NCBI GenBank assembly: GCA_041650835.1
Contig: JBAZKL010000004.1
Location: 294,900 to 358,899, forward strand
Length of the DNA stretch: 64,000 nucleotides
Source of the DNA: Candidatus Omnitrophota bacterium
GTDB taxonomy: Bacteria; Omnitrophota; Gorgyraeia; Gygaellales; Profunditerraquicolaceae
Direction of reading: 5' to 3'
Every line of letters begins with the position of its first letter. The stretch's first letter is position 1. Positions 1-64,000 of this stretch are shown here, one piece after another. A program made the position numbers and the translations under genes. Under the pieces are notes generated by a model, which searched no databases, was not told where the DNA came from, and saw only the letters and a program-made list of their open reading frames with translations.

Positions 1-390
1 CCCTTCACCGATAACAACATAATCAACGGGAAAATTATTCAGGAGAAACGCGAATTTATCCGTAGCAAAGGGCCCGCCGATAATAACGCACGTATCAGGG
101 GTATCATGCTTCAGCATTTTGATCAACTCATAGACCGGGCCGCGCGTGCAGCTTTGAATAGTGATGCCGACATAGCGGGGTTTAGACCTCAATATCCGCT
201 TAAAGCTTTTAAGCATTACCTCCATCGGCTCCAGGTCGAAATCATAGACACTGACGGGGATATGATTTTCGAGCAAAGAGGCGGCGATCAAACTGATCCC
301 ATACGCGGGGCCGAAGTAATTGGGCGCGGGATCCGGGTTCGTCGGATTTACGAGGACTATTTCATGTTTAGAAAATTTACGCAGGTTCAT
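1..390 (-). CDS. B12-binding domain radical SAM protein, N-terminal part. The CDS continues past the left edge; its start codon is at 390-388.
   Basis: Reverse translation of 1-390 gives MNLRKFSKHEIVLVNPTNPDPAPNYFGPAYGISLIAASL...CVIIGGPFAT...VDYVVIGEG. This is the typical cobalamin-binding N-terminal domain of class B radical SAM enzymes. The frame is still open at position 1. Confidence 0.6.
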   Translation of the reverse strand, partial: MNLRKFSKHEIVLVNPTNPDPAPNYFGPAYGISLIAASLLENHIPVSVYDFDLEPMEVMLKSFKRILRSKPRYVGITIQSCTRGPVYELIKMLKHDTPDTCVIIGGPFATDKFAFLLNNFPVDYVVIGEG

Positions 391-417
391 CGTATCTTAT
401 GTTTAAGCAGAGCATTC

Positions 418-3400
418 TCATCCCTCAAAAAAACACGCTTTACAGCTCACGTTCAAGTGCCGGCAGTCCCGGCAAAACTCCCTGCCGGGAACAGTCTTTC
501 CTCTTACCTTACAATCGATCTTTAAACAGGCATCGCAATCACGCGGCACATAATAATTATACCAAGACTCGGCAAAATCAAGCAAACATTTCGGTATAGG
601 CTTATAGACTAAGAACACGCCGCACCGGCGCCGTAAAGACAAATAACGCCTTATCTGCTTGAGCGCCGCAAGGCCGATCTCCTCCCGGGAGATCTTAAGG
701 TCGACCACTTCAAACTCGCGCGGCCACTGATTCCTCATCTGCCTGTCCAGCATGTCCGCGCGCAGGTCCTTGAGGCGGACCTTCCTGACATACGGCGCCA
801 ACGCCGATTTAAATTCTTTCAGCAGGAATTTAGATTTCGACTCAAAAAAAGAGCTGGTATAATTATACGTAAAAACCTTTTCCAGAAAATCAACGCTTAA
901 CTGGGGGTTTGCGCACGGCCAAACAGAAGGATGCAGCTCGCTCAAACTCCGGGAAGAAAAATCAGACGCGTATTTCCTGTATACCCCGGTATTCGGGATA
1001 GGAGTAAAAGCGTTAAACTTAACCGCTACCGCGCATTTCCACAGCTCGATAACGGTATTGATTATATCCTGCCGGCTTTGGCCCGGCAGGCCGATCAAAA
1101 CAAATGCCGCCAGTTGGTTCTCGCGCAAACACATGCGCCTGCCCCATTTTTCTTCATTGGCCGAATTCGCCCCTCTTAACGAGGGGTCATACCAACCGAT
1201 GCTCTTTAAGTTTGAAACCGCGGTATAGAAGCCGTTATTCCCCCTGGGGCGCAGGTATATTTTAGGGAACCAGCGGGCGGCAACCTCAAAAGCAAGGCAG
1301 ACTTGTTTCACGCGCGCGCGCAACATTTTCTTGGCGACGCCTTCAGTAATAAAATCGGGCTGCAGCCCCTCGGGAAATTCGATATCCATATCGCGTTTTA
1401 AGCCGATGATCTTCTCAAGGAAAGTCTCAAAATAGGTGTTGTTGAATCCGAAAACGTTCGATTCCCAAAAGATAAATTCCCGGATACCATGGTGCTCATA
1501 CTTATCCCTGATCTCATCCATAACCAGCTCAAGTGAACGAAAATGCGTCCTTTTCCCTTCGATGAACGGGACCGCGCAGTACGTGCACGAATTAACGCAA
1601 CCGCGGCTGAATTTGATCACCGCCTTTTTCCGGGGAGCACCGGGAAGTAATTTAAAGTCAGCCGGATAATGGTCCGCATGATAAAAAACCCCTTGAAACA
1701 CTTCAACGCCCAGTTTCCTGACCAGGGGAGCGCATAAAGACGCTAAGATCCCCCCGACACAGACAATCGCTCGGGGGAATTTTTTCTTGACCGCGGAGAC
1801 GATCTCTCGGACAAAATCATATTCATAGGTGAACTGCGACGTAATAAAGACCTCATCGGGCTCCCCCTCGGCCTCAAGGCGGCTTGAAAACTCCTCCGCC
1901 AGGATACCCCGGCGATACAGTTTTTTCCTCTTTTTCTCCCGCGCGAAATTACCGCAACGCACCGATTTAAAAAAATGGCTCCCCTGGGAACTATCGTCAA
2001 AACAGCCCCCCAGGCAATCGATAAGGCTCACCCGATGACCGCAGTCCCTTAAGAACCCCCCGATCTTAAGTAAACCGGCGGGTTCTTCAGAATAAAGATC
2101 GATCATCCCTTCTCCCTGCATCGTCGCAGGCCTGATCAAGAGATATTTCTTATTCTTGGAAGAGGCGATCCTTTTGGTGATCTCATAATTATCCTGCTTC
2201 TCAGAGAATTTTCCCGCGTAGTCAGCGCTTAAAGAGAAAAACGCCTCGTAAGACATTTCCCCTTCAGACGAATACGGCAGGGAAAACGAGCGGGTATCAT
2301 GAACGGTTGACTTCGGAAGCTTCACCTTAAAATCTTTATTCCGGGAATAAATCACGGTATTCCTGCCGCAGGCGAAATACTGCGGGATAATCCCGGATAT
2401 TTTCTCCCGCCGGGACAATACATATTCCCATGTCTCAATATATTCCTTCTTTTCCCGGAAGGGATAACTCATGATAAACAGGTCGATGCGTACACCCGCG
2501 GTGAGGGCGCAGTCAAGAATACGGTCCAACACGCAAAGATCGATGCCTTTACGCAGCGTATTCAGGAATTCCCGGTTTGAAGTCTCAAGCCCGACCGCTA
2601 GACAAGCGGCGCCCGAACGCTTCAACAACAAAAACTCATCATCCGTGATCGGGTAATCGGCGCGGACCATACAATCCCACTGGAGGTTCATTTTGCGTTT
2701 AACCAGCTGCTCCGCGACTTTCAAGAGAAGCGGCACCGGAGTAGAGGAATCGGCAAACGTAAAAGCCTTCAGCGAATACCGTTTTTTGAGGCTCTCGATC
2801 TCATCCATGATCTTTGCTACAGACTTACGGCGCAGGACCGTCTTGTCATTGATATGATGGCAAAACCCGCACTTCCCCCAATAACAGCCCTTGGCGGTCA
2901 TTACCGGCAACACGTAAGGAACATCGCGCTGAGATACAAAATGGTCAAAATCAGCCGGCGGCAGCGCATTGAGGTCAACGACCTGGGCATCTCCGGTATC
3001 TACAAGTTCCCTGCCTGAAAGAAAAGCCAACCCCTTGACCGCTTTTAGGTCTTGAAGCCGCGCGCCTTTTTTTAATGCCTCGATCAAACGCAACAACGGG
3101 AGTTCCCCTTCTCCGGTTACGGCGAAATCGACAAAATCAAAGATCTGCTTAAAACCAGACAGCTGGAGCCGGGAACAGATACACCATGGCCCGCCTATGA
3201 CAATGCGGACAGCGGGAAAACGCTCCTTTATTCTTCTGGAAAAATAAAGCACGCTGCCTAACTGTAACGGCGTTAAGACCGAAAATCCAACGACCGGCGC
3301 CTTCTGAACCAAAGCAAAAACATGGTCTCGCAGGAACAGCTCGAACAAAGGATCATTGCGCTCAACAAGCGCGGCCATATTCCTTATATTATATTCGGCG

Positions 3401-3771
3401 TCGGTGATACTGACTAATTCTCCCAAAAGCCGCATATTTTCTTCTTGGATAAAATTATAGGTATTCAGAAAGCAGCGTTTGAGATCAAGTTGAATAAAAG
3501 CTTCTTTATCAACCGACCGGAATAATGGATGGCCGCTCAAGGAAGGGATACGAGAACTGATGCGCTCCGAGAAAAGCTTTTTGTAACGAGGGATGAATTC
3601 ATGCGTAAAAACGGCATTCAGGTCAAAGGCCTCCGCTAAAACTCCCTGCTGCTTCAAGAATCCGCTTAGCTGAGGAAGGCCGAGCTCCGGGATCATAAAC
3701 TGAAAACCTGGAGGAGGAAACAATAAAAGGCAATCAAGCGAATGCGATAAATCAATTCTTTTCACCGGCAT
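418..3771 (-). CDS. Tandem double B12-binding radical SAM protein (two fused class-B radical SAM modules with a Cys-rich C-terminal tail)
   Basis: 1117-aa ORF. It has two separate radical SAM cysteine triads: CYWGKCGFCHH in the N-terminal half and CVNSCTYCAV in the C-terminal half. Each is preceded by a B12-binding-like GG-rich segment (RIVIGGPW..VTGEGE and IVCVGGILAS). The C-terminus carries an 8-Cys cluster, CDACLKIDCKV...CRDCRHLNVSCKAC. It starts 16 nt downstream of the addB-like stop. Confidence 0.75.
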   Translation of the reverse strand: MPVKRIDLSHSLDCLLLFPPPGFQFMIPELGLPQLSGFLKQQGVLAEAFDLNAVFTHEFIPRYKKLFSERISSRIPSLSGHPLFRSVDKEAFIQLDLKRCFLNTYNFIQEENMRLLGELVSITDAEYNIRNMAALVERNDPLFELFLRDHVFALVQKAPVVGFSVLTPLQLGSVLYFSRRIKERFPAVRIVIGGPWCICSRLQLSGFKQIFDFVDFAVTGEGELPLLRLIEALKKGARLQDLKAVKGLAFLSGRELVDTGDAQVVDLNALPPADFDHFVSQRDVPYVLPVMTAKGCYWGKCGFCHHINDKTVLRRKSVAKIMDEIESLKKRYSLKAFTFADSSTPVPLLLKVAEQLVKRKMNLQWDCMVRADYPITDDEFLLLKRSGAACLAVGLETSNREFLNTLRKGIDLCVLDRILDCALTAGVRIDLFIMSYPFREKKEYIETWEYVLSRREKISGIIPQYFACGRNTVIYSRNKDFKVKLPKSTVHDTRSFSLPYSSEGEMSYEAFFSLSADYAGKFSEKQDNYEITKRIASSKNKKYLLIRPATMQGEGMIDLYSEEPAGLLKIGGFLRDCGHRVSLIDCLGGCFDDSSQGSHFFKSVRCGNFAREKKRKKLYRRGILAEEFSSRLEAEGEPDEVFITSQFTYEYDFVREIVSAVKKKFPRAIVCVGGILASLCAPLVRKLGVEVFQGVFYHADHYPADFKLLPGAPRKKAVIKFSRGCVNSCTYCAVPFIEGKRTHFRSLELVMDEIRDKYEHHGIREFIFWESNVFGFNNTYFETFLEKIIGLKRDMDIEFPEGLQPDFITEGVAKKMLRARVKQVCLAFEVAARWFPKIYLRPRGNNGFYTAVSNLKSIGWYDPSLRGANSANEEKWGRRMCLRENQLAAFVLIGLPGQSRQDIINTVIELWKCAVAVKFNAFTPIPNTGVYRKYASDFSSRSLSELHPSVWPCANPQLSVDFLEKVFTYNYTSSFFESKSKFLLKEFKSALAPYVRKVRLKDLRADMLDRQMRNQWPREFEVVDLKISREEIGLAALKQIRRYLSLRRRCGVFLVYKPIPKCLLDFAESWYNYYVPRDCDACLKIDCKVRGKTVPGREFCRDCRHLNVSCKACFFEG

Positions 3772-3786
3772 TGTTCCTTTCTTCGA

Positions 3787-6633
3787 CTACCTGCAAAGAT
3801 ACACAAACGGGCAATACTCACAGTAGCGCCTGTCTTCTTCATCCGCCTTAAATGCGACCGCGGGATCAAAGATTTCCCCGATAATAAAATCCAGCGCCGA
3901 AAGATAAGCCTCCATTATTTTATTTTTAGACAAAAGCTGCGCTTCGTTCTTAAAAAGCATGCGTAATCCATGATCTTTTCCCAGTTCTTTGATCAAATAC
4001 AAACAGGCGTTGGTCGATCCTCTTTTATATTCCTTGTTCTCTTCAACCAGGAACAGGTATAACGGCAGTTGTATTGATTTCAGGGTATGCTTGATAACCA
4101 GCCTGCTCCAAACCGCCTGTCGGGCCTTGTGCTCATCCAAAGAAGGCAGGATATCGGCGCTGCCGGTCTTATAATCAAGAACGAGTATATTGCCGTCTGC
4201 GGTAACGTCGATCCGGTCGATAACCGCCTGGAATTTGATCCGGCCCGGGGAAAGCGGGATTGACGACTTAAAAGTACTTTCCAACCCGATGACCCGCTGG
4301 ACGTTACGTTGCTTTTCGTTCTCCAGGAAGCGTCCAAGCCGGAAGGTAAGGATCTCCTTGATCAAGAAGGCGTCCGACTTCATTTTTCTCTCAAATTCCT
4401 GCGAAAACTTCCTCTCGAATACCTGAAAGAATTCTCTGGTAAAAGCATCATCGATACGCGGTTTATTGCCGATGAAACGCCTGAATGTTTCATGCAGCAG
4501 CTCATGGATAAAGGTGCCGATATCCGCTCCCTCAGGCTCTTCCAATAGGTCTTCTTTCTCCTTGAGCCCTAAAACATACTGATAATAGAAGCGTAACGGA
4601 CAATGAATATAGGTATTGACGCTCGAAGCCGAATATTCGCGAGCGCGCAGGAAATCAATGACCTGCGGTTTTTTCGCGATCAAAAGTGCTTTCGGTAAAA
4701 CATTGACCTTAAAAGAAGCTTGCGGCACAGGCAAAGCGCCGATAGTGCCGGCTTCTTTCTGGCGCTCCCAGATCAATTCTTCGATAAACCTGCTTTTTTC
4801 TTTGTCCGCTCCCTGTTGATAGATCAAATAAATGTTTTTTGCCGAAGCCAAGAGCCGCTTAAACTGGTAGCGCTGGATCTCTTCCTCTTTCTCAAGCCTG
4901 TTTAACCCCAGGTTGACCATGACCTCCCGGGGGATAAGCGGCTCATAGATCTGCAGGTTCGGCAGCATCGATTCATTGACATCCATGATAATAACATTCT
5001 CGAAATTTAAAGACCGGGTCTCAAAAAGCCCGAGGATCTGTAAACCTTTCAGAGGAGAGCCGGAAAACGATATCTTCTCCGAATCCAGTTTATCCTTAAC
5101 GATCTTAAAGATATCATTCCGGGAGAATTGCTCCTTCCCAAACGCCGCGTTCGAGAACTCTTCCTGCACCTGAAACATTTTCTCCGCCATTTTCAGGTTC
5201 AGCGGGTAATTGTGCATCGGGCTTTTATTGATAAGGCACTCCAGGAACCGCGCTAAGGCGGAGGCAAAACCCTGAAAATCACTTATCCCTTCCCAGCGGG
5301 AGAACAAAAGCCCGTGCAGCAGTATCACTGCCGATTTCAAGCCGTCATAACCTGCCTCGATGCCCATACTCTTCATCGTCGACAGGGCAAGCTCATACAA
5401 CTCCCGCGAATCCTCCAGCTCCTGAAGGCCGATAAAAAGGCTTCCCCCCAAAGAAGTTTTTTCGATCCCCAGCAGTATTTCTTCGATCTTATGCACCAAA
5501 ACACGGGCCAAGCCCGGATGCTCCAGGATGAGGATATTCTTAACTAACGGATGGCTTAAAGCGTTTAAGTAATCCTTAGCATAATACTTATCGGCCTTCC
5601 TGGTCTCCTGCGCCTTGGCGATACAATCAAAAAGCGAATACAGAGCGCTGCGGTTGAGCGGATACCCCATTGAAATGTTAAAATCGCCGACGCAAGAAGA
5701 AATTTCGGAAAGCAGCGGGATCACATGCTCAACAGCGGGAAGAACGATCACCGTCTTATCCAGGTCATCGATCTCACGCACCGCTTCTCGCACCAGGCTC
5801 GCCTGAGAATGCACATCAAAACCGGACTGAATAGAAAGTTTACCGGTAAAAACCTCTTTCCCGCGCGGCTGTATGGAACACGAAAAATCCTGCGCGGTTT
5901 TTTTGAGGACGCTCCAGTCGGTTTCATCCCCCTGGAATAAAAGAGTGGCGAGGCGAGACTCCCACAGGTGCTTAATGACACGCTCTTCCGTCTTATGCAT
6001 GTAAAAAAACCCGGCAAATATTATCCGGTCAAATTCCGGAAAATCAGCTTCCCCTATACCGGCAGCTGCGGATAAATATACCATTCCCCGGGAATACAAA
6101 TTCCTCTCTCGCTGTCGGCAATGGTAGGCCTGGCGGATAGCAATGATGCTCGTTAATAGGAGATTAATGTTCTCAGGGACATCGTAGCCGATAGAAGCTT
6201 TGTACTGGATATTCTCCAAAGGTTTGAGCGCGATATCCTCCAGGTCAAGCTGTTCGATAAACGCCCTGACTTCCCGCGCCCAGGGCAGGAACTTTGAAAA
6301 ACTTTCCCTGCCCTTGAGGATATCCCCGGCGATGCCCTGTGCCAGCGTATAGATCATATAACAATCATCCAGGTCGGAAAGAGAACCGAAAGTTGTCCTT
6401 TTGGAAAATGAATATTCCATGAATTCATCAATGGAAAAGAACCGCGGAGGGGCAAAGCCTTTCTTGATCCTGCGGGATAATTCGCGTTTCAAGAAAAGCG
6501 CCGGGCGCTTTCCCCCGAATACCACCGCGACCCTGCTTAAATCCCTGCCCGCGGCAATATACGTATCCTCGATAAAACAGGAAAGCTTCTCGATGAGATC
6601 TTCCGATAAATTATATGTAACGATCCGTTCCAT
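3787..6633 (-). CDS. addB: AddB/RexB-like PD-(D/E)XK nuclease subunit carrying an Fe-S cluster
   Basis: 948 aa. The C-terminal nuclease motif is ILVLDYKTG. Four Cys follow the AddB Fe-S pattern (YIHCPLRFYY ... RYCEYCPFVYLC). The N-terminal ATPase motifs are degenerate, as in inactivated-helicase B subunits. It is adjacent to and co-oriented with a UvrD-type helicase-nuclease. Confidence 0.7.
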   Translation of the reverse strand: MERIVTYNLSEDLIEKLSCFIEDTYIAAGRDLSRVAVVFGGKRPALFLKRELSRRIKKGFAPPRFFSIDEFMEYSFSKRTTFGSLSDLDDCYMIYTLAQGIAGDILKGRESFSKFLPWAREVRAFIEQLDLEDIALKPLENIQYKASIGYDVPENINLLLTSIIAIRQAYHCRQRERNLYSRGMVYLSAAAGIGEADFPEFDRIIFAGFFYMHKTEERVIKHLWESRLATLLFQGDETDWSVLKKTAQDFSCSIQPRGKEVFTGKLSIQSGFDVHSQASLVREAVREIDDLDKTVIVLPAVEHVIPLLSEISSCVGDFNISMGYPLNRSALYSLFDCIAKAQETRKADKYYAKDYLNALSHPLVKNILILEHPGLARVLVHKIEEILLGIEKTSLGGSLFIGLQELEDSRELYELALSTMKSMGIEAGYDGLKSAVILLHGLLFSRWEGISDFQGFASALARFLECLINKSPMHNYPLNLKMAEKMFQVQEEFSNAAFGKEQFSRNDIFKIVKDKLDSEKISFSGSPLKGLQILGLFETRSLNFENVIIMDVNESMLPNLQIYEPLIPREVMVNLGLNRLEKEEEIQRYQFKRLLASAKNIYLIYQQGADKEKSRFIEELIWERQKEAGTIGALPVPQASFKVNVLPKALLIAKKPQVIDFLRAREYSASSVNTYIHCPLRFYYQYVLGLKEKEDLLEEPEGADIGTFIHELLHETFRRFIGNKPRIDDAFTREFFQVFERKFSQEFERKMKSDAFLIKEILTFRLGRFLENEKQRNVQRVIGLESTFKSSIPLSPGRIKFQAVIDRIDVTADGNILVLDYKTGSADILPSLDEHKARQAVWSRLVIKHTLKSIQLPLYLFLVEENKEYKRGSTNACLYLIKELGKDHGLRMLFKNEAQLLSKNKIMEAYLSALDFIIGEIFDPAVAFKADEEDRRYCEYCPFVYLCR

Positions 6634-6647
6634 GGTCTTTTCCGGGT

Positions 6648-9600
6648 TTAAAGGAACTCTTGTGACTCTAAACTGTCTAAATAGATCAAAAGCCCTGTAA
6701 CCTTTAAATGCGGATAGATATCTTTGACAATAGAGATATATTCCGTCATTTGTTCATTGTATTCATCATGCGCCTCAGCTGAACTCTTATAATCGATGAT
6801 CCAGGCGTCTTGTGCTGTTACCACCAGGCGGTCAAGCCTCCTGGTTACGCCAAAACGGTCAACGATCTCTTTCTCCTGATACACCTGACCCTCCCGCACG
6901 TTAAAATAACGCTCATAGCGCTCATCCGCTAATAACGCTCCCACAACGCCGGAATAGGAAGCTACGTCGGTAAAAGCGGGAAAACGCTTCCTCGCTTTCA
7001 AGAGAGCGCCGTTCAGCAGCACCTGTTTTTCGGCGCCGGCGCAGTTGCCGATACAGGAAAGGATATAATGAAGCACTTCACCCCGGAAGATCTCGGCCCG
7101 GGAAGCGAGAGTATGCTCGTCAATGAACTCATCCTTTAAAAGATGGATCCAGTCTTTATATGCCGCAGGAAGGATCTCCCGCGCAGGCGGCAGCTGCGGC
7201 AGGGAAGATCCTCGCGTATCGCCGGCTGATCCATATTCGCGGTCGTTTTCCGGTAAAAGAAGGCCGGCAATATTCAAACCCGTTTCTCCTTGAGGAGAGA
7301 TAAAAATGTATAGCTCATCCTTCGGGCGGGTCGTGGCAACATAGATACTGTTAAGCTCGTCGATGAACGCCTTGACGTATTCATTGCGGTAGATACGGGC
7401 CAGCGACGGAGAAAAATCCGCGTACCGTTTCTTCAGATACAACAATTTCAGGCCCTCTGACGCCTCAACGATGACCTCTTGTTCTGCTTTTACGTTCATT
7501 TCAAGGAAAGGCAGGATAACTACGGGAAATTCCAACCCTTTCGATTTATGGATCGTCAGTATCTTTATTGAATCGGTATGGGCGACATTAACGTATAAAT
7601 CATCCAGAGGTGCTTGAGCAAAGAAATCCAGGAATACCTGGATACTCGGTTTCTTGTCTTCTGCCTCTTTGATCAATTCTAAGAAGCGCATAAAGAAGCC
7701 CTGATAATCCGGAAACTCCTCCAAAACGGCGAAGCCGCGGTAAATACTGACGACTAATTCATAGAGCGGGACAAACCCCACACTTTTAAAGAAATCTTCG
7801 AAAAGACGGTCCCAGGCCTCAGGGAAACGCCCTTTGAATTCCCGGTAGAGATACGAGCACCCGGATGAGCTCGTGTGCAGATTGAAAATGAAATCCTGGA
7901 TTTCTTCCGATGAGATCCCCGATGCCCGGGAAAAGATCTCTCCCAGTATAAACGAAGCAAACGATAAATTGTCAATGGGGGAATTCAGGAACATAAGAAA
8001 ACTGACCAACTCTTTGATATAGGCGTTAGCCTTGATATTAAGCGTTTTCTCCGATTCGACGGGGATATTCTCTTCCAGGAGCCAGGAGGTCAAAAGCTCG
8101 ACCTGTTCATTTTTTCTTACGATAAAAGCGATATCCCGCAGCGGGACCCCTCTGGCGGCTAACTTCCTGACAAGGCCGAGCAGCGCCGGCTTTAAAGATC
8201 CCTCGCGCTCTTGCTTAGACCTATATTCAATAAACTCCGTTTTTACAAAACCACCGGGTTTATTCTTGAGGGACTCCTGAAAGGACGACAGGAAGATACC
8301 GGTAATTTCTTCGGCGTCGTTATCGTCTAACGCTACAGCTCCTTTTTTCTCAACTGCCAACTCCTTCAGGAACCGCCTGAGGTTGTCTTGAGAAAAAAGC
8401 ATATTGTTAAAAGCAACGATCTCCCGGCGGCTGCGGTAATTAGTCGTCAGCGACTCTTCGATCAAATTAAAATCCCTCAGGCGTTCTTTCTGGGAATCGA
8501 TCAATGACACTTCCCCTCCCCGGAAACGGTAGATCGCCTGTTTTTTATCTCCCACATAAAACAGCGAGCCTCCGCAGGAGAGCGCCTCCTGGATCATGAT
8601 AAAAAGGTTTTCCCATTGCAGGCGGCTGGTATCCTGGAATTCATCAAGCAAATAATGTTTGAAGCGGGTAGCCAGGCGGTAGTAAAGTTCGGGCAGGCCG
8701 AGATTTTTCTCATCAAAAAGGCTGCGCGCCTCTTTATTCAGGGCTTCCAGGAACAATATATCGTCCTTACTGGAGGCTTGCTTTAAATCTTCGAGCACGC
8801 GCTTAAAAATAGCGACGTAATAATTAAGCATGAAAACGGATTCCAACTCACAGAGCCCGCTCAGGCTGTCCTTAAGCCTGCGCCAGAGCAGGCGCGGCTC
8901 ATCCGGGATATCATGCCCCTTATTAACAGGGAGCTCTTCGCGTTTAAAGAAATCAGAAACTTTTTCAATCGAAAAATGATCATCCCGGCGTTCCAAGAAT
9001 GCGCTCAAACTATTCTTAAACGAGGCATGCGTTCCCTCGGGCAGGCGCTCTAAGAGCTTACGCAACAGCTTGACGATCTCTTCTTTCTTGGAAAACACCT
9101 GCTCCGCGGTCGCGCTTGAAAGAAAGAAGCTTCCCGCGTAACGGTTACTCTTTGAAAATAACGCGGTAATGATCCCTAAAATATACTGTTTCGGGAACCA
9201 CCCCGCCTTGTTTTCTATATAAATATATTGGGTAAGGAAATTACTGAAAAGTTCAAGGACCTGCGCATCCGTTGAAGCGCGGTCGATCAACTTATCAAGG
9301 CTGAAGGCGAGATATTCACGGTAATCTTTTTCTGTCTTAAACCTCGCGGAAAGGTCAAGCTTGAAAGCGCACCCGCTGAGGATAGCGTTAATAAAGCTGT
9401 CAATGGTCTGGACCTGGAAGAAATTATAGTTTCGCAGCAGCGCATCCATGATCAAATGCGCTTTTTGGCGCGCGCTTGCCTCATCAATATGCAACGCGCC
9501 CAGTAATAAAGCTTTTTCTTGAGGATGAGTAAAGACATCCAACGCGATCCTTTTTAAAAGTTCCAGGATCCGCTCTTTCATTTCAAGAGCGGCCTTATTG

Positions 9601-9827
9601 GTAAAAGTGATCGCCAGGATAGAATGGAGCGGGACCTCAGCCGCAGAAGAGCCGGCATGCATGAGCAATTGGATGTAACGCCTTGCTAATGCATACGTTT
9701 TGCCTGAACCGGCAGAAGCTTCAACGATCAAAACTTGGGGGAACTGCGATAAACGCTGATCTTGATTATGCATGAGAATAAAAAGCGCCTTCCTGAAAGG
9801 AACCCGGATCTTCAGCCGGAGGAACAA
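6648..9827 (-). CDS. addA: AddA/RecB-like ATP-dependent helicase-nuclease (UvrD helicase core plus C-terminal PD-(D/E)XK nuclease)
   Basis: 1059 aa. Walker A is VEASAGSGKTYALARR and motif II is LLDEFQDTS. The C-terminal nuclease signature is WIIDYKSS. An internal Met at 9773 (MHNQDQRL...) is an alternative start. Confidence 0.75.
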   Translation of the reverse strand: MFLRLKIRVPFRKALFILMHNQDQRLSQFPQVLIVEASAGSGKTYALARRYIQLLMHAGSSAAEVPLHSILAITFTNKAALEMKERILELLKRIALDVFTHPQEKALLLGALHIDEASARQKAHLIMDALLRNYNFFQVQTIDSFINAILSGCAFKLDLSARFKTEKDYREYLAFSLDKLIDRASTDAQVLELFSNFLTQYIYIENKAGWFPKQYILGIITALFSKSNRYAGSFFLSSATAEQVFSKKEEIVKLLRKLLERLPEGTHASFKNSLSAFLERRDDHFSIEKVSDFFKREELPVNKGHDIPDEPRLLWRRLKDSLSGLCELESVFMLNYYVAIFKRVLEDLKQASSKDDILFLEALNKEARSLFDEKNLGLPELYYRLATRFKHYLLDEFQDTSRLQWENLFIMIQEALSCGGSLFYVGDKKQAIYRFRGGEVSLIDSQKERLRDFNLIEESLTTNYRSRREIVAFNNMLFSQDNLRRFLKELAVEKKGAVALDDNDAEEITGIFLSSFQESLKNKPGGFVKTEFIEYRSKQEREGSLKPALLGLVRKLAARGVPLRDIAFIVRKNEQVELLTSWLLEENIPVESEKTLNIKANAYIKELVSFLMFLNSPIDNLSFASFILGEIFSRASGISSEEIQDFIFNLHTSSSGCSYLYREFKGRFPEAWDRLFEDFFKSVGFVPLYELVVSIYRGFAVLEEFPDYQGFFMRFLELIKEAEDKKPSIQVFLDFFAQAPLDDLYVNVAHTDSIKILTIHKSKGLEFPVVILPFLEMNVKAEQEVIVEASEGLKLLYLKKRYADFSPSLARIYRNEYVKAFIDELNSIYVATTRPKDELYIFISPQGETGLNIAGLLLPENDREYGSAGDTRGSSLPQLPPAREILPAAYKDWIHLLKDEFIDEHTLASRAEIFRGEVLHYILSCIGNCAGAEKQVLLNGALLKARKRFPAFTDVASYSGVVGALLADERYERYFNVREGQVYQEKEIVDRFGVTRRLDRLVVTAQDAWIIDYKSSAEAHDEYNEQMTEYISIVKDIYPHLKVTGLLIYLDSLESQEFL

Positions 9828-9874
9828 AAAAACGGATGCCCTGGATCAAGCATGCGAATTCCACTTATTTTACC

Positions 9875-9902
9875 TTGACAAAGCCATGTTTTCAAGTATA
9901 CT
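9875..9902 (+). promoter_or_regulatory. Near-consensus sigma70-type promoter for rpmB (TTGACA, 16-nt spacer, TATACT)
   Basis: TTGACA at 9875-9880 and TATACT at 9897-9902, with 16-bp spacing. It lies about 55 nt upstream of the rpmB ATG. An SD sequence GAGGTGA sits at 9950-9956. Confidence 0.6.
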
Positions 9903-9961
9903 TTTACTTCTAAGGATAATTATATTTTAATAACAAATTCTTCTCAATGAGGTGATTTAAC

Positions 9962-10189
9962 ATGTTAAAAAAGTGCGCTATATGTGGAAAAGGCCCTCTT
10001 ACCGGCAAAAGCGTCGTGAGAAAAGGCGCTGCTAAGAAAAAAGGCGGAACCGGAAGTAAAATAGTCCGTAGTCATTTACGCAAATTCCTGCCTAACCTGC
10101 AGAAAATGCGCATAGTGATCGATAACCATCCGCAAAGAGCCAATGTCTGCACAAAATGCCTCAAAAAAGGCAATCTCAAGAAAGCCTAA
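9962..10189 (+). CDS. rpmB: 50S ribosomal protein L28
   Basis: 75 aa, MLKKCAICGKGPLTGKSV...PNLQKMRIVIDNHPQRANVCTKCLKKG. This is the classic L28 zinc-ribbon sequence. It is the only clear plus-strand gene in the window. Confidence 0.9.
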   Translation: MLKKCAICGKGPLTGKSVVRKGAAKKKGGTGSKIVRSHLRKFLPNLQKMRIVIDNHPQRANVCTKCLKKGNLKKA

Positions 10190-10269
10190 TTTAAAGCAAA
10201 TCCGGTAAACCAAGTCAAAATCCCTTTCTCTCCACCCCGCCTGTAGCGGGAGAGGGCAGAAAACAAAAA

Positions 10270-10322
10270 GGCAAAAATTAAGCTAAAAGATAAACTTTTA
10301 TCTTGTATTTTGCCTTTTTTTT
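10270..10322 (+). terminator. Putative intrinsic terminator downstream of rpmB
   Basis: GGCAAAA (10270-10276) pairs with TTTTGCC (10308-10314). A long loop between them contains an inner hairpin AAGATAAA-CTT-TTATCTT. A run of 8 T follows. Confidence 0.45.
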
Positions 10323-10325
10323 ATT

Positions 10326-10430
10326 AAAAGGAAGGTTAAAATATCAATTTTAAAATTTAACCTTAGAACTTAATCCTTCCTTCGATATTTACCTGCCTGC
10401 CGACAGGCAGGAACTCTATCCTTTGCTGTT
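10326..10430. repeat. Nested-palindrome intergenic element, copy A (variant arrangement)
   Basis: AAAAGGAAGG...CCTTCCTT inverted repeat (10326-10382) encloses TTAAAAT/ATTTTAA. The GC-rich hairpin CCTGCCTGCCGACAGGCAGG (10392-10411) lies just outside it. It sits between the convergent rpmB and recJ 3' ends. Confidence 0.6.
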
Positions 10431-10459
10431 GCCTTATCTTCTGCTTCAACAAACCAGCC

Positions 10460-12151
10460 TTATTTAAAGAATATTTCTTTAATCTCAAGGAGTAATGATT
10501 CCTCACCCTGCCAATTATCCATGACAGGGCTGTATACTACATCAAAATATTCCGCGGCAAGCAAGCTGTCTTTAAAACTTCCCATGCCAAAGCCGATGGC
10601 TTGATAGGTAAATGTCCCGTCAGTGACCCAGAATTTCAACGTATCCCTGCCCATGACCCGCGGCTGCCCCTTCAGCCGGAGGTTGCCGGTAAAGAACAAG
10701 GGCTGGCGATTACCCATGCCGAAAGGCTCAAGCCGCGCAAGCTCCCCGGCCAAAGCCTCATCCATATCCGAAAGGGTCAATGCCATATCAATATCTATAC
10801 TCGGCATCAAATCAGTCATGGTTAAACGCTCATGCGCCAAAAGATTGATCTTAGTGCGGAAATCATCGATATTTTCTTTCGATAAAGAAAGCCCCGTAGC
10901 ATGCTGGTGCCCCCCGAAGTTTTCCAAAAGCTCACGGCATTCAAGAATAGCTTCAAAAAGATGGAAATTCTTAATGGACCTGCCGGAACCTTTACATAAG
11001 CCTTCAGCTAAAGAAATCAATATAGTCGGACGGTAAAAGCGTTCCGCGAGTTTCGCCGCGACAATGCCCAGAACACCGGTATGCCAACCTTCCTTCGCCA
11101 CAACCATGACTTTATGTTCCTTAAAATTAACTTCTTTATCGATAATGGCTTGCGCCTCTTCTAAAATCGTACTTTCTACTTTCTGACGTTGGCGGTTGTG
11201 TTTTTCAACAGTCTCGACAAGCCTTTGCGCCTCCGCTTGGTCCACGCTCATCAGCAGGTTTAAAGCAACCTCAGCATTATCTATACGGCCGCTGGCATTG
11301 ATACGCGGGCCAAGGATAAAACTCACGAAGCCGGGATTGATCTTTTTATTCTTGACACCGCTGGCTTCAATAAGCGTTTTAAGGCCGAGCCGTTTCGTAT
11401 TGAAAAGCTTGGAAAGGCCTTCTTTGGCAATGATACGATTCTCCCCCGTCAACGGGACCGCGTCCGCAATGGTGCCTAAAGCAACCAGGTCTAGCTCATC
11501 AACCAAGGTATCCGCGCACAGAGCCTGACAGAATTTATAGGCAACGCCCACCCCCGCCAGGTCACGATAAAGATACCCGGAATTACTTATTTTTGGATTG
11601 ATCATCGCTGAAGCATAATCATGGGTATGTTCCCCCGACGGCTCATGATGGTCAGTCACGATCACTTCAACGCCCCTATTCCGCAATTCTTTTATCTGTT
11701 CAGTACTATTAGTCCCGCAATCCGCAGTAATGACGACTTTTACCTCTTTTTCTTTAACAAGCTCAAAAACCTTCTTATTAAGCCCATAGCCTTCTTTGAC
11801 CCTGTCCGGGATATAATGGCATGTTTCTAAGCCCATCCTTGCGAACGTATTCTCAAGCAGGGTAAGCGATGTTAAACCATCAACATCATAATCGCTGAAG
11901 ATCAAAACCCTTTCCCTTCTTTTACAAGCCCCCCTGACAATACCTATCGCCTGAGGCATCTCAAGGAACGTATTCGGATCAAGCATATCGTTAAGGCTGG
12001 GATTGAGGAACTTTTCCGCGGCTCCGGGAGTTTCGATCCCGCGGTTTATCAAGAGCTGCGCGAGAACATTAGAAATCCCTAACTCCTTACTCAAGACTTC
12101 ATGCAAGGTGCGATTCGGGGAAGCTATATGTAAGATCTTACGGGTATGCAT
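10460..12151 (-). CDS. recJ: Single-stranded-DNA-specific exonuclease RecJ
   Basis: 563 aa. DHH-family motifs are present (VLIFSDYDVDG, VIVTDHHEP, GGHQHATG). Overall DHH/DHHA1 architecture. Confidence 0.9.
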   Translation of the reverse strand: MHTRKILHIASPNRTLHEVLSKELGISNVLAQLLINRGIETPGAAEKFLNPSLNDMLDPNTFLEMPQAIGIVRGACKRRERVLIFSDYDVDGLTSLTLLENTFARMGLETCHYIPDRVKEGYGLNKKVFELVKEKEVKVVITADCGTNSTEQIKELRNRGVEVIVTDHHEPSGEHTHDYASAMINPKISNSGYLYRDLAGVGVAYKFCQALCADTLVDELDLVALGTIADAVPLTGENRIIAKEGLSKLFNTKRLGLKTLIEASGVKNKKINPGFVSFILGPRINASGRIDNAEVALNLLMSVDQAEAQRLVETVEKHNRQRQKVESTILEEAQAIIDKEVNFKEHKVMVVAKEGWHTGVLGIVAAKLAERFYRPTILISLAEGLCKGSGRSIKNFHLFEAILECRELLENFGGHQHATGLSLSKENIDDFRTKINLLAHERLTMTDLMPSIDIDMALTLSDMDEALAGELARLEPFGMGNRQPLFFTGNLRLKGQPRVMGRDTLKFWVTDGTFTYQAIGFGMGSFKDSLLAAEYFDVVYSPVMDNWQGEESLLLEIKEIFFK

Positions 12152-12190
12152 AAATAGTATTATGTAAGACTACAGGTATAATTTTAAAGT

Positions 12191-12307
12191 ATAAAGTTTA
12201 AATAACAAAGGAAGGATCAAGCTTAAAGGTTTCTCCTGCAGGCAGTTAATTTTAAGATTTATTCTTTAGCCTTTAAGCTTCCTTTGCTATTTGATCTTTA
12301 AACTTTA
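12191..12307. repeat. Nested-palindrome intergenic element, copy D
   Basis: ATAAAGTTTAAATAACAAAGGAAG ... CTTCCTTTGCTATTTGATCTTTAAACTTTAT. The outer arms ATAAAGTTTAAA / TTTAAACTTTAT are perfect inverted repeats. The middle arms are AAAGGAAG / CTTCCTTT. The central segment contains CCTGCAGGCAG. It lies between the argS stop and the recJ start. Confidence 0.6.
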
Positions 12308-12318
12308 TTCTTTCTAAA

Positions 12319-13959
12319 CTACATCTTCTCGGGCTTTGAGATACCGAGCAGATCCAAGCCGATCCCCAGCACTATGCGCGTCGCATTCACTAAATTCAAA
12401 CGGGCGCGCGTAACTGCCTCCTCATTGCCCAAAACCCGGCAACGGTCATAAAAACGGTGGAAATCTTCCGCTATTTCCTGAAGATACACAGTCATCATAT
12501 AGGGGTCGAGCGTCTTATAACAGATATTGAGAATAAAAGAAAACTGCCATAATTTCCTGATCAACTGCAGCTCCTCTTTTTCTTTCAAGGCCTGCGCGTC
12601 AAACTCATGGCCGTTAATCTCAAAAGGGCTGTTCCTGATAATATTATTGATCCGCGCGTACGCATATTGCACATAATATACCGGGTTCTCGGAAGTCTGC
12701 TTTTTCGCGGTCTCCAGGTCGAAATTAAGAAGGCTGGAAGTCCGGCGCATGATAAAAAAGAAACGGGCGGCATCCCTGCCGACTTCATCTAAGACTTCCC
12801 GCAGCGTTATATATTGCCCGCGGCGAGTCGACATTTCCAAGGGTTTTCCGTCTTTGAATATCGAAGCTAATTGCACAATAATGACCGAGAGGGATTCGGG
12901 GTCTTCCCCCAAAGCCCCAACCGCGGCTTTAAGCCTGCTGATATAACCGTGATGGTCAGGCCCCCAGAGATTGATCAACCAGGTAAAACCCCGTTTATAT
13001 TTATTCTGATGATACGCGATATCCGGGGCAAGGTACGTATATGACCCGTCGCTTTTAACGACCACCCGGTCTTTATCGTCTGAAAAGGCCGTTGACTTGA
13101 ACCATTGCGCGCCATCCTGCTCGTATAAAAAACCTTTTTCTTTCAAATACTCAAACGCTTTCTCGATAGCACCCGCTTTTCGTAACGCCTTCTGGCTGTA
13201 CCAGCAGTCAAAGCTGATCCCGAAATCCCGCAGCTCTTCTTTTATAATCTCCAGGATATACTTGCCCGCATAATCACCGATATCCTGCTGCGGTAGAGCA
13301 TCAGCTGCGAGTTGCCGGGCAATATCATAGATATAATCTCCCTGATAATAATTCTCGGGGAATTCTTTCTTTTCTCCCTTTAATTCCTGAAGCCGCAGGC
13401 CTACCGACTTTCCTAATATATTGATCTGATTACCTTCATCATTCAGATAATATTCCCGCTGGACACTAAACCCTAAGAAAGACAGGATAGCGGCTAACGC
13501 GTCGCCGACAACGGCCTGCCGCGCATGCGCGACTGATAACGGCCCGGTAGGATTAGCGCTGACGAATTCGACCATCACCTTCTTTCCGGCGCCGATATTT
13601 TGCCTGCCGAAGTCTTTTGATTCAGCGATAATGCCCTTGAGCTGCCGGTAGAAATAATCTTCGCTGAGGTAAAAATTGATAAACCCCGCGCCTTCAGCTT
13701 TTATGTCTTTAATACAATCATGAATAGGGCTCTTGCGGATATGCTTCTCAATAGAATCAACCAGGCACGCGGCGATCTTCAAGGGGGGCTGCTTCAAAAT
13801 ACTGCCTAAGCGTAAAGCCAGGTTATTTGACAGGTCGCCGAAACCGGTCGCCAGCGACAACTCGACAGGCACCTGAGCGCATCCGGGGATATCACGGTAC
13901 AATTCGGCTAAGGCTTCCTGAATGATAAGAATAAGGGAATCCTGGATATTTTTTTCCAT
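12319..13959 (-). CDS. argS: Arginine--tRNA ligase
   Basis: 546 aa. A class I HIGH-like motif (PTGPLSVAHA) and an MSTR (KMSKS-equivalent) motif are present. The C-terminal DALR anticodon-binding region follows the typical ArgRS layout. Confidence 0.9.
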   Translation of the reverse strand: MEKNIQDSLILIIQEALAELYRDIPGCAQVPVELSLATGFGDLSNNLALRLGSILKQPPLKIAACLVDSIEKHIRKSPIHDCIKDIKAEGAGFINFYLSEDYFYRQLKGIIAESKDFGRQNIGAGKKVMVEFVSANPTGPLSVAHARQAVVGDALAAILSFLGFSVQREYYLNDEGNQINILGKSVGLRLQELKGEKKEFPENYYQGDYIYDIARQLAADALPQQDIGDYAGKYILEIIKEELRDFGISFDCWYSQKALRKAGAIEKAFEYLKEKGFLYEQDGAQWFKSTAFSDDKDRVVVKSDGSYTYLAPDIAYHQNKYKRGFTWLINLWGPDHHGYISRLKAAVGALGEDPESLSVIIVQLASIFKDGKPLEMSTRRGQYITLREVLDEVGRDAARFFFIMRRTSSLLNFDLETAKKQTSENPVYYVQYAYARINNIIRNSPFEINGHEFDAQALKEKEELQLIRKLWQFSFILNICYKTLDPYMMTVYLQEIAEDFHRFYDRCRVLGNEEAVTRARLNLVNATRIVLGIGLDLLGISKPEKM

Positions 13960-14022
13960 GTAAGGCCTAAATTCGCGGCAGAAATAATACTGAAGAAGGA
14001 AAACCTCGCCATCTCTGAAATG

Positions 14023-14493
14023 CTATGATCTAATACTTTTTGATTGCTGTAGAGCTGCAGTGCGTGGAATACGCTTACTAACCCTGACTTTCTTTGCGTC
14101 AGACCAGAGCCGTTCTAACGCGTAAAACTCTCTCTTAGGCTTATAAAACACATGCGCAACGACCGCCGAATAATCCAAGACGATCCAGCCTGATTCATCC
14201 TGAGCGGGAACACGCGAGTAGGATTTTATGTTCTCCCGGGTGAGGTCATCCTGAATGGCGCCCGCGATCGCGTTAACTTGCCGTAAAGAGGCGCCGCTGA
14301 CAATAACAAAGTATTCGAAAAAGGAGGATAGGTGGCGCATGTCAAGGATCATAACATCTTCCGCCTTCTTTTCCTGCGATATAAAAGCAATTCTTTGGGC
14401 TAAAACTTTAGAGTCTATAAGGACTTGCCTCCTTCTCAGGCCGAATGATACCTTATCTTTGTTCCACTCGGGAGTGCCGTTTGAATACGTCAA
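14023..14493 (-). CDS. rsfS: Ribosomal silencing factor RsfS (Iojap family), with an N-terminal extension
   Basis: The core ILDMRHLSSFFEYFVIVSGASLRQVNAIAGAI...GWIVLDYSAVVAHVF matches the RsfS/Iojap fold. The real start may be an internal Met. Confidence 0.75.
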   Translation of the reverse strand: MTYSNGTPEWNKDKVSFGLRRRQVLIDSKVLAQRIAFISQEKKAEDVMILDMRHLSSFFEYFVIVSGASLRQVNAIAGAIQDDLTRENIKSYSRVPAQDESGWIVLDYSAVVAHVFYKPKREFYALERLWSDAKKVRVSKRIPRTAALQQSKSIRS

Positions 14494-14520
14494 GAAACAT
14501 TCAACGGTAAAACGTTACGC

Positions 14521-14670
14521 TTATTTTTTCCCTAAGATCTTATACATACCGGTATTGCATACAGGGCATTTTCCTTTAGCGGCAGGACGGCCGTTCTTCA
14601 TGGTAACTTTTTGTTCATCTTTCATTTCCTGGCTCTTTTTACATTTAACGCAATATCCTTTTTCTGCCAT
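14521..14670 (-). CDS. Small zinc-ribbon protein (DUF5679-like), about 49 aa
   Basis: MAEKGYCVKCKKSQEMKDEQKVTMKNGRPAAKGKCPVCNTGMYKILGKK. It has two CxxC pairs. The ORF track extends it to 14775, but the SD and Met at 14670 are more plausible. Confidence 0.5.
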   Translation of the reverse strand: MAEKGYCVKCKKSQEMKDEQKVTMKNGRPAAKGKCPVCNTGMYKILGKK

Positions 14671-14792
14671 GCTTCCTCCCTTTTTTAGTGAAAGTTCATT
14701 TATAGTATCACAGCTTCCCCGGGGTGTCAATCGGCCCTCCCCAACTGTTTCCATAGTATATAGCAGGGCAATCAAGAGGTCAATATATTTAT

Positions 14793-15815
14793 CTATTTCC
14801 CGCCCCTATGGCCGCCCTTCTCCTCATCGATCTCGCCTACGATCTCTTCAAGCAGGTCTTCCAAGGTCACCATGCCTAAAGTCCTCTTTTGCTCATCGAC
14901 CACAACGGCGATCTGTATTTTATCCGTCTGGAACTTCCGCAAGAGCTCATTAACCCGTACCGTCGGGGCAACGCAATAAACCTGGCGCAAAAGGTCCTGC
15001 AGCACAAAGAGGCTTTTATCGCGCAGGATATAGAGCAGATCATTAGCGTAAATAACACCTTTAATATTTTCTATGGAACCGGCGTAAACCGGCAGCCGGG
15101 CATGTCCCTGCTCAACAAAGGTATTTAACAGGCTCTCAGAGCTTATCGAGCTGTCAACCGCGATCATCTTTGCTTTAGGGACCATCACTTCTCCAACCTT
15201 GGTATCTCCGAACTCAAAGATCCTATGCAGCATTTTACGCTCTTCGTCGCTTAAAACGCCTTCTTCTTTGCCGATTTCGATGATCAAACGCAGCTCTTCT
15301 TCGGTAACCAACGGGGAGCGCTTAACCGGCTGGACGCGCATCAACCGCAGGATATAATCGCTTATTCCGGTAAAAACAATTATCACCGGGTGAAGGGCCC
15401 TGATCAATACTTCCATGAACGGGGCGATAAACAAGGCGATACGCTCCGGATGTTTTGTAGCGAGGATTTTCGGCGTTATTTCACAAAAAACCAGTATAAA
15501 GAATGTCGTGACAAAAGTAGCAATGATCAATCCGGCCTGGTAACCGAATATTGAAACGGAAATAGCCGAAACAAAAGAAGAGATCGCGATATTAACGAAG
15601 TTATTCCCGATAAGAATGGCAACGATCAATTTATCAAGCTTAGTAACCAGGTTCTGCACGGACACGGCGCCGCGCCTGCCCTGTTCAACCAGGTGGCGCA
15701 GCCGGATCTTGTTGAGCGCGATAAGGGAAGTTTCCGAGGCGGACAAGATAAAAGAGATGACCGAAAGCAATAACAAGATGATCACAACTACGGGGATAGA
15801 AAATATGAGAAGCAT
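14793..15815 (-). CDS. CNNM/CorC-family transporter-associated protein (DUF21 transmembrane domain, CBS pair, CorC_HlyC domain)
   Basis: 340 aa. The N-terminus has 4 TM helices. A CBS pair follows (VMVPKAKMIAVD...GVIYANDLL). The C-terminal transporter-associated domain is MVTLEDLLEEIVGEIDEE. Confidence 0.8.
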   Translation of the reverse strand: MLLIFSIPVVVIILLLLSVISFILSASETSLIALNKIRLRHLVEQGRRGAVSVQNLVTKLDKLIVAILIGNNFVNIAISSFVSAISVSIFGYQAGLIIATFVTTFFILVFCEITPKILATKHPERIALFIAPFMEVLIRALHPVIIVFTGISDYILRLMRVQPVKRSPLVTEEELRLIIEIGKEEGVLSDEERKMLHRIFEFGDTKVGEVMVPKAKMIAVDSSISSESLLNTFVEQGHARLPVYAGSIENIKGVIYANDLLYILRDKSLFVLQDLLRQVYCVAPTVRVNELLRKFQTDKIQIAVVVDEQKRTLGMVTLEDLLEEIVGEIDEEKGGHRGGK

Positions 15816-15821
15816 CTATTT

Positions 15822-17123
15822 TTATCCTGACTGTATTTCTTTCAGGATCGGTATTTCTTGATCCTTACCCGGGCCGATCACTGCCAGGTTTAAATGCTGC
15901 TGCTGGAATATTTGCCGGGCCGCCTGAAGGATATCCTGGCGTTTTACCTGGCTGACCTCCTTAAAAATATCCGCGAGCGTATACGTTTTATCCATCGTCA
16001 AAGTCGATTCCCCGATCCACAACATATGATCCAGGGTATCTTCTAACGCCAACATGAGCTGCCCCAGATAAAACTCCTTGGCGCGGCGGAATTCATCTTC
16101 TTTTACCAGGGAATGGGTGATCCGGTTAAGCTCTTTGAGGATCAAGGCGAGCGCTTCATTGAATTTTTTATTATCGATGCCCGCGTGCACGACAAAAGCG
16201 CCGGTATCCTGAAAACGCTTTACCTGAGTGCCGATCTCATAGGCGAGCCCTCTTTTTTCCCGCAGCTCGTTAAACAGCCGGCTTGACATATTCCCCCCCA
16301 AAATGACATGCAATAAACCAAGCGCGTGCCTTAAAGGATGCCCCCGCTTAAAGCTGTGAAAGCCCAACGCTACGTGCGTTTGTTCGGTTTCCTTAGGATA
16401 AAGCTTCACCTGCGGCTTAGACTGCCGCTGGAGCGCTTCGGCGCACCGGTTCTTTTTTACGCCGGATTCACCGCGGAACATTTTTCTTACCCGCTTGACC
16501 AATACATCATGCTCCAATAACCCTGCCGCGCTGACGACAATATTCGACGGGCCGTAATGCCCTTGCTTAAAAGAAGCCAAAACGCGGCGGCCTATCCTGC
16601 CGACTGATTCAACGGTGCCTAAAACACTCATCCCTAACGCCTCACCCGGCCACATTAATTCATCGAGCAAATCATAGACATAGCTCTGCGGCAGGTCTTT
16701 ATACATTTTGATCTCTTCTAAAATAACGGTCTGTTCTCTTTGAATATCGTTTTTTAAAAGCAAGGGGTTTTCCACCATATCCGAAAGTATATCAAACGCC
16801 AGGTCCAAATGCCGGCTTGGCAGTTTTACCAGGTAACAGGTCGCCTCTTCAGAAGTAAATCCGTTTAACGCGCCTCCCACGCCCTCAATGGATTCCTTGA
16901 TCTCCTGGCAGGAATATTTCTTTGAGCCCTTAAAAAGCAAATGTTCCAGGTAATGGCTGATACCCTTATTCTCAACCGACTCATACCTGCCGCCTACCTT
17001 GATCCAGATACCCAAAGCAACCGACTGCATCTTGGGCATCCGATGAGTAACCAGCGTCAAGCCGTTCTCTAAAACCGTCTTATTATACATGGGTTCCTTG
17101 TAAATACCTGACAAATCGGCCAA
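15822..17123 (-). CDS. M16-family zinc metallopeptidase (insulinase/pitrilysin-like)
   Basis: 433 aa. The inverted zinc motif HYLEHLLFKG (HxxEH) is near the N-terminus. It ends about 7 nt upstream of the CorC-like gene. Confidence 0.8.
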   Translation of the reverse strand: MADLSGIYKEPMYNKTVLENGLTLVTHRMPKMQSVALGIWIKVGGRYESVENKGISHYLEHLLFKGSKKYSCQEIKESIEGVGGALNGFTSEEATCYLVKLPSRHLDLAFDILSDMVENPLLLKNDIQREQTVILEEIKMYKDLPQSYVYDLLDELMWPGEALGMSVLGTVESVGRIGRRVLASFKQGHYGPSNIVVSAAGLLEHDVLVKRVRKMFRGESGVKKNRCAEALQRQSKPQVKLYPKETEQTHVALGFHSFKRGHPLRHALGLLHVILGGNMSSRLFNELREKRGLAYEIGTQVKRFQDTGAFVVHAGIDNKKFNEALALILKELNRITHSLVKEDEFRRAKEFYLGQLMLALEDTLDHMLWIGESTLTMDKTYTLADIFKEVSQVKRQDILQAARQIFQQQHLNLAVIGPGKDQEIPILKEIQSG

Positions 17124-17889
17124 CGCGTTTGACTAAAGCGGGGTTACCGATATTTTCCTTGATCTTCTTGACCACCGCGCTTCCCACAATAACTCCGTCG
17201 GCAAACGACTGGACCTCTTTGACCTGCTGCACAGTAGAAATCCCGAAGCCGACACAAACAGGTTTCGGAGTGAATGACTTGATTAATTTTACTTTCCTGA
17301 TGAGGTCGAGCGGCAGCTGCGCGCGCTCCCCCGTCACCCCGGTGAGAGAAACGTAATAAATAAAACCTTTTGAAATACCGGCGATATATTTCATCCGGGA
17401 GGCGGGCGTTGTCGGAGAGACAAAATAAATCCCGTCGATCCCGGCTTCTTTCTCAAGGGCGATCAAACTACCGCTTTCTTCAACCGGCAGATCAGGGATA
17501 ATCACCCCGTCCACGCCTGCGGCAGCAGCGGCCTTGATAAACGCTTTCTCTCCGAAGCAAAAAACCGGGTTATAATACGTCATGAGGCAAATGGGGACCA
17601 AGGTATGTTTTCTGGCTTTTTTGACCGCTTCCAGGATACCTTTCAGGTTGACCCCCTTCTCTAACGCCGCTTGAGACGCTTCCTGAATGATCAAACCATC
17701 CGCCATAGGGTCGGAAAACGGCACCCCCAACTCAATAATATCCGCCCCTGAAGCGGCTAATTCCAATATTAAACGCTCCGTTGTATCCAGGTCAGGGTAC
17801 CCCGCGGTAATAAAAACGATCAGGGCCTTTTTCCCTTTATCGCGTAATTCCTTGAATTTCTTTTCAAGCGCCGTCATAGCTTTCAACAC
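17083..17889 (-). CDS. trpA: Tryptophan synthase alpha subunit
   Basis: 268 aa. TrpA motifs are present (IELGVPFSDPMADG, YYNP, GFGIS). Confidence 0.9.
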   Translation of the reverse strand: MLKAMTALEKKFKELRDKGKKALIVFITAGYPDLDTTERLILELAASGADIIELGVPFSDPMADGLIIQEASQAALEKGVNLKGILEAVKKARKHTLVPICLMTYYNPVFCFGEKAFIKAAAAAGVDGVIIPDLPVEESGSLIALEKEAGIDGIYFVSPTTPASRMKYIAGISKGFIYYVSLTGVTGERAQLPLDLIRKVKLIKSFTPKPVCVGFGISTVQQVKEVQSFADGVIVGSAVVKKIKENIGNPALVKRVGRFVRYLQGTHV

Positions 17890-17892
17890 CTC

Positions 17893-19074
17893 TTACACGT
17901 GTAATTTTTCCGTCACAATACCGAGATCTTTATCCCCTCGCCCTGAGAGGCAGACGATCACGACGGAATCCCGTTTTATTCTCTTCGCCAGCTTCTTAAG
18001 GTAAGCGAGCGCATGCGATGATTCCAAAGCGGGAAGGATCCCTTCTCTTTGCGCCAGCAGCTTAAAACCATCCAGGGCTTCGCGATCATTGACTGCCACG
18101 TATTCGGCGCGGCCAATTTTCTTATAATAGGCGTGCTCCGGCCCGACCCCCGGATAATCAAGCCCGGCAGAAATCGAATGAGTAGTTTTTACCTGGCCGA
18201 ACCGGTCTTCGAGAAGGTTTGATTTCGACCCATGCAGCACCCCGATACCGCCGGTGACCAGCGTCGCGGCATGCTTTCCGGTAGATAAGCCCAAGCCTCC
18301 GGCCTCAACGCCGATAAACTTTACCTTCTTATCATTAAAAAAAGGATGGAATAACCCCATGGCATTACTCCCGCCGCCGACACAGGCAACCAGATAATCC
18401 GGCAAACGCTTATCTTTTTTAATGATTTGCCGCCTCGATTCCAAGCCGATGACCGACTGAAAATCCCTGACCATGATCGGATAGGGGTGAGGGCCGGCAA
18501 CAGTGCCGATAATGTAATGCGTATGAGCGACGTTAGTTACCCAGTCCCGGAGCGCCTGCGTCATGGCATCTTTGAGCGTCTTGGTGCCGCTGGCAACGGG
18601 AATGACGTTTGCGCCCAAAAGCTTCATCCTGAAAACATTGGGTTTCTGGCGAGCGATATCTTCTTCACCCATATAAATATCACAGCTTAAACCGAACATT
18701 GCCGCAACCGTTGCCGTCGCCACGCCATGCTGGCCTGCCCCGGTTTCCGCGATAACGCGCGGTTTCTTCATCCGCAGCGCCAAAAGGACCTGCCCCAGGG
18801 TATTATTTATTTTATGCGCTCCGGTATGCAAAAGGTCTTCACGCTTCAGGTACACTTTCTTAATACCCAGGTACCCGCTTAAATTTGAAGCCAGATATAA
18901 CGGCGTCGGCCTGCCCGCATATTCCCTCAAATAATAGGCAAGCTCCTGCTTGAACGCCAAATCACGCTTTGCTCTTTTATACTCCGCTTCCAATTCGGCT
19001 AAAGCATACATGAGCGTTTCAGAAACAAACGTACCGCCAAAATCGCCAAAATATCCTTTTTTAGACTGCCCCAT
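17893..19074 (-). CDS. trpB: Tryptophan synthase beta subunit
   Basis: 393 aa. PLP-lysine region [17 protein letters not shown] and ETGAGQHG motifs are present. Confidence 0.92.
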
Positions 19075-19145
19075 ATGAACCTCTGATCATTATGTCCGCT
19101 ATTATATGTAAAAAACAAACCGGTGTCAAATCAATCAAAACAATC

Positions 19146-19496
19146 CTATACCCATTTTTCACCCTGGGCAAACACATCTTTGAAGCGCCGTAAGAACTCC
19201 TGAAAGAAAGAAAAGATATTTGAGAACTGCCGCTCTATCCCCTTAAGCCAGGAAGGAAGCGGCATATCAAAAGGTAACGTAACGGAGTTCCCCGATAATT
19301 TCCTGAACACCATTATGATCACCAGGTAACCGCCGTATATCAAAAGGGCGAATACCGCTATGCCGAGAAGTACCATGATCAAACAACCGGACAAGCAATT
19401 CCTTCCCTTTTTTTTGCGCGATAGATCCGTGCCGCAAAACCGGCATTTGACCGCCTGATCCTGGATCTCTTCTGCGCAAAAGGGGCATTTCTTCAT
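19146..19496 (-). CDS. Zinc-ribbon membrane protein embedded in the trp operon (start taken at the internal Met MKKCPFC)
   Basis: [23 protein letters not shown] forms a zinc ribbon. One hydrophobic TM helix follows ([26 protein letters not shown]). The ORF track starts it at 19634. The Met at 19496 overlaps the trpF stop by 4 nt, which suggests translational coupling. Confidence 0.5.
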
Positions 19497-20128
19497 ACGG
19501 CCCTCAAGGCTGAGGCTTTCTTTACCGACTGAATGAACGCCTTGACTTTCGCATGGTCTTTCTTGCCCGCAGATATTTCCAGAGAACTTGAAGCATCCAC
19601 CCAATCGGGGCGCGCGACTTTTACCGCCTCGCAAACATTTTCTGCGGTCAAGCCTCCCGACAAGAATATCGGGCGCTTTAAATCACGCCGGCCCCGGATA
19701 AGCTTCCAATCAAATCGCTTGCCGGTCCCCCCCGCTTGAGAGGCGACAAAAGTATCCATTAGGTACGCGAACGTTTTATACCCGGCTATTTTTTCTTCAT
19801 CAAGCTTGTTCTTGACCCTAAAGGACTTGATCACCTTGTACTCTTTGAAGCGGGCGCAAAATTCAACAGACTCATTGCCGTGAAACTGCAGGATATCCAG
19901 CCCGCACAGGCGTGCTATACGGCGCACCGTCTTCTCTCGCGCGTTGACGAAAACACCCACCGCAAGCGTCCCGGCAGGAAGCTCATGTATAATACGGGCG
20001 GCAACAGGCGGGCTGACATAGCGCGGGCTCTTTTTATAGAACACAAAGCCGACGGCATCGCATCCGGCGCCGACTGAAGCATCCGCGTCAGAAACATTAG
20101 TAATACCGCAAATCTTTACTTTTACCAT
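19493..20128 (-). CDS. trpF: Phosphoribosylanthranilate isomerase
   Basis: 211 aa. [11 protein letters not shown]-terminus and overall PRAI TIM-barrel pattern. Confidence 0.85.
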
Positions 20129-20910
20129 CCCATCACATCTTCAACTTTTTGTTTAATATCAAGGGACTCCATAAAAGCCTGGCCTATTAAAACAGCCTTG
20201 ACCCCTAATATCTTCAAGAACAAAATATCAGAGGAGCTCTTGATGCCGCTTTCGGCGACCACTACCCTGTCCTTAGGCGCGAGGATGAACAAGCGCTCTA
20301 TGGTCCTGGGGTCCGTCTCAAGAGTATGCAGGTCGCGGTTATTGATGCCGACCAGGGGGACCTTTAAACTCAAGACCTTTTTTAGATCCTTCTCTGTATG
20401 CGCCTCGACCAAACACTCCAACCCTAATCCCGAGGCGATCCGCAACAATTCCGACAAAGAATCTTTTGATAACAGATCGGCGATCAACAAGATCGCGTCA
20501 GCCCCCAGAAGGCGCGATTCATAGACCTGATAGGGCTCAATGATAAAATCTTTACGCAATACCGGCAGGTCCACCGCGGACTTGATATCCTGAATAAAAG
20601 CGGGGCTGCCCTGGAAGAAATCTTCTTCCGTTAATACCGAAAGCGCCTGCGCGCCGGCTTCCTTGTAGATACGCGCGATACCGACGGGATCAAAATCATT
20701 CCTGATGACTCCCCGCGAGGGAGAAGCCTTTTTTATCTCAGCGATCAATGAAATGGAACTCGGCTTATTGATCGCTTTCATAAAAGGGCGCACCGGGGCT
20801 AATCCCTGCATGAGGGCTTTTATCGCGTCTTCCGGTAAATTCTGTTTCGCTGCCGCCAGCCGTTCTTTTTTCTTTAATACGATTTCTTTTAAAACATCGT
20901 TTTTCTTCAT
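20122..20910 (-). CDS. trpC: Indole-3-glycerol phosphate synthase
   Basis: 262 aa. IGPS motifs are present (IAEIKKASPS, LRKDFI, GINNRDL). Confidence 0.9.
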   Translation of the reverse strand: MKKNDVLKEIVLKKKERLAAAKQNLPEDAIKALMQGLAPVRPFMKAINKPSSISLIAEIKKASPSRGVIRNDFDPVGIARIYKEAGAQALSVLTEEDFFQGSPAFIQDIKSAVDLPVLRKDFIIEPYQVYESRLLGADAILLIADLLSKDSLSELLRIASGLGLECLVEAHTEKDLKKVLSLKVPLVGINNRDLHTLETDPRTIERLFILAPKDRVVVAESGIKSSSDILFLKILGVKAVLIGQAFMESLDIKQKVEDVMGW

Positions 20911-20914
20911 ACCC

Positions 20915-21928
20915 TTACACCCTCTGTGAATATTCTTTTAATAACTCCAGCTTCTTTAACGCTTTTCCCGAATCGATCGCTTCTTCGGCTAATTGAATGC
21001 CCTCTTTAACGCACGGAGCCCTGTCAGCCGCGTAAATCGCGCAGGCGGCGTTAAAAACGACCAGGTCCCGCAGGCAGCCGGATTGCCCCTTTAAAATATC
21101 AAGCAAAACAGCCGCATTCTCCCGGGCAGAGCCGCCGCGAAGGTCTTCTATGCGCGCGCGCGTAAAGCCGAATTCTTCCGGAGTTATCAAATAAGAACTT
21201 ATTTTACCGTCATGAACTTCCGCGACTTGCGTTGCCGCGGTAGTAGATACCTCATCAAGCCCGTCTTCTCCATGGACCACCAAAGCGTGCACGGCGCCTA
21301 CCCGGCTGAGAACATGCGCTATTTTCTTAACCCAGCTTTTCTCATAAACGCCTACCAACTGGTGCCGCGCACCCGCGGGATTGGTTAACGGCCCCAGGAT
21401 ATTAAAAATAGTCTTACGGGCGATCTGCTTGCGGGCTGGCATAGCGTATTTCATCGCCGGATGAAGATTTTGAGCGAATAAAAAAGCGATACCGATATCC
21501 TTGAGGCTCCCGCTTAATCTTTCAGGGCTCAAATTCAGGTTAACCCCTAATGCCTCTAATATATCGGCGCTTCCCGAACGGCTGGAAACCGAACGATTAC
21601 CGTGTTTCGCAACCCTGATGTTACAGCCGCTGGCAACCAGGGCTACCGCGGTCGAAACATTAAAAATACCTTTTTGATCTCCGCCGGTCCCGCAGGTATC
21701 TAAAATAACCCCTTCAACAACAGGCACCTTCCTGACATGGCGGCGCATCACCAATACCGCTGCAGTGATCTCCTCAACGCTCTGCCCCTTATCTTCAAGG
21801 GCGATGAGAAAAGAAACGATCTCAGGAGTATCGACCGTGCCGGTCATGATCTCCTCCATCACCGCTTCCATCTGCGCGCTGTTCAAATCTTGTTTCTTTT
21901 GCAGTTGTTGGATCGCTTCACGTATCAT
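20915..21928 (-). CDS. trpD: Anthranilate phosphoribosyltransferase
   Basis: 337 aa. DTCGTGGD glycine-rich motif and KHGNRSVSS are present. Confidence 0.9.
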
Positions 21929-22488
21929 AACGTTAAAAAGTTAGAAAGCAGGTCTTTCCCGGATTTAGTCAAAATGGATTCCGGGTGGAACTGGACGCCC
22001 CAGAGAGGGTATTTTCTATGCTTAAGCCCCATGATCTCACCCGATTTCGTCCAGGCAGTGACCTCAAAACATCGAGGAAGGCTTTTCTTTTCAACCAATA
22101 AAGAGTGGTACCGAGTCGCCTCGAACGGATCGGGGAGGGATTTAAATATTTCTTTACCATTGTGATAGATAAGGGAAGTTTTTCCGTGCATCAACTTCCG
22201 GGCGTTAATAATGCGGCCGCCGTAAACCAGGCCGATCGCCTGATGTCCTAAACAAACTCCCAGGATCGGGATCATCCCGGAAAATTCCTTAATCACCTCG
22301 CAAGAAATACCCGCGTCTTCGGGCCTGCCCGGGCCGGGAGAGATCACGATCCGCCGGGGCTTTATTTTTTTTATCTGTCCGATCGTTATTTTATCGTTCC
22401 TGAAGACCTTAATATCCTGGCCTAATTCTCCGAAATATTGAACAAGATTATACGTAAAAGAATCATAATTATCGATCATAAGGATCAT
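21925..22488 (-). CDS. trpG: Anthranilate synthase component II / class I glutamine amidotransferase (TrpG/PabA)
   Basis: 187 aa. The catalytic Cys is in GVCLGHQ. The C-terminal HPES motif is present. No trpE is adjacent. Confidence 0.85.
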
Positions 22489-22503
22489 ATCGAACCTCTC
22501 CTC

Positions 22504-23766
22504 CTATTCTTTCTCCCGCCATATCCGGGCGCCCAACTGCTGCAGCTTCATTTCCAGGTTCTCGTAACCGCGCTCCAAGTGATAGATCCTGGAAATTGAG
22601 GTTTTCCCCCGCGCAACCAGGCCCGCCAGTACAAGCCCCGCGGAGGCGCGCAAATCGGAAGCCATGACCGGCGCGCCCGATAAATGCCCTACGCCCTGGA
22701 CGATCGCGTGCGGCCCTTCGATCTGGATATTGGCTCCCATGCGGTTTAATTCAGGGACATGCATAAACCGGTCGGGATAAATCTTCTCGGTGATCACGCT
22801 GATGCCGGCAGTTACGCTCATCAGGCTCATGATCTGGGCCTGGGCGTCAGTCGGAAATGCCGGATACGGTAAAGTCGTCAGGTTCACGGGCTTTAATTTC
22901 CTCTTGAGCCGCAAGGAAATTGTCGGGTCTTTCTTGATAACGTTTGCGCCTGTTTCTTCTAATTTATCGATAACCGCTCCTAAATGCTTGCTTATCGCGT
23001 TCTTGATCAGGATATCGCCGTTCGTGATCAATGAAGCTATCATGAACGTCGCGGTCTCGATCCTATCAGGGATAACACTATGGTCGGCCCCGTGCAAACG
23101 CTTGACCCCTTCGATCTCAATCGTGGGAGTACCGTGGCCTTTGATCTTTGCCCCCATCCTGATCAAGAACTCGGCTAAATCAGCGACTTCGGGCTCACAG
23201 GCAGCGGACTCGATCACGGTCCTGCCCTGAGCAAGGCAGGCGGCCATCATCACATTATCCGTTGCCAGGACAGAAGAGCCAAACGCTCCCCCTAAATAAA
23301 TATGGTTCCCCTTTAAACGGGGGGCGTCAACAACCACATACCCGGATTCAACATTAAGAGAGGCGCCGAGGGCCTTAATCCCTTTGATATGCAGGTCAAC
23401 CGGGCGTATACCGATAACGCAGCCGCCGGGAAGAGAGACCTTTGCTTTCTTTAATTTCCCTACCAGCGGGCCCAGGACGCAAAAAGAAGCGCGCATAGTC
23501 GAAACTAATTTATAATCGGCCACATACGTGCAGTTCTTGGTTGCCGTCACCAGGACCCTGCCCTTATCCATCTCGACATTCTTTCCTAAAGAACGCAAGA
23601 TCTTGAGCATCGTGACCGTATCCCGCAGATTAGGCACATTTTTAATGACACAGGGGCCATCCGTCAACAAAGTTGCCGCCAGTATCGGCAATACCGCATT
23701 CTTAGAGCCGGAAACGGAAACTTCGCCCTTAAGCTTGATCCCGCCTTCAATGATTAATTTATCCAT
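22504..23766 (-). CDS. murA: UDP-N-acetylglucosamine 1-carboxyvinyltransferase
   Basis: 420 aa. MDKLIIEGG N-terminus and the active-site loop region match the EPT fold. Confidence 0.92.
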   Translation of the reverse strand: MDKLIIEGGIKLKGEVSVSGSKNAVLPILAATLLTDGPCVIKNVPNLRDTVTMLKILRSLGKNVEMDKGRVLVTATKNCTYVADYKLVSTMRASFCVLGPLVGKLKKAKVSLPGGCVIGIRPVDLHIKGIKALGASLNVESGYVVVDAPRLKGNHIYLGGAFGSSVLATDNVMMAACLAQGRTVIESAACEPEVADLAEFLIRMGAKIKGHGTPTIEIEGVKRLHGADHSVIPDRIETATFMIASLITNGDILIKNAISKHLGAVIDKLEETGANVIKKDPTISLRLKRKLKPVNLTTLPYPAFPTDAQAQIMSLMSVTAGISVITEKIYPDRFMHVPELNRMGANIQIEGPHAIVQGVGHLSGAPVMASDLRASAGLVLAGLVARGKTSISRIYHLERGYENLEMKLQQLGARIWREKE

Positions 23767-23805
23767 TTTTTAAATCCTCTTATGAATATCCTGTATTTGC
23801 TAACG

Positions 23806-23924
23806 GTAGTTAGGTAAGGGTAAAGCAGTTAGTTTAGTAGTTCGGTATAGTAGTTTGTGTTAAAAACCTAATTACCTAACCTAACAACCAAACTAAGATC
23901 TTAACCTTAACCAAACTACCTTAG
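23806..23924. repeat. Long imperfect palindrome (TAGG/GGTA-rich arm versus CCTA/TACC-rich arm) upstream of murA
   Basis: Left arm: GGTAGTTAGGTAAGGGTAAAGCAGTTAGTTTAGTAGTT. The right arm is its approximate reverse complement, CCTAATTACCTAACCTAACAACCAAACTAAG...AACTACC. The centre is near 23865. Confidence 0.5.
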
Positions 23925-23955
23925 TTAAAAATATATATTTCCTAACTTATTAATA

Positions 23956-24738
23956 CTACTCACCTTTACGCGCTACCACTACCCTATCAATATGGGCATA
24001 ATCTTTGACTATCTCTATTATCTCAAATTTTCCTGAATTTTGAAGGATATTCTTTATAGCAGCGCATTGGCCATAGCCCATCTCCATGATCAACAGCCCA
24101 TGCGTTCTTAAATAGTCAGGCGCATCGGCAATAATCCTGCGGTAGAGATCCAAGCCATCGGCTCCGCCGTCTAAAGCCACGAAAGGTTCACAGCGGATCT
24201 CAGCCTGTAATCTTTGAATTTCATCTGTTGGGATATACGGGGGATTACTTACAATAATATCGAAATGCCGGCCGGCTAAACACGCCGAGGAGAATAAGTC
24301 GCTTTCGATGAAATTTACCGTGACGTTATGCTCCGCGGCATTAACAGAAGCTACGCGCAATGCCTGAGAGGAGATATCAACCGCGTCAATAACCGCATGA
24401 GCAAGGGCCTTTGCCAGAGATACCGCGATACATCCTGAACCGGTCCCGATATCCAGGATATACCGGTACCCGGTGAGCCGGGCGGCCTTCTGTGCCGTAT
24501 CAACCAGGATTTCCGTTTCCGGCCGGGGGATGAGAACATCAGCGTTGACATTCAAGACATACCCCATAAAATCAGCCTCGCCCAGTATATACTGCAGCGG
24601 CTCTCCGGTTACCCGCCGCTTTAAGACACCGGCAACCTTACGTAAAACCCCCGCCTCAAGGACTTTATCTTTATCAAGGTAAAGCGAATGCCGGCTGCAT
24701 CGTAAAACAGAAGAAAACAACAATTCCGCTTCATTCAT
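23956..24738 (-). CDS. prmC: Release factor glutamine N5-methyltransferase PrmC (HemK)
   Basis: 260 aa. DIGTGSGCIA is the SAM motif I. NPPY is present. It overlaps the prfA stop. Confidence 0.9.
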   Translation of the reverse strand: MNEAELLFSSVLRCSRHSLYLDKDKVLEAGVLRKVAGVLKRRVTGEPLQYILGEADFMGYVLNVNADVLIPRPETEILVDTAQKAARLTGYRYILDIGTGSGCIAVSLAKALAHAVIDAVDISSQALRVASVNAAEHNVTVNFIESDLFSSACLAGRHFDIIVSNPPYIPTDEIQRLQAEIRCEPFVALDGGADGLDLYRRIIADAPDYLRTHGLLIMEMGYGQCAAIKNILQNSGKFEIIEIVKDYAHIDRVVVARKGE

Positions 24739-25807
24739 TGACTTTTAGGTCTCTCTGTTTTTCCTGCGACGCTTTAATCAAAGCGTCTGAAAACTCTTCC
24801 AGATCGCCTTCCAGGATCGACTCCAGCTGATATGAAGAATAATTGATCCGATGGTCGGTAACACGGCGGTCGGGGAAATTATACGTGCGGATCTTTTCAC
24901 TTCTATCGCCGGTCCCGATCTGGGAACGCCGCGCCTCAGAAACTCTTTTAAATTCTTCCTGGCGTTTTGAATCCAAAATCCGGGCAAGCAATATCCTCAT
25001 CGCTTTATGCTTATTCTTTAACTGAGACCGCTCATCCTGGCAGGTTACCACGGTATTGGTAGGCAGATGCGTTATCCGCACCGCAGAATCGGTCTTCTGC
25101 ACATTTTGTCCCCCCGCCCCCGAAGAGCGATAAGTATCGATACGCAGGTCTTTTTGGTCGATCGCGATCCCGGCATCTTCATCGGGCTCGACTAATACAA
25201 CGACAGTCGCCGTTGAAGTATGTATCCGCCCTTGAGCTTCAGTCTCCGGGACCCGCTGCACCCGGTGCACGCCGCTCTCAAATTTAAGCTTCTTAAAAGC
25301 ATCCCTGCCCTTTACGCTAAAGATAATTTCTTTAAAGCCGCCGCTTTCGTTTTCATGGCTGGACATGGATTCAACGTTCCAATCCTTTTTTGCCGCGTAT
25401 TTCACATACATACGATACAGGTCAGCCGCGAACAATCCCGCTTCATCGCCGCCGGTTCCCGGACGGATCTCAACAATGACCCCCTTACCGGCATCCTCGT
25501 CTTCGCCTTGCAACGCCTCAAACAATTCCTGTTCCAGACGGATTTTCCTGGCCTTCAACTCCCCTGTTTCTTTTTGCGCCAGTTCGACAAAATCACGGTC
25601 ATGTTTTTCCTGCAAGAGCTGCGCCAAATCGGTTAACTCAGCCGTAACCTTTTTATATTCCCTGTACAACGATACGGCGGCCCGCAGCCCGGCAAGCTCT
25701 TTTGCCAGCTTTTGACACTGATTCTGGTCGGTGACGACCTCGGCAGACCCAAGCAAGAGCTCGATCTCGTGGTAGCGTTTTTCAATCTTTTCTAATTGTG
25801 CGAACAT
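24731..25807 (-). CDS. prfA: Peptide chain release factor 1
   Basis: 358 aa. GGQ motif (SSGAGGQNVQKT). PxT-like recognition region. Confidence 0.92.
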   Translation of the reverse strand: MFAQLEKIEKRYHEIELLLGSAEVVTDQNQCQKLAKELAGLRAAVSLYREYKKVTAELTDLAQLLQEKHDRDFVELAQKETGELKARKIRLEQELFEALQGEDEDAGKGVIVEIRPGTGGDEAGLFAADLYRMYVKYAAKKDWNVESMSSHENESGGFKEIIFSVKGRDAFKKLKFESGVHRVQRVPETEAQGRIHTSTATVVVLVEPDEDAGIAIDQKDLRIDTYRSSGAGGQNVQKTDSAVRITHLPTNTVVTCQDERSQLKNKHKAMRILLARILDSKRQEEFKRVSEARRSQIGTGDRSEKIRTYNFPDRRVTDHRINYSSYQLESILEGDLEEFSDALIKASQEKQRDLKVNE

Positions 25808-25931
25808 ATTGACAGGTCAGCGAATAAATAAATTGCATGTGAAATAAACTAAAACAGAAAAAGTCTAAAGGTAACCCCCTCGACAGAGCTCGGGATGAAT
25901 GAACCATAAGCGCCTGAGGCATGGTTCATTC

Positions 25932-26058
25932 AAAGTCTAAAGAACAAAGGAAGATGAAAGTCTCAAGGTTTAATTTTAAAATTTCCTACCTGCCGGCAGG
26001 CAGGAACCTTTAATCTTTGAATTTCCTTTAATATTTGCTCTTGAGCCTTTAAACTTTA
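25932..26058. repeat. Nested-palindrome intergenic element, copy B
   Basis: CAAAGTCTAAAGAACAAAGGAAG ... CCTGCCGGCAGGCAGG ... ATTTCCTTTAAT ... TTTAAACTTTAT. The outer arm overlaps the rpmE stop codon. Confidence 0.6.
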
Positions 26059-26256
26059 TTTTTTGCCGTACTTTTTCATGAACTTATCAACGCGGCCTGC
26101 TGAATCAACAAATTTCTGCTTGCCGGTGAAAAAAGGATGGCACTTAGAACAGATCTCGACCCTGATATTGGGTTTTGTTGAACGGGTATGGATAATCTCC
26201 CCGCAGGCGCAGACGATCGAACTTTCTTTGTAGCTTGGGTGGATCTTGTCTTTCAT
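26056..26256 (-). CDS. rpmE: 50S ribosomal protein L31
   Basis: 66 aa, [20 protein letters not shown]...[12 protein letters not shown]. Zinc-binding L31 type A. Confidence 0.92.
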
Positions 26257-26292
26257 TTTACTTCCTCCTTTACTCTTTTAATTGTTACTCGA

Positions 26293-27549
26293 TTATTGAT
26301 TCATACTATTCAAAAACTCATCATTATTCTTGGTCTTAGCAAGTTTTTCGATCAACAGCTCCATTGCCTCGACGTTATTCAGGTCATTCAGGACTTTTCG
26401 CAATATCCAGACCCGCTGTAATTCATCCGGCCTTAAGAGTAATTCTTCATGGCGCGTATTGGAACGCTTAATATCGATAGCGGGATAAATCCTGCGCTGG
26501 AAGAGGTTCCTGTCAAGCTGCAGCTCCATATTACCGGTCCCTTTGAATTCTTCAAAGATGACTTCATCCATACGGCTGCCGGTATCAACAAGGGCTGTCG
26601 CGATAATGGTCAGGCTCCCCCCCTCGTCGATAGCACGCGCTGCTCCGAAGAAACGCTTTGGTTTTTGCAAAGCATTTGCGTCGATACCGCCTGAAAGGAC
26701 TTTGCCGCTGTGCGGCACAACCGCGTTATAAGCACGCGCAAGGCGGGTAATGCTGTCCAGAAGTATAACGACATCGCGCTTATGTTCCGTCAACCGTTTG
26801 GCTTTCTCCAAGACGATCTCAGCGACCTGGATATGCCGTTCCGGCGGCTCATCAAAAGTAGACGAAATGACCTCCCCGCGGACATTACGCTGCATATCGG
26901 TGACTTCCTCAGGGCGTTCATCGATCAACAAAACGATCAAGATCACATCCGGATTATTATTCATGATCGCATTCGCCAGCTTCTGCAGGAGAACGGTTTT
27001 ACCGCTGTACGGTTGCGCGACGATCAATCCGCGCTGGCCTTTACCCAACGGGGTCAAAAGGCTCATGACGCGCATCGATATCTCTTCCGGCTTTGTCTCC
27101 AGGACAAACCGCTGATGCGGGTAGATCGGGGTTAAGTTATCAAAAAGTATCTTTTCTTTCGTATCCTCGGGCTTTTCGAAATTGACAGCCTCAACCTTCA
27201 ACAGGGCGAAATATTTCTCCCCTTCTTTAGGAGGGCGTATCTGGCCGCTGACCGTGTCCCCGGTACGCAGGTCGAACTTGCGTATTTGCGACGGAGAGAT
27301 ATAAATATCATCCGGGCAGGGTAAATAATTATAATTCGGGCTGCGCAAGAAACCGAACCCTTCGGGAAGGATCTCTAAGATCCCCTCTCCGAACATAAGC
27401 CCTTCTTTTTCCGCCTGCGCCTGAAGCAGCTTAAAGATCAAATCCTGCTTCTTTAAACCGCTTATACCGTTGACATTCATCTCCCGGGCAAGCTTACTTA
27501 ATTCCACGATTTTCATATCCTTCAAATTTCCGATATCCAACTTATCCAC
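26293..27549 (-). CDS. rho: Transcription termination factor Rho
   Basis: 418 aa. N-terminal OB/RNA-binding region. Walker A is AQPYSGKT. The Q- and R-loop regions are present. Confidence 0.93.
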
Positions 27550-27567
27550 TACATCCTCCCTTGTTCT

Positions 27568-28224
27568 TTACAGTACCTTGGTACTCATTTGCCTGCTGTT
27601 CAAGCGGGCGCTTATCGCGCCAAAAACTTCCAACGCCTGCCGCCTCGTCCTGCTTTTTGTTTGGTCGTTATCTATTACAAAATCCGCCCGCCTTATCTTT
27701 TCTGCGAGCGGAATTTGGCATGCAATCCTTTTTTTGATCTCCGATTGCAAGAGTCCGGTTTTCTTCATGATACGAGAAACCTGCTTATCAGGGCTTATGG
27801 TTACAACGATAAGCGTATCGACGAGCTTTGTCAAACCCGCTTCCACCAGCAACGGCGCGTCTAAAACGATAATCCCGGATGTATGCGCCCTGATACGCGA
27901 CTTGATCATACGGATGATCGCCGGCTGAATGATCCTGTTCAGGCGAACCAGGCGTGATTTATCGTTAAAAACGACCTCTCCCAGCTTCTTGCGGTCAATA
28001 GTCAAATCCTTTTTAAGGATATCTTCCCCGAAAACCCGGATGATCCTGCGATAAACCGCTGAAGCAGGACGGATCAAAGAATGCGCGATCTTATCGGCAT
28101 CAATAACGTGCGCCCCGCGGCCGGCGAAAATCCCGGCGACACTGCTTTTACCGCTGCCGAAACTTCCCGTAAGCCCGACCACGACCCTTTTACGCCGATT
28201 CTTCTTTTGAGCGGACGCCGGCAT
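27568..28224 (-). CDS. coaE: Dephospho-CoA kinase
   Basis: P-loop GLTGSFGSGKSS. The likely start is the Met of MPASAQKK at 28224. The ORF track's upstream extension to 28332 would overlap glgA. Confidence 0.85.
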   Translation of the reverse strand: MPASAQKKNRRKRVVVGLTGSFGSGKSSVAGIFAGRGAHVIDADKIAHSLIRPASAVYRRIIRVFGEDILKKDLTIDRKKLGEVVFNDKSRLVRLNRIIQPAIIRMIKSRIRAHTSGIIVLDAPLLVEAGLTKLVDTLIVVTISPDKQVSRIMKKTGLLQSEIKKRIACQIPLAEKIRRADFVIDNDQTKSRTRRQALEVFGAISARLNSRQMSTKVL

Positions 28225-28234
28225 TATTATCACC

Positions 28235-29647
28235 TTAGGTTCCTGAGCACGCCTTCCTGTACAACTGGACATATTGCTTCGCCGAATCTTCCCAGGCGAA
28301 CTGGGCGTGCATCGCTTCTTTAATAAGCGCAAGCCATTTCTTCTTAAGTTTAAACGCGGCAGTTGCCTTTTTGATCGTCGCGATCAAAGCTTCCGGGCTG
28401 TATTCATCAAAAATAAAACCGTTCCCCGGCGTAACCGTGTCTGCCAGGCCTCCGGTCTTAAAGACAAGCGGGATCGTCCCATAACGCAGGCTGATCAACT
28501 GCCCCAGGCCGCAGGGCTCATATTTTGACGGCATCAGAAAAATATCCGAGCCGGCGTATATTTTATGCGCCAGCGTATCGTCAAACTTCAGCTGCAGCGA
28601 AATGATCTTCGGGTATTTCTTCACCATCGCTTCCAGGACCTGATGATATTTTAGATCCCCGGTTCCCAGGATCACCAGCTGGAGCTCCATCTTACAGATC
28701 TTATCGATCGCCTGGGCTAAAATATCAAACCCTTTTTGTTCGGCAAGGCGCGAAACAATACCCACCAGAGGGACGGCATCCTTGAGCGGAAGCTTACAGG
28801 CACCCTGGAGATCTTTTTTATTTTCATACTTCTTCTCGATAGAATCATACGCGTACATTGCCTTAAGAGCCTTATCTTTCTCGGGGTTCCAGATATCATA
28901 ATCAAGCCCGTTCAAGATCCCCAGCACTGCCCCGCCCCGTTTCGATAATACGCCCTCAAGCGCGAAACCAAATTCCTTGGTGCGGATCTCTTTACTATAC
29001 GTAGGGCTCACCGTCGTCACGAAATCAGAAAAAACAATGCCCCCTTTTAAAACATTCACCTTATCATAGAACTCCAGCATCTCCATATTAAAAAGCTCCC
29101 AATTCAGGCCTAATTTAGGGAACTCATCTTTAACAAAAAGCCCCTGGTAACCCATATTGTGGATCGTCAATATCGTCTTAGCTGCCTTGTAAAACGGGTC
29201 ATTCGTGTACAAATTCTTAAGATACACCGGGATCAACGCCGACTGCCAATCATGGCAATGGATGATATCCGCTTTAAAATTGACCTCTTTCAATAAACCG
29301 ATCGCCCTGCGGGAATAATATGAGAACCTGTCGAGGTTATCCGGATAATCTCCGGCCTTATCGCCATAAAGGCCGTCCCGGTTAAAATATTGTTCGTTTT
29401 CCACGAAATAAACTTTAACCTTTTCACCGATTATTGAATACGCGATACCGTTCTTTGCCTTGGTAATCTTGATGTTTTTGAGATTCCGTATCGTTTTATA
29501 CCCGGGCATAATAACGATAACTTCCTGCCCCGCCGCCTCTAATGCCTGCGGCAAAGCGCCCGCGACATCGGCGAGCCCCCCTGTTTTTGCAAACGGAACA
29601 ACCTCACTTGCGCATATCGCTATTTTCATCTTGATCCTCCCTTGCAC
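28235..29647 (-). CDS. glgA: Glycogen synthase (ADP-glucose type, GT5)
   Basis: 470 aa. KIAICASEVVPFAKTGGLADV N-terminal motif. The C-terminal GT-B domain has the GLTQL-like region. Confidence 0.9.
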   Translation of the reverse strand: MQGRIKMKIAICASEVVPFAKTGGLADVAGALPQALEAAGQEVIVIMPGYKTIRNLKNIKITKAKNGIAYSIIGEKVKVYFVENEQYFNRDGLYGDKAGDYPDNLDRFSYYSRRAIGLLKEVNFKADIIHCHDWQSALIPVYLKNLYTNDPFYKAAKTILTIHNMGYQGLFVKDEFPKLGLNWELFNMEMLEFYDKVNVLKGGIVFSDFVTTVSPTYSKEIRTKEFGFALEGVLSKRGGAVLGILNGLDYDIWNPEKDKALKAMYAYDSIEKKYENKKDLQGACKLPLKDAVPLVGIVSRLAEQKGFDILAQAIDKICKMELQLVILGTGDLKYHQVLEAMVKKYPKIISLQLKFDDTLAHKIYAGSDIFLMPSKYEPCGLGQLISLRYGTIPLVFKTGGLADTVTPGNGFIFDEYSPEALIATIKKATAAFKLKKKWLALIKEAMHAQFAWEDSAKQYVQLYRKACSGT

Positions 29648-29686
29648 CGGTTATCGGTTATTGGCTGAGCACCGACAACACCGATG

Positions 29687-32227
29687 CTAAACGTACTCCT
29701 GCATATCCAACCAATTCTGACCCGTTTTTATATCCACTTTTATCGGTATCGCCAATTCGAAAACATGTTCCATTTTATCTTTAATGATACCCACGCAGCC
29801 GGGCATCTGTTTTTTGGGGATATCAAATACCAATTCGTCATGTATCTGCATCATCATCGTAGCAGGCAATCTCTCCTTCGCGAATGCCGCCTGTATATTG
29901 ACCATCGCCAACTTGATCAAGTCGCTGGCTGAACCTTGTATCGGGGTATTGACCGCCTGGCGTTCAGCAAACTGGCGGATACCCTGATTCTTATTATTTA
30001 TCTCCGGGATATACCGCCTCCTGCCGGAAAGAGTAGTTACAAAACCATATTTTCGGGTAAAAGCGATCTGCTCTTGAATATACTCTTTGACCCGCGGATA
30101 CCGCAGGAAATAAGCATCGATAAAATTCTGCGCCTCCGTCTGAGAGATCGACAGGTCCCGGGCAAGGCCGAACGAACTCAAGCCGTAAATAATGCCGAAA
30201 TTGACCCGTTTAGCGGTATCCCGCATCGGTTCAGTAACTTCAGACTGGTCTTTATCATAGATCAAAGAAGCGGTAATACGGTGTATATCTTTATCCGCTT
30301 TGAAAGCCGATATAAGCTGTTCATCTTTCGAAAGGTGCGCTAAAATACGTAATTCAACCTGCGAGTAATCACACGATACCAGGCAGCTATCAGGCTGCAA
30401 AGCGATGATCGCCCGCCGGATATTCTTCCCTATATCAGTTTTGACCGGGATATTCTGAAGGTTAGGATTACTGGAACTTAACCTTCCGGTTTCCGTGCCG
30501 GTCTGATTAAATGACGTATGGATCCTGCCGGTACGCGCATCGACCATCTCCGGCAAAGCGTCAATATAGGTCGACTTCAATTTCGTTAATTGCCGGTATT
30601 CAAGCAGCAATGCCGGCAGGTGGTGCGTCGCGGCCAATGTCCGCAAGACCTCCTCGTCGGTGGAGGCGCCCGTCTTGGTCTTCTTGACCACCGGCAGCTT
30701 TAATTTCTCGAATAAAACCTCTCTGAGCTGTTTAGGCGAGTTAATGTTAAACTGGCTGCCGCTGGCGGCATAAATTTCTTCGATCAACCGGATAAGCCTT
30801 TTTTCTATATCAACCGAAAGCTCGCTCAAGACCCCCCGGTCCAGCTTAATTCCAGCCAGCTCCATCTGCGCCAAAACTCCGACGAGCGGCATTTCAATCC
30901 CGGAAAAAAGCTTATCGAGCGATTTATCCTTAAGCTCATGCTCTAACCGGGGCTTAAGCTCCCTGATCAAAGCGGACGCTTCCGCAGGATTTCCTTCGAT
31001 CGCCTGAAGCGGTTTACCCAGATAATCCCACGCCAGGTCGGAAAGACTATACCCTCCCCGGGAAGGATTCAGTAAATATCCGGCTATCATCGTGTCAAAA
31101 AACAGCCCTTCGAGAACAATACCGCGCTGCGCCAGGTATATCTTTATTTTCTTTAAATCATGGCTTATTTTCTTGATCTGCGGATTTTCGAGTATCTCTT
31201 TGAACTTGGCGCTTTCCTGCGGCAAAGAAAAGACTTTATCAAGAACGCAAAATACCGGCGCTGAATCAAGAGGCGCGTACATAATGAGCTCTGTCCCCTC
31301 TTTAACTATATCGCCGGCGGCGGTATCGGTTATAAGCGCGATCTCCTGTCCCGGCGAGGAAGTCTTACGCACCGGAAGCTCCTCTGCAAGCGCCTTGAAT
31401 TCTAATTTCTGAAAGAGGCGGAATAATTCGGAATAATCAGGGTTATTGAGCTTAAGCGTATCAAGCTCAAAATCAAGCTCGATGCCGCTATCAAGGACGG
31501 CTAATTCCTTATTTAACTTTATACGGTCATTATACTCTCGGACGGCTGTACGTATCTTCTGCGACTTGATCTCATCAGAGCGCTTGAGCACTTCATCCAA
31601 AGAGCCGAATTGTTTCACGAGGGATAACGCGGTCTTCTCTCCGATACCGGGAACTCCGGGGATATTATCGATAGCATCCCCCATCAACGCGACGACATCG
31701 CTTATCCGGGCAGCTTCCAGCCCGAAGCGGGCTATTACTTCAGCTTCGCCATAAACCACTCCCTTATCTTTATAGGGGCTGTAGACCCTGGTATTATCAT
31801 CGACTAACTGCAGGATATCTTTATCGGAACTTACAATGGTCGTCGATATCTTTTTTTCTTTCGCTTTTTTTGCCAGCGTCGCCAGGACATCATCGGCTTC
31901 AAAGCCTTCTTTTTCAAATAACGGGATACCGTAAGCGGCGACGATCTCTTTTATCAAAGGGATCTGGCTTGAGAGGTCATCAGGCATAGGCGCCCGGTTA
32001 CTCTTATATTCGGTAAATTTCTTTTGGCGGAAGGTGTTGCGGGAAACATCAAAACAAACCGCCAGATAATCGGGTTTTTTTTCTTTTAAGATCTTATGCA
32101 GCATGATGACAAACCCATACACAGCGTTCGTCGGCTGTCCATAAGATGTCGCAAGCCCTTTGAGCCCGTAAAAAGCCCTATAACAAAGCGCGGTAGCATC
32201 AATTAAATATAACTGCTGATCGGCCAT
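29687..32227 (-). CDS. polA: DNA polymerase I
   Basis: 846 aa. N-terminal 5'-3' exonuclease domain and C-terminal family-A polymerase motifs (DYSQVELR, RRRAKAVNFGIIYG-like, QIHDELV). Confidence 0.92.
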   Translation of the reverse strand: MADQQLYLIDATALCYRAFYGLKGLATSYGQPTNAVYGFVIMLHKILKEKKPDYLAVCFDVSRNTFRQKKFTEYKSNRAPMPDDLSSQIPLIKEIVAAYGIPLFEKEGFEADDVLATLAKKAKEKKISTTIVSSDKDILQLVDDNTRVYSPYKDKGVVYGEAEVIARFGLEAARISDVVALMGDAIDNIPGVPGIGEKTALSLVKQFGSLDEVLKRSDEIKSQKIRTAVREYNDRIKLNKELAVLDSGIELDFELDTLKLNNPDYSELFRLFQKLEFKALAEELPVRKTSSPGQEIALITDTAAGDIVKEGTELIMYAPLDSAPVFCVLDKVFSLPQESAKFKEILENPQIKKISHDLKKIKIYLAQRGIVLEGLFFDTMIAGYLLNPSRGGYSLSDLAWDYLGKPLQAIEGNPAEASALIRELKPRLEHELKDKSLDKLFSGIEMPLVGVLAQMELAGIKLDRGVLSELSVDIEKRLIRLIEEIYAASGSQFNINSPKQLREVLFEKLKLPVVKKTKTGASTDEEVLRTLAATHHLPALLLEYRQLTKLKSTYIDALPEMVDARTGRIHTSFNQTGTETGRLSSSNPNLQNIPVKTDIGKNIRRAIIALQPDSCLVSCDYSQVELRILAHLSKDEQLISAFKADKDIHRITASLIYDKDQSEVTEPMRDTAKRVNFGIIYGLSSFGLARDLSISQTEAQNFIDAYFLRYPRVKEYIQEQIAFTRKYGFVTTLSGRRRYIPEINNKNQGIRQFAERQAVNTPIQGSASDLIKLAMVNIQAAFAKERLPATMMMQIHDELVFDIPKKQMPGCVGIIKDKMEHVFELAIPIKVDIKTGQNWLDMQEYV

Positions 32228-32279
32228 TAACTAATCACTGGATTTCATTGTTATGGTAGGGACTGAAATTTGTGGTTTA

Positions 32280-33044
32280 CTATCTCGACAATGCTCTTCT
32301 TTGGATTTTGACAATAAATTCCTCAATCTCGGCATTATCAGGGTCCAGCTGTTGTGCACTGATTGCTTGCGCAAAGGCTGAAGGATAATCTTTCTTGACG
32401 TAACTGCGCTTTGCTTTAAAAAAGATGTCCTTGGCAAGTTCTCTGTCACTCTCACGAAGGAGGGATTTCCTCTGGGAAATCTCCCCCATAAAATCAATTA
32501 CTTCCTGTTCCCGGTATCCATGCCCCCCTAAGATGACATGTATGTCACGTAAACGTTGAATAGCCTTCTGAGTCCACGGATCATCCGACTGGCCTAACTT
32601 CGCTCTTTTCTCCCAACAATATTCCGCTTTTTTCAAGTCCCGCTTTCCCTCATACAAGAAAGCAAGGTTCGAATATCCGCTGATAAAATTCGGGTCGATC
32701 TGGACCGCTTTTAAATAATTCTCTTCCGCGCGGTCAACTTCACCTTTTGCCTCAAAAATAACGCCCACATCATTATACGCTACAGCGTAAAGCGGGTCTA
32801 TCTCCACCGCTTTTTGATAATACTTCAAGGCACTATCCAAATCTCCCGCTGTCTGCATTTGGAATCCCTGGCTGCGGTAAAGGCGAGCCTGCTCCGCGAG
32901 CGCCGGCATGGTCCGGGCAGAAGGATTACCGTCTACTTTCTCAGGCAGATTTTGCGCGCAGGCAAAAACAGCAATAACACCAGAAAGCAGAACAGTTAAC
33001 AATATTTTTTGTGGGATATTTTTATGACTTAAGGTAAGCATCAT
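32280..33044 (-). CDS. TPR-repeat lipoprotein
   Basis: The signal peptide has a lipobox-like VFAC. Several TPR units follow (AVEIDPLYAVAYNDVGVIF, AVQIDPNF...). Confidence 0.7.
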   Translation of the reverse strand: MMLTLSHKNIPQKILLTVLLSGVIAVFACAQNLPEKVDGNPSARTMPALAEQARLYRSQGFQMQTAGDLDSALKYYQKAVEIDPLYAVAYNDVGVIFEAKGEVDRAEENYLKAVQIDPNFISGYSNLAFLYEGKRDLKKAEYCWEKRAKLGQSDDPWTQKAIQRLRDIHVILGGHGYREQEVIDFMGEISQRKSLLRESDRELAKDIFFKAKRSYVKKDYPSAFAQAISAQQLDPDNAEIEEFIVKIQRRALSR

Positions 33045-33130
33045 AGATTCTTTTTATGTAATATACAAAAAATACGCATAAAAGTCAAGTAAAATTAAAT
33101 AATTATTCCCCGCCTTTAAAATGAAAGCCA

Positions 33131-34090
33131 TTAGCTGCCTAACTCTTTTATCAGATTTTCAACAACCGCGCGTGATTCAACAAGCGCCTCTTCCCAGAGC
33201 TTTTCCCCACGTGAGGCATTCCGGCGCGCACAAACCGCACCACAGGCAAAAACACTGCTGAGGCGGGTGCGCATCCCCTCATCCACCTCGATAAGGTCAT
33301 CGTTAATACTTATATCGGCATTCTTAAGAAAATCAATATTACTTTTTAATGCATCCATATAGACTACCGCTGAGGCGCCGATGATCTTACCTGCGCTGAG
33401 TTTGACCGCCTGCACGGCAGACTCGCCGATGATCTCGACAACGCCGCTTTGAATACGTTCCAGATGGCTCCAAGCCTGCGGATACGCCTTAGCCCCGGGA
33501 ACAACCGGCGGTTCAAGGCTTTGCGCCGCAGCAGCCAAAGCCGGTTCCGCGACAGGCGCTTCAGCAACAAGCTGAGCAGAGATCAATTTTACCTCATTTT
33601 TTTGTTTCTCCGATAATATCTGCGCGAAGCGCAGCGCCGCAGCGCTTGCGCCCACTATACAAACAGCGTCGCTGCCATACTGCTGGAAATCCTTGCCGTC
33701 GCTTAAAGAAGAAAGCCTGAAAACCCCGTTTTTCTTTATTCCCGGGATCTCGGGAAGAATAAAGCTTCTGCCGGAGCAAATAACCAAAAAATCATACTCG
33801 AGATTATCCCTGTTCTTAAAATGAACGGTTTTTTTATTCGTATTGACAGAGGAGACTTTACATTCTTTAAGAAAATCAATGTTCTTTTGCCGGTAAAAAT
33901 CACTCGCGCAAAGAAACAAGTCTTTTTCTTTTAAAGACCCGCCGGCAAACTCAAGGAGGCGCCTGCGGTCATACGCAGGATATTTCTCCTGAGTTACCAG
34001 AGTTACCGAACAATCCTGCCGCATTTCCCGCAGCCCTGTTGCCACCGCGTGGCCTGCGCACGAAGCCCCGATAATAACGATCCTGGCCAT
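33131..34090 (-). CDS. FAD/NAD(P)-dependent oxidoreductase (pyridine nucleotide-disulfide oxidoreductase family)
   Basis: 319 aa. The N-terminal Rossmann motif is IVIIGASCAGHAVA. A second dinucleotide-binding motif is VCIVGASAAAL. It sits immediately upstream of metF. Confidence 0.7.
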   Translation of the reverse strand: MARIVIIGASCAGHAVATGLREMRQDCSVTLVTQEKYPAYDRRRLLEFAGGSLKEKDLFLCASDFYRQKNIDFLKECKVSSVNTNKKTVHFKNRDNLEYDFLVICSGRSFILPEIPGIKKNGVFRLSSLSDGKDFQQYGSDAVCIVGASAAALRFAQILSEKQKNEVKLISAQLVAEAPVAEPALAAAAQSLEPPVVPGAKAYPQAWSHLERIQSGVVEIIGESAVQAVKLSAGKIIGASAVVYMDALKSNIDFLKNADISINDDLIEVDEGMRTRLSSVFACGAVCARRNASRGEKLWEEALVESRAVVENLIKELGS

Positions 34091-34104
34091 TATAATTCCC
34101 TCAC

Positions 34105-34974
34105 TTATAAACCTGCCGCGTCAAAAACTCCGGGCAGGAACCTGTTCCATCCGATAGGCATAATATGGACCCCCCGGCACAGCGGCTTCAATTCTTTGAC
34201 CAACCGCGCGGCGATCGCCGTTGCCTGCGCGGGTTTATTCGATGTATTTTCCATTTCTTTAATAAAACTCTCCGGGACGAACACTCCGGGGACATTTTTA
34301 TTCATATAGCGCGCCATATTGGCTGATTTCAATAAAACAACGCCCGCGATGATCGGAACATTGAGGTGCCGTATCTTTGACAAGAATCTTTCAAAGAGCG
34401 GGATATCAAATATCGCCTGCGTCTGAAAAAAATCCACGCCCGCCGCGATCTTTTTCTCCATTTTCAAGATCTGCGGCTCGATCGGGTCCGCGCCGGGGTT
34501 AACCACCGCCCCTACGCAGAATCTCGGGGCCGCTCCCTCCAGCGGGTTACCTTTCATGTCACGGCCTTCCTGCAAGGATTTAACCACCTGTAATAATTGC
34601 ACGGAATCCAGGTCGAAAACAGGCTTTGCTTCGGGATGGTCCCCCAATGACGGATGGTCGCCGGTCAAAATGAGGAGATTTTCGATCCCCAAAGCAGCGG
34701 CGGATAAAATATCGGATTGTAAAGCCAGGCGGTTACGGTCCCGGCAGGTTACCTGATAGACCGGCTCAAAGCCCCGCTGCTTCAAAAGGCTGCAGACTGC
34801 CAAAGACCCCAGGCGCATGACTGAACTCTGCAGGTCGGTAACATTGATCGCGTCAACGCGGGTACGGATAAGCTCGGCTTCCTCCAGGATCTGCCTGGTT
34901 TCAATCCCTTTCGGAGGGCCGATCTCAGAGGTCACGATGAACTTACCGGACTGGATCTTTTCTTTTAACAACAT
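34105..34974 (-). CDS. metF: 5,10-methylenetetrahydrofolate reductase
   Basis: MetF TIM-barrel motifs are present (KFIVTSEIGPPKG, NVTD, LTGDHP). Start is taken at the Met of MLLKEK. The ORF track's upstream extension to 35073 would overlap the TPR gene. Confidence 0.85.
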   Translation of the reverse strand: MLLKEKIQSGKFIVTSEIGPPKGIETRQILEEAELIRTRVDAINVTDLQSSVMRLGSLAVCSLLKQRGFEPVYQVTCRDRNRLALQSDILSAAALGIENLLILTGDHPSLGDHPEAKPVFDLDSVQLLQVVKSLQEGRDMKGNPLEGAAPRFCVGAVVNPGADPIEPQILKMEKKIAAGVDFFQTQAIFDIPLFERFLSKIRHLNVPIIAGVVLLKSANMARYMNKNVPGVFVPESFIKEMENTSNKPAQATAIAARLVKELKPLCRGVHIMPIGWNRFLPGVFDAAGL

Positions 34975-34993
34975 CTTCTCCCCTGTATGATTA

Positions 34994-35809
34994 TTATTTC
35001 GCGGCAATTTCCTGAATATGCCTTTCCAGGCTCCAGGCATCGTCTTGTCTGTCGATCTTACGATAAAAATCAACCATGTTCTTTAAGATAACCGTCGCAT
35101 TGGGATGGTCCTTCCCAAAAGCCTTTTCAATAATGGAAAGCGCGCGCTGGTACAACGGCTCCGCTTCAAAATAATTCTGCTGCGTCGTATAAAGGACAGC
35201 CAGATTATTCAAAGTCTGCGCGACTGCCGGGTCGTCAGGTCCCAGGGCCTTTTCCCAGATCCCCAGCGCCCGTTTATACAACGATTCCGCTATATCGAAT
35301 TTAGCCTGTGAATTATACAACAACGCCAGATTATTCAAGACCGTCCCGAGTTCAGGATGGTCGGGGCCCAGGGCCTTTTCCCAGATCGAGATCGTGCGCA
35401 GGTACAGCGTCTCCCCCTCAACCAAACGTTTGCGGCTGTCATAAAAACAGGCCAGATTATACATAGAAGCCGCCACATCAGGATGGTCGGGGCCTAAAAC
35501 TTTTTCCGCCATCCCGATAGTCCGCTGGTAATATTTCTCCGCTTCCGCGTCCCGCCCCAGCGATTCATAGATCCGGGCCAGAGAATTCAGGGACTGCACG
35601 ACATTGGGATTTTCAATACCGAAGGTCTCTTCGGCGACTTTCAGCGCAGTTTCCGCTAATGGCGCAGCATCCTGGAAACGGCCGGTCTGATAAAGCTCGG
35701 AAACCTGGTCATTGAGTTCGTTCCAACTCAGCTTGCTCGCACATGCCGGGACATAACACAACAAAATACCCGGGATAATGCACCAAAGCCATCGGGAAGG
35801 TCTGATCAT
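34994..35809 (-). CDS. TPR-repeat protein (TPR_12-like, secreted or lipoprotein)
   Basis: 271 aa. Signal peptide with VPAC. It has six to seven TPR units with the LNNLA..Y....A..LY..AL consensus. Confidence 0.75.
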   Translation of the reverse strand: MIRPSRWLWCIIPGILLCYVPACASKLSWNELNDQVSELYQTGRFQDAAPLAETALKVAEETFGIENPNVVQSLNSLARIYESLGRDAEAEKYYQRTIGMAEKVLGPDHPDVAASMYNLACFYDSRKRLVEGETLYLRTISIWEKALGPDHPELGTVLNNLALLYNSQAKFDIAESLYKRALGIWEKALGPDDPAVAQTLNNLAVLYTTQQNYFEAEPLYQRALSIIEKAFGKDHPNATVILKNMVDFYRKIDRQDDAWSLERHIQEIAAK

Positions 35810-35845
35810 GCATCCTCGCGTTCTTTTACGCCTCTGAGACGTAAA

Positions 35846-36175
35846 TTACCACTTTTTGAAAATGAAGAAAACCGCGGCGATCATCATAACAAAACCGGCC
35901 AGGTAATTCCACCGCAGCCCTTCTTTTAAATAAACGACAGAAAAAACAGAGAAAACCACCAGCGTAATGACTTCCTGTATTGTCTTTAATTGAGCGGCGG
36001 AAAATTGAGCATGCCCCAAACGGTTTGCCGGCACCTGAAAACAATATTCCACAAAAGCTATTCCCCAACTGGCAAAAATAGCTATCCACAACGGCGATTG
36101 CTTATACTTCAAGTGTCCATACCAGGCAATGGTCATAAATATATTCGAGATAACCAAAAGAATAATGGTCTTCAT
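35846..36175 (-). CDS. Small DMT-superfamily membrane protein (DUF486-like)
   Basis: 109 aa with four predicted TM helices. Its start overlaps the folD stop. Confidence 0.65.
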   Translation of the reverse strand: MKTIILLVISNIFMTIAWYGHLKYKQSPLWIAIFASWGIAFVEYCFQVPANRLGHAQFSAAQLKTIQEVITLVVFSVFSVVYLKEGLRWNYLAGFVMMIAAVFFIFKKW

Positions 36176-37062
36176 TTTAAAGGCGCGCGCAGGGTGAAGC
36201 CCTTTGCCGCTTCAACCAGATTACGCATCAACATAGTCACCGTCAGCGGCCCTACGCCTCCGGGGACAGGCGTGATCCAGGAAGCGCGCATTTCGGCCTG
36301 CTCGAAGGCGATATCGCCGACGGTTTTATCGCCTGACCTGTTGATGCCCACATCGATAACGACAGCTCCCTCTTTGATCCACTCGCCCGGGATCAACTCC
36401 GCCTTGCCTACCGCCACGATCAAAACCTCGGCCCGGGCGACATAATCCCGGAGCCTGCCTGCCTGGCTGGTCGCGATATGACAAACACTCACCGTAGCAA
36501 GCCGGTTCAACAACAAAAGGCACAAGGGTTTACCGACGATCTCACTATGCCCGACGATCACGACATCTTTACCGGCAAGCTCTACCTGCGATTCTTTGAT
36601 CAACTCCATAACGGCGGCAGCGGTGCAGGGAATGATCTTTTCCCGGCCGAAGAGGAGTTCGCCGATATGCGACGGATGGACCCCTTCGACATCTTTATCC
36701 ACCGCGATCAAAGCGCTGAGCTTCCTGGCATCCAGATGCGCAGGCACAGGCATCTGCACAATAATGCCGTTTACCGCTTCATCGGCATTGAGCCCCGCGA
36801 TAAGATCAAAAAGTTCTTTCTCGGAAATATTTTTATCTACCGTATGCAGGCGATATTCAATGCCGAGGGATTCAGCGGTTTTCTTTTGGATATTCGTATA
36901 CATACGCGCTGAATCATTCCTGCCGATCTCAATGCTGGCTAAAACAAGCGGAGCGCCCCTGACGGCTTTAAGTCCCGCGACCTCAAGGCGCAAGCCGGAT
37001 TTAATCTTTTCCGCTAAGGCTTTACCCTCTAATAATTTCGCCAACCAGGACCTCCGTTTCAA
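36172..37062 (-). CDS. folD: Bifunctional methylenetetrahydrofolate dehydrogenase/methenyltetrahydrofolate cyclohydrolase
   Basis: 296 aa. FolD motifs are present (GIIVQMPVP, VVIVGHSEIVGKP, PVPGGVGP). Confidence 0.9.
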   Translation of the reverse strand: MKRRSWLAKLLEGKALAEKIKSGLRLEVAGLKAVRGAPLVLASIEIGRNDSARMYTNIQKKTAESLGIEYRLHTVDKNISEKELFDLIAGLNADEAVNGIIVQMPVPAHLDARKLSALIAVDKDVEGVHPSHIGELLFGREKIIPCTAAAVMELIKESQVELAGKDVVIVGHSEIVGKPLCLLLLNRLATVSVCHIATSQAGRLRDYVARAEVLIVAVGKAELIPGEWIKEGAVVIDVGINRSGDKTVGDIAFEQAEMRASWITPVPGGVGPLTVTMLMRNLVEAAKGFTLRAPLK

Positions 37063-37642
37063 AGCGCAACTGCTTGACCTGCTTCATCGTTTCAGCCAAC
37101 TCTTTCTTTATATTAACAGCAAAAACCTCATCATTCAAACATTTTAAGTTTATTTCCACATTAAAACATGAGCTCATAAATGCCGCTTCCAATAACGCCG
37201 CCGCGACCGCGACATCGCTGATCAAATTAACATTACCTTTTTTAGCCAGGTCAGGGCATAATCTTAAAGCATCACAGCTTAACCTGCAGACCATAAAGGG
37301 GACATCCAAAGCTTTACGCAGGTCTTTACTGCGGTACGCCTTGATATCCAGGTCTACCAATCCCAGGAAATCGTTACGCAAACGTTCGGAAACCTTAAGG
37401 ATCTCCCGAAGCGCCTGTCCATATTGAGCGTAGTTGGGTTTTCCCTCGGTGAAACGCGCAACCATGCTGATAAGCGAAGCTCCCATCGCGGCGGAAAATG
37501 CCGCGGCTGAGCCTCCTCCCGGCGTGGGCGTGCGCGCCGCCATATCATCAAGATATTTCTTAAGCGATTTATTATAATACACGATCAGCTCCTTATTCCT
37601 CAGTGGAACCCCCGCAACCTTTAGGCCGCGGCTCCCCCCCAA
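37022..37642 (-). CDS. fchA: Cyclodeaminase/cyclohydrolase-family protein (methenyl-THF cyclohydrolase FchA / FTCD C-terminal-like)
   Basis: 206 aa, all-alpha. TPGGGSAAAFSAAMGASL is typical of the formiminotransferase-cyclodeaminase C-terminal family. It is co-operonic with folD and fhs. Confidence 0.7.
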   Translation of the reverse strand: MGGSRGLKVAGVPLRNKELIVYYNKSLKKYLDDMAARTPTPGGGSAAAFSAAMGASLISMVARFTEGKPNYAQYGQALREILKVSERLRNDFLGLVDLDIKAYRSKDLRKALDVPFMVCRLSCDALRLCPDLAKKGNVNLISDVAVAAALLEAAFMSSCFNVEINLKCLNDEVFAVNIKKELAETMKQVKQLRFETEVLVGEIIRG

Positions 37643-37704
37643 GCAGAAATCTCAAATAAAACATTCATCCCGCGGTTTAAAGCCCGGGGATTTCTGTCGA
37701 AGGA

Positions 37705-39399
37705 TCAAAACAATCCGGTAATATTACCTTTATCGTCAATATCTATATTTTCTCCAGCGGGATGCCGGGGCAATCCCGGCATCGTCTGAATAGAGCCGCA
37801 TAAAGGAGACAAAAAACCCGCGCCGATAAAAGCGCGGATATCCCGTATCGGCAGGATAAAATCTTTCGGCCTGCCCAGAAGCAAAGGGTCATGAGATAAA
37901 GACAGGTGCGTCTTAGACATGCACACGGGCAGCCCGGACCACCCCTGGCGGGTGAAGAGTTCTATCTTATTTACCGCCTGGGAAGAATACATAACGCCCT
38001 TTGCCCCATACATCGAGAGAGCGATCTTTTCGATCTTTTCTTTTAAGGAAAGTTCAAGCGGGTATAAAAAACGGAAATCATTCTTTTCCTGGGCCGCCCG
38101 GATGACCGCCCTTCCTAAATCAAGCCCTCCGGATCCCCCTTTAAGCCAGACCTCGCTGACGACACAATCGTAGGCGCCGAACTCAAGCGCTTTTTTCCTG
38201 ATGAGACCGATCTCCCGTTCGGTATCGGTATTGAACCGGTTGATCGCCACCACAACCGGCACGCCGAATGAGCGGACATTTTCAATCTGTTTTTCTAAAT
38301 TGGATATCCCTTCCTCTACCGCGCAAATATTTTCTTTTGTCAATTCTTTATCCAACGGCCGGCCGGCGACCACGGTAAACTTTCCGCTATGGGCTTTGAG
38401 CGCCCTGACCGAACAAACAATGACTGCCGCGGAAGGAGTAAAACCGCTGGCGCGGCATTTGATATCAAAGAATTTCTCGGCGCCGCAGTCAGCGCCGAAG
38501 CCGGATTCGGTAACCACGTAATCTGAACAAGACAAAGCGATCCTGTCCGCCAATATCGAGCTGTTGCCATGAGCGATATTGCCAAAAGGCCCGGCGTGAA
38601 CAAAGCAAGGGGTATGTTCTATCGTCTGGATCAAATTCGGCTTTATCGCTTCTTTTAAAAGCGCGGTCATGCTCCCGGCGACGCGGATATCGTCGCAGGT
38701 CAACGGCCTCTGTTCATCGGTATATGCCAGGACGATTTTACCTAAACGTTTACGCAAGTCATCCAGACCCGTAGCTAACGCAAGGATAGCCATAACTTCG
38801 GAAGAGGCGGTGATATCAAAACCCGATTCCTGTACCAAGGGCTCCTGTTCCAGGCCTAAGCCGGTCTTGATAAAACGCAAAGACCGGTCATTAATATCAA
38901 TAACCCTGCGCCAAACATTGGTCTGCGGGTCCACGCGGAAACGGTTGCCCTTAAATAAGGAATTATCAAGGAACGCGGCCGCTAAATTATGGGCCAGCGA
39001 TACCGCATGCGTATCACCGCTAAAATGGAGGTTAAATTCTTCCATCGGTAAAACCTGGGAATACCCTCCCCCCGCAGCGCCTCCCTTAATGCCGAATACG
39101 GGCCCCAGCGAAGGTTGCCTGATGCAAGCCGAGGCCTTTTTCCCCAGCCTGTTGAGCGCCATAGACAAACCGATGGTCGTAACCGTCTTTCCTTCCCCCA
39201 GAGGCGTAGGAGTTATCGCTGAAACAACGATATACTTCCCCCTGCGGCGGTTGGAAAGCGCGGATAAAATATTTAAATCTATTTTTGCGATATATTTACC
39301 ATGGGGGATAAGGAATTTACGATCAATCCTTATTTTTCGGGCAATATGCTCGATGGGAAGAATTCTTGCTTTTTGAACGATCTCTATATCAGATAGCAT
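37705..39399 (-). CDS. fhs: Formate--tetrahydrofolate ligase
   Basis: 564 aa. PTPLGEGKTVTTIGL P-loop. The overall FTHFS sequence is highly conserved. Confidence 0.93.
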   Translation of the reverse strand: MLSDIEIVQKARILPIEHIARKIRIDRKFLIPHGKYIAKIDLNILSALSNRRRGKYIVVSAITPTPLGEGKTVTTIGLSMALNRLGKKASACIRQPSLGPVFGIKGGAAGGGYSQVLPMEEFNLHFSGDTHAVSLAHNLAAAFLDNSLFKGNRFRVDPQTNVWRRVIDINDRSLRFIKTGLGLEQEPLVQESGFDITASSEVMAILALATGLDDLRKRLGKIVLAYTDEQRPLTCDDIRVAGSMTALLKEAIKPNLIQTIEHTPCFVHAGPFGNIAHGNSSILADRIALSCSDYVVTESGFGADCGAEKFFDIKCRASGFTPSAAVIVCSVRALKAHSGKFTVVAGRPLDKELTKENICAVEEGISNLEKQIENVRSFGVPVVVAINRFNTDTEREIGLIRKKALEFGAYDCVVSEVWLKGGSGGLDLGRAVIRAAQEKNDFRFLYPLELSLKEKIEKIALSMYGAKGVMYSSQAVNKIELFTRQGWSGLPVCMSKTHLSLSHDPLLLGRPKDFILPIRDIRAFIGAGFLSPLCGSIQTMPGLPRHPAGENIDIDDKGNITGLF

Positions 39400-39410
39400 G
39401 CTTTAAGGGT

Positions 39411-39797
39411 TCAATACGAAAACCGCTCGTCCAATTCAAAAGCGTTTTTTATTACCCTGATGTCCTGTATTTCTTTCCCCTGTTCAACCAGGAGCGATAC
39501 GACATCAAAACGCGCCTTTTTATGTAAGAGGCATTTTTCCTTAAGGTAGCAGACTGCCACCCGGGAAATCTTACGTTTTTTTAACTCAGAAACCGCCTCC
39601 TGCGGAGAACCGAATTTCTTTGAATGGCGGGTCTTTACTTCAACAAAACAAATTACGCCGCCATCACTGGCAACAATATCGATTTCGCCGGCCTTAATCC
39701 GGTAATTCTTCTGCAGTATCTTATAACCGTTACGGGTAAGGAAAAGCGCCGCTTCCTCTTCTCCTGCCCTTCCAAGATATATTCGAGCGTCAGACAC
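39411..39797 (-). CDS. yraN: YraN-family (UPF0102) endonuclease-like protein
   Basis: EEEAALFLTRNGYKIL...GEIDIVA...CFVEVKTR is the YraN signature. A probable GTG start at 39797 overlaps the rnhB stop. The ORF track's longer extension to 39914 is unlikely. Confidence 0.75.
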   Translation of the reverse strand: MSDARIYLGRAGEEEAALFLTRNGYKILQKNYRIKAGEIDIVASDGGVICFVEVKTRHSKKFGSPQEAVSELKKRKISRVAVCYLKEKCLLHKKARFDVVSLLVEQGKEIQDIRVIKNAFELDERFSY

Positions 39798-40392
39798 AAT
39801 TATAACTGTTACGATGGATAATACTGGCCCCGAATTCTTTGAGCGCCTTGCGATGCTCGCTCGTAGGATACCCCTTGTGCCGCAGGAAGCCGTATTGCGG
39901 GAAAACTTTATCATACACCTGCATAATACGGTCGCGGGTAACCTTAGCTACTATAGAAGCGGAAGCAATGCTTTGAGACTTCGCGTCGCCTTTTATAATA
40001 TTCGTAAAGGGGAGGGTAAAACGCGGTTTAACGGTACCATCAACAAGGATATACATCTCTTCCTGTTTACAGGAAACCATTTTTTCCAGAAGGTCATTGA
40101 CCGCGTCTTCCATAGCGATGCGCGTAGCTTCCAGGATATTTAACCGGTCAATGATCTTTTCATTAACGATCCCCACGCCGCATACCGCTTTAAGAGAGAG
40201 CTCGACAAAAGCCTTTTCCCGCTGCGAATAACTTAATTTCTTTGAATCATCGATACGATTCTTGAACCGCCTGGACTTAAGCAGCACCGCTGCCGCCACA
40301 ACCGGGCCCGCTAAAGGGCCGATCCCGACCTCATCGACTCCGATAATAAAAGGATAGCCTTTTTTCTGGAACTTTCTCTCGTAATAGAGCAC
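39790..40392 (-). CDS. rnhB: Ribonuclease HII
   Basis: 200 aa. The DEVGIGPLAGPVV catalytic motif is present. Confidence 0.9.
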   Translation of the reverse strand: MLYYERKFQKKGYPFIIGVDEVGIGPLAGPVVAAAVLLKSRRFKNRIDDSKKLSYSQREKAFVELSLKAVCGVGIVNEKIIDRLNILEATRIAMEDAVNDLLEKMVSCKQEEMYILVDGTVKPRFTLPFTNIIKGDAKSQSIASASIVAKVTRDRIMQVYDKVFPQYGFLRHKGYPTSEHRKALKEFGASIIHRNSYNCV

Positions 40393-40423
40393 CGTGTGAT
40401 TTCTTAAGCGATAGTGTTTTTAC

Positions 40424-40784
40424 TTACCCCTTACTTATTACGGGCTTTTCTTCACGAGCGGCGATCTTAGTCGCGTTCTTTCCGACCTTCGAGCGTAAAT
40501 AAAAAAGCTTGGAACGTTTTACCTTACCTCTCCTTAAGACCTCAATACGTTCGATATTGGGCGAATAGAGCGGAAAAACCCGTTCGATGCCTTCACCAAA
40601 AGAGATCTTTCTGACCGTAAAGGCTTGACGGACCCCGGCGCCTTTTTGGGCTATCACGATCCCTTCAAAAGGATGCAGCCTGACCTTGTCCCCTTCGGGG
40701 ATCTTGGTCATGACTTTCACCGTGTCGCCAACGCCGAAAACCGGCATTTCTTTCTTTGTGTATTCCTGTTCGACTTGTTTGATT

Positions 40785-40798
<14 letters not shown>
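40424..40798 (-). CDS. rplS: 50S ribosomal protein L19
   Basis: [11 protein letters not shown]...FGVGDTVKV...[14 protein letters not shown]. Start is taken at the MDKIKQ Met; the ORF track extends it upstream to 40867. Confidence 0.9.
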
Positions 40799-42876
<2,078 letters not shown>

Positions 42877-43061
42877 ATTAACGTTATATCAGTATCCCAA
42901 TTAAATAATGAGGTTGCGGTTACGGCTATGTTTGGGTTTCGGATTCATCGCTAAAATACAAACAAGCACAATGTTCTATACTTGAGTTTTCTTAGGGAAA
43001 TAAGTATCTGAAATTATTGCCGTTAGGATTATATGGAGAGGATGCGTAAACCTTCTCTAGC

Positions 43062-43433
43062 CTAAAACCTGATGTTATCTTTTTTAATCCGCGTATGCAC
43101 GTAATGGATTATTTGCAATCTATCTTTAAGATTCATCCTTAAGAATTCAATCCCTGTTTCAAAATATTCTTTTCCATTCTTTTCTTTCTTTGGCACCGGC
43201 AACTGCCAGGCAACCCGGGCTAAAGCCTTAAAATCCTGGGCCTCCAGAGGAAGCAATAAACTTATATCCAGAGTAGTCCCCGAGAAAATACGTTCAGGAA
43301 GCCAGGCGCGCACACCGCCTCCGCCGAGATCCAATGACTGAAATTCATTACTACTGGGCTGACCGGTGACCTTATAGGTTACCTTTACGCCGTTCTTAAG
43401 CCTGTAATACCTTCTTTTATTTTGGTCAGCCAT
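43062..43433 (-). CDS. PilZ-domain c-di-GMP-binding protein
   Basis: 123 aa. RRYYRL (RxxxR) and DLGGGG (DxSxxG-like) motifs are present. Confidence 0.75.
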   Translation of the reverse strand: MADQNKRRYYRLKNGVKVTYKVTGQPSSNEFQSLDLGGGGVRAWLPERIFSGTTLDISLLLPLEAQDFKALARVAWQLPVPKKEKNGKEYFETGIEFLRMNLKDRLQIIHYVHTRIKKDNIRF

Positions 43434-43468
43434 CTCTTAGAAAAGCAGCAAAAAATACCCTTACGCCG

Positions 43469-44065
43469 TTAAAACGCCCGTTTACAATCAGGACAGACAA
43501 AATGTGAAATAAACCAATGCCCGTCGGCGCGCGTATAATCGGGAATAAGCTCCAAATTCATCGATGTCTTGCATTGCGGGCATTGAAAAGAATTCGACAA
43601 ACCGATATCCTGCTGTAGCTTCGCCGCGTCTGCCTTCACGTCATGCATCGATAAATGGTAATAATTCAAGCTCTTCTTCACATTCGATTTCACCAATAAG
43701 TCGCGGATCTTGCTCAATATCTCCCGGGGGGTATAAAAGCCTTTGACGGTATAATCATTTGCCCCTAAATCCAGGCCCTTCTTAATGGTCTCGCGGTCAC
43801 CGAGCACTGAAAAGACGATCACCGGGATCTCCCGCGTCACATCATCGGCGCGCAGGCGTTTTAAAACTTCAAAACCGCTCAAGCTGGGCAAGACAATGTC
43901 CAATAATATCAACCCCGGCTGTTCAGAACGGGCGATATTAATGCCCTTAACACCGTCATCAGCTTCCAAAACGGTATAACCTTCATTCTGCAAAACATCC
44001 ATATAGATCCTGCGGAAGCCGGGTTCATCGTCAACAATAAGAATAGTATTCTTGGTATTTTCCAT
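43469..44065 (-). CDS. Response regulator (REC domain) with a C-terminal zinc-ribbon
   Basis: The REC domain has ILIVDDEP and LILLDIVLP (phospho-acceptor Asp). The C-terminus is CPQCK...CPDCKRAF. Confidence 0.8.
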   Translation of the reverse strand: MENTKNTILIVDDEPGFRRIYMDVLQNEGYTVLEADDGVKGINIARSEQPGLILLDIVLPSLSGFEVLKRLRADDVTREIPVIVFSVLGDRETIKKGLDLGANDYTVKGFYTPREILSKIRDLLVKSNVKKSLNYYHLSMHDVKADAAKLQQDIGLSNSFQCPQCKTSMNLELIPDYTRADGHWFISHFVCPDCKRAF

Positions 44066-44086
44066 ATACGTCCTCCTTGAGGGTTA

Positions 44087-45547
44087 TTATACCATACCTA
44101 ACGGGATTTTAATAATAAATTTGCTTCCTTTTCCCAGCGCCGACTGCACGGACACATCGCCCTTTTGCAGGAGCATAAAGCTCTTAGCTATATACAACCC
44201 CAGGCCCGCTCCGCCCTCAGAACGGGGGCTGCCGCCCAATGCCTGTTCTTTCTTAAAGATCTTGTTCAAGAACTCCGGGGAAATTCCCGAGCCGGTATCT
44301 TCGATCTCGATAAACCCGAAATCTTTATCATCCTTGAGCCGTATCGTGATCCGCCCTTGAGGGGTGAATTTAACCGCGTTACTAATAATATTGCCGGCTA
44401 CTTCAACCATTTTATCTTTATCCGCCGCGCAGGTGACCTGCTTTTCCATTCCTTCAATGGCGAGGGTAATGCCGCGGGCCTTTATTTCTTCACGGTAATC
44501 CCTGAGCGACAACTCAACGATCTCTTGCAGTGAAACCGGCTGGATCTTTACGGAGATGACCCCGCGCTCAATGCGGGAGACATTAAGCAAGTCGGCGACC
44601 AGGCGGTACGCGCGCAGGCCTATATGCTGCATCTCCGTAAGGTATTGCTTTTGTTTTAGGTTTATTTCACCGGTCAAGCCCGTCAACATATTATCAATAT
44701 ACCCGCGGATCTCTCCAACAGGTGTTTTTAACTGATGCGATACCATAGCCACAAAATCGCTCTTCATCTGCTCAATGCGTTTTCTCTCGGTGATATCATT
44801 GAATATTTCAAGCACCGCTTTCTTGCCTTCATAGATCATGCCGACATGCATGATCTGGAATATCTTTCCTCCGGTCACCCCCTCGACTTCGATGGTCCGG
44901 AGCTCTCCGACGCTGATATTATCCCGCAAGGAGCACCCCTTGCACTGCATTTTATCATCTTTATAGATCAACCAGCATTTCTGCCCCAGGCATTCTTTTC
45001 CAAAAAGAGCCTCGAAGTTCTCGCTTAAATAGAGGATATCGCCTTTTTCATCGACAATATCCATACCGAACGGCAGCGCTTTAAGGATAGAACGGTTAAA
45101 ATCATTCATCTTACGCAGCTGTTCCTCGATACGCTGGCGCTCAACGGCATAGCGGATGGAACGGACCAGCAAATTACCGTCAGCCTGGCCTTTGACTAAA
45201 TAATCCTGCGCGCCGGCATGGACCGCCTGCATGGCAAGGGCTTCATCATAAAGCCCCGTCAATACCACAACGGCTACGCCCTTTGCCGATGTTTGGATCT
45301 TAAAGAACGTATCGATCCCCTGGCTGTCAGGAAGAGAAAGGTCAAGCAGGATAACATCGACCGCAGACGACTGCAGCCTCGCCAGCCCCCGCTCCAGCGA
45401 ATCGACCCATTCCATCGCAAAAGGAGACACCGGAGAATCCCCTAATAACTCTTTCATCAGGCGGGCGTCTCCCGGATTATCTTCGATCAATAAAATACTG
45501 ATTTTATTATGAGCCATATTATTCCCGTTTGCTGCGTTTATGTTCAT
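44087..45547 (-). CDS. Hybrid sensor histidine kinase (REC - PAS - HisKA - HATPase_c)
   Basis: N-terminal REC (ILLIEDNPGDARLM, ILLDLSLPD). A PAS-like middle region follows. The H-box is VAMVSHQLKTP. N, G1 and G2 boxes are present (GSGIS, GGAGLGL). Confidence 0.85.
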   Translation of the reverse strand: MNINAANGNNMAHNKISILLIEDNPGDARLMKELLGDSPVSPFAMEWVDSLERGLARLQSSAVDVILLDLSLPDSQGIDTFFKIQTSAKGVAVVVLTGLYDEALAMQAVHAGAQDYLVKGQADGNLLVRSIRYAVERQRIEEQLRKMNDFNRSILKALPFGMDIVDEKGDILYLSENFEALFGKECLGQKCWLIYKDDKMQCKGCSLRDNISVGELRTIEVEGVTGGKIFQIMHVGMIYEGKKAVLEIFNDITERKRIEQMKSDFVAMVSHQLKTPVGEIRGYIDNMLTGLTGEINLKQKQYLTEMQHIGLRAYRLVADLLNVSRIERGVISVKIQPVSLQEIVELSLRDYREEIKARGITLAIEGMEKQVTCAADKDKMVEVAGNIISNAVKFTPQGRITIRLKDDKDFGFIEIEDTGSGISPEFLNKIFKKEQALGGSPRSEGGAGLGLYIAKSFMLLQKGDVSVQSALGKGSKFIIKIPLGMV

Positions 45548-46406
45548 ATAATGCCCGGTCCGCCTGCTCCATCAATTGGGCCAACGTGACCGGCGCTTTG
45601 GAGCTATTTAAAAAAACGATGCCCATACTAAGCGATAATTGATACGCGCGCCCTGCGGCGGTATTATATTCCCTGACATTGCCTTCGACCCGGTTTTTGA
45701 TGATCTCGGCGGTATCATCCGCGGCATCTATCGCCAGGACAATGAATTCATCCCCGCCGATCCTGCCGACAATATCAGTTTCACGGAATGTTTTCTTAAG
45801 GATATCCGCAACCGCGACCAATGCCCGGTCTCCTTCTAAATGGCCATAGGTATCATTGATCTTTTTGAGGCGGTCGAGGTCGATAAAAACTACAAAGAAT
45901 CCCCGCATCGTCCTGCGGGATAGTTTTATCTGCTGCTGCGCCAGGGACATAAAACCGCGGCGGTTATACAGGCCGCTCAAATCATCAACCAGCGACTCAC
46001 CGCGCAGTGCCGCCTGCATACGGTTCCTTTCTATCGCGTAACGAAGCGCCCGCACCAGCAGATTCCCTTCGACCTGCCCCTTTACTAAATAATCCTGGGC
46101 GCCTTCCTGGACAGCCTGCATCGCGGTGGCTTCATCAGAGACCCCCGACATAACCACCACCGGGACACCCCCGGAGGCGGCCTTCATCTTATGGAACGTC
46201 TCCAACCCCCTGCTATCGGGCAGCATCAGGTCAAGCAAAATAACATCAAAATGAGCTTCCCCGTTTTTCTGCAAAGCTTCGCTGATCTTTCCGGCATAAG
46301 ATATTTCAAAGCGCACGCTTACGGCTAAAGATAAGTACTCTTTCAACAGGCGGGCATCTCCCGGATTATCTTCAACTAAAAGGATCTTGATCAGTTTTGT
46401 ATCCAT
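45519..46406 (-). CDS. Response regulator-diguanylate cyclase (REC-GGDEF)
   Basis: REC domain (ILLVEDNPGDARLLKE, ILLDLMLPD). The GGDEF domain has an intact RIGGDEF active site and an RxxD-like I-site region. Confidence 0.85.
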   Translation of the reverse strand: MDTKLIKILLVEDNPGDARLLKEYLSLAVSVRFEISYAGKISEALQKNGEAHFDVILLDLMLPDSRGLETFHKMKAASGGVPVVVMSGVSDEATAMQAVQEGAQDYLVKGQVEGNLLVRALRYAIERNRMQAALRGESLVDDLSGLYNRRGFMSLAQQQIKLSRRTMRGFFVVFIDLDRLKKINDTYGHLEGDRALVAVADILKKTFRETDIVGRIGGDEFIVLAIDAADDTAEIIKNRVEGNVREYNTAAGRAYQLSLSMGIVFLNSSKAPVTLAQLMEQADRALYEHKRSKRE

Positions 46407-46864
46407 TACGTCAGGCCCTCCGCAGCCGGCAGGAGGACCACTCCCATCCAGAATCGTTCGATCATTTTTACGATCTGGATGAACTCTTCCAGGTCAAAAG
46501 GCTTAGTGATATAGCAATTCGCGTGCAAGGCATAACTGCGGCGCACATCCTCCGCAGCGTGAGAAGTCGTCAAGATCAAGACCGGGATACTCTTGAAATC
46601 ATGATCCTCCTTGATCTCCGACAACACCTGACGGCCGTCTTTTTTAGGAAGGTTAAGGTCCAGAAGGATCAGGCCCGGGCGCGCGGCATGAGCATAGGCT
46701 CCCTGGCGCCGTAAAAACTCCAGAGCCTGGACACCGTCCTCGGCAACATTAAGGTTATTGCGCACACGGCTGTCTTTAAATACTTCCCGCATCAAACGGA
46801 CATCTCCGGGATTATCTTCGATGAGCAGGATCTCTATCGCGGGTACCGCTGAATTCTCAAACAT
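46406..46864 (-). CDS. Stand-alone CheY-like response regulator (REC only)
   Basis: 152 aa. ILLIEDNPGDVRLM and LILLDLNLPKKDG are present. Confidence 0.85.
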   Translation of the reverse strand: MFENSAVPAIEILLIEDNPGDVRLMREVFKDSRVRNNLNVAEDGVQALEFLRRQGAYAHAARPGLILLDLNLPKKDGRQVLSEIKEDHDFKSIPVLILTTSHAAEDVRRSYALHANCYITKPFDLEEFIQIVKMIERFWMGVVLLPAAEGLT

Positions 46865-49800
46865 GCCCTGTTTTCTCCATTACGGGGATCTTAAAATAAA
46901 AGGTCGTCCCGACCCCGGGTTGGGATTCTACCCAAATACTGCCGCCGTGGCGCTCGAGGATCTTCTTGCAAATTGCCAGCCCCATACCCGTACCGGGATA
47001 TTCTTTGCGGGAATGCAGCCGCTGAAAGATCTTAAAGAGCCGCTCGGCATACTGTTGTTCAAACCCGATCCCGTTATCCGCCACGGTAAAGAACCAATCG
47101 CTCTCCCGGCGTTCACCGCTGACCGTTATACGCGGAGGCTCAAGTCCCCTGAATTTAATCGCGTTACAGATCAGATTCTGGAACAACTGTTCCATCTGCT
47201 GGTTATCGGCGATTATCGTCGGCAAAGAGAAATAAGCAATGACCGCGCGGGTTTCCTCGATACTGACCCGGATATTCGCCAGCACCCGCGCTAAAACCGT
47301 ATTACAATCGACCTCGCTAAACTGTTTGCTTTGCGTGCCGACGCGTGAATAGGTCAGCAAGGCATTGATCAAGGCCTGCATCCAGTTGACCCCGTCAACA
47401 GCAAATCCGATAAAATCATTCGCGTCGGCGTCAAGCTTATCCTTATAGCGTTTCTCCAGAAGCTGAACATAGCTGGAAACCATGCGCAGCGGCTCCTGCA
47501 GGTCATGAGAAGCAATATAGGCGAAATGCTCCAGCTCCGTATTGGAACGCACCAACTCCTGCGTTTGCCGCTCCAGCACTTCCTCGGCGCGCGTGCGTTC
47601 AGTCAGATCCTGCAAGGTCTGGATCGCCGCGATCACATCCCCTTTTCTATTATATATCGGGACCGCTTCAAAAAGGATATAGCGGTCTTTCCCGCCTAAA
47701 TTCTGATACCATCCTTCAGCCAGCAAGCCGTTCGGCGCCAGGGTCGAACGGCCGTATTGCTTATAATAATTGGCTACACTTTCATGGTTGGCATCGACTA
47801 CCAGGTCTGCCAGGACGGGACGGCGGCTTTTATAAAAAGGCTTCCATTGATTGGACGTGCCGATCAATTCGTTCCCCCGGAAACCGCTCAGGCGTTCACA
47901 AGCTTTGTTCCAGAAAATAACCCGGTGAGACGCGTTTATGACGAACGTCGCCATAGCTGAGTTTTGCACCAGGTTTTCGGAGAACTCTTTCTGTTCCTGG
48001 AGCTCATATTCGGCGTTCTTACGTTCGGTAATATCGGTAGCGATAAATAAAAATCCGGTCAATTGCCCCGAGGCGTCGCGCTGAGCGGTCACCGAAACAT
48101 TGACCGTGATATGTTTTCCATCCCTGCAGACGTAGGTCCATTCACGCTCGTCTGACCTGCCATGCCGCGCCTGTTCGACCAGGACATCAAACCCGGAAAT
48201 AGGCCGTTTAAATTCCCAGGATAACTCTTTGCTTCGGGCACCAAGCTCAGATTCCAAATGGATGACTTCAGGCGTATGCATCTCGATCATGTCTTCGGCA
48301 AGATACCCGAGCATCCGCTCCGCTCCGGCATTAAAGACCGTGACCAATCCATGCAGCTCAGTGGCGATAATAGCAACCTGTGTCGCGGCATTTAAGACCG
48401 TGCGCAGCTGTGTATTAGCGGTGGCGATCAATGTCAACAGATGCTCTCTCTGGCGCACCACTACAAAAAATACCATGACCAGGATACACAAGAACAAGAT
48501 AATAGTGATCCCGAATAACCGGTATTGTAAAAAAGTCCTGGTCGAACTCAAAAGGACCACCGACCATTCTTCCCGGTTGATCAACTGGCGCACCACGTAA
48601 AAACTTTCTCCCTTAAAGCTTATCTTGTCTCCATCAGAGAACGTTTGCGAGCACATGACGCTGATAGCTTTATTACCGAACTGCTGAGACTGCGCTAAAC
48701 GGGACAAGGCAGGCGCAGAGATCGGCCATAGGCTTTGGAACAACATCTCCTTCTTGCTGGACAGGAATATGATTCCCTGCCCGTCGATCAAGAAACAATA
48801 CGGGAATTGTTTAAACGCCCCTTCGATCAAATCAATGCTTTTCTTAATGACCGCAATACCGATAACTTCGTTCTCGGCATCCCGGACCGGGTAACTCGCG
48901 TAATAACAACGCTCACCTGATACCGTATCCAGGGAAAAATAATGATCCGGCCAACCCGCGCGTGATTTCTTAAAATACGGCAGGTTCACCAATGACTTTC
49001 CGATAAGACTATCCTGTTTATGCCTCTGTGAAGAGGCTATTACCACTCCTTCTTGGTTAATCAGGAAACACGCCGACATTCCTAAAGAATCCTGATACCG
49101 GTCGAGGACTGAATTGGCTTTCTCCAGTTCTTCCCCGGAGCCGATAATTAATGCCGGAGTGACCCAGGGAGAACCGCTGATGGCCATAACCGCCTGTTCA
49201 GTCTTTGTCAATTCAGAGGTTAAATTATGGACTGAATCAGAGATATCGATCCGGGCGTCGCTGATCAGCTTATTCCTCTCATAATTACCCAAAGAATTGG
49301 TAAAAAACCATCCTCCCGTGATTATCAGCATCAAAGTCAGGATAAGCCACGGGGATAACTGCGCGTAAACAGGATGCCCGTGAGCCCTAAAAGTAAACCA
49401 GCGGGAAATTTCCGAGTAGACCCATAAGGTCAAAGCCAACAGAAGGACGAGTAACCCCTGCACAAATTGCACAGGGAATCCCAGCAGGCGCAAGAACAGA
49501 TCGCTATTAACCCAGCGGGCAGGCGTTATCCATGACGCAGGGACCATAAAACAATTGATTACCGCATAACTCAAGAATAAGACACTGATAAATAAAAGGC
49601 AATTGCGTAAATACGAACCGATCTCTGATTTTGAATATTTATAAAAGATCCAACAAACAAACAGGCTGCCGGGGATGCCCAGAAAATAGCGGCAGGAGAT
49701 ATCCAAACCCGTAAACCCTCCTATCCCTCCTGCGGCAGTTAACCCCAGGAGCGGCACATATACCCATAAACCAAAACTTTTCTTGCGGATAAATAAGAGC

Positions 49801-50072
49801 CCTCTGCGGTCAAATTCAATGAGCAACACGTAAGAACCGGCCAAAAATAAGAACCGGCCGATCTCTAAGATCCTGTTCTGCCCAAAAAGGCCTAACAGAA
49901 TATTCAGCAATTCATAGACATACTGGAAAACGGCAAAAAAACCTAACCAATGCCACGAACGCTTCTGGAATTGTTCTTTAGATAATATAAAACATATGAC
50001 GGCAAAAACCAGATAAACCAAACCGCAGAAAAAATGGATATAATCTAATTGCTCTTCAAAAAAAGTGGGCAT
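46857..50072 (-). CDS. Large multi-sensor histidine kinase (N-terminal polytopic membrane region, Cache-like extracytoplasmic domain, PAS domains, HisKA, HATPase_c)
   Basis: 1071 aa. The N-terminus has about 7 TM helices. The H-box is IASHDLQEPLRM. The C-terminal ATPase has GTGMGLAICKKI (G2 box). Confidence 0.85.
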   Translation of the reverse strand: MPTFFEEQLDYIHFFCGLVYLVFAVICFILSKEQFQKRSWHWLGFFAVFQYVYELLNILLGLFGQNRILEIGRFLFLAGSYVLLIEFDRRGLLFIRKKSFGLWVYVPLLGLTAAGGIGGFTGLDISCRYFLGIPGSLFVCWIFYKYSKSEIGSYLRNCLLFISVLFLSYAVINCFMVPASWITPARWVNSDLFLRLLGFPVQFVQGLLVLLLALTLWVYSEISRWFTFRAHGHPVYAQLSPWLILTLMLIITGGWFFTNSLGNYERNKLISDARIDISDSVHNLTSELTKTEQAVMAISGSPWVTPALIIGSGEELEKANSVLDRYQDSLGMSACFLINQEGVVIASSQRHKQDSLIGKSLVNLPYFKKSRAGWPDHYFSLDTVSGERCYYASYPVRDAENEVIGIAVIKKSIDLIEGAFKQFPYCFLIDGQGIIFLSSKKEMLFQSLWPISAPALSRLAQSQQFGNKAISVMCSQTFSDGDKISFKGESFYVVRQLINREEWSVVLLSSTRTFLQYRLFGITIILFLCILVMVFFVVVRQREHLLTLIATANTQLRTVLNAATQVAIIATELHGLVTVFNAGAERMLGYLAEDMIEMHTPEVIHLESELGARSKELSWEFKRPISGFDVLVEQARHGRSDEREWTYVCRDGKHITVNVSVTAQRDASGQLTGFLFIATDITERKNAEYELQEQKEFSENLVQNSAMATFVINASHRVIFWNKACERLSGFRGNELIGTSNQWKPFYKSRRPVLADLVVDANHESVANYYKQYGRSTLAPNGLLAEGWYQNLGGKDRYILFEAVPIYNRKGDVIAAIQTLQDLTERTRAEEVLERQTQELVRSNTELEHFAYIASHDLQEPLRMVSSYVQLLEKRYKDKLDADANDFIGFAVDGVNWMQALINALLTYSRVGTQSKQFSEVDCNTVLARVLANIRVSIEETRAVIAYFSLPTIIADNQQMEQLFQNLICNAIKFRGLEPPRITVSGERRESDWFFTVADNGIGFEQQYAERLFKIFQRLHSRKEYPGTGMGLAICKKILERHGGSIWVESQPGVGTTFYFKIPVMEKTGHV

Positions 50073-50194
50073 CTATTGGGGCGACCTCCGGGACCTGAAA
50101 GTGTTTTCTTCTCAGGAGTTACAAAGAAGAACGAATAATCAAATAGTAACATATCGGTTCATAAGAGGCAACAGTTTTCCCTGTCGATAACCTC

Positions 50195-51184
50195 CTACAC
50201 GATCAACATCGCATCGCCATAGCTGTAAAAGCGGTATTTGTGTTCAATAGCTTCCTGATAGGCGCGCTTCATAAATTGCTCCCCCGCGAAAGCGCATGAG
50301 AGCATAAAGAGGGTCGTGCGCGGCAGGTGAAAATTAGTAATAAAAGAATCTACCAGCTTAAACTGATATCCCGGATAAATGAACAGGTCAGTATCCCCCT
50401 CCTGCTTGCCGGAAGCGTACGTTTCTATCGTGCGGCAGGTGGTAGTCCCAACGGCAAAGATCCGCCTTTTTTCTTGACGCGCCCGGTCTATGCCCGTTTT
50501 TGTTTCATCGCTGATGTAAAACCGCTCGGCGCCCATACGATGGCTGGCAACATCTTCCGCCTTGACCGGCTGAAAAGTCGCGTGTCCCACATGCAAAGTC
50601 AAATACCGAATATCCACCCCGGCTGCGGCGATACGCGCCAGCAGCTGCTCGGTAAAATGCAATCCCGCTGTCGGAGAAGCGATAGACCCCTCAGCGCGGG
50701 CATACACCGTTTGATAATCATACGTATCTTGAGGTTCGGCCTTGCGCTTAATGTACGGAGGTAACGGGATTACTCCCAACCGGTAGACCGACTGGACATC
50801 GGGAGCGTCAAAGGCCACCTCATTTTTCGCGGTAATAACCGCGGTGATATCGCTGCCGGATAATGTTATCCTTTCATTCAGCTTGAGCCGGGCAGGCTTC
50901 AGCAATGCCTGGAATGTTAAACCGCTTGTACGGCTTAACAGCAATATTTCAACCCTGCCTCCGGTCGAACGCCTGCCGTATAAACGGCATGCCAGGACTT
51001 TGGTATCATTAAGCGCCAAGAGGTCTCCCGCGGAAAAATAGTCGATGATATCCTTAAAGGTCCGGTGTTCAATTGTTTGCCGGGCGCGGTTTAAGACCAG
51101 AAGCCGCGCCTGGTCGCGCTGGGCCAAAGGATATTCAGCGATCAGTTCCGAAGGAAGATGATAATCAAAATCAGCAAGCTTCAT
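50195..51184 (-). CDS. queA: S-adenosylmethionine:tRNA ribosyltransferase-isomerase
   Basis: 329 aa. MKLADFDYHLPSELIAEYP N-terminus. The QueA fold is conserved. Confidence 0.9.
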   Translation of the reverse strand: MKLADFDYHLPSELIAEYPLAQRDQARLLVLNRARQTIEHRTFKDIIDYFSAGDLLALNDTKVLACRLYGRRSTGGRVEILLLSRTSGLTFQALLKPARLKLNERITLSGSDITAVITAKNEVAFDAPDVQSVYRLGVIPLPPYIKRKAEPQDTYDYQTVYARAEGSIASPTAGLHFTEQLLARIAAAGVDIRYLTLHVGHATFQPVKAEDVASHRMGAERFYISDETKTGIDRARQEKRRIFAVGTTTCRTIETYASGKQEGDTDLFIYPGYQFKLVDSFITNFHLPRTTLFMLSCAFAGEQFMKRAYQEAIEHKYRFYSYGDAMLIV

Positions 51185-51186
51185 AT

Positions 51187-52347
51187 TTATTGAACCCGGA
51201 CAGCCACAGCGGCTCCCGGATAATAATACGCGAGTATTTCCCGGCAGGAACGCCCTTCTTTAGCCATAAAATAAGCTCCCCACTGGCAAAAACCCACGCC
51301 ATGCCCCCATCCAAGCCCTTCAAATACAAAATCACATCCTGCGGCTGAAACTTCAAACTGCAGGCTTTTAATAAGGTTCGGGCCGAGCGAGCTCCTGAAA
51401 TCCTTACCGGAAAGCTTCAAACTTTTTTCCCCGCCGCTTATCGTTAATTCGGTTATTCTCCCGGAAGCGTCTTTATGCGCACTGGTTACGGCATTTATCT
51501 TCTTGAATTTATACCCGCTCTGGGCTAATTTCTCCCGCAAGGTATTTTCCGGTAAAACCAAATGCCACCTATAGTGAGGTGACCCTTTACAAAAACCGCA
51601 GGCCACCCCCTTGAGCGGGGGGATATCGGTGTTCCATAAGGCTGAGGCGTCTTCCGTCGAGCCTGCGCACGTGGCGTGATAATACGCCGGAAAGATCTTT
51701 CCCCGGTAAGTTATCACCTGCTCCCTGGTCTCCTCGACCGCCCTGTTCGTACGGTAGCGTTCAGAGGTACTGCCTCCGTACATTTGGGAATAAATGTCGC
51801 TGGTAACATCATAATCACTCTTAGTATTTTCCTGCATCTGGAATAACGCGAAGCTGCGGCAGACGATCGCCTGCGCTTTTAACGCTTCGGCAGGCCAATA
51901 ATGAGAAGATTCATGGAATAAAACCCCTTTAATATATTCTTCGAGATCGATAAAATTGATCACCGAGAAAGAAGCTTTATCTTTTTTAAGGAGCTCTATG
52001 CCCCCTTTAAATTTGCGGCCGTTTATCGTAATGGAGTCGGCATCTGCCGGCCTTATATAAATCTTGCTCGAAGAAAAACGGGTATTCCCGATCAAAATAT
52101 TATTCTTTTCTATGGTAACGGTTGCATGCAGATTTTTACCTTGGGACAAAACCTTCTGCGCAGCAGCATCTTCGATCTTATAAGCACCCTTAATTGTCAG
52201 GATAAGCGAAGCAGCATCCTGCATTATCCTGACCCTGACCTCATGCGCGAAAGCGGAAGTTACGGCAAAGGAAAGAAGCAAAAAGGCAAAAGTAACGATC
52301 TGAACGAGGATTTTTCTTTTACTCATTAAGGTATTCTTTTCTCCCAT
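51187..52347 (-). CDS. SpoIID/LytB-domain protein (secreted; lytic-transglycosylase-like amidase enhancer family)
   Basis: 386 aa with a signal peptide. The SpoIID core is YLKGV...E...EALKAQA...R. The more likely start is the second Met at 52326, which has a GGAGAA SD sequence. Confidence 0.75.
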   Translation of the reverse strand: MGEKNTLMSKRKILVQIVTFAFLLLSFAVTSAFAHEVRVRIMQDAASLILTIKGAYKIEDAAAQKVLSQGKNLHATVTIEKNNILIGNTRFSSSKIYIRPADADSITINGRKFKGGIELLKKDKASFSVINFIDLEEYIKGVLFHESSHYWPAEALKAQAIVCRSFALFQMQENTKSDYDVTSDIYSQMYGGSTSERYRTNRAVEETREQVITYRGKIFPAYYHATCAGSTEDASALWNTDIPPLKGVACGFCKGSPHYRWHLVLPENTLREKLAQSGYKFKKINAVTSAHKDASGRITELTISGGEKSLKLSGKDFRSSLGPNLIKSLQFEVSAAGCDFVFEGLGWGHGVGFCQWGAYFMAKEGRSCREILAYYYPGAAVAVRVQ

Positions 52348-52392
52348 AGACTATAGACTATGGACTATGGACTATCGACTACCTGTGACTAT
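52348..52392. repeat. Heptanucleotide tandem array, AGACTAT-AGACTAT-GGACTAT-GGACTAT-CGACTAC plus a degenerate sixth unit
   Basis: The array can be read directly in the sequence. The last unit overlaps the DUF2905 stop codon. Confidence 0.85.
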
Positions 52393-52619
52393 TTCCGATT
52401 TATCAACCAAAATAAAATCGACAATATAACACTGACCACAAGCGAAGTCGCCAGCGGGAAATAAAAGGTAAAATTCTTTTTCTGGACTAATATATCCCCG
52501 GGGAGTTTACCTAAAAAAGGGATCTTATTGAAAAACACCAACAGCAATCCCAGGCTTGCCAGTATTATCCCGAATATGATCAATGTCTTGCCTAATTCCT
52601 GCATTGGGTAACTCCTCAT
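52389..52619 (-). CDS. DUF2905-family small membrane protein
   Basis: 76 aa, two TM helices. ...PFLGKLPGDI... is the signature of this family. Confidence 0.7.
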   Translation of the reverse strand: MRSYPMQELGKTLIIFGIILASLGLLLVFFNKIPFLGKLPGDILVQKKNFTFYFPLATSLVVSVILSILFWLINRK

Positions 52620-52670
52620 AAGATCGGCATATTAAAGAATACTGACTGAACAGAAAGTCACAGGTTCCAA

Positions 52671-53111
52671 TTATCTCGGTTTCCAGCCCCACGGATCAGC
52701 GCTTTGCCGCAGCTCCTTCTCTTTCGTTTCAATAATACTCTTTAAATCAGGCGATAACGATTTCAACAGCTCTTTTTCTTCCTTTTTCAACTCGGAAAAA
52801 ACCCGGTGCACCTGTTTATAAAATCCAGTACCGCATTCATCTGCCGTAAGCTTCTCTCCAGGTCCCGGCGCAAAAGGAGAATCTTCAGGAATAGCTCCGG
52901 GGGCGAACATAAGCTGCGCCTGCAACATCACCGCGTCTTTAAGTTTAATTTCGCCTCTCTCAGCTGCCGCCTGGACCATATCATACATGCTGGAATATTT
53001 CTCTTCAACCGCGGGTATATCGACAGAAACACCCGTTGAAGAAGACTCTGAGTAACAAATACCGGATAGAGCCAAGATAAAGAATACAATCTCGCAAAAT
53101 GTAATTCGCAT
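52671..53111 (-). CDS. Small secreted protein of unknown function (146 aa from the Met with an SD sequence)
   Basis: Signal peptide MRITFCEIVFFILALSGICYS. AAAAGAGGG lies 4 nt upstream of the ATG at 53111. The ORF track's upstream extension to 53210 runs through the structured element. Confidence 0.6.
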   Translation of the reverse strand: MRITFCEIVFFILALSGICYSESSSTGVSVDIPAVEEKYSSMYDMVQAAAERGEIKLKDAVMLQAQLMFAPGAIPEDSPFAPGPGEKLTADECGTGFYKQVHRVFSELKKEEKELLKSLSPDLKSIIETKEKELRQSADPWGWKPR

Positions 53112-53126
53112 AAACCCTCTTTTATT

Positions 53127-53378
53127 GATCAACTTAATGAACCTGTTGCTTTTCTCGCTCAGGTTGATTTTCCGCCACAAAACATGGCGGACGGCAAAGA
53201 TCTTTCGCATTTCGGTGGCTGCTGAACTCGTCGCATTTGCTCTATCAAATGCTCCTTAAACAACATCGCCATCCCAAGATTGCCCAGCTCTCGCTGGGCC
53301 TTGGGATTCCCTCAATGCTCAAGCTGCTTTGCCTAAAATCAACATTCGCTCGAAAACCAGCAGGTTCATTTAAACCAA
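53127..53378 (-). ncRNA. Candidate structured RNA, copy 1. It is a ~250-nt multi-helix element that forms the 5' leader of the secreted-protein gene.
   Basis: The reverse complement aligns over about 255 nt (~75-80% identity) with 54401-54660. It has the hairpins GCCCAG-CGAGAG-CTGGGC, GCATTTG...CAAATGC and TCCGCC-ATGTTTTGT-GGCGGA. A long-range helix GGCAAAG/CTTTGCC is also present. All of these covary with the other copy. Confidence 0.55.
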
Positions 53379-53386
53379 AACACTTC

Positions 53387-54126
53387 TTATTTCTTAACGT
53401 TCTTTTTCTTTAAATCTTCCTGCATTATTATTTCATTTTCTAAAACTTCTACCCCTCTAAGATAATTATCCTTCTTAGCCAATTTCAATAATTCTTTTAG
53501 AAAATAAATATAATCTTTACCCTTTTCTTTTCTCAACTCATTAGAATATAAATTAAACTTTGCACATACATTCAATGCTGACCCTACTTTTTCTTCCTGC
53601 GTTTTAATAATTTGCTCCTCTTTTTTATCAGGAATCTCCAAATATAAACAAAATGCCTTATACCCATAACTAAAGGCTTTTCCCCATATACCATAAACGG
53701 CATAACGTTCAGCCCTTGATTGATAATATCCTGCCTGGCGGAACATTGATTCTAATCTTACTTCTTGCTCCGATGCTTTTATTTCATTATCAAGAATTTC
53801 TTCAATTTTCTTAACATCTTGCCCTTGATTAATTTTACCAACAAAATTTTGGTCTATGTCAACATTTTGTATATCTTCACTAACACCTACTTTCGTATTT
53901 AATATAATAATATCTCTAATTGTTGAACCCTTGGGCTTCTTAATATTAGAAGAATTGTTTTCGGTGTTTTCTTGTTTTTGTCTATTCCCTGAGAAAAATC
54001 GTCCGGCCCCTGCTCGCTCTTTGCAGCAGTATTATCAGTAAAATCGGTATTTTTCATATCAACCTTAAAACCCGTATCTTGATCCAACGATAAATTCCCC
54101 TTAATTCTTGAATTTTCTGCTTTCAA
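53387..54126 (-). pseudogene. Disrupted gene of unknown function in the AT-rich insert (the two ORFs 54126-53899 and 54031-53387 lie in frames offset by 1)
   Basis: The 119-aa ORF frame stays open upstream to a stop at 54032-54034 and contains no start codon there. The upstream 75-aa ORF (TTG start) ends at 53899. Joining them with a single-base shift near the A/T homopolymers at 53960-54010 would give a protein of roughly 240 aa. Confidence 0.4.
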
Positions 54127-54147
54127 ATCAAACCCAGTTGTTTTATT

Positions 54148-54276
54148 TTACACTTCTCTCTTACTAATTATCCCAAAGGAAACCCACCAAACAATAATTT
54201 GAATTACTAAAAGCAAGCTAAATATTCGAAACCAAATAGGTCCTTCAAACAATGCCTTAAATAAATCTGACCACAT
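54148..54276 (-). CDS. 42-aa hydrophobic peptide (single TM helix)
   Basis: MWSDLFKALFEGPIWFRIFSLLLVIQIIVWWVSFGIISKREV. A strong SD sequence AAAGAGG lies 6 nt upstream of the ATG. It is below the 60-aa ORF cutoff, so it is absent from the ORF track. Confidence 0.5.
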   Translation of the reverse strand: MWSDLFKALFEGPIWFRIFSLLLVIQIIVWWVSFGIISKREV

Positions 54277-54400
54277 CTTATACCTCTTTAATCCCTACTA
54301 TTGAGTTAATTCTTATTAAACGTTGCGGTTATTATTGTAGCGCATATTTTCCTACATCACCAAAATTTATTTAACCCCAACCGCTCACAAGTAACTTGAG

Positions 54401-54660
54401 TTGGTTTAAAAATGAATCTGACGGTTTTTCGAGCGCATCACGATTTTAGCCAATGGAGCTTTGGCATTGAGGGTATCCCAGGTCAGCCGAGAGGCTGACA
54501 ATTCTGGGACGGCGATGCTGTTTGAGTCCTATTTGCTAGAGCAAATAGGACGAGTTCAGCAGCCGCCGAAATGCCAAAGATCATTGGCGTGCCGCCTAAT
54601 TATAAATATAGCGCGGCAAAATCGTGCTTAAGCGAGAAAAACCGCCAGATTCATTAGATC
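54401..54660 (+). ncRNA. Candidate structured RNA, copy 2 (paralogue of 53127-53378 in inverted orientation)
   Basis: Hairpins GTCAGC-CGAGAG-GCTGAC, CTATTTGC-TAGA-GCAAATAG and GCCGC-(17 nt)-GCGGC. Long-range helix GCCAATGG/TCATTGGC. It abuts the ruvB stop codon. Confidence 0.5.
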
Positions 54661-54664
54661 TAAG

Positions 54665-55789
54665 CTAAAACAGCTCTTCTTGTTTCTCTTTATTGAATTT
54701 TATTCCGAAATGTTCGAACGCCAGCTTCGTGGCTACCCTTCCGCGGGAGGTGCGCTTTAAATAGCCGGCCTTGAGCAGGTACGGCTCGACGGTATCGACA
54801 ATGGTGTCGACTTCTTCATTGAGGCTTGCCGCCAAGGATTCAGCGCCTACCGGCCCGCCGTCAAAAGATTCCAGGATCAGCCTTAAAACCCGGCGGTCCA
54901 GGTCATCTAAGCCCGCTTTATCGATACCCAATTCGTCAAGGGTCTTTGCGGCGACAACCTGGTCGATCTTGGCGATATTGGAGACCTGCGCGTAATCCCT
55001 GATGCGACGCAGGAGCCGGTTGGCGATACGGGGAGTTCCCCGCGCGCGCCTGCCGATCTCGCATGCCGCCTCATCATCGATCTCAATACTTAAGATCTTG
55101 GCGGAACGCCGTACCACCTCTGCTAAATCCTCGACCCCGTAGAAATCAAGATGGTAAAATATGCCGAAGCGGCTGCGCAGCGGCGCGGATAATAAGCCTG
55201 AACGCGTGGTTGCCCCGACAAGGGTAAAAGGCTTGAGCCTGAACTTGATCGTCTTGGCATACGGCCCTTTATCAATAACGAAATCGATCTGAAAATCCTC
55301 CATCGCCGGATACAGGAATTCCTCCACCACTTTGGAAAGCCGGTGTATCTCATCTATAAAAAGGATGTCGCCTTTTTCTAAATTAGTCAAAATACCGATA
55401 AGGTCTCCGGCGCGTTCAATAGCGGGCCCTGAGGTCGCGGTGACCTTGGAATGCATTTCATGGGCGATGATATGCGCTAAACAGGTCTTGCCCAGGCCGG
55501 GCGGCCCGGAAAATAACGTATGCTCGAGAGGCTCTTTACGCTGTTTGGCGGCAGTCAAGCAGACTTTCAGGTTGTTGACCAGGTCTTTTTGCCCGATGAA
55601 TTCCGAGAGCTTATTGGGGCGAAGCGAAAGGTTCAGGACTACATCCTCTTCAGTCTCCTGCGCCTCATTCAACGGGAACGGTAATGGATCCTCAGCGCGC
55701 GCGGGGAGGGATGCGGCATCGGTATAATCATACTCCGATCCGTCGAAGGAACTTTCACTGCTAATTTTGCGCTTCTTCTGTCCTGCCAT
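54665..55789 (-). CDS. ruvB: Holliday junction branch-migration ATPase RuvB, with an acidic N-terminal extension
   Basis: 374 aa. Walker A is GPPGLGKT. The sensor and arginine-finger regions are present. The C-terminal winged helix is present. No ruvA is adjacent. Confidence 0.9.
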   Translation of the reverse strand: MAGQKKRKISSESSFDGSEYDYTDAASLPARAEDPLPFPLNEAQETEEDVVLNLSLRPNKLSEFIGQKDLVNNLKVCLTAAKQRKEPLEHTLFSGPPGLGKTCLAHIIAHEMHSKVTATSGPAIERAGDLIGILTNLEKGDILFIDEIHRLSKVVEEFLYPAMEDFQIDFVIDKGPYAKTIKFRLKPFTLVGATTRSGLLSAPLRSRFGIFYHLDFYGVEDLAEVVRRSAKILSIEIDDEAACEIGRRARGTPRIANRLLRRIRDYAQVSNIAKIDQVVAAKTLDELGIDKAGLDDLDRRVLRLILESFDGGPVGAESLAASLNEEVDTIVDTVEPYLLKAGYLKRTSRGRVATKLAFEHFGIKFNKEKQEELF

Positions 55790-56519
55790 ACGGGATAATA
55801 TTTTCTTTGTTCCTGGTTATTTCGATCTCCCCGAATACTTCCTTCTGGAGGATCACGATCTCTTTAAGCCTGATCAGCTCCAAGATAGAAAGAAAGGTAA
55901 CGATCATTTCAAACTTATTCTTTGCTTTGGTAAATAATTCCGAAAGGCGCAACGCCGGCACGACTAATAATAAATGAAGGAGCTGATGGATCTTATCCTC
56001 GATAGTGAATTCGTCGCGGATGACCTCATAGAACAATTCTTTCGGCAGATCCTGCAACGCGGTAGAAAACGCGGTGATGAGGTCGAAAATACTGGCTTCA
56101 AAATACGCGGGCACCTCCGCGGTAACCTCAAGAGTCCCTTTATCCTGGCCCTTCGGGCGTTTTAAAATATCCTGCTGGTCAGCCTCTTTCTGCCGCAATT
56201 CCTGCGCGATCTCTTTAAAACGTTCATACTCCAGAAGTTGGCGTATAAGCTCATCCCTGGGATCCTCTTCCTCTTCCTGAGGGGCTTCTACCGCCGGCAG
56301 GAGCATTTTCGACTTGATCTGCGTAAGCGTTGCCGCCATCACCAGGAATTCTCCGGCGATATTAAGGTCAAGCACCTGCATCAATTCCAGGTATTTCATG
56401 TATTGTTCGGTAACCTGCGCGATGGGAATATCGTAAATATTCAAATGGTCTTTCTTGACCAGGTACAAAAGCAGGTCAAGCGGGCCTTCGAACAGCTGTA
56501 ATTTTATTTTGTAGCTCAT
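55761..56519 (-). CDS. scpA: Segregation and condensation protein A
   Basis: 252 aa. LFEGPLDLLLYLVKKDHLNIYDIPIAQVTEQYMKYL is the ScpA N-terminal signature. Confidence 0.85.
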   Translation of the reverse strand: MSYKIKLQLFEGPLDLLLYLVKKDHLNIYDIPIAQVTEQYMKYLELMQVLDLNIAGEFLVMAATLTQIKSKMLLPAVEAPQEEEEDPRDELIRQLLEYERFKEIAQELRQKEADQQDILKRPKGQDKGTLEVTAEVPAYFEASIFDLITAFSTALQDLPKELFYEVIRDEFTIEDKIHQLLHLLLVVPALRLSELFTKAKNKFEMIVTFLSILELIRLKEIVILQKEVFGEIEITRNKENIIPYGRTEEAQN

Positions 56520-56523
56520 CGGG

Positions 56524-57504
56524 TTAAAGGTTCACCAGTTCTTTTACTTCGGCGACCGCTGCCGCGGCTTGCGCGGTTGCTTTTGCTTTACCGGCTTCGA
56601 CGATCCCTAAAACGCGTTCTCTATCCGAAAGCAATTGCTTTCTTTTTTCCTGGATCGGCGCCAGAAACGCGACTAATATTTCCGCTAATTCTTTCTTGCA
56701 CGCGGTGCATCCGATCTTTGATTCCCGGCATAACGAAGCGATCCGGGTGAATCGCTCCGGCGCGAAAACGGCATAATAACTATGGACATTACAACTTTCC
56801 GGATGGCCCGGGTCGCTTAATTTCACGCGCAGCGGGTCGGTAAACATCGTTTGCACTTTCTTGCGCACATTTTCCGGTTCTTCCTGGAGCAGAATGAAAT
56901 TATTATAACTCTTGCTCATCTTCCTGCCGTCCAGGCCTAAAAGCCTCGATGCTTTTGTTAAAAGGGCTTCCGGCTCCGGGAAAACCTCCCCTTTATAGAG
57001 CCCGTTAAACTTGCGCACGATCTCCCGGGTCAATTCCAGATGAGGCAATTGATCTTCCCCTACCGGCACGACCTGCGCCTTATACAAAGCGATATCGGCC
57101 GCCTGCAGGACCGGATACCCCAGAAACCCATACGTGCTGAGATCGCGGTTGGCGACTTCCCGCAGCTGTTCTTTATACGTCGGGCAGCGCTCAAGCCATC
57201 CCAGCGGCGTCAGGATAGAGAATATCATATATAATTCAAGGTGTTCTTTAACCTGAGATTGGATAAAAATAGTGGATCTTTCAGGGGAGATACCGCAGGC
57301 AAGCCAGTCGATCACGTTATCGACGATATTTTCCTTCAATGAAACGGGATTCTCATATTCCGACATAAGCGCGTGCCAATCAGCGACCATAAAAAAACAT
57401 TCATACTGGTCCTGAAACTTGACCCAATTGTCTAATGCGCCGACCAAGTGCCCCAAATGCAGCTTCCCCGTGGGGCGCATGCCGCTTAATATCCGTTTTT
57501 TCAT
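56524..57504 (-). CDS. trpS: Tryptophan--tRNA ligase
   Basis: 326 aa. HIGH-type motif TGKLHLGH and KMSKS are present. Confidence 0.92.
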   Translation of the reverse strand: MKKRILSGMRPTGKLHLGHLVGALDNWVKFQDQYECFFMVADWHALMSEYENPVSLKENIVDNVIDWLACGISPERSTIFIQSQVKEHLELYMIFSILTPLGWLERCPTYKEQLREVANRDLSTYGFLGYPVLQAADIALYKAQVVPVGEDQLPHLELTREIVRKFNGLYKGEVFPEPEALLTKASRLLGLDGRKMSKSYNNFILLQEEPENVRKKVQTMFTDPLRVKLSDPGHPESCNVHSYYAVFAPERFTRIASLCRESKIGCTACKKELAEILVAFLAPIQEKRKQLLSDRERVLGIVEAGKAKATAQAAAAVAEVKELVNL

Positions 57505-57519
57505 TGTGGATTGGAATAA

Positions 57520-59829
57520 TTACAATTTACGCGCTATTTTTTCGATCTGATAAGCTTCAAGGATATCCCCTTCCATGATACCGTCATATCCTTTAAGAGC
57601 GATACCGCATTCAAAGCCTTCTGCGACTTCCCGGACATCATCTTTAAAACGTTTTAAAGAAGAAAGCTCTCCTTCATAGACGGGCTCTCCGTTACGCATC
57701 AGGGTAACCTGCGAATTGCGGAAAACCTTCCCCTTGACCACAAAGCTTCCGGCAATAATACCTGAGCGCGACAATTTAAATACCTTACGGATCTCGACCC
57801 TCCCTAAGAAAACTTTCTTTAATTTCGGTTCAAGCATCCCTTCGAGCGCGGCCCTGATATCATTGGCTAATTCATAAATAATATTATAGGTACGGACTTC
57901 CTGGCCTTCCCGCGCGATCAAATCTTTCGCCAGGTCATCGGCTACGACATTAAATCCCAGGATAAGCGCGTTAGAAGCAACCGCCAGGATAACATCGGAA
58001 GAATTGATATTGCCGATGCCTTCATGAATATACACCAGGCTTATTTCAGTCGACTCTATCTTGCCCAAGGTATCTTTTATCGCCTCAAGCGAACCATGCG
58101 CGTCGGCTTTTAAGATCAGTTTCAATTCTTTGATCTTTCCCGCTTTGATCTGCGAATAAAGGTCTTCAAGCCCTAACCGCTTGACCGGCCTCATCTGCAA
58201 TTCTTTTTCTTTATCCTGCCGCGCTTCCGAAAGTTCTTTTGCTTTTTTCTCGTTTTCAACCACAAAGAACTGCTCGCCTGCCTGCGGCAGGCCTGAAATA
58301 CCCAGGACCTCAACCGGTAACGACGGGCCTACTTCACGCACCGTCTGGCCCCGGTCATTAAACATCGCCTTAGACTTGCCGTCGAAACTCCCGACGATAA
58401 TATTATCATTAAGGCGCAGGGTGCCGTTCTTGACCAGCAGGGTGACCACCGGGCCTTTATATTTATTCGATTTTGCTTCAATAACAACGCCTTTTGCCGG
58501 CTTATCAGGATTGGCTTTAAGTTCCAGCATCTGAGCTTCCAACAAGATCATCTCTAACAGTTCATCAATTCCCTGGCCTGTCTTAGCCGAAACACCGACA
58601 ACGATCGTCTTGCCGCCCCAATCTTCGGGGTTAAGGTTTAATTCAGCAAGCTGTTTTTTCACCCGGGCCACATCCGCGGCCGGTTTATCGATCTTATTGA
58701 GCGCGACGATGATGGAGACTCCCGCCGCGCGGGCATGATCAAGTGCTTCCTGGGTCTGAGGCATGATCCCTTCGTCTGCGGCAACAACTAAAACAACAAT
58801 ATCCGTAATACTGGCGCCGCGCGCCCGCATCGCGGTAAAAGCTTCATGGCCGGGAGTATCCAGAAAGGTGATCTCTCCATGAGGGAGCTTTACCCGGTAA
58901 GCGCCGATATGCTGCGTAATACCGCCATGTTCGCTTTCCGTGACTTTACTGTTGCGGATCGCGTCCAAAAGAGACGTCTTACCATGGTCAACATGCCCCA
59001 TAAGCGTGACAATCGGAGAACGCGCCTTCAAAGATCCCGGGAAATCATCTTCTTCATGCACGCCGAGTATCGTTTTCTCGGCGGAAGGGGCTTCTTTGAT
59101 CGAAAAGCCATACTTCGCGCATACCTTAGCTACCACCGCTTCATCAAGCGCCTGGTTAAGCCCCGCCATCACTCCCAACCCCATGAGCATCTTAATTATA
59201 GTGGATGATTTTTCCTGCAGTTTGATCGCCAGGTCTTTTACAATAATAGGGAATTTCAATTCCAATTCTTTAAGCGCCACGGAGGGAGCCACAACTTCTT
59301 TTACTGCAGCAGGCGCTTGTTCTTTAACCGATACCGGTTTTTCTTCCTTAGCAGGAACGATCTTCTCTTCTTTAACGACAGCGGGTTTTTCCGTAACCGC
59401 GGGCTTCTCTTCTTTAACGGCCGGTTTTTCTACCCTCACCGGCATGACCGTTTCACGCGGAACGATTTTCGGCTTATGCGCTTCCTGGGGCTGCGCCGCT
59501 TTCAGCGGAGCAACCGCAGGCTGGGGAGCAGGCGGGACCTGTGAAGCCTGCGCCTCAGGCTTAATTTCAACAACAGGGACAGCTGCCTCTATGCCGGGTG
59601 AAACCTTCTTTTTAGGCGCTGCCTTACGTTTAGTAACGGCGGTTTTTTCCGTGACCGCGGGCTTGAGCGCTTTACGCTTAAGCTTGGCGAGCGGCTTCTC
59701 CGCGGCTTTAACTTTTACACTTTCAAGCGCGGCTTCGTCTGTGGCTTTAAGCTTAGGCTTTGCTTTAGGCTTTGCTTTTGCTTTCTCTTTCGGTTCCAGC
59801 TTATTCTTTTCTTTTTTTGCTTCAGTCAT
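57520..59829 (-). CDS. infB: Translation initiation factor IF-2
   Basis: 769 aa. The N-terminal region is K/A/P/E-rich low complexity. The GTPase domain has [12 protein letters not shown] and DTPGHEAF. C-terminal IF2 domains are present. Confidence 0.93.
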
Positions 59830-59883
59830 AATTCCTCATCTTTCGGTAAAACGCTTTGAGATTACATACGATTACGGCATAAG

Positions 59884-61098
59884 TCATTTACCGGTTAGCT
59901 TCTTGGCTTCTTCAATTAATTTTTCCGCCTTCTTTTCTCCTATGCCTTTTATATTCGTCAAATCGCTGATTTGAGCGCCTGCAACAGCCTCCACTGATGT
60001 AAAACCTGCGTCTTTAAGACTCTGCAGGGTCTTTTCTCCGGCGCCGGGCAACTGCTCTAAAGAACCCGTTCCCCCGGCTTCAATAACCGTTTCAGCCTCT
60101 TGCGGCGCCGCTGCTTCTTCAGGAAGCGCTTCCTTCTTGACTTCCGGCGCGGCAGCAGGCTTATCTTTCGTGCGGATATCTAATTCCCATCCGATAAGCT
60201 TAGAAGCAAGCTGGACATTCTGTCCGTGTTTGCCGATAGCCAAAGAAAGCTGGTCATCCGCGACAATGATCTCTGCCCGTTTATTTTCCTTATCCAACTT
60301 TATTTCCGAAACTTCCGCCGGCAATAGCGCGGCTTTAATATATTCCCTGATATCATCATTATAACGCACAATATCGATTTTTTCACCTTGTAATTCATTC
60401 ACGATATTCTTGACGCGGCTGCCCCTCATACCCACGCAGGCTCCAACCGAATCCACTTTTTCATTCTTTGACCAAACCGCTATTTTCGTCCGGTCGCCGG
60501 CCTGGCGGGAGATCGATTTTATTTCAACGATACCCTCATAGATCTCAGGGACCTCCAATTCAAAGAGCTTCTTGACAAAATTCGGATGGCGTCGCGACAA
60601 AATGATCTGAGCGCCTTTATTGTCTTTTTTGACCTCCACGATATAAGCACGGATACGCTGCCCCTGCTTAAATTCCTCTTTAGAGGACTGTTCCCTCTTT
60701 AAAAGGACCCCCTCGGCTTTACCGAGCATATCAACGACAATATTGCCCTTATCAAAACGATAGACCGTACCGCTGACGATCTCCCCCGCCTTGCTTTGGA
60801 ATTCATTAAAAACCACGTCTTTCTCGGCTTCACGGATCTTCTGAATAATGACCTGCCGGGCGGCAGAGGCGGCGATACGGCCGAAATCGATCGACGTGAT
60901 CTCCTCCTGGTCCTTAAAAGCGCGGATCTTACCGTTAAAAGGGTCGATCTCAACCTTAAGCTCTTCATTGGGTTTAACATCAATAACCCTGCGGACAGCG
61001 CTTAAGAGAGCGCTCTCGACCGCTTTTATCAAAACCTCTTTCTTAATGCCTTTTTCTCTCTCTATCTGTTCAATTATCGCCAATAATTCCTGACTCAT
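59884..61098 (-). CDS. nusA: Transcription termination/antitermination factor NusA
   Basis: 404 aa. N-terminal domain, S1 domain and two KH domains (GACVGMRGSRV, IGKHGQNV). The C-terminal helix-hairpin-helix extension is present. Confidence 0.92.
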   Translation of the reverse strand: MSQELLAIIEQIEREKGIKKEVLIKAVESALLSAVRRVIDVKPNEELKVEIDPFNGKIRAFKDQEEITSIDFGRIAASAARQVIIQKIREAEKDVVFNEFQSKAGEIVSGTVYRFDKGNIVVDMLGKAEGVLLKREQSSKEEFKQGQRIRAYIVEVKKDNKGAQIILSRRHPNFVKKLFELEVPEIYEGIVEIKSISRQAGDRTKIAVWSKNEKVDSVGACVGMRGSRVKNIVNELQGEKIDIVRYNDDIREYIKAALLPAEVSEIKLDKENKRAEIIVADDQLSLAIGKHGQNVQLASKLIGWELDIRTKDKPAAAPEVKKEALPEEAAAPQEAETVIEAGGTGSLEQLPGAGEKTLQSLKDAGFTSVEAVAGAQISDLTNIKGIGEKKAEKLIEEAKKLTGK

Positions 61099-61607
61099 AG
61101 TAACCTCGTATTTTTATTCTTTTTGTTAATAATATCTTTCTCCCGCTCATCAAGGACCTGTTTTGCCCAATGGATATTTGTTAACGGGATTTCCATAGTA
61201 CCTGCTTCAACCTCTATCAATACAGCATCCTCACTCGCCTGCTTGATGATCCCTGCTACTTCTATTTTCTCGCCGATAGGTTCATGCAAGGAGAACCGCA
61301 CCGGGCGGTCAATACAACGCAAGAAATCTTTTACTGTTTTCATCGGCCGGTCCACCCCCGGAGAAGCCACCTCAAGGACATACCGCTCTTTAATAATGTC
61401 TTTCTCCTCCAGTAAATTACCGATCGCCTGATTAAGCCGGGCGCATTCATCAAGTTTAATGCCGCCGTACGGCCGGTCCGCCAATATCCGTAAAACCAGC
61501 CTTCCTCCTTCATAACGGCATACCAATTCAACCAGATCTATTGCCTGCGCCTGCAAATAACCGCTCAATAAAGCTTCCAATTCATGTATTACTTCCTGGT
61601 TTTTCAT
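61095..61607 (-). CDS. rimP: Ribosome maturation factor RimP
   Basis: 170 aa. It sits immediately upstream of nusA, which is the conserved rimP-nusA-infB order. LEVASPGVDRP is the RimP motif. Confidence 0.85.
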   Translation of the reverse strand: MKNQEVIHELEALLSGYLQAQAIDLVELVCRYEGGRLVLRILADRPYGGIKLDECARLNQAIGNLLEEKDIIKERYVLEVASPGVDRPMKTVKDFLRCIDRPVRFSLHEPIGEKIEVAGIIKQASEDAVLIEVEAGTMEIPLTNIHWAKQVLDEREKDIINKKNKNTRLL

Positions 61608-61629
61608 TTCCTCTCCATCTCCGGGAATA

Positions 61630-62874
61630 TCACGACAAGAGGTCTTTCACCCGGCGCACGACCGCCTCAGGCGTATCAACGGTCTTTGAATTATCTTTAC
61701 GCACCTTCAATTCGATCGTGTTCTTCTTAACCGATTCTTTTCCGACAATGACCTGCAGCGGCACACCGATCAGGTCGGCATCCTTGAATTTTACCCCGGC
61801 GCGCTCATCCCGGTCATCAAAAAGCACCTCAATGCCGCTTGCCTTCATATCCCGATACACTCCTGAGGCAAATTCCATGATCTTAGGGTCGGTGATATCC
61901 AGCGGTAAAACAACCAATTTATAGGGGCTGACCTCACCCGGCCAAACGATCCCGGCCGGATCATGATTCTGTTCAATAATGGTCGCGATAAGCCGTGAAA
62001 CGCCGATACCGTAACATCCCATAATGATCGGCCGCTCTTTACCCTCAGCATCGATAAAATGAGCGCCTAATGCCGCGCTGTATTTGGTCCCTAATTTAAA
62101 AATATGCCCGATCTCAATAGTATTGGTTTTTTCCGTTTGAGTATTACATTGCGGGCAGGAAACTGCCTCCCCCTTAAAAGCCAGCGCGCGTTTACAGGAG
62201 GGGCATACCAAAACAACATCCTCGCCGCTGGAAGCAGGCACCATAAATTCGTGCGAGACCTTGCCTCCCATAACGCCTGAATCGGCATCCACTGCCAGAA
62301 TATTCAAGCCGCAACGCTTAAAGATCCTCAGGTATGCTTCATACATCGCCTTATAGTTTATATCAAGCCCGGCGTCATCTTTATCAAAGCTGTAGGCGTC
62401 TTTCATGATAAATTCACAGGCGCGCACCAATCCGAAGCGGGGGCGCATTTCATCGCGGAATTTTGTCTGTATCTGGTATAAAACCACGGGAAGCTGACGG
62501 TATGAAGAAGTATGATCTTTTACGAGGTCCGTGATCACCTCTTCATGGGTCGGGCCCAGGCATACATTACGGCCCCGGCGGTCGATAAACCGGTACATGA
62601 CATCAGCGATATCTTTGTCCCTGCCTGATTTCACCCATAGGTCAATCGGCTGCAAGGCCGGAAGCAGGAGCTCCGCCGCGCCGCAAGAATTCATTTCTTC
62701 CCGGATGATCTTTTGTATATTATCAAGCACTTTAAGTCCCAGAGGCAGATAGGAATACACTCCTGCCATAAGCATCCGCGCGACACCGGCGCGCAGCATC
62801 AGCTGATGGCTTACCGATTCAGCCTCCTGGGGCGTTTCTTTGATTGTGGGAATAAAAGCCTTTGACCAAAACAT
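61630..62874 (-). CDS. proS: Proline--tRNA ligase (short form lacking the INS editing domain, with a 4-Cys zinc-ribbon-like insert)
   Basis: 414 aa. Class II motifs are present. The insert CPSCKRALAFKGEAVSCPQC sits where bacterial-type enzymes carry the editing domain. Confidence 0.85.
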   Translation of the reverse strand: MFWSKAFIPTIKETPQEAESVSHQLMLRAGVARMLMAGVYSYLPLGLKVLDNIQKIIREEMNSCGAAELLLPALQPIDLWVKSGRDKDIADVMYRFIDRRGRNVCLGPTHEEVITDLVKDHTSSYRQLPVVLYQIQTKFRDEMRPRFGLVRACEFIMKDAYSFDKDDAGLDINYKAMYEAYLRIFKRCGLNILAVDADSGVMGGKVSHEFMVPASSGEDVVLVCPSCKRALAFKGEAVSCPQCNTQTEKTNTIEIGHIFKLGTKYSAALGAHFIDAEGKERPIIMGCYGIGVSRLIATIIEQNHDPAGIVWPGEVSPYKLVVLPLDITDPKIMEFASGVYRDMKASGIEVLFDDRDERAGVKFKDADLIGVPLQVIVGKESVKKNTIELKVRKDNSKTVDTPEAVVRRVKDLLS

Positions 62875-62886
62875 AACTCCTCCGCT

Positions 62887-64000
62887 CTATGGGACTTGCT
62901 TGAATATATCTTCCGAAAGAGGGATCCCGCGCTTCTTGAACTCATGAAAACATTCCGGGACAATACCTGTAGCGACCCACCTGCCGCTGACAACTCCCGT
63001 CACATCATGCGTTGAATCGATCTCATACTTAAAAATATCCTCTACCACTACCTCTTTATCATGTAACCCCCGTATTTGAGCGATACGGGTGATCTTGCGT
63101 GAACCGTCATGCAGCTGCTCCTGCTGAACCACCAGGTCAACGGAAGCCGCGATCTGCCGATGGATTGCTTCGATACTGATAGCTAACCCTGAAGTTATGA
63201 TCAATGTTTCCAGGCGATAAATAACATCCTGGGGGGAATCCGCGTGCAATACCGCGAGCGACCCCTGATGCCCTGAACACATCGCCTGCAGCATATCCAG
63301 GGCTTCAACACCGCGTATTTCACCCAGGATGATCCTATCCGGGCGCATACGCAGCGAATTCCGGAAAAGGTCCCTGATCGAGACCTCTCCTTTGCCTTCA
63401 ATGTTCGGGACACGGCTCTCCAGGCGCACCACATGCTCCTGGTTCAACCGCAATTCAGCAGTATCTTCAATGGTCACGATCCTCTCGTCATTTGCGATAT
63501 AGGAAGAAAGGACGTTGAGCGTCGTGGTCTTACCTGCGCCGGTGGCTCCCGAAAAGATCATATTCACCTTTCCCTTTATGCACGCGATCAAAAAGTCAGC
63601 CATCCGGCTATCCAAGGTTGCTTTCTGCACCAGGTCATCGATCTTACTGATCTCTTTCAAGAACTTCCTAATGGTCATCACCGGCCCGTCCAAAGCAAGC
63701 GGGGGGATAATAATATTGACCCGCGAGCCGTCCTTCAAAGCGACGTCCGTGAACGGATACGACTCATCGACCCGGCGCCTGGTCGGAGTCAGTATTTTAT
63801 GCACCAAAGCCATCAATTGATGTTCATCATCAAAGACGACATTCGCCAATTCAGTCTTTCCGTTGCGTTCTATGTAGATCTTCCGGGGGCCGTTGATCAT
63901 GATCTCAGTGATCAAGGGGTCTTTAAGCAAGCCGTCGATCGGGCCAAACCCCACGCATTCGTCAATGATCTCGTTTACGATCCGTAAACGCTCCTCGGTA
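62887..64000 (-). CDS. CpaF/TadA-family type II/IV secretion (Flp pilus assembly) ATPase. The CDS continues past the right edge.
   Basis: Walker A is SGATGAGKTTTLN. The upstream in-frame sequence ...ERLRIVNEIIDECVGFGPIDGLLKDP matches the CpaF N-terminal region and is open to position 64000. Walker B and the His box are present. Confidence 0.85.
   Translation of the reverse strand, partial: TEERLRIVNEIIDECVGFGPIDGLLKDPLITEIMINGPRKIYIERNGKTELANVVFDDEHQLMALVHKILTPTRRRVDESYPFTDVALKDGSRVNIIIPPLALDGPVMTIRKFLKEISKIDDLVQKATLDSRMADFLIACIKGKVNMIFSGATGAGKTTTLNVLSSYIANDERIVTIEDTAELRLNQEHVVRLESRVPNIEGKGEVSIRDLFRNSLRMRPDRIILGEIRGVEALDMLQAMCSGHQGSLAVLHADSPQDVIYRLETLIITSGLAISIEAIHRQIAASVDLVVQQEQLHDGSRKITRIAQIRGLHDKEVVVEDIFKYEIDSTHDVTGVVSGRWVATGIVPECFHEFKKRGIPLSEDIFKQVP

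Follow-up and report, generated by a model that had tools for sequence, protein, structure and literature searches.

A repeat family of Candidatus Omnitrophota with a strand-specific fold may mark the edges of exchangeable accessory-gene cassettes

Integron cassettes are small, often single-gene, AT-rich units that are bounded by imperfect palindromes (attC), occur in either orientation, and include 'empty' members lacking an ORF. For attC sites both structure and one particular strand matter, and the folding strand is typically antisense to the neighboring genes. The slots described here, which are bounded by a repeat that we call family A, resemble integron cassettes in all of these respects. 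The cassettes of sedentary chromosomal integrons carry small defence and toxin-antitoxin genes. However, attC sites span 57-141 nt and have conserved ends (R boxes, GTTRRRY) around a variable center, whereas family A spans 215-285 nt and shows the reverse pattern. Inspection of the alignments revealed that neither A nor its partner family, B, ends in GTTRRRY, as would R''/R' sites (RYYYAAC…GTTRRRY). No cassette arrays, adjacent intI or attI, or adjoining tyrosine recombinase were present in the loci examined. Unlike integrons, A slots occur singly and are scattered among housekeeping genes, and their two boundary elements differ from each other and fold on opposite strands.

Several other systems share part of this arrangement. 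The REP/BIME/REPIN (RAYT), ERIC, and Correia families are, like A, dispersed multi-copy intergenic palindromes located just after stop codons, and they likewise form lineage-specific hairpins that are presumed to be mobilised in trans, with compensatory changes reported in some. Yet REP units measure 20-40 nt and ERIC and Correia elements are simple hairpins of 100-160 nt, whereas A is a branched fold with an invariant core. To our knowledge, none of these families brackets gene cassettes as a heterologous pair. In composite MITEs (Tn3-derived TIMEs and integron mobilisation units), ~250-bp elements with terminal inverted repeats (TIRs) can flank cargo in inverted orientation, as at our locus, but these have conserved termini and target-site duplications. 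Family A shows no target-site duplication and many of its copies have unrelated termini. It is usually paired not with a second A but with B, which differs from it and lies in direct DNA orientation. The pdif (XerC/XerD) modules of Acinetobacter plasmids are accessory modules, including toxin-antitoxin modules, that are bounded by short recombination sites, occur in both orientations, and move between replicons through a host recombinase supplied in trans. Their sites are 28-bp duplexes on plasmids, in contrast to A and B, which are large, strand-specifically structured, and chromosomal. At tRNA and tmRNA islands, variable, horizontally acquired DNA begins exactly at a conserved structured RNA-like element, partial copies of which can occur at the far end, as with A. 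Those islands lie at the 3' end of a tRNA gene and have their own integrase and direct repeats, whereas the cargo of A slots lies at the 5' end of A, there is no integrase, and the fragments are inverted. We also considered and rejected an IS200/IS605 end or a TnpB/IscB omega RNA: no tnpB or iscB ORF adjoins the element, the IS605-orfB and HEARO models of Rfam gave no match, and A and B fold on opposite strands.

The locus under study lies in a 64-kb stretch of a Candidatus Omnitrophota assembly (contig JBAZKL010000004.1 of GCA_041650835.1), which was analysed whole and is referred to as the window. A sequence-only reading of the window had described two inverted, diverged copies of an element, and both a repeat finder and blastn bore this out at 79% identity. 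The repeat finder reported inverted arms at 53191-53304/54477-54590 (114 nt, 78%) and at 53302-53356/54426-54480 (55 nt, 82%), while blastn aligned the reverse complement of copy 1 with copy 2 at 78.7% identity over 197 nt (E 1.6e-39). The copies are indeed ~250 nt each, although nhmmer shifted their previously proposed ends. Neither blastn nor nhmmer found a third family-A copy within the 64-kb window. The features of the locus are:

53128..53381, minus strand: family-A copy 1 (nhmmer E 8.7e-66; sense is the minus strand)
53136..53171, minus strand: 3' arm of the closing stem P1 of copy 1 (inverted repeat I3)
53335..53370, minus strand: 5' arm of P1 of copy 1, pairing with 53136-53171 (inverted repeat I3, 36 nt, 81%; MFE structure)
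53382..54399, minus strand: AT-rich cargo segment (composition profile, ORF list, contig gene calls)
53387-53746, minus strand: cargo ORF of 119 aa
53899-54126, minus strand: cargo ORF of 75 aa
54148-54276, minus strand: cargo ORF of 42 aa, hydrophobic
54400..54663, plus strand: family-A copy 2 (nhmmer with the family HMM, E 2.9e-66; sense is the plus strand)
54411..54447, plus strand: 5' arm of P1 of copy 2 (inverted repeat I4, blastn self-matches, MFE structure)
54618..54655, plus strand: 3' arm of P1 of copy 2 (AAAATCGTGCTTAAGCGAGAAAAACCGCCAGATTCATT), pairing with 54411-54447 (repeat finder, blastn, MFE structure)

Both copies fold far more stably than expected from their composition. The minimum free energy of the sense strand was -111.9 kcal/mol for copy 1 (z -9.0) and -129.3 kcal/mol for copy 2 (z -11.8), and in neither case was any of 200 shuffles equally stable. 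The helices listed by the sequence-only reading were all found where it had placed them, and the MFE structures recover them in both copies. Its list did not include the ~35-bp closing stem of each copy (I3 and I4), whose 5' and 3' arms are each copy's own terminal inverted repeats. A GC hairpin with an AT-rich loop, also described there, is present in both copies but proved optional in the family as a whole, most copies having GGCGTTAAAAAATCGAC at that position. Since the antisense strands of the window copies fold very stably too (z -8.1 and -13.2), the strand cannot be assigned from two copies, and it is the family-wide comparison that assigns it.

The search for further copies that had been proposed with the sequence-only reading returned 171 family-A copies on 166 loci, by nhmmer profiles and MAFFT alignments, which may have missed weakly similar copies. 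Every named genome among them is an Omnitrophota MAG or SAG. One exact pattern retrieved 46 loci in 24 Omnitrophota MAGs or SAGs, with up to six loci per genome, and an independent second pattern retrieved more than 119 further metagenome stretches with family A. The element is highly conserved across these 24 or more genomes, which come from different habitats. Neither the whole window nor 18 related loci (122 kb) gave a hit at the gathering threshold to any family of Rfam 15, among them riboswitches, ribozymes, OLE/GOLLD/ROOL/HEARO, and IS605-orfB omega RNAs, in agreement with the earlier suggestion of an undescribed structured family. A permissive Rfam search (E up to 10) of 52900-54900 gave only two chance-level matches, both outside the core. 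There was no A match among viral contigs (two exact patterns) or in phage and plasmid collections (distant blastn), and our search of the literature on structured RNAs or palindromic intergenic repeats of Omnitrophota found no relevant paper. Family A, a repeat of Candidatus Omnitrophota that folds strand-specifically, had not been catalogued before.

Each member of family A consists of a closing stem, a core, and peripheral hairpins. The core (…UUUUAGCCAAUGGAGCUUGAGCAUUGAGGG.AUCCC / GGGAUGGCGAUGCUGUUUGAG / CGAGUUCAGCAGCCACCGAAAUGCGAAAGAUCAUUGGCG…) is ~100 nt long and almost invariant, the peripheral hairpins covary freely, and the ~35-bp closing stem is free in sequence but required to pair, with conserved tandem G.A mismatches. 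The UAGA loop of hairpin 2 is conserved. Compensatory pairing had been taken as the signature of selection on structure from two copies alone, which were insufficient for that claim, but 119 distinct family members establish it. Among these, 36 of 52 pairs had changed on both sides in a compensatory manner, and 95.3% of cells were paired as compared with 84.2% in shuffles. Covariation among homologues, the lack of which had been named beforehand as a refutation, exceeded chance: the score of 0.337 was reached by none of 500 shuffles (0.138) and fell to 0.085 or less when partners were slid. In the P1 helix (helix 1), all 15 pairs covary across the family. These results support selection for pairing and, with it, a genuine structured nucleic-acid family.

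The comparison also settled the strand, for which the sequence-only reading had chosen correctly. In 131 of 132 copies the sense fold had the lower free energy, the mean difference being 14 kcal/mol. G-U cells far exceed A-C cells in the alignment, and GNRA loops are confined to the sense strand (27, versus none of the complementary type).

Inverted arms of ~35 nt occur in every copy of A. The commonest terminus is AATGAAYCTG, but many copies have unrelated yet still complementary termini (e.g., ACGAAACTAATGG, GCATATAGGTATTT, and CTGAATAAACAGTA), and the alignment shows the termini to be less conserved than the interior. No target-site duplication, TA duplication included, was found at the 95 copies with mapped stem ends or at the composite units. 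Beyond the stem, information content is about zero, with no promoter, upstream motif, or conserved element at a fixed distance. An intrinsic terminator was among the rejected candidates, as no U-tract directly follows the stem on either strand (mean T in the first 8 nt was 1.9 sense and 3.0 antisense), and position +1 after the stem is A in 55% of copies. A conserved small ORF inside A, of the type I toxin kind, was likewise rejected: the ATG at the 5' end is missing from some copies, and the reading frame differs between copies because of indels in hairpin 2 and the stem.

We examined the genes beside the copies, a survey that had also been proposed, and they turned out to be unrelated housekeeping genes, including purD, folD, queA, and ruvB. 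Only syntenic housekeeping genes recur, and no recurrent transposase, reverse transcriptase, or TnpB lies next to A. For the 102 copies with both neighbors called, using crude longest-ORF gene calls, A was antisense to a co-directional pair in 66 cases, sense in 19, between divergent genes in 12, and between convergent genes in five. The 3' end of A lies a median of 33 nt from a stop codon (quartiles 5-65), with looser spacing on the 5' side. Some positions are kept across species: A follows folD in L062, L097, and L136, and 5-6 genomes carry it between purM and purD, where two genomes have it in opposite orientations. The two flanks also differ in composition. The 5' side is the more AT-rich, at 41.1% GC versus 44.8% on the 3' side (p 1e-5), and a drop of more than six GC points relative to the locus mean was seen in 17 of the 79 5' flanks versus none of the 79 3' flanks.

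Upstream of A and in the same orientation lies a second structured family, B, an arrangement seen for 60 of 67 B hits. Covariation was found at 30 of the 34 pairs of B, which folds on the strand opposite to A in 52 of 56 copies, such that both folds are on the strand reading outward from the slot between them. A stem-base motif with G.A is common to A and B. The gap between B and A is bimodal: 35 gaps span only 3-100 nt, and about 22 others span 394-2153 nt and have 27-39% GC. A motif scan confirmed this arrangement. Isolated inverted fragments of the P1 3' arm type of A occur at the outer ends of B (L029, L148, L056/L062, L140, L109, and L028). For about 60% of the A copies no B could be detected. 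Loci were sampled by the presence of A, and the frequencies of B and of cargo apply to A-bearing loci.

The window matches the B-slot-A layout with a second, inverted A in the place of B. The 5' ends of both copies face the cargo, which lies between them and has 27-37% GC versus 48% for the window. This 1.0-kb segment of ~30% GC had gone unremarked in the sequence-only reading and is the key to the context of the two copies. On the other side, the 3' end of copy 1 is 16 nt from the ATG (53111) of a secreted-protein gene, and that of copy 2 is 3 nt from the ruvB stop codon. Pfam gave no match for the window cargo ORFs or for the secreted-protein gene.

Comparison of the interval from ruvB to the secreted-protein gene among related loci revealed turnover. 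It reads A(-)/cargo/A in the window, B-A with an empty slot in L167, B/A(-)/cargo/B(-)/A-remnant in L029, and A(-)/mini-B in L168-170. The orthologous slot of L029 holds a different ORF of 245 aa with an RNHIVH motif. The core of copy 2 is 94.5% identical to the orthologous copy in L029, a close relative. The A(+) copy that precedes this secreted-protein gene in L167 is the ortholog of copy 1. Ahead of the same gene, L029 keeps only the last 39 nt of copy 1 (7804-7842), corresponding to the 3' arm of P1 at 53136-53171. Elsewhere, the site between folD and metF that carries A is empty in L062 and filled, with B, in L097 and L136. In L026, L148, and L155, whose flanks are 86-94% alike, homology breaks at the outer end of B and ~6 nt inside the 5' end of A. 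An empty site orthologous to other CAZPNW01 loci (L002, L030, and L047) was not present in this 64 kb. The search for such a site in the window turned up a third palindromic repeat family (family C).

The cargo of other slots included matches to HEC-09/NYN (1.8e-60), PDC-S32/AbiJ (2e-116), and PDC-S05/ORF6N (3e-58), as well as Mrr_cat/PDC-M58A, SIR2-like, HNH/PtuB-like, and a MvaI/BcnI fragment. About half of the cargo ORFs have no known domain. No transposase was detected by Pfam and PADLOC among 22 slot cargos.

What might this arrangement be? We favor, on evenly balanced judgement, the view that 53128-54663 of the window is one unit of a dispersed, Omnitrophota-specific cassette system in which A is a boundary or docking element. 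The view is built on the observed layout, cargo content, turnover, structure, strand, and orientation bias. A marks one edge of a slot and B, folding on the opposite strand, the other, with the inverted second A substituting for B in the window. The slot is empty or holds 0.4-2.2 kb of AT-rich accessory DNA, often a single gene of defence or toxin type, and close relatives hold different cargo at the same chromosomal site. As the docking site of a non-autonomous system, A would have its core recognised by a trans-acting factor, most plausibly one resembling a recombinase or transposase and acting on a folded single strand. The same factor would presumably also read the G.A-containing stem base common to A and B, and cassettes would be gained, lost, and swapped exactly at the 5' edge of A. 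Because no recombinase, transposase, or reverse transcriptase was found in or beside any unit, mobilisation in trans is something that we purely infer.

A more specific version of this view is possible, though we put it forward tentatively. A and B would be the two recognition ends of a hitherto undescribed, dispersed cassette-exchange system without an integron platform. A trans-acting Omnitrophota enzyme would read large folded single-stranded modules, one per strand and both outward, and would insert, excise, and swap single-gene defence cassettes at dozens of fixed docking sites. Against a system of this kind, we know of no characterised single-strand recombination system (integron attC, IS200/IS605) whose two ends fold on opposite strands.

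Two further features weigh against a cassette boundary. With ~60% of A copies lacking B, A may act independently of cassettes. In addition, the strand-specific fold, GNRA loops, and tandem G.A mismatches are no less compatible with a transcribed RNA than with single-stranded DNA. The foremost alternative, which we regard as conceivable if somewhat improbable, is that A is a multi-copy, independently transcribed noncoding RNA gene, trans-acting or protein-scaffolding, with foreign genes settling in its 5' AT-rich region. Cassettes might then gather at the 5' side indirectly, for instance in a permissive AT-rich promoter region. An invariant core, a covarying periphery, and a stem of free sequence are the classic signature of a functional RNA, to which the near-universal one-strand fold, the tetraloops confined to the sense strand, and the positions kept across species at the folD and purM-purD sites can be added. 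Most copies are antisense to their neighbors, as expected of a separate transcription unit. Against this, A lacks a promoter conserved at a fixed upstream distance and a U-tract terminator, and variable DNA abuts exactly the first bases of the closing stem. The partnership with B across the slot and the common stem-base motif would be unexpected for an ordinary RNA gene. Orientation also flips at one and the same locus, and truncated copies persist, such as that in L029.

It is unlikely, in our view, that A and B act at the RNA level as insulators or 3'-end modules on transcripts leaving the slot or the neighboring promoter region. They would stop, process, or stabilise these transcripts, so that the convergent host gene is protected from antisense transcription and cargo mRNAs acquire a folded 3' terminus. 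This would account for both folds being on the outward-reading strand and for the 3' end of A being set tightly by the stop codon of the convergent gene while its 5' spacing is looser. Moreover, either cargo orientation places the sense fold of A or B downstream of a cargo ORF, as with copy 1 after the 119-aa ORF and the fold after the AbiJ-like gene in L160. Without a U-tract on either strand, however, A does not qualify as a canonical intrinsic terminator. Nor would a generic terminator need an invariant core of 100 nt, and cassette turnover exactly at the edge of A would go unexplained.

Still less probable is an ordinary MITE or a pair of decaying transposon inverted repeats, with covariation arising from gene conversion between arms or from quasipalindrome correction rather than from structural selection. 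Family A is certainly multi-copy and intergenic, clusters with other palindromic repeats (B, and family C in the window), often breaks assemblies, and has ~35-nt terminal inverted repeats in each copy, while the isolated arm fragments at the far end of some units resemble a second TIR. Template switching of the quasipalindrome-correction type can produce seemingly compensatory changes in DNA hairpins even when no selection acts, but it would not keep G.A mismatches or the G-U asymmetry. DNA homogenisation in general does not produce a strand asymmetry of 131 in 132 copies or conserved non-Watson-Crick G.A pairs. Conservation is lowest at the termini and highest in the interior, the opposite of what a MITE shows. 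Target-site duplications are absent, and the element is highly conserved in 24 or more genomes of different habitats. The sequence-only reading had already argued against mere decay of terminal inverted repeats, and its argument holds at the family level, where conservation of the core far exceeds that of the termini and the conserved tandem G.A mismatches stay 'unrepaired' throughout.

Scarcely credible by now is that reading's own model, in which copy 1 acts as a riboswitch or other leader that regulates cell-envelope genes in cis (secreted-protein gene, DUF2905, SpoIID, queA) and copy 2 is an orphan: copy 1 does end just ahead of the secreted-protein ATG in sense orientation, and its ortholog in L167 is arranged alike, but just 19 of 102 copies are sense to co-directional flanking genes, the genes downstream are functionally unrelated, L029 has the gene with only 39 nt of the element, the element is inverted at this locus in L168-170, a terminator that could serve as expression platform is absent, and copy 2, ending 3 nt from ruvB, shows the majority arrangement of the family.

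If A is indeed the boundary of a cassette system, then Omnitrophota, a phylum of mostly ultra-small, uncultivated bacteria, would possess, throughout the phylum, a way to store small genes of defence and toxin type and to exchange them at many chromosomal docking sites marked by large structured elements. It would be a functional analogue of integron cassettes made from different parts, without an array or an adjacent integrase. Whatever the mechanism, A (and B) constitute a well-supported new structured family with hundreds of members that is fit for an Rfam-style model. Because about half of the cargo ORFs lack a known domain, models of A and B offer a practical handle on novel defence genes in these genomes. 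The A and B repeats also account for recurrent contig breaks in Omnitrophota assemblies, and 12 of the 46 loci with the exact pattern were cut at contig ends.

The repeat finder resolved the two window copies of family A, a structured intergenic repeat (copy 1, 53128-53381, minus strand; copy 2, 54400-54663, plus strand), into the following arms:

53191-53304 with 54477-54590: inverted arms, 114 nt, 78% identity
53302-53356 with 54426-54480: inverted arms, 55 nt, 82% identity
53136-53171 with 53335-53370: copy 1's own terminal inverted repeats, ~36 nt
54411-54430 with 54636-54655: copy 2's own terminal inverted repeats

The description of this region in the sequence-only reading matched the sequence on re-reading, and every helix it named was present in the folds of both copies; the terminal inverted repeats within each copy were absent from its list. 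By blastn, the reverse complement of copy 1 matched copy 2 at 78.7% identity over 197 nt (E 1.6e-39), and no third copy was found across the 64-kb window. Both copies folded into the same branched rod, with sense-strand energies of -111.9 (copy 1) and -129.3 kcal/mol (copy 2) and z of -9.0 and -11.8; the antisense strands were likewise very stable (z -8.1 and -13.2). The 1.0-kb segment between the copies has 27-37% GC, compared with a window average of 48%. Copy 2 has its 3' end 3 nt from the ruvB stop, the family's typical placement beside a convergent gene. Beside copy 1, the mechanical ORF list placed a 179-aa ORF at 52671-53210 (minus strand) with its start within the copy. Called as a gene on the source contig, the same secreted-protein ORF has 146 aa, and a Shine-Dalgarno sequence indicates an ATG at 53111, just beyond copy 1. 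Its N-terminus resembles a signal peptide, and it had no Pfam match.

Family A had no match in Rfam 15 at gathering or permissive thresholds, in agreement with the earlier failure to place the element in a known RNA family, and our literature search found no paper describing it. Searching GTDB species-representative genomes for an exact 22-nt string taken from the most conserved part of A identified 46 loci, with at most six matches per genome and 12 copies truncated by a contig end. In NCBI almost all of them are named Candidatus Omnitrophota, as is the MAG to which NCBI annotation assigns the window RuvB; among the loci named 'uncultured Planctomycetales' is CAZPNW01, whose sequence matches the window at ~90% identity across 6 kb. 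A second, independent pattern of 25 nt, drawn from the 5' core, found more than 119 stretches with A among the matches listed for JGI and ENA metagenome contigs. The search for further copies that had been proposed recovered, by profile, 171 copies of about 210-285 nt over 166 fetched loci (L-numbers below). Viral contigs, phage genomes and plasmids gave no match, and as far as sampled the family is restricted to one phylum.

Across copies, the core and junction sequence is nearly invariant, the peripheral hairpins vary freely in sequence with pairing kept, and the closing stem of ~35 bp is free in sequence with complementarity kept, as expected of a functional fold. Among 119 distinct copies, 95.3% of cells formed a standard pair (84.2% in shuffles) and 36 of 52 pairs had changed on both sides (704 cells). 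The covariation score was 0.337, against 0.138 in shuffles, none of 500 reaching the observed value, and at most 0.085 when partners were slid by 1-3 columns as a control. The compensatory changes first read from the two window copies therefore hold family-wide. In 131 of 132 copies the sense strand folded more stably, with a mean advantage of 14 kcal/mol; it is the strand that had been guessed (copy 2 plus, copy 1 minus). A-C cells were far fewer than G-U cells, and hairpin-1 tetraloops were GNRA in 27 of 59 cases and of the complementary type in none. Family A is thus a new structured family whose strand is unambiguous. At the base of the stem, tandem G.A mismatches are conserved (5'-UUUC GA GC GA… opposite …GA GC GA GAAA-3') and never 'repaired' to Watson-Crick pairs, which speaks against simple homogenisation of a palindrome in DNA. 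These structural and strand features are compatible with RNA or single-stranded DNA alike; GCGAAGC, a frequent module in A, is also well known in DNA as a stable mini-hairpin.

Several peripheral features varied among copies. In 36 of 140 hairpin-1 terminal loops, a sizeable minority, hairpin 1 was swapped for a fixed alternative module, CCCGGUGGAGCGAAGCGACAAAACCGGG, which includes GCGAAGC (e.g., L047, L030, L028, L038), and both types occur together in single genomes. The optional 3'-hairpin site tolerates insertions like a variable peripheral domain: some copies (L029:6460-6555, L005, L007, L006, L167:7567-7660) hold an extra ~90-nt module containing a perfect palindrome, GTTTAAATCTTTAAAAAGATTTAAAC, plus a CCCGAAGGGCCGGCA…TTGCCGGGG stem, and L046 and L023 have other insertions in A. 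Sense-strand flanks directly outside the closing stem are A-rich (-1 is A in 68% and +1 in 55% of 108 mapped copies), beyond what stem extension can explain; this could point to a preference in targeting or to a single-stranded tail with a function.

Placement and orientation of A are strongly biased. By crude longest-ORF gene calls, the 102 copies with a neighbour on both sides were distributed as follows:

Antisense within a co-directional gene pair: 66 copies
Sense within a co-directional gene pair: 19 copies
Between divergent genes: 12 copies
Between convergent genes: 5 copies

The median distance from the 3' end of A to a convergent gene's stop codon was 33 nt. The 800 nt 5' of A averaged 41.1% GC versus 44.8% on the 3' side (p 1e-5); 17 of the 79 5' flanks, and none on the 3' side, showed a drop in GC of more than 6 points relative to the locus mean, and at ~28 loci an ORF of 30-35% GC begins beside the 5' end.

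Family A also has a heterologous partner, family B, a ~170-nt structured repeat with ends TTAGCGGGTCCTGTC…CCACCCGCTAA found upstream of many A copies. In loci collected through A, 60 of 67 B matches lay upstream in the same DNA orientation. The gap between them, here called the slot, is bimodal, at 3-100 nt in 35 cases and 394-2153 nt in ~22, and a motif scan agreed; the long gaps hold DNA of 27-39% GC. B had no Rfam match, covaries strongly (30 of 34 pairs) and shares with A the G.A-containing stem-base motif; about one-sixth of B elements carry an inverted fragment of the A 3' arm at their outer end. B is more stable on the strand opposite A's (52 of 56 copies), so A and B each fold on the strand reading outward from the slot. 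One main rival explanation takes A and B as insulators that would work at the RNA level, on transcripts that exit the slot. B is absent from the window, where a second, inverted A occupies its position in the same topology. The invariant core of B reads …GAGCGGGCACGGTTGCCC…CCACGCTGGGGAAAA…CTGCGAGAAACA… (L020, L022, L018, L040 and ~55 others, e.g., L167:7154-7315), and a short 'mini-B' with the ends alone occurs in L136, L155 and L042.

The cargo, AT-rich accessory DNA in the slot, included ORFs matching or resembling the following:

HEC-09/NYN (1.8e-60)
PDC-S32/AbiJ (2e-116)
PDC-S05/ORF6N (3e-58), plus a second PDC-S05 match
Mrr_cat/PDC-M58A
SIR2-like protein
HNH/PtuB-like protein
MvaI/BcnI fragment
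DUF5677
Minimal nucleotidyltransferase (by eye)
Protein with a HEPN-like RNHIVH motif (by eye)

About half of slot ORFs had no match, nor did the window's three short cargo ORFs in Pfam, and none of the slot ORFs was recognised as a transposase, integrase or reverse transcriptase. Homologous cargo occurs in either orientation: L120:482-1000 (plus) and L148:1429-1944 (minus) encode homologous proteins of 171-172 aa with a CCCFHCWP motif and no assigned function, in B-A slots and oppositely oriented relative to A. On the reverse strand of L097, the cargo brings a near-consensus sigma-70-like promoter (TTGACT-17-TATAAA), located between the 5' end of A (3933) and an NYN/HEC-09 gene (3637-3026). 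A short hairpin follows, then a terminator-like stem and T-tract just ahead of the NYN ATG; this region may encode a small regulatory RNA, or else attenuate the candidate defence gene.

Between close relatives, the differences fall precisely at the slot. Flanks in L026, L148 and L155 are 86-94% identical around three different cargos, and homology ends at the B outer end and ~6 nt within the A 5' end. At the folD-A-metF site, L062 has no cargo, while L097 and L136 carry both cargo and B. The interval from ruvB to the secreted-protein gene was arranged as follows:

Window (RuvB 100%): A(-) / cargo' / A(+)
L029 (RuvB 94% to window): B / A(-) / cargo / B(-) / A-remnant
L167 (RuvB 93%): B-A, no cargo
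L168-170 (RuvB 82%): A(-) / mini-B

There is thus a variable accessory-gene slot, one edge of which coincides with the first bases of A. We infer that A would mark where cassettes of a non-autonomous system dock or end, and that it may be acted on in trans while folded as a single strand. The other main rival holds that A is a mere multi-copy RNA gene beside which foreign DNA accumulates.

In broad terms, A can be grouped with structured intergenic repeats or elements resembling recombination sites. The nearest systems in function are pdif modules and integron cassettes, above all those chromosomal cassettes that store small defence and toxin genes; REP/BIME, ERIC, Correia-type repeats and MITEs are nearest in form. 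Family A appears to fit the definition of none of these. Its ends are variable and its centre invariant, whereas attC and MITEs show the reverse; it forms no arrays, has no adjacent integrase, far exceeds REP in size and branching, and showed no target-site duplication. There is a substantial chance that A represents a new cassette system.

The neighbours of A are unrelated housekeeping genes (e.g., purD, folD, queA, ruvB and tgt), and at the purM-purD site A is oriented oppositely in two genomes. Neither a conserved promoter upstream of A nor, on either strand, a U-tract after its stem was found. In L029, all that precedes the same secreted-protein gene is the final 39 nt of copy 1, implying that an intact element is not needed there. 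The proposal that copy 1 is a cis-regulatory leader or riboswitch was rejected on these neighbours, the orientation flip, the L029 remnant and the excess of antisense over sense copies.

A third family of palindromic intergenic repeats, family C, occurs at three places in the window:

12179-12306: family C repeat
25866-26056: family C repeat, with CCTGCCGGCAGGCAGG
42742-42889: family C repeat

The genome therefore carries several structured intergenic repeat families. Family C is AAAG/CTTT-rich, with arms flanking a CCTGC…GCAGG centre; further copies lie in L002 and L030, and in L032 a B loop contains an insertion of the family C central motif.

Follow-up and report, generated by a model that had tools for sequence, protein, structure and literature searches.

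For the minimal mobile elements of Neisseria (Correia and dRS3-NIME regions), it is thought that exchange takes place via homologous recombination of the flanks. Another known arrangement is that of the MITE-flanked composite units, to which belong the integron mobilization units and the pairs of 439-bp MITEs around class 1 integrons of Acinetobacter, and which may be compared with the inverted insertion sequences of Tn5 and Tn10. The attC sites of integron cassettes are simple imperfect hairpins of 57-141 nt with R and L boxes (R''-L''/L'-R') that form direct arrays beside intI. ERIC/IRU, BIME/REP, RUP and BOX are structured intergenic repeats. In the stretch of Omnitrophota DNA that was analysed (64 kb, in the following called the window), a slot between ruvB and the gene of a 146-aa secreted protein shares some properties with each of these systems. 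The slot very likely holds a horizontally acquired single-gene piece, the gene of which has died since, and it is framed by two copies of a repeat that is here called element A. As a dead ORFan gene, the insert is ordinary, and what is of interest is the variable slot together with the undescribed repeat family that frames it.

The genes of this neighbourhood are all encoded on the minus strand, in the order trpS, scpA, ruvB, insert region, 146-aa secreted-protein gene, DUF2905, spoIID and queA. Homologues of the 146-aa gene come after element A also in the related loci L043, L067 and L068. The 179-aa ORF that has been listed at this position runs into element A and is probably an over-extended form of the 146-aa gene. 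When the DUF2905 protein was looked up by exact sequence, there was no match, and a metagenome scan with the 146-aa neighbour retrieved one short contig only.

A preliminary description of this DNA had pointed to a sharp drop of the base composition between the two element copies, and windowed GC and GC3 values both confirm it. The GC content is 0.317 for positions 53379-54400 versus 0.481 for the whole window, and when 630 sliding windows of 1022 nt are compared (mean 0.480, standard deviation 0.031), the minimum of 0.317 is found at 53401; no other kilobase of the 64 kb is as poor in GC as this segment, which is about 5 standard deviations under the mean. At third codon positions, the gene fragments of the insert have a GC content of 0.23-0.32 versus 0.46-0.62 in seven neighbouring genes. 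As judged by Pfam domains, there is no integrase, transposase or recombinase gene within 10 kb on either side of the insert, and neither direct repeats nor a target-site duplication were found at the borders of the unit. A promoter and terminator scan gave no enrichment, and in viral contigs neither the core pattern of element A nor the cargo protein family was found.

The three ORFs of 42, 75 and 119 aa that had been described for the insert are all present (Table 1), and on sequence comparison they are the remains of one gene that coded for about 297 aa. The 119-aa ORF belongs to a frame that has 214 open codons (53390-54031), of which 95 lie above the ATG of the ORF, up to a stop at 54032-54034. 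This frame overlaps that of the 75-aa ORF in a tract with A4-A5 runs, and three-frame translation here agrees with the earlier reading of a long open frame that has no start upstream of the ATG. The 42-aa and 75-aa ORFs share one frame, in which the TAA at 54148-54150 is the sole separator, and the 75-aa ORF with its TTG is just that part of the fragment 2 frame which begins with the first possible start and ends at the stop out of frame. With the long open frame as a query, an intact protein of 299 aa from an unrelated metagenome was found, P0002 (60% identity over 90% of the query), and P0002 can be aligned end-to-end with the three joined fragments of the window, with 62% identity. Its N-terminus, MWSDLFKAIF..., is also the start of the 42-aa peptide, and at the first lesion P0002 has ...KEEQTNKTTGF where the window has ...KREV-stop-NKTTGF. 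The frameshift zone maps to a low-confidence linker in the model of P0002 (residues 91-116, pLDDT below 50). Judging from this alignment, two lesions have inactivated the gene, namely a nonsense mutation that follows codon 42 and an indel of 1 nt within the linker.

Table 1. Positions in the window of the features of the slot, from the 146-aa gene to ruvB
Feature	Position	Strand	Remarks
146-aa secreted-protein gene	52671..53111	-	right slot border, conserved; 146 aa in the gene call of L005
Element A, copy 1 (146-aa gene side)	53132..53374	-	cmsearch 278.6 bits
119-aa ORF	53387..53746	-	ATG start; annotated protein P0001
Pseudogene fragment 3, shifted frame	53387..53995	-	second beta-solenoid half and TPR-like C-terminal domain; contains the 119-aa ORF
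75-aa ORF	53899..54126	-	TTG start
Frameshift zone	53961..53995 (overlap of the two frames, approximate)	-	1-nt indel in GGAATAGACAAAAACAAGAAAACACCGAAAAC; three-frame translation, P0002 alignment changes frame here
Pseudogene fragment 2	53961..54147	-	first beta-solenoid rungs (NKTTGFDLKAENSRIKGNLSLDQDTGFKVDMKNTDF...); frame of fragment 1, until the frameshift zone
42-aa ORF	54148..54276	-	ATG start, GGGATTAAAGAGGTATAAG immediately before the ATG
Pseudogene fragment 1 (codons 1-42)	54148..54276	-	N-terminal TM anchor; aligns to P0002 residues 1-43; closed by the premature TAA
AT-rich spacer, 130 nt	54277..54406	-	separates element A from the ancestral start codon; Shine-Dalgarno AAAGAGGT
Element A, copy 2 (ruvB side)	54407..54659	+ (model R1 strand)	cmsearch 297.9 bits; fold -128.8 kcal/mol, z = -12
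ruvB	54665..55789	-	left slot border, conserved; Pfam domains on the identical gene of L005

The preliminary description had proposed a degenerate, frameshifted gene, which is borne out by the colinearity with the intact P0002 across the nonsense codon and the frame change. It had also proposed that a single-base shift fuses the ORFs into one protein, which was right with respect to the shift but not with respect to the length, as the fused protein comprises about 297 aa instead of about 240 aa because the TM peptide is a part of it. No sigma-70-like site was found in the spacer upstream of the ancestral start codon. The region is 100% identical in the ENA contig L005, the Logan contig L006 and the NCBI metagenome-assembled genome, and it may be that the same reads underlie all three.

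Members of the cargo protein family are very rare and come mostly from Omnitrophota. A profile search detected 5 clusters among 5.8 billion proteins, 11 representatives are found among 1.84 billion, and the two members for which source names are given are both from Omnitrophota. Another protein, P0003, has the C-terminal domain in common with the cargo protein. Searches against Pfam, PDB sequences, PADLOC and PHROG gave no match for the family, nor did they for five other cargo proteins. The AF2 model of P0002, calculated with a 13-sequence alignment (pLDDT 82.8, pTM 0.75), has a TM helix at residues 15-40, which in the window falls into fragment 1, followed by a short beta-solenoid (48-86 and 119-148) with a repeated xGF(K/D)(V/I) motif and a disordered linker between its two parts, and by a six-helix TPR-like domain (156-298). 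Foldseek found weak TPR and 14-3-3 matches to this model, generic helical repeats that are all above E = 0.01. Also some of the other homologues begin with a TM segment that is fused to the remaining protein. The model suggests that proteins of the P0002 type may be membrane-tethered binding or scaffold proteins, and with its TM anchor, beta-solenoid and TPR-like domain the family is new to the domain databases.

The two copies of element A that enclose the dead gene are about 245 nt long, and as they are inverted relative to each other, both present the same end to the cargo. The 5' end of copy 1 is found 12 nt past the stop of the pseudogene, and from the 3' end of this copy there are 20 nt to the likely start of the 146-aa gene (53111), and copy 2 has its 5' end toward the cargo and its 3' end 6 nt from the ruvB stop codon. 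The arms of the inverted repeat are 78% complementary between 53191-53304 and 54477-54590 and 82% complementary between 53302-53356 and 54426-54480, and both elements fold far better than shuffled controls (z = -8 to -16), which confirms the earlier view that the insert is bracketed by long inverted structured elements. In the 64 kb, these are the only two copies. A covariance model (R1) was built from them, and the genomes of GTDB species were scanned for a 19-base core motif, which resulted in 55 matching stretches, and for about 45 of these the covariance model confirmed that they are A copies. Nearly all of the copies are from metagenome-assembled or single amplified genomes of Omnitrophota, with about 5 copies per genome, many of them at contig ends.

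In 33 full-length A copies, 93% of the paired cells contain standard pairs, versus 34-45% when the partners are slid by 1-3 columns; compensatory double changes occur in 35 of 72 pairs, and values as high as these were reached in 0 of 500 shuffles. The parts that covary freely are the closing stem, a GNRA-capped hairpin and one further hairpin, and the parts that are nearly invariant in sequence are the two central helices and the junction. Since the terminal stem varies between genomes (as in L061, with GCCCCCTGTCTTTTAGG... paired with ...CCTAAAGACAGGGG, and also in L022 and L027) and thus is not a fixed terminal inverted repeat, A can be regarded as a true conserved structure that acts as RNA or single-stranded DNA, and not as a classical MITE. 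There is no consistent target-site duplication in the 33 copies, and no recurrent transposase gene was found next to A copies. With Rfam 15, the 64 kb gave no hit at the gathering score, the stretch 52900-54800 gave two chance-level hits at E <= 10, and the repeats of L043 gave none. The searched literature contained nothing relevant on structured RNAs or repeats of Omnitrophota. Absent from Rfam, A is a candidate for a new structural family of RNA or DNA. It has also been considered as a retron msr/msd, an IS200/605 or IS110 guide RNA, an attC site or a REPIN, and these were all rejected because the partner gene is absent and the architecture is different.

As to the strand of A that may be relevant, there are 84 G-U pairs versus 39 A-C pairs on the model strand, and this excess favours the model strand. 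In 20 of 25 cases, the 3' end of this strand adjoins the stop codon of a convergent gene, in 13 of these at a distance of 0-12 nt, and the abutting stop codons suggest that the opposite strand of A is co-transcribed with the convergent gene as its 3' extension.

The slots of sister genomes were located by their ruvB orthologues (94, 93 and 82% identity) and a scan for the element. If listed from ruvB, the slot of the window (RuvB 100%) consists of ruvB, A(-), the dead cargo gene, A(+) and the 146-aa gene. In L068 (RuvB 93%), ruvB is followed by a GC-rich structured repeat B, a single A(+), a 137-aa gene, DUF2905, spoIID and queA, with no cargo. In L043 (RuvB 94%), the order is ruvB, B, A(-), an unrelated 245-aa gene with 28-33% GC and no Pfam domain, an A-type terminal stem that encloses an inverted B, and the homologue of the 146-aa gene. 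In L069 (RuvB 82%), ruvB and A(-) are followed by a third unrelated AT-rich ORF that reaches the contig end. The nucleotide sequences of the window and L043 are 95% identical in ruvB and 94% in A, and the similarity ends exactly at 54410, the outer end of A. From one sister genome to the next, unrelated AT-rich single genes are gained or lost with this end of A as their exact limit.

The ruvB-side copy of A is orthologous to the L043 copy (95%), and the copy on the side of the 146-aa gene is orthologous to the sole copy of L068 (92%) and to the copy of L067 (89%), whereas the two copies of the window are only 84% alike. The inverted A pair is thus old, and the cargo between its arms has been replaced at least once. 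The preliminary description had taken the segment for a horizontally acquired cassette and had recommended to look in relatives for a direct contact of the ruvB side and the queA side. In L068, the two sides are indeed joined without cargo, via B and A, and as GC and GC3 are deviant and the sister slots are empty (L068) or filled with unrelated cargo (L043, L069), this proposal is well in line with the data. Horizontally acquired cargo in a variable slot is thus a supported interpretation of these sequences, but it has to be considered that the cargo-free L068 could be the result of a secondary loss and not an ancestral empty state.

The homologues of the cargo gene all have about 29-30% GC within GC-richer flanks, and their contexts are all different. 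The homologue is found after dnaG, rpoD and a coiled-coil gene, with a truncated tRNA-like stub beside it, in L002, after a HEPN-like gene in L007, after the end of a trpE/pabB-like gene in L008, and adjoining DUF3024, UPF0158 and SEC-C genes in L011. A covariance-model search did not find element A at the homologue loci L002-L004 and L007-L011. In L001, which is the contig of P0002, the gene has an alike bracket, with ...CAGATTCATT on one side and AATGCACCTG... on the other, and the covariance-model match is weak here (E = 0.13).

Element A, on the other hand, has other neighbours elsewhere. At four loci (L053, L036, L056 and L051), the same A end has an AT-rich gene (30-36% GC) that starts 10-60 nt away, divergently to the model strand. 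It is a different ORFan each time, and none of the four has a Pfam domain. Beyond them, there are other GC-rich repeats of the B and C types. An AT-rich flank is found at about 30% of the A copies and ordinary flanks at about 70%, and A therefore is not simply a cargo carrier or a cassette end. In general, several families of structured repeats make up the intergenic regions of these genomes as a mosaic, in which they can be nested and inverted, as seen in the comparison of L029 with L065 and in the hybrid of L043.

The events at this locus were most likely as follows. The ancestral gene coded for a membrane-anchored protein with the predicted architecture of TM helix, short beta-solenoid, disordered linker and TPR-like domain. 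As an AT-rich single-gene segment it entered the repeat-built slot beside a resident A copy, with the inverted A arms marking the limits of the exchangeable segment, and the gene was inactivated later and now decays. How the cargo is exchanged can be inferred only, and the favoured proposal is a recombination for which the A arms would provide portable homology, in the manner of the MITE-flanked composite units or of the minimal mobile elements of Neisseria, since this explains why the arms are orthologous, why the cargo is not, and why mobility genes are absent. Alternatively, some enzyme or other site-specific process may recognise the folded A. In its furthest form, A, perhaps together with the sister repeats B and C, would be the module that is recognised when cassettes are exchanged, in a system of Omnitrophota that has not been described before. 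The outer end of the folded ~245-nt RNA or single-stranded DNA would then be the site at which single ORFans are inserted and replaced, the window would contain, between two A sites, a cassette that was captured and has decayed since then, and A would be functionally like attC or the att sites in tRNA genes, although structurally unrelated. Such a system is rather unlikely. Points that speak against the favoured reading are that no mobility gene, target-site duplication or direct repeat was found around the unit, so that any acquisition mechanism is a proposal, and that the cargo-gene homologues in L002, L007, L008, L009 and L011 have no A nearby.

Several other readings of the locus have to be weighed against the one of a dead, acquired gene. 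With respect to the 42-aa peptide, the preliminary description had seen the layout of a type I toxin-antitoxin locus, in which a membrane toxin would be repressed by the RNA of element A or by an antisense transcript. As in hok/sok and tisB/istR, a structured RNA-like element is the neighbour of a small hydrophobic ORF, which here has a single TM helix and is preceded by a good Shine-Dalgarno sequence; the element is very stable and is placed 130 nt upstream on the other strand. But the peptide corresponds colinearly to P0002 residues 1-43 and ends with a TAA where P0002 reads through, and in other homologues the TM segment is fused to the rest of the protein. As P0002 is colinear across all three fragments, the 42-aa peptide is a severed membrane anchor and not a type I toxin, and as it is the N-terminus of the ancestral gene, its good Shine-Dalgarno sequence is that gene's own. 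Moreover, A is a dispersed repeat family that is found at about 45 loci beside unrelated genes, the loci of the cargo homologues lack A, no Rfam antitoxin or toxin-leader family is matched, and there is no conserved pairing of peptide and RNA. A toxin-antitoxin function can hardly be believed with this, and the identity of the pseudogene removes a false lead. What has been considered for A is also that it forms, together with the adjacent AT-rich gene, a functional RNA-protein module for defence or regulation, of which the window would contain a broken member. There are at least 6 loci at which a different AT-rich ORFan starts 10-135 nt from the same A end, divergently, and the invariant core and the covarying peripheral helices of A are like those of functional RNAs. 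The partner genes, however, are mutually unrelated, on that side, the genes are ordinary ones in about 70% of the A copies, and the other end of A mostly adjoins the stop codon of a housekeeping gene, so that an intergenic repeat fits better and the module is an improbable solution.

It may also be asked whether the gene is dead at all. If the lesions were errors of sequencing or assembly in A/T homopolymers, the gene would be intact in the cell, and it is true that the frameshift is among A4-A5 runs and that the source is a metagenome-assembled genome. There are, however, two independent lesions, one of which is a nonsense codon of the substitution type, and the NCBI, ENA (L005) and Logan (L006) assemblies are identical, possibly from the same reads; it is for the two lesions and the identical assemblies that an artefact is considered very unlikely. 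The gene could, on the other hand, be functional in a split or recoded form, with a programmed -1 or +1 frameshift in the A-rich tract plus read-through of the stop codon, or with separate TM and soluble products. Slippage is possible on A-rich tracts, the downstream frame is open for as many as 214 codons, and its C-terminal domain is about 66% identical to that of P0002. Against this, an X XXY YYZ heptamer is absent from the frame junction, TAA serves as a normal stop here (for example in ruvB), the intact homologues manage without recoding, and two separate events would be needed, which makes a functional gene a highly improbable assumption. The dead gene in a variable slot is thus the preferred reading, and the slot and its element A offer a testable entry to the gain and loss of accessory genes, without recognisable mobility genes, in a little-studied and largely uncultured phylum.

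Among the known systems, the ERIC/IRU, BIME/REP, RUP and BOX repeats are like A in being intergenic and multi-copy, in having a fold with compensatory changes, in their frequent position right after a stop codon, and in forming repeat mosaics. A exceeds these in length and differs from them by its three-way junction and its GNRA-capped hairpin, occurs in low copy number, and is almost completely restricted to Omnitrophota. With integrons, the slot shares the promoter-poor single-gene cassettes of unknown function, a repeat that is conserved in structure and less so in sequence, and a variable content at a fixed place. In contrast to the short attC hairpins, A has about 245 nt, is multi-branched, and occurs as an inverted pair and not in an array, with no integrase within 10 kb; the attC R-box consensus was inspected in A by eye only.

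In the MITE-flanked composite units, too, a cargo is enclosed by a pair of non-coding repeats that measure a few hundred bp and carry terminal inverted repeats; the repeat is multi-copy in the genome, and assemblies break at it. A differs from the MITEs in that no target-site duplication was found and that its terminal stem covaries, which leaves no fixed site for a transposase, and also its internal hairpins covary. In addition, the flanking A copies are orthologous between genomes although the cargo differs. The minimal mobile elements of Neisseria differ from the slot described here by the phylum and by their repeats, to which A is unrelated and in comparison to which it is far larger, with its multi-branched fold and its invariant core, and the breakpoint is here at the tip of the repeat and not in the flanking genes. 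Both, however, have small structured repeats around a unit without any mobility gene, and both have a fixed place between conserved genes at which the relatives carry differing single accessory genes or none.

Element A, the structured repeat whose two inverted copies bracket the AT-rich dead cargo gene beside ruvB, is built around an invariant core (…GAUUUUAGCCAAUGGAGCUU…GGCGAUGCUG…GAGUUCAGCAGCCACCGAAAUGC…) and outer helices that covary. The copies recovered number about 45, nearly all from genomes of Omnitrophota, and Rfam contains no family for the element. Some copies carry an extra hairpin, which is located at the same variable site and is shared by L043 and L068, the ruvB slots of sister genomes, despite the opposite orientation of their A copies. 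At window copy 1, the listed 179-aa ORF of the adjacent secreted-protein gene (52671-53210, minus strand) extends into the element, but this gene likely starts at the ATG at 53111, which gives a signal-peptide-like N-terminus (MRITFCEIVFFILALSGICYS) and agrees with the 146-aa gene call on L005, an ENA contig identical to the window across the cargo region.

Structured repeats and associated features in the window and in loci fetched from other genomes or assemblies (L-numbers)
Feature	Location	Description
Element A	window 53132-53374 (-), 54407-54659 (+); L012-L066, L067-L070	multi-branched structured repeat, ~225-250 nt
Extra hairpin	L043:6460-6554; L068:9565-9655; L016 copy	~95 nt, inserted within element A, some copies only
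Tandem A pair	L025:84-309, 376-602	direct orientation, 66 nt between copies
A-bearing spacer	L029:5995-6483; L065:2505-3006	same gene pair: SPFH-like gene / purD-like gene
Repeat family B	L068:9126-9345; L043:6041-6260, 7600-7770 (inverted); L029:5995-6205; L001:1-60	structured, ~190 nt
Repeat families C and D	L001:1140-1270; L051 (reverse strand, past cargo gene); L070:9360-9470; L067:100-215; L065:2760-3000	
tRNA-like 5' half	L002:9511-9548	GGGCCCATAGCTCAGCGGCAGAGCAGGTGACTCATAA, CAT anticodon loop
Upstream leader	L007:590-734; L008:235-405	non-coding, conserved, ~150 nt, …GGAGAGAATGCTTAAAAA…

Element A is often adjoined by repeat B, which has a closing stem of its own (GGTAACGG…CTTGGTTTGTTTTTCGCAGGG / CCCTGCTCAAAACTAAACCAAGCCACCCGTTAGC) and a fold with z = -4.7. 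As an inverted B is enclosed by an A-type terminal stem in L043, the sequences suggest that the two repeats are modular or nested. C-type repeats (…TTTTGCTGGAGCGTGCRTTAGAAA…GGCATTTCG…) flank several cargo genes on their far side, and D-type repeats, consisting of GTGACCTGTGAC-like units, are placed between A and the next gene.

According to a tally drawn from a table of 33 A copies, in 20 of 25 cases a convergent gene, such as ruvB, an SPFH-like gene or a purM-like gene, has its stop codon facing the 3' end of A on the strand of the covariance model, and in 13 of them the distance is 0-12 nt. This orientation bias conflicts with the strand favoured by the G-U counts. The only tandem direct pair was seen in L025, and the fetched loci contain no second inverted pair resembling that of the window. 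In the spacer shared by L029 and L065, two relatives, A is oppositely oriented and lies at opposite ends, and where A used to lie L029 retains a 35-nt remnant of its stem, which is evidence for an inversion or re-insertion of these repeats.

The cargo-gene homologues have surroundings of their own. Immediately upstream of the AT-rich region that encodes homologue P0003 lies the tRNA-like half, for which ARAGORN made no tRNA call and which may be an attachment-site remnant. Homologues P0004 and P0005 have the upstream leader in common while their upstream genes differ, so that gene and leader travel as one.
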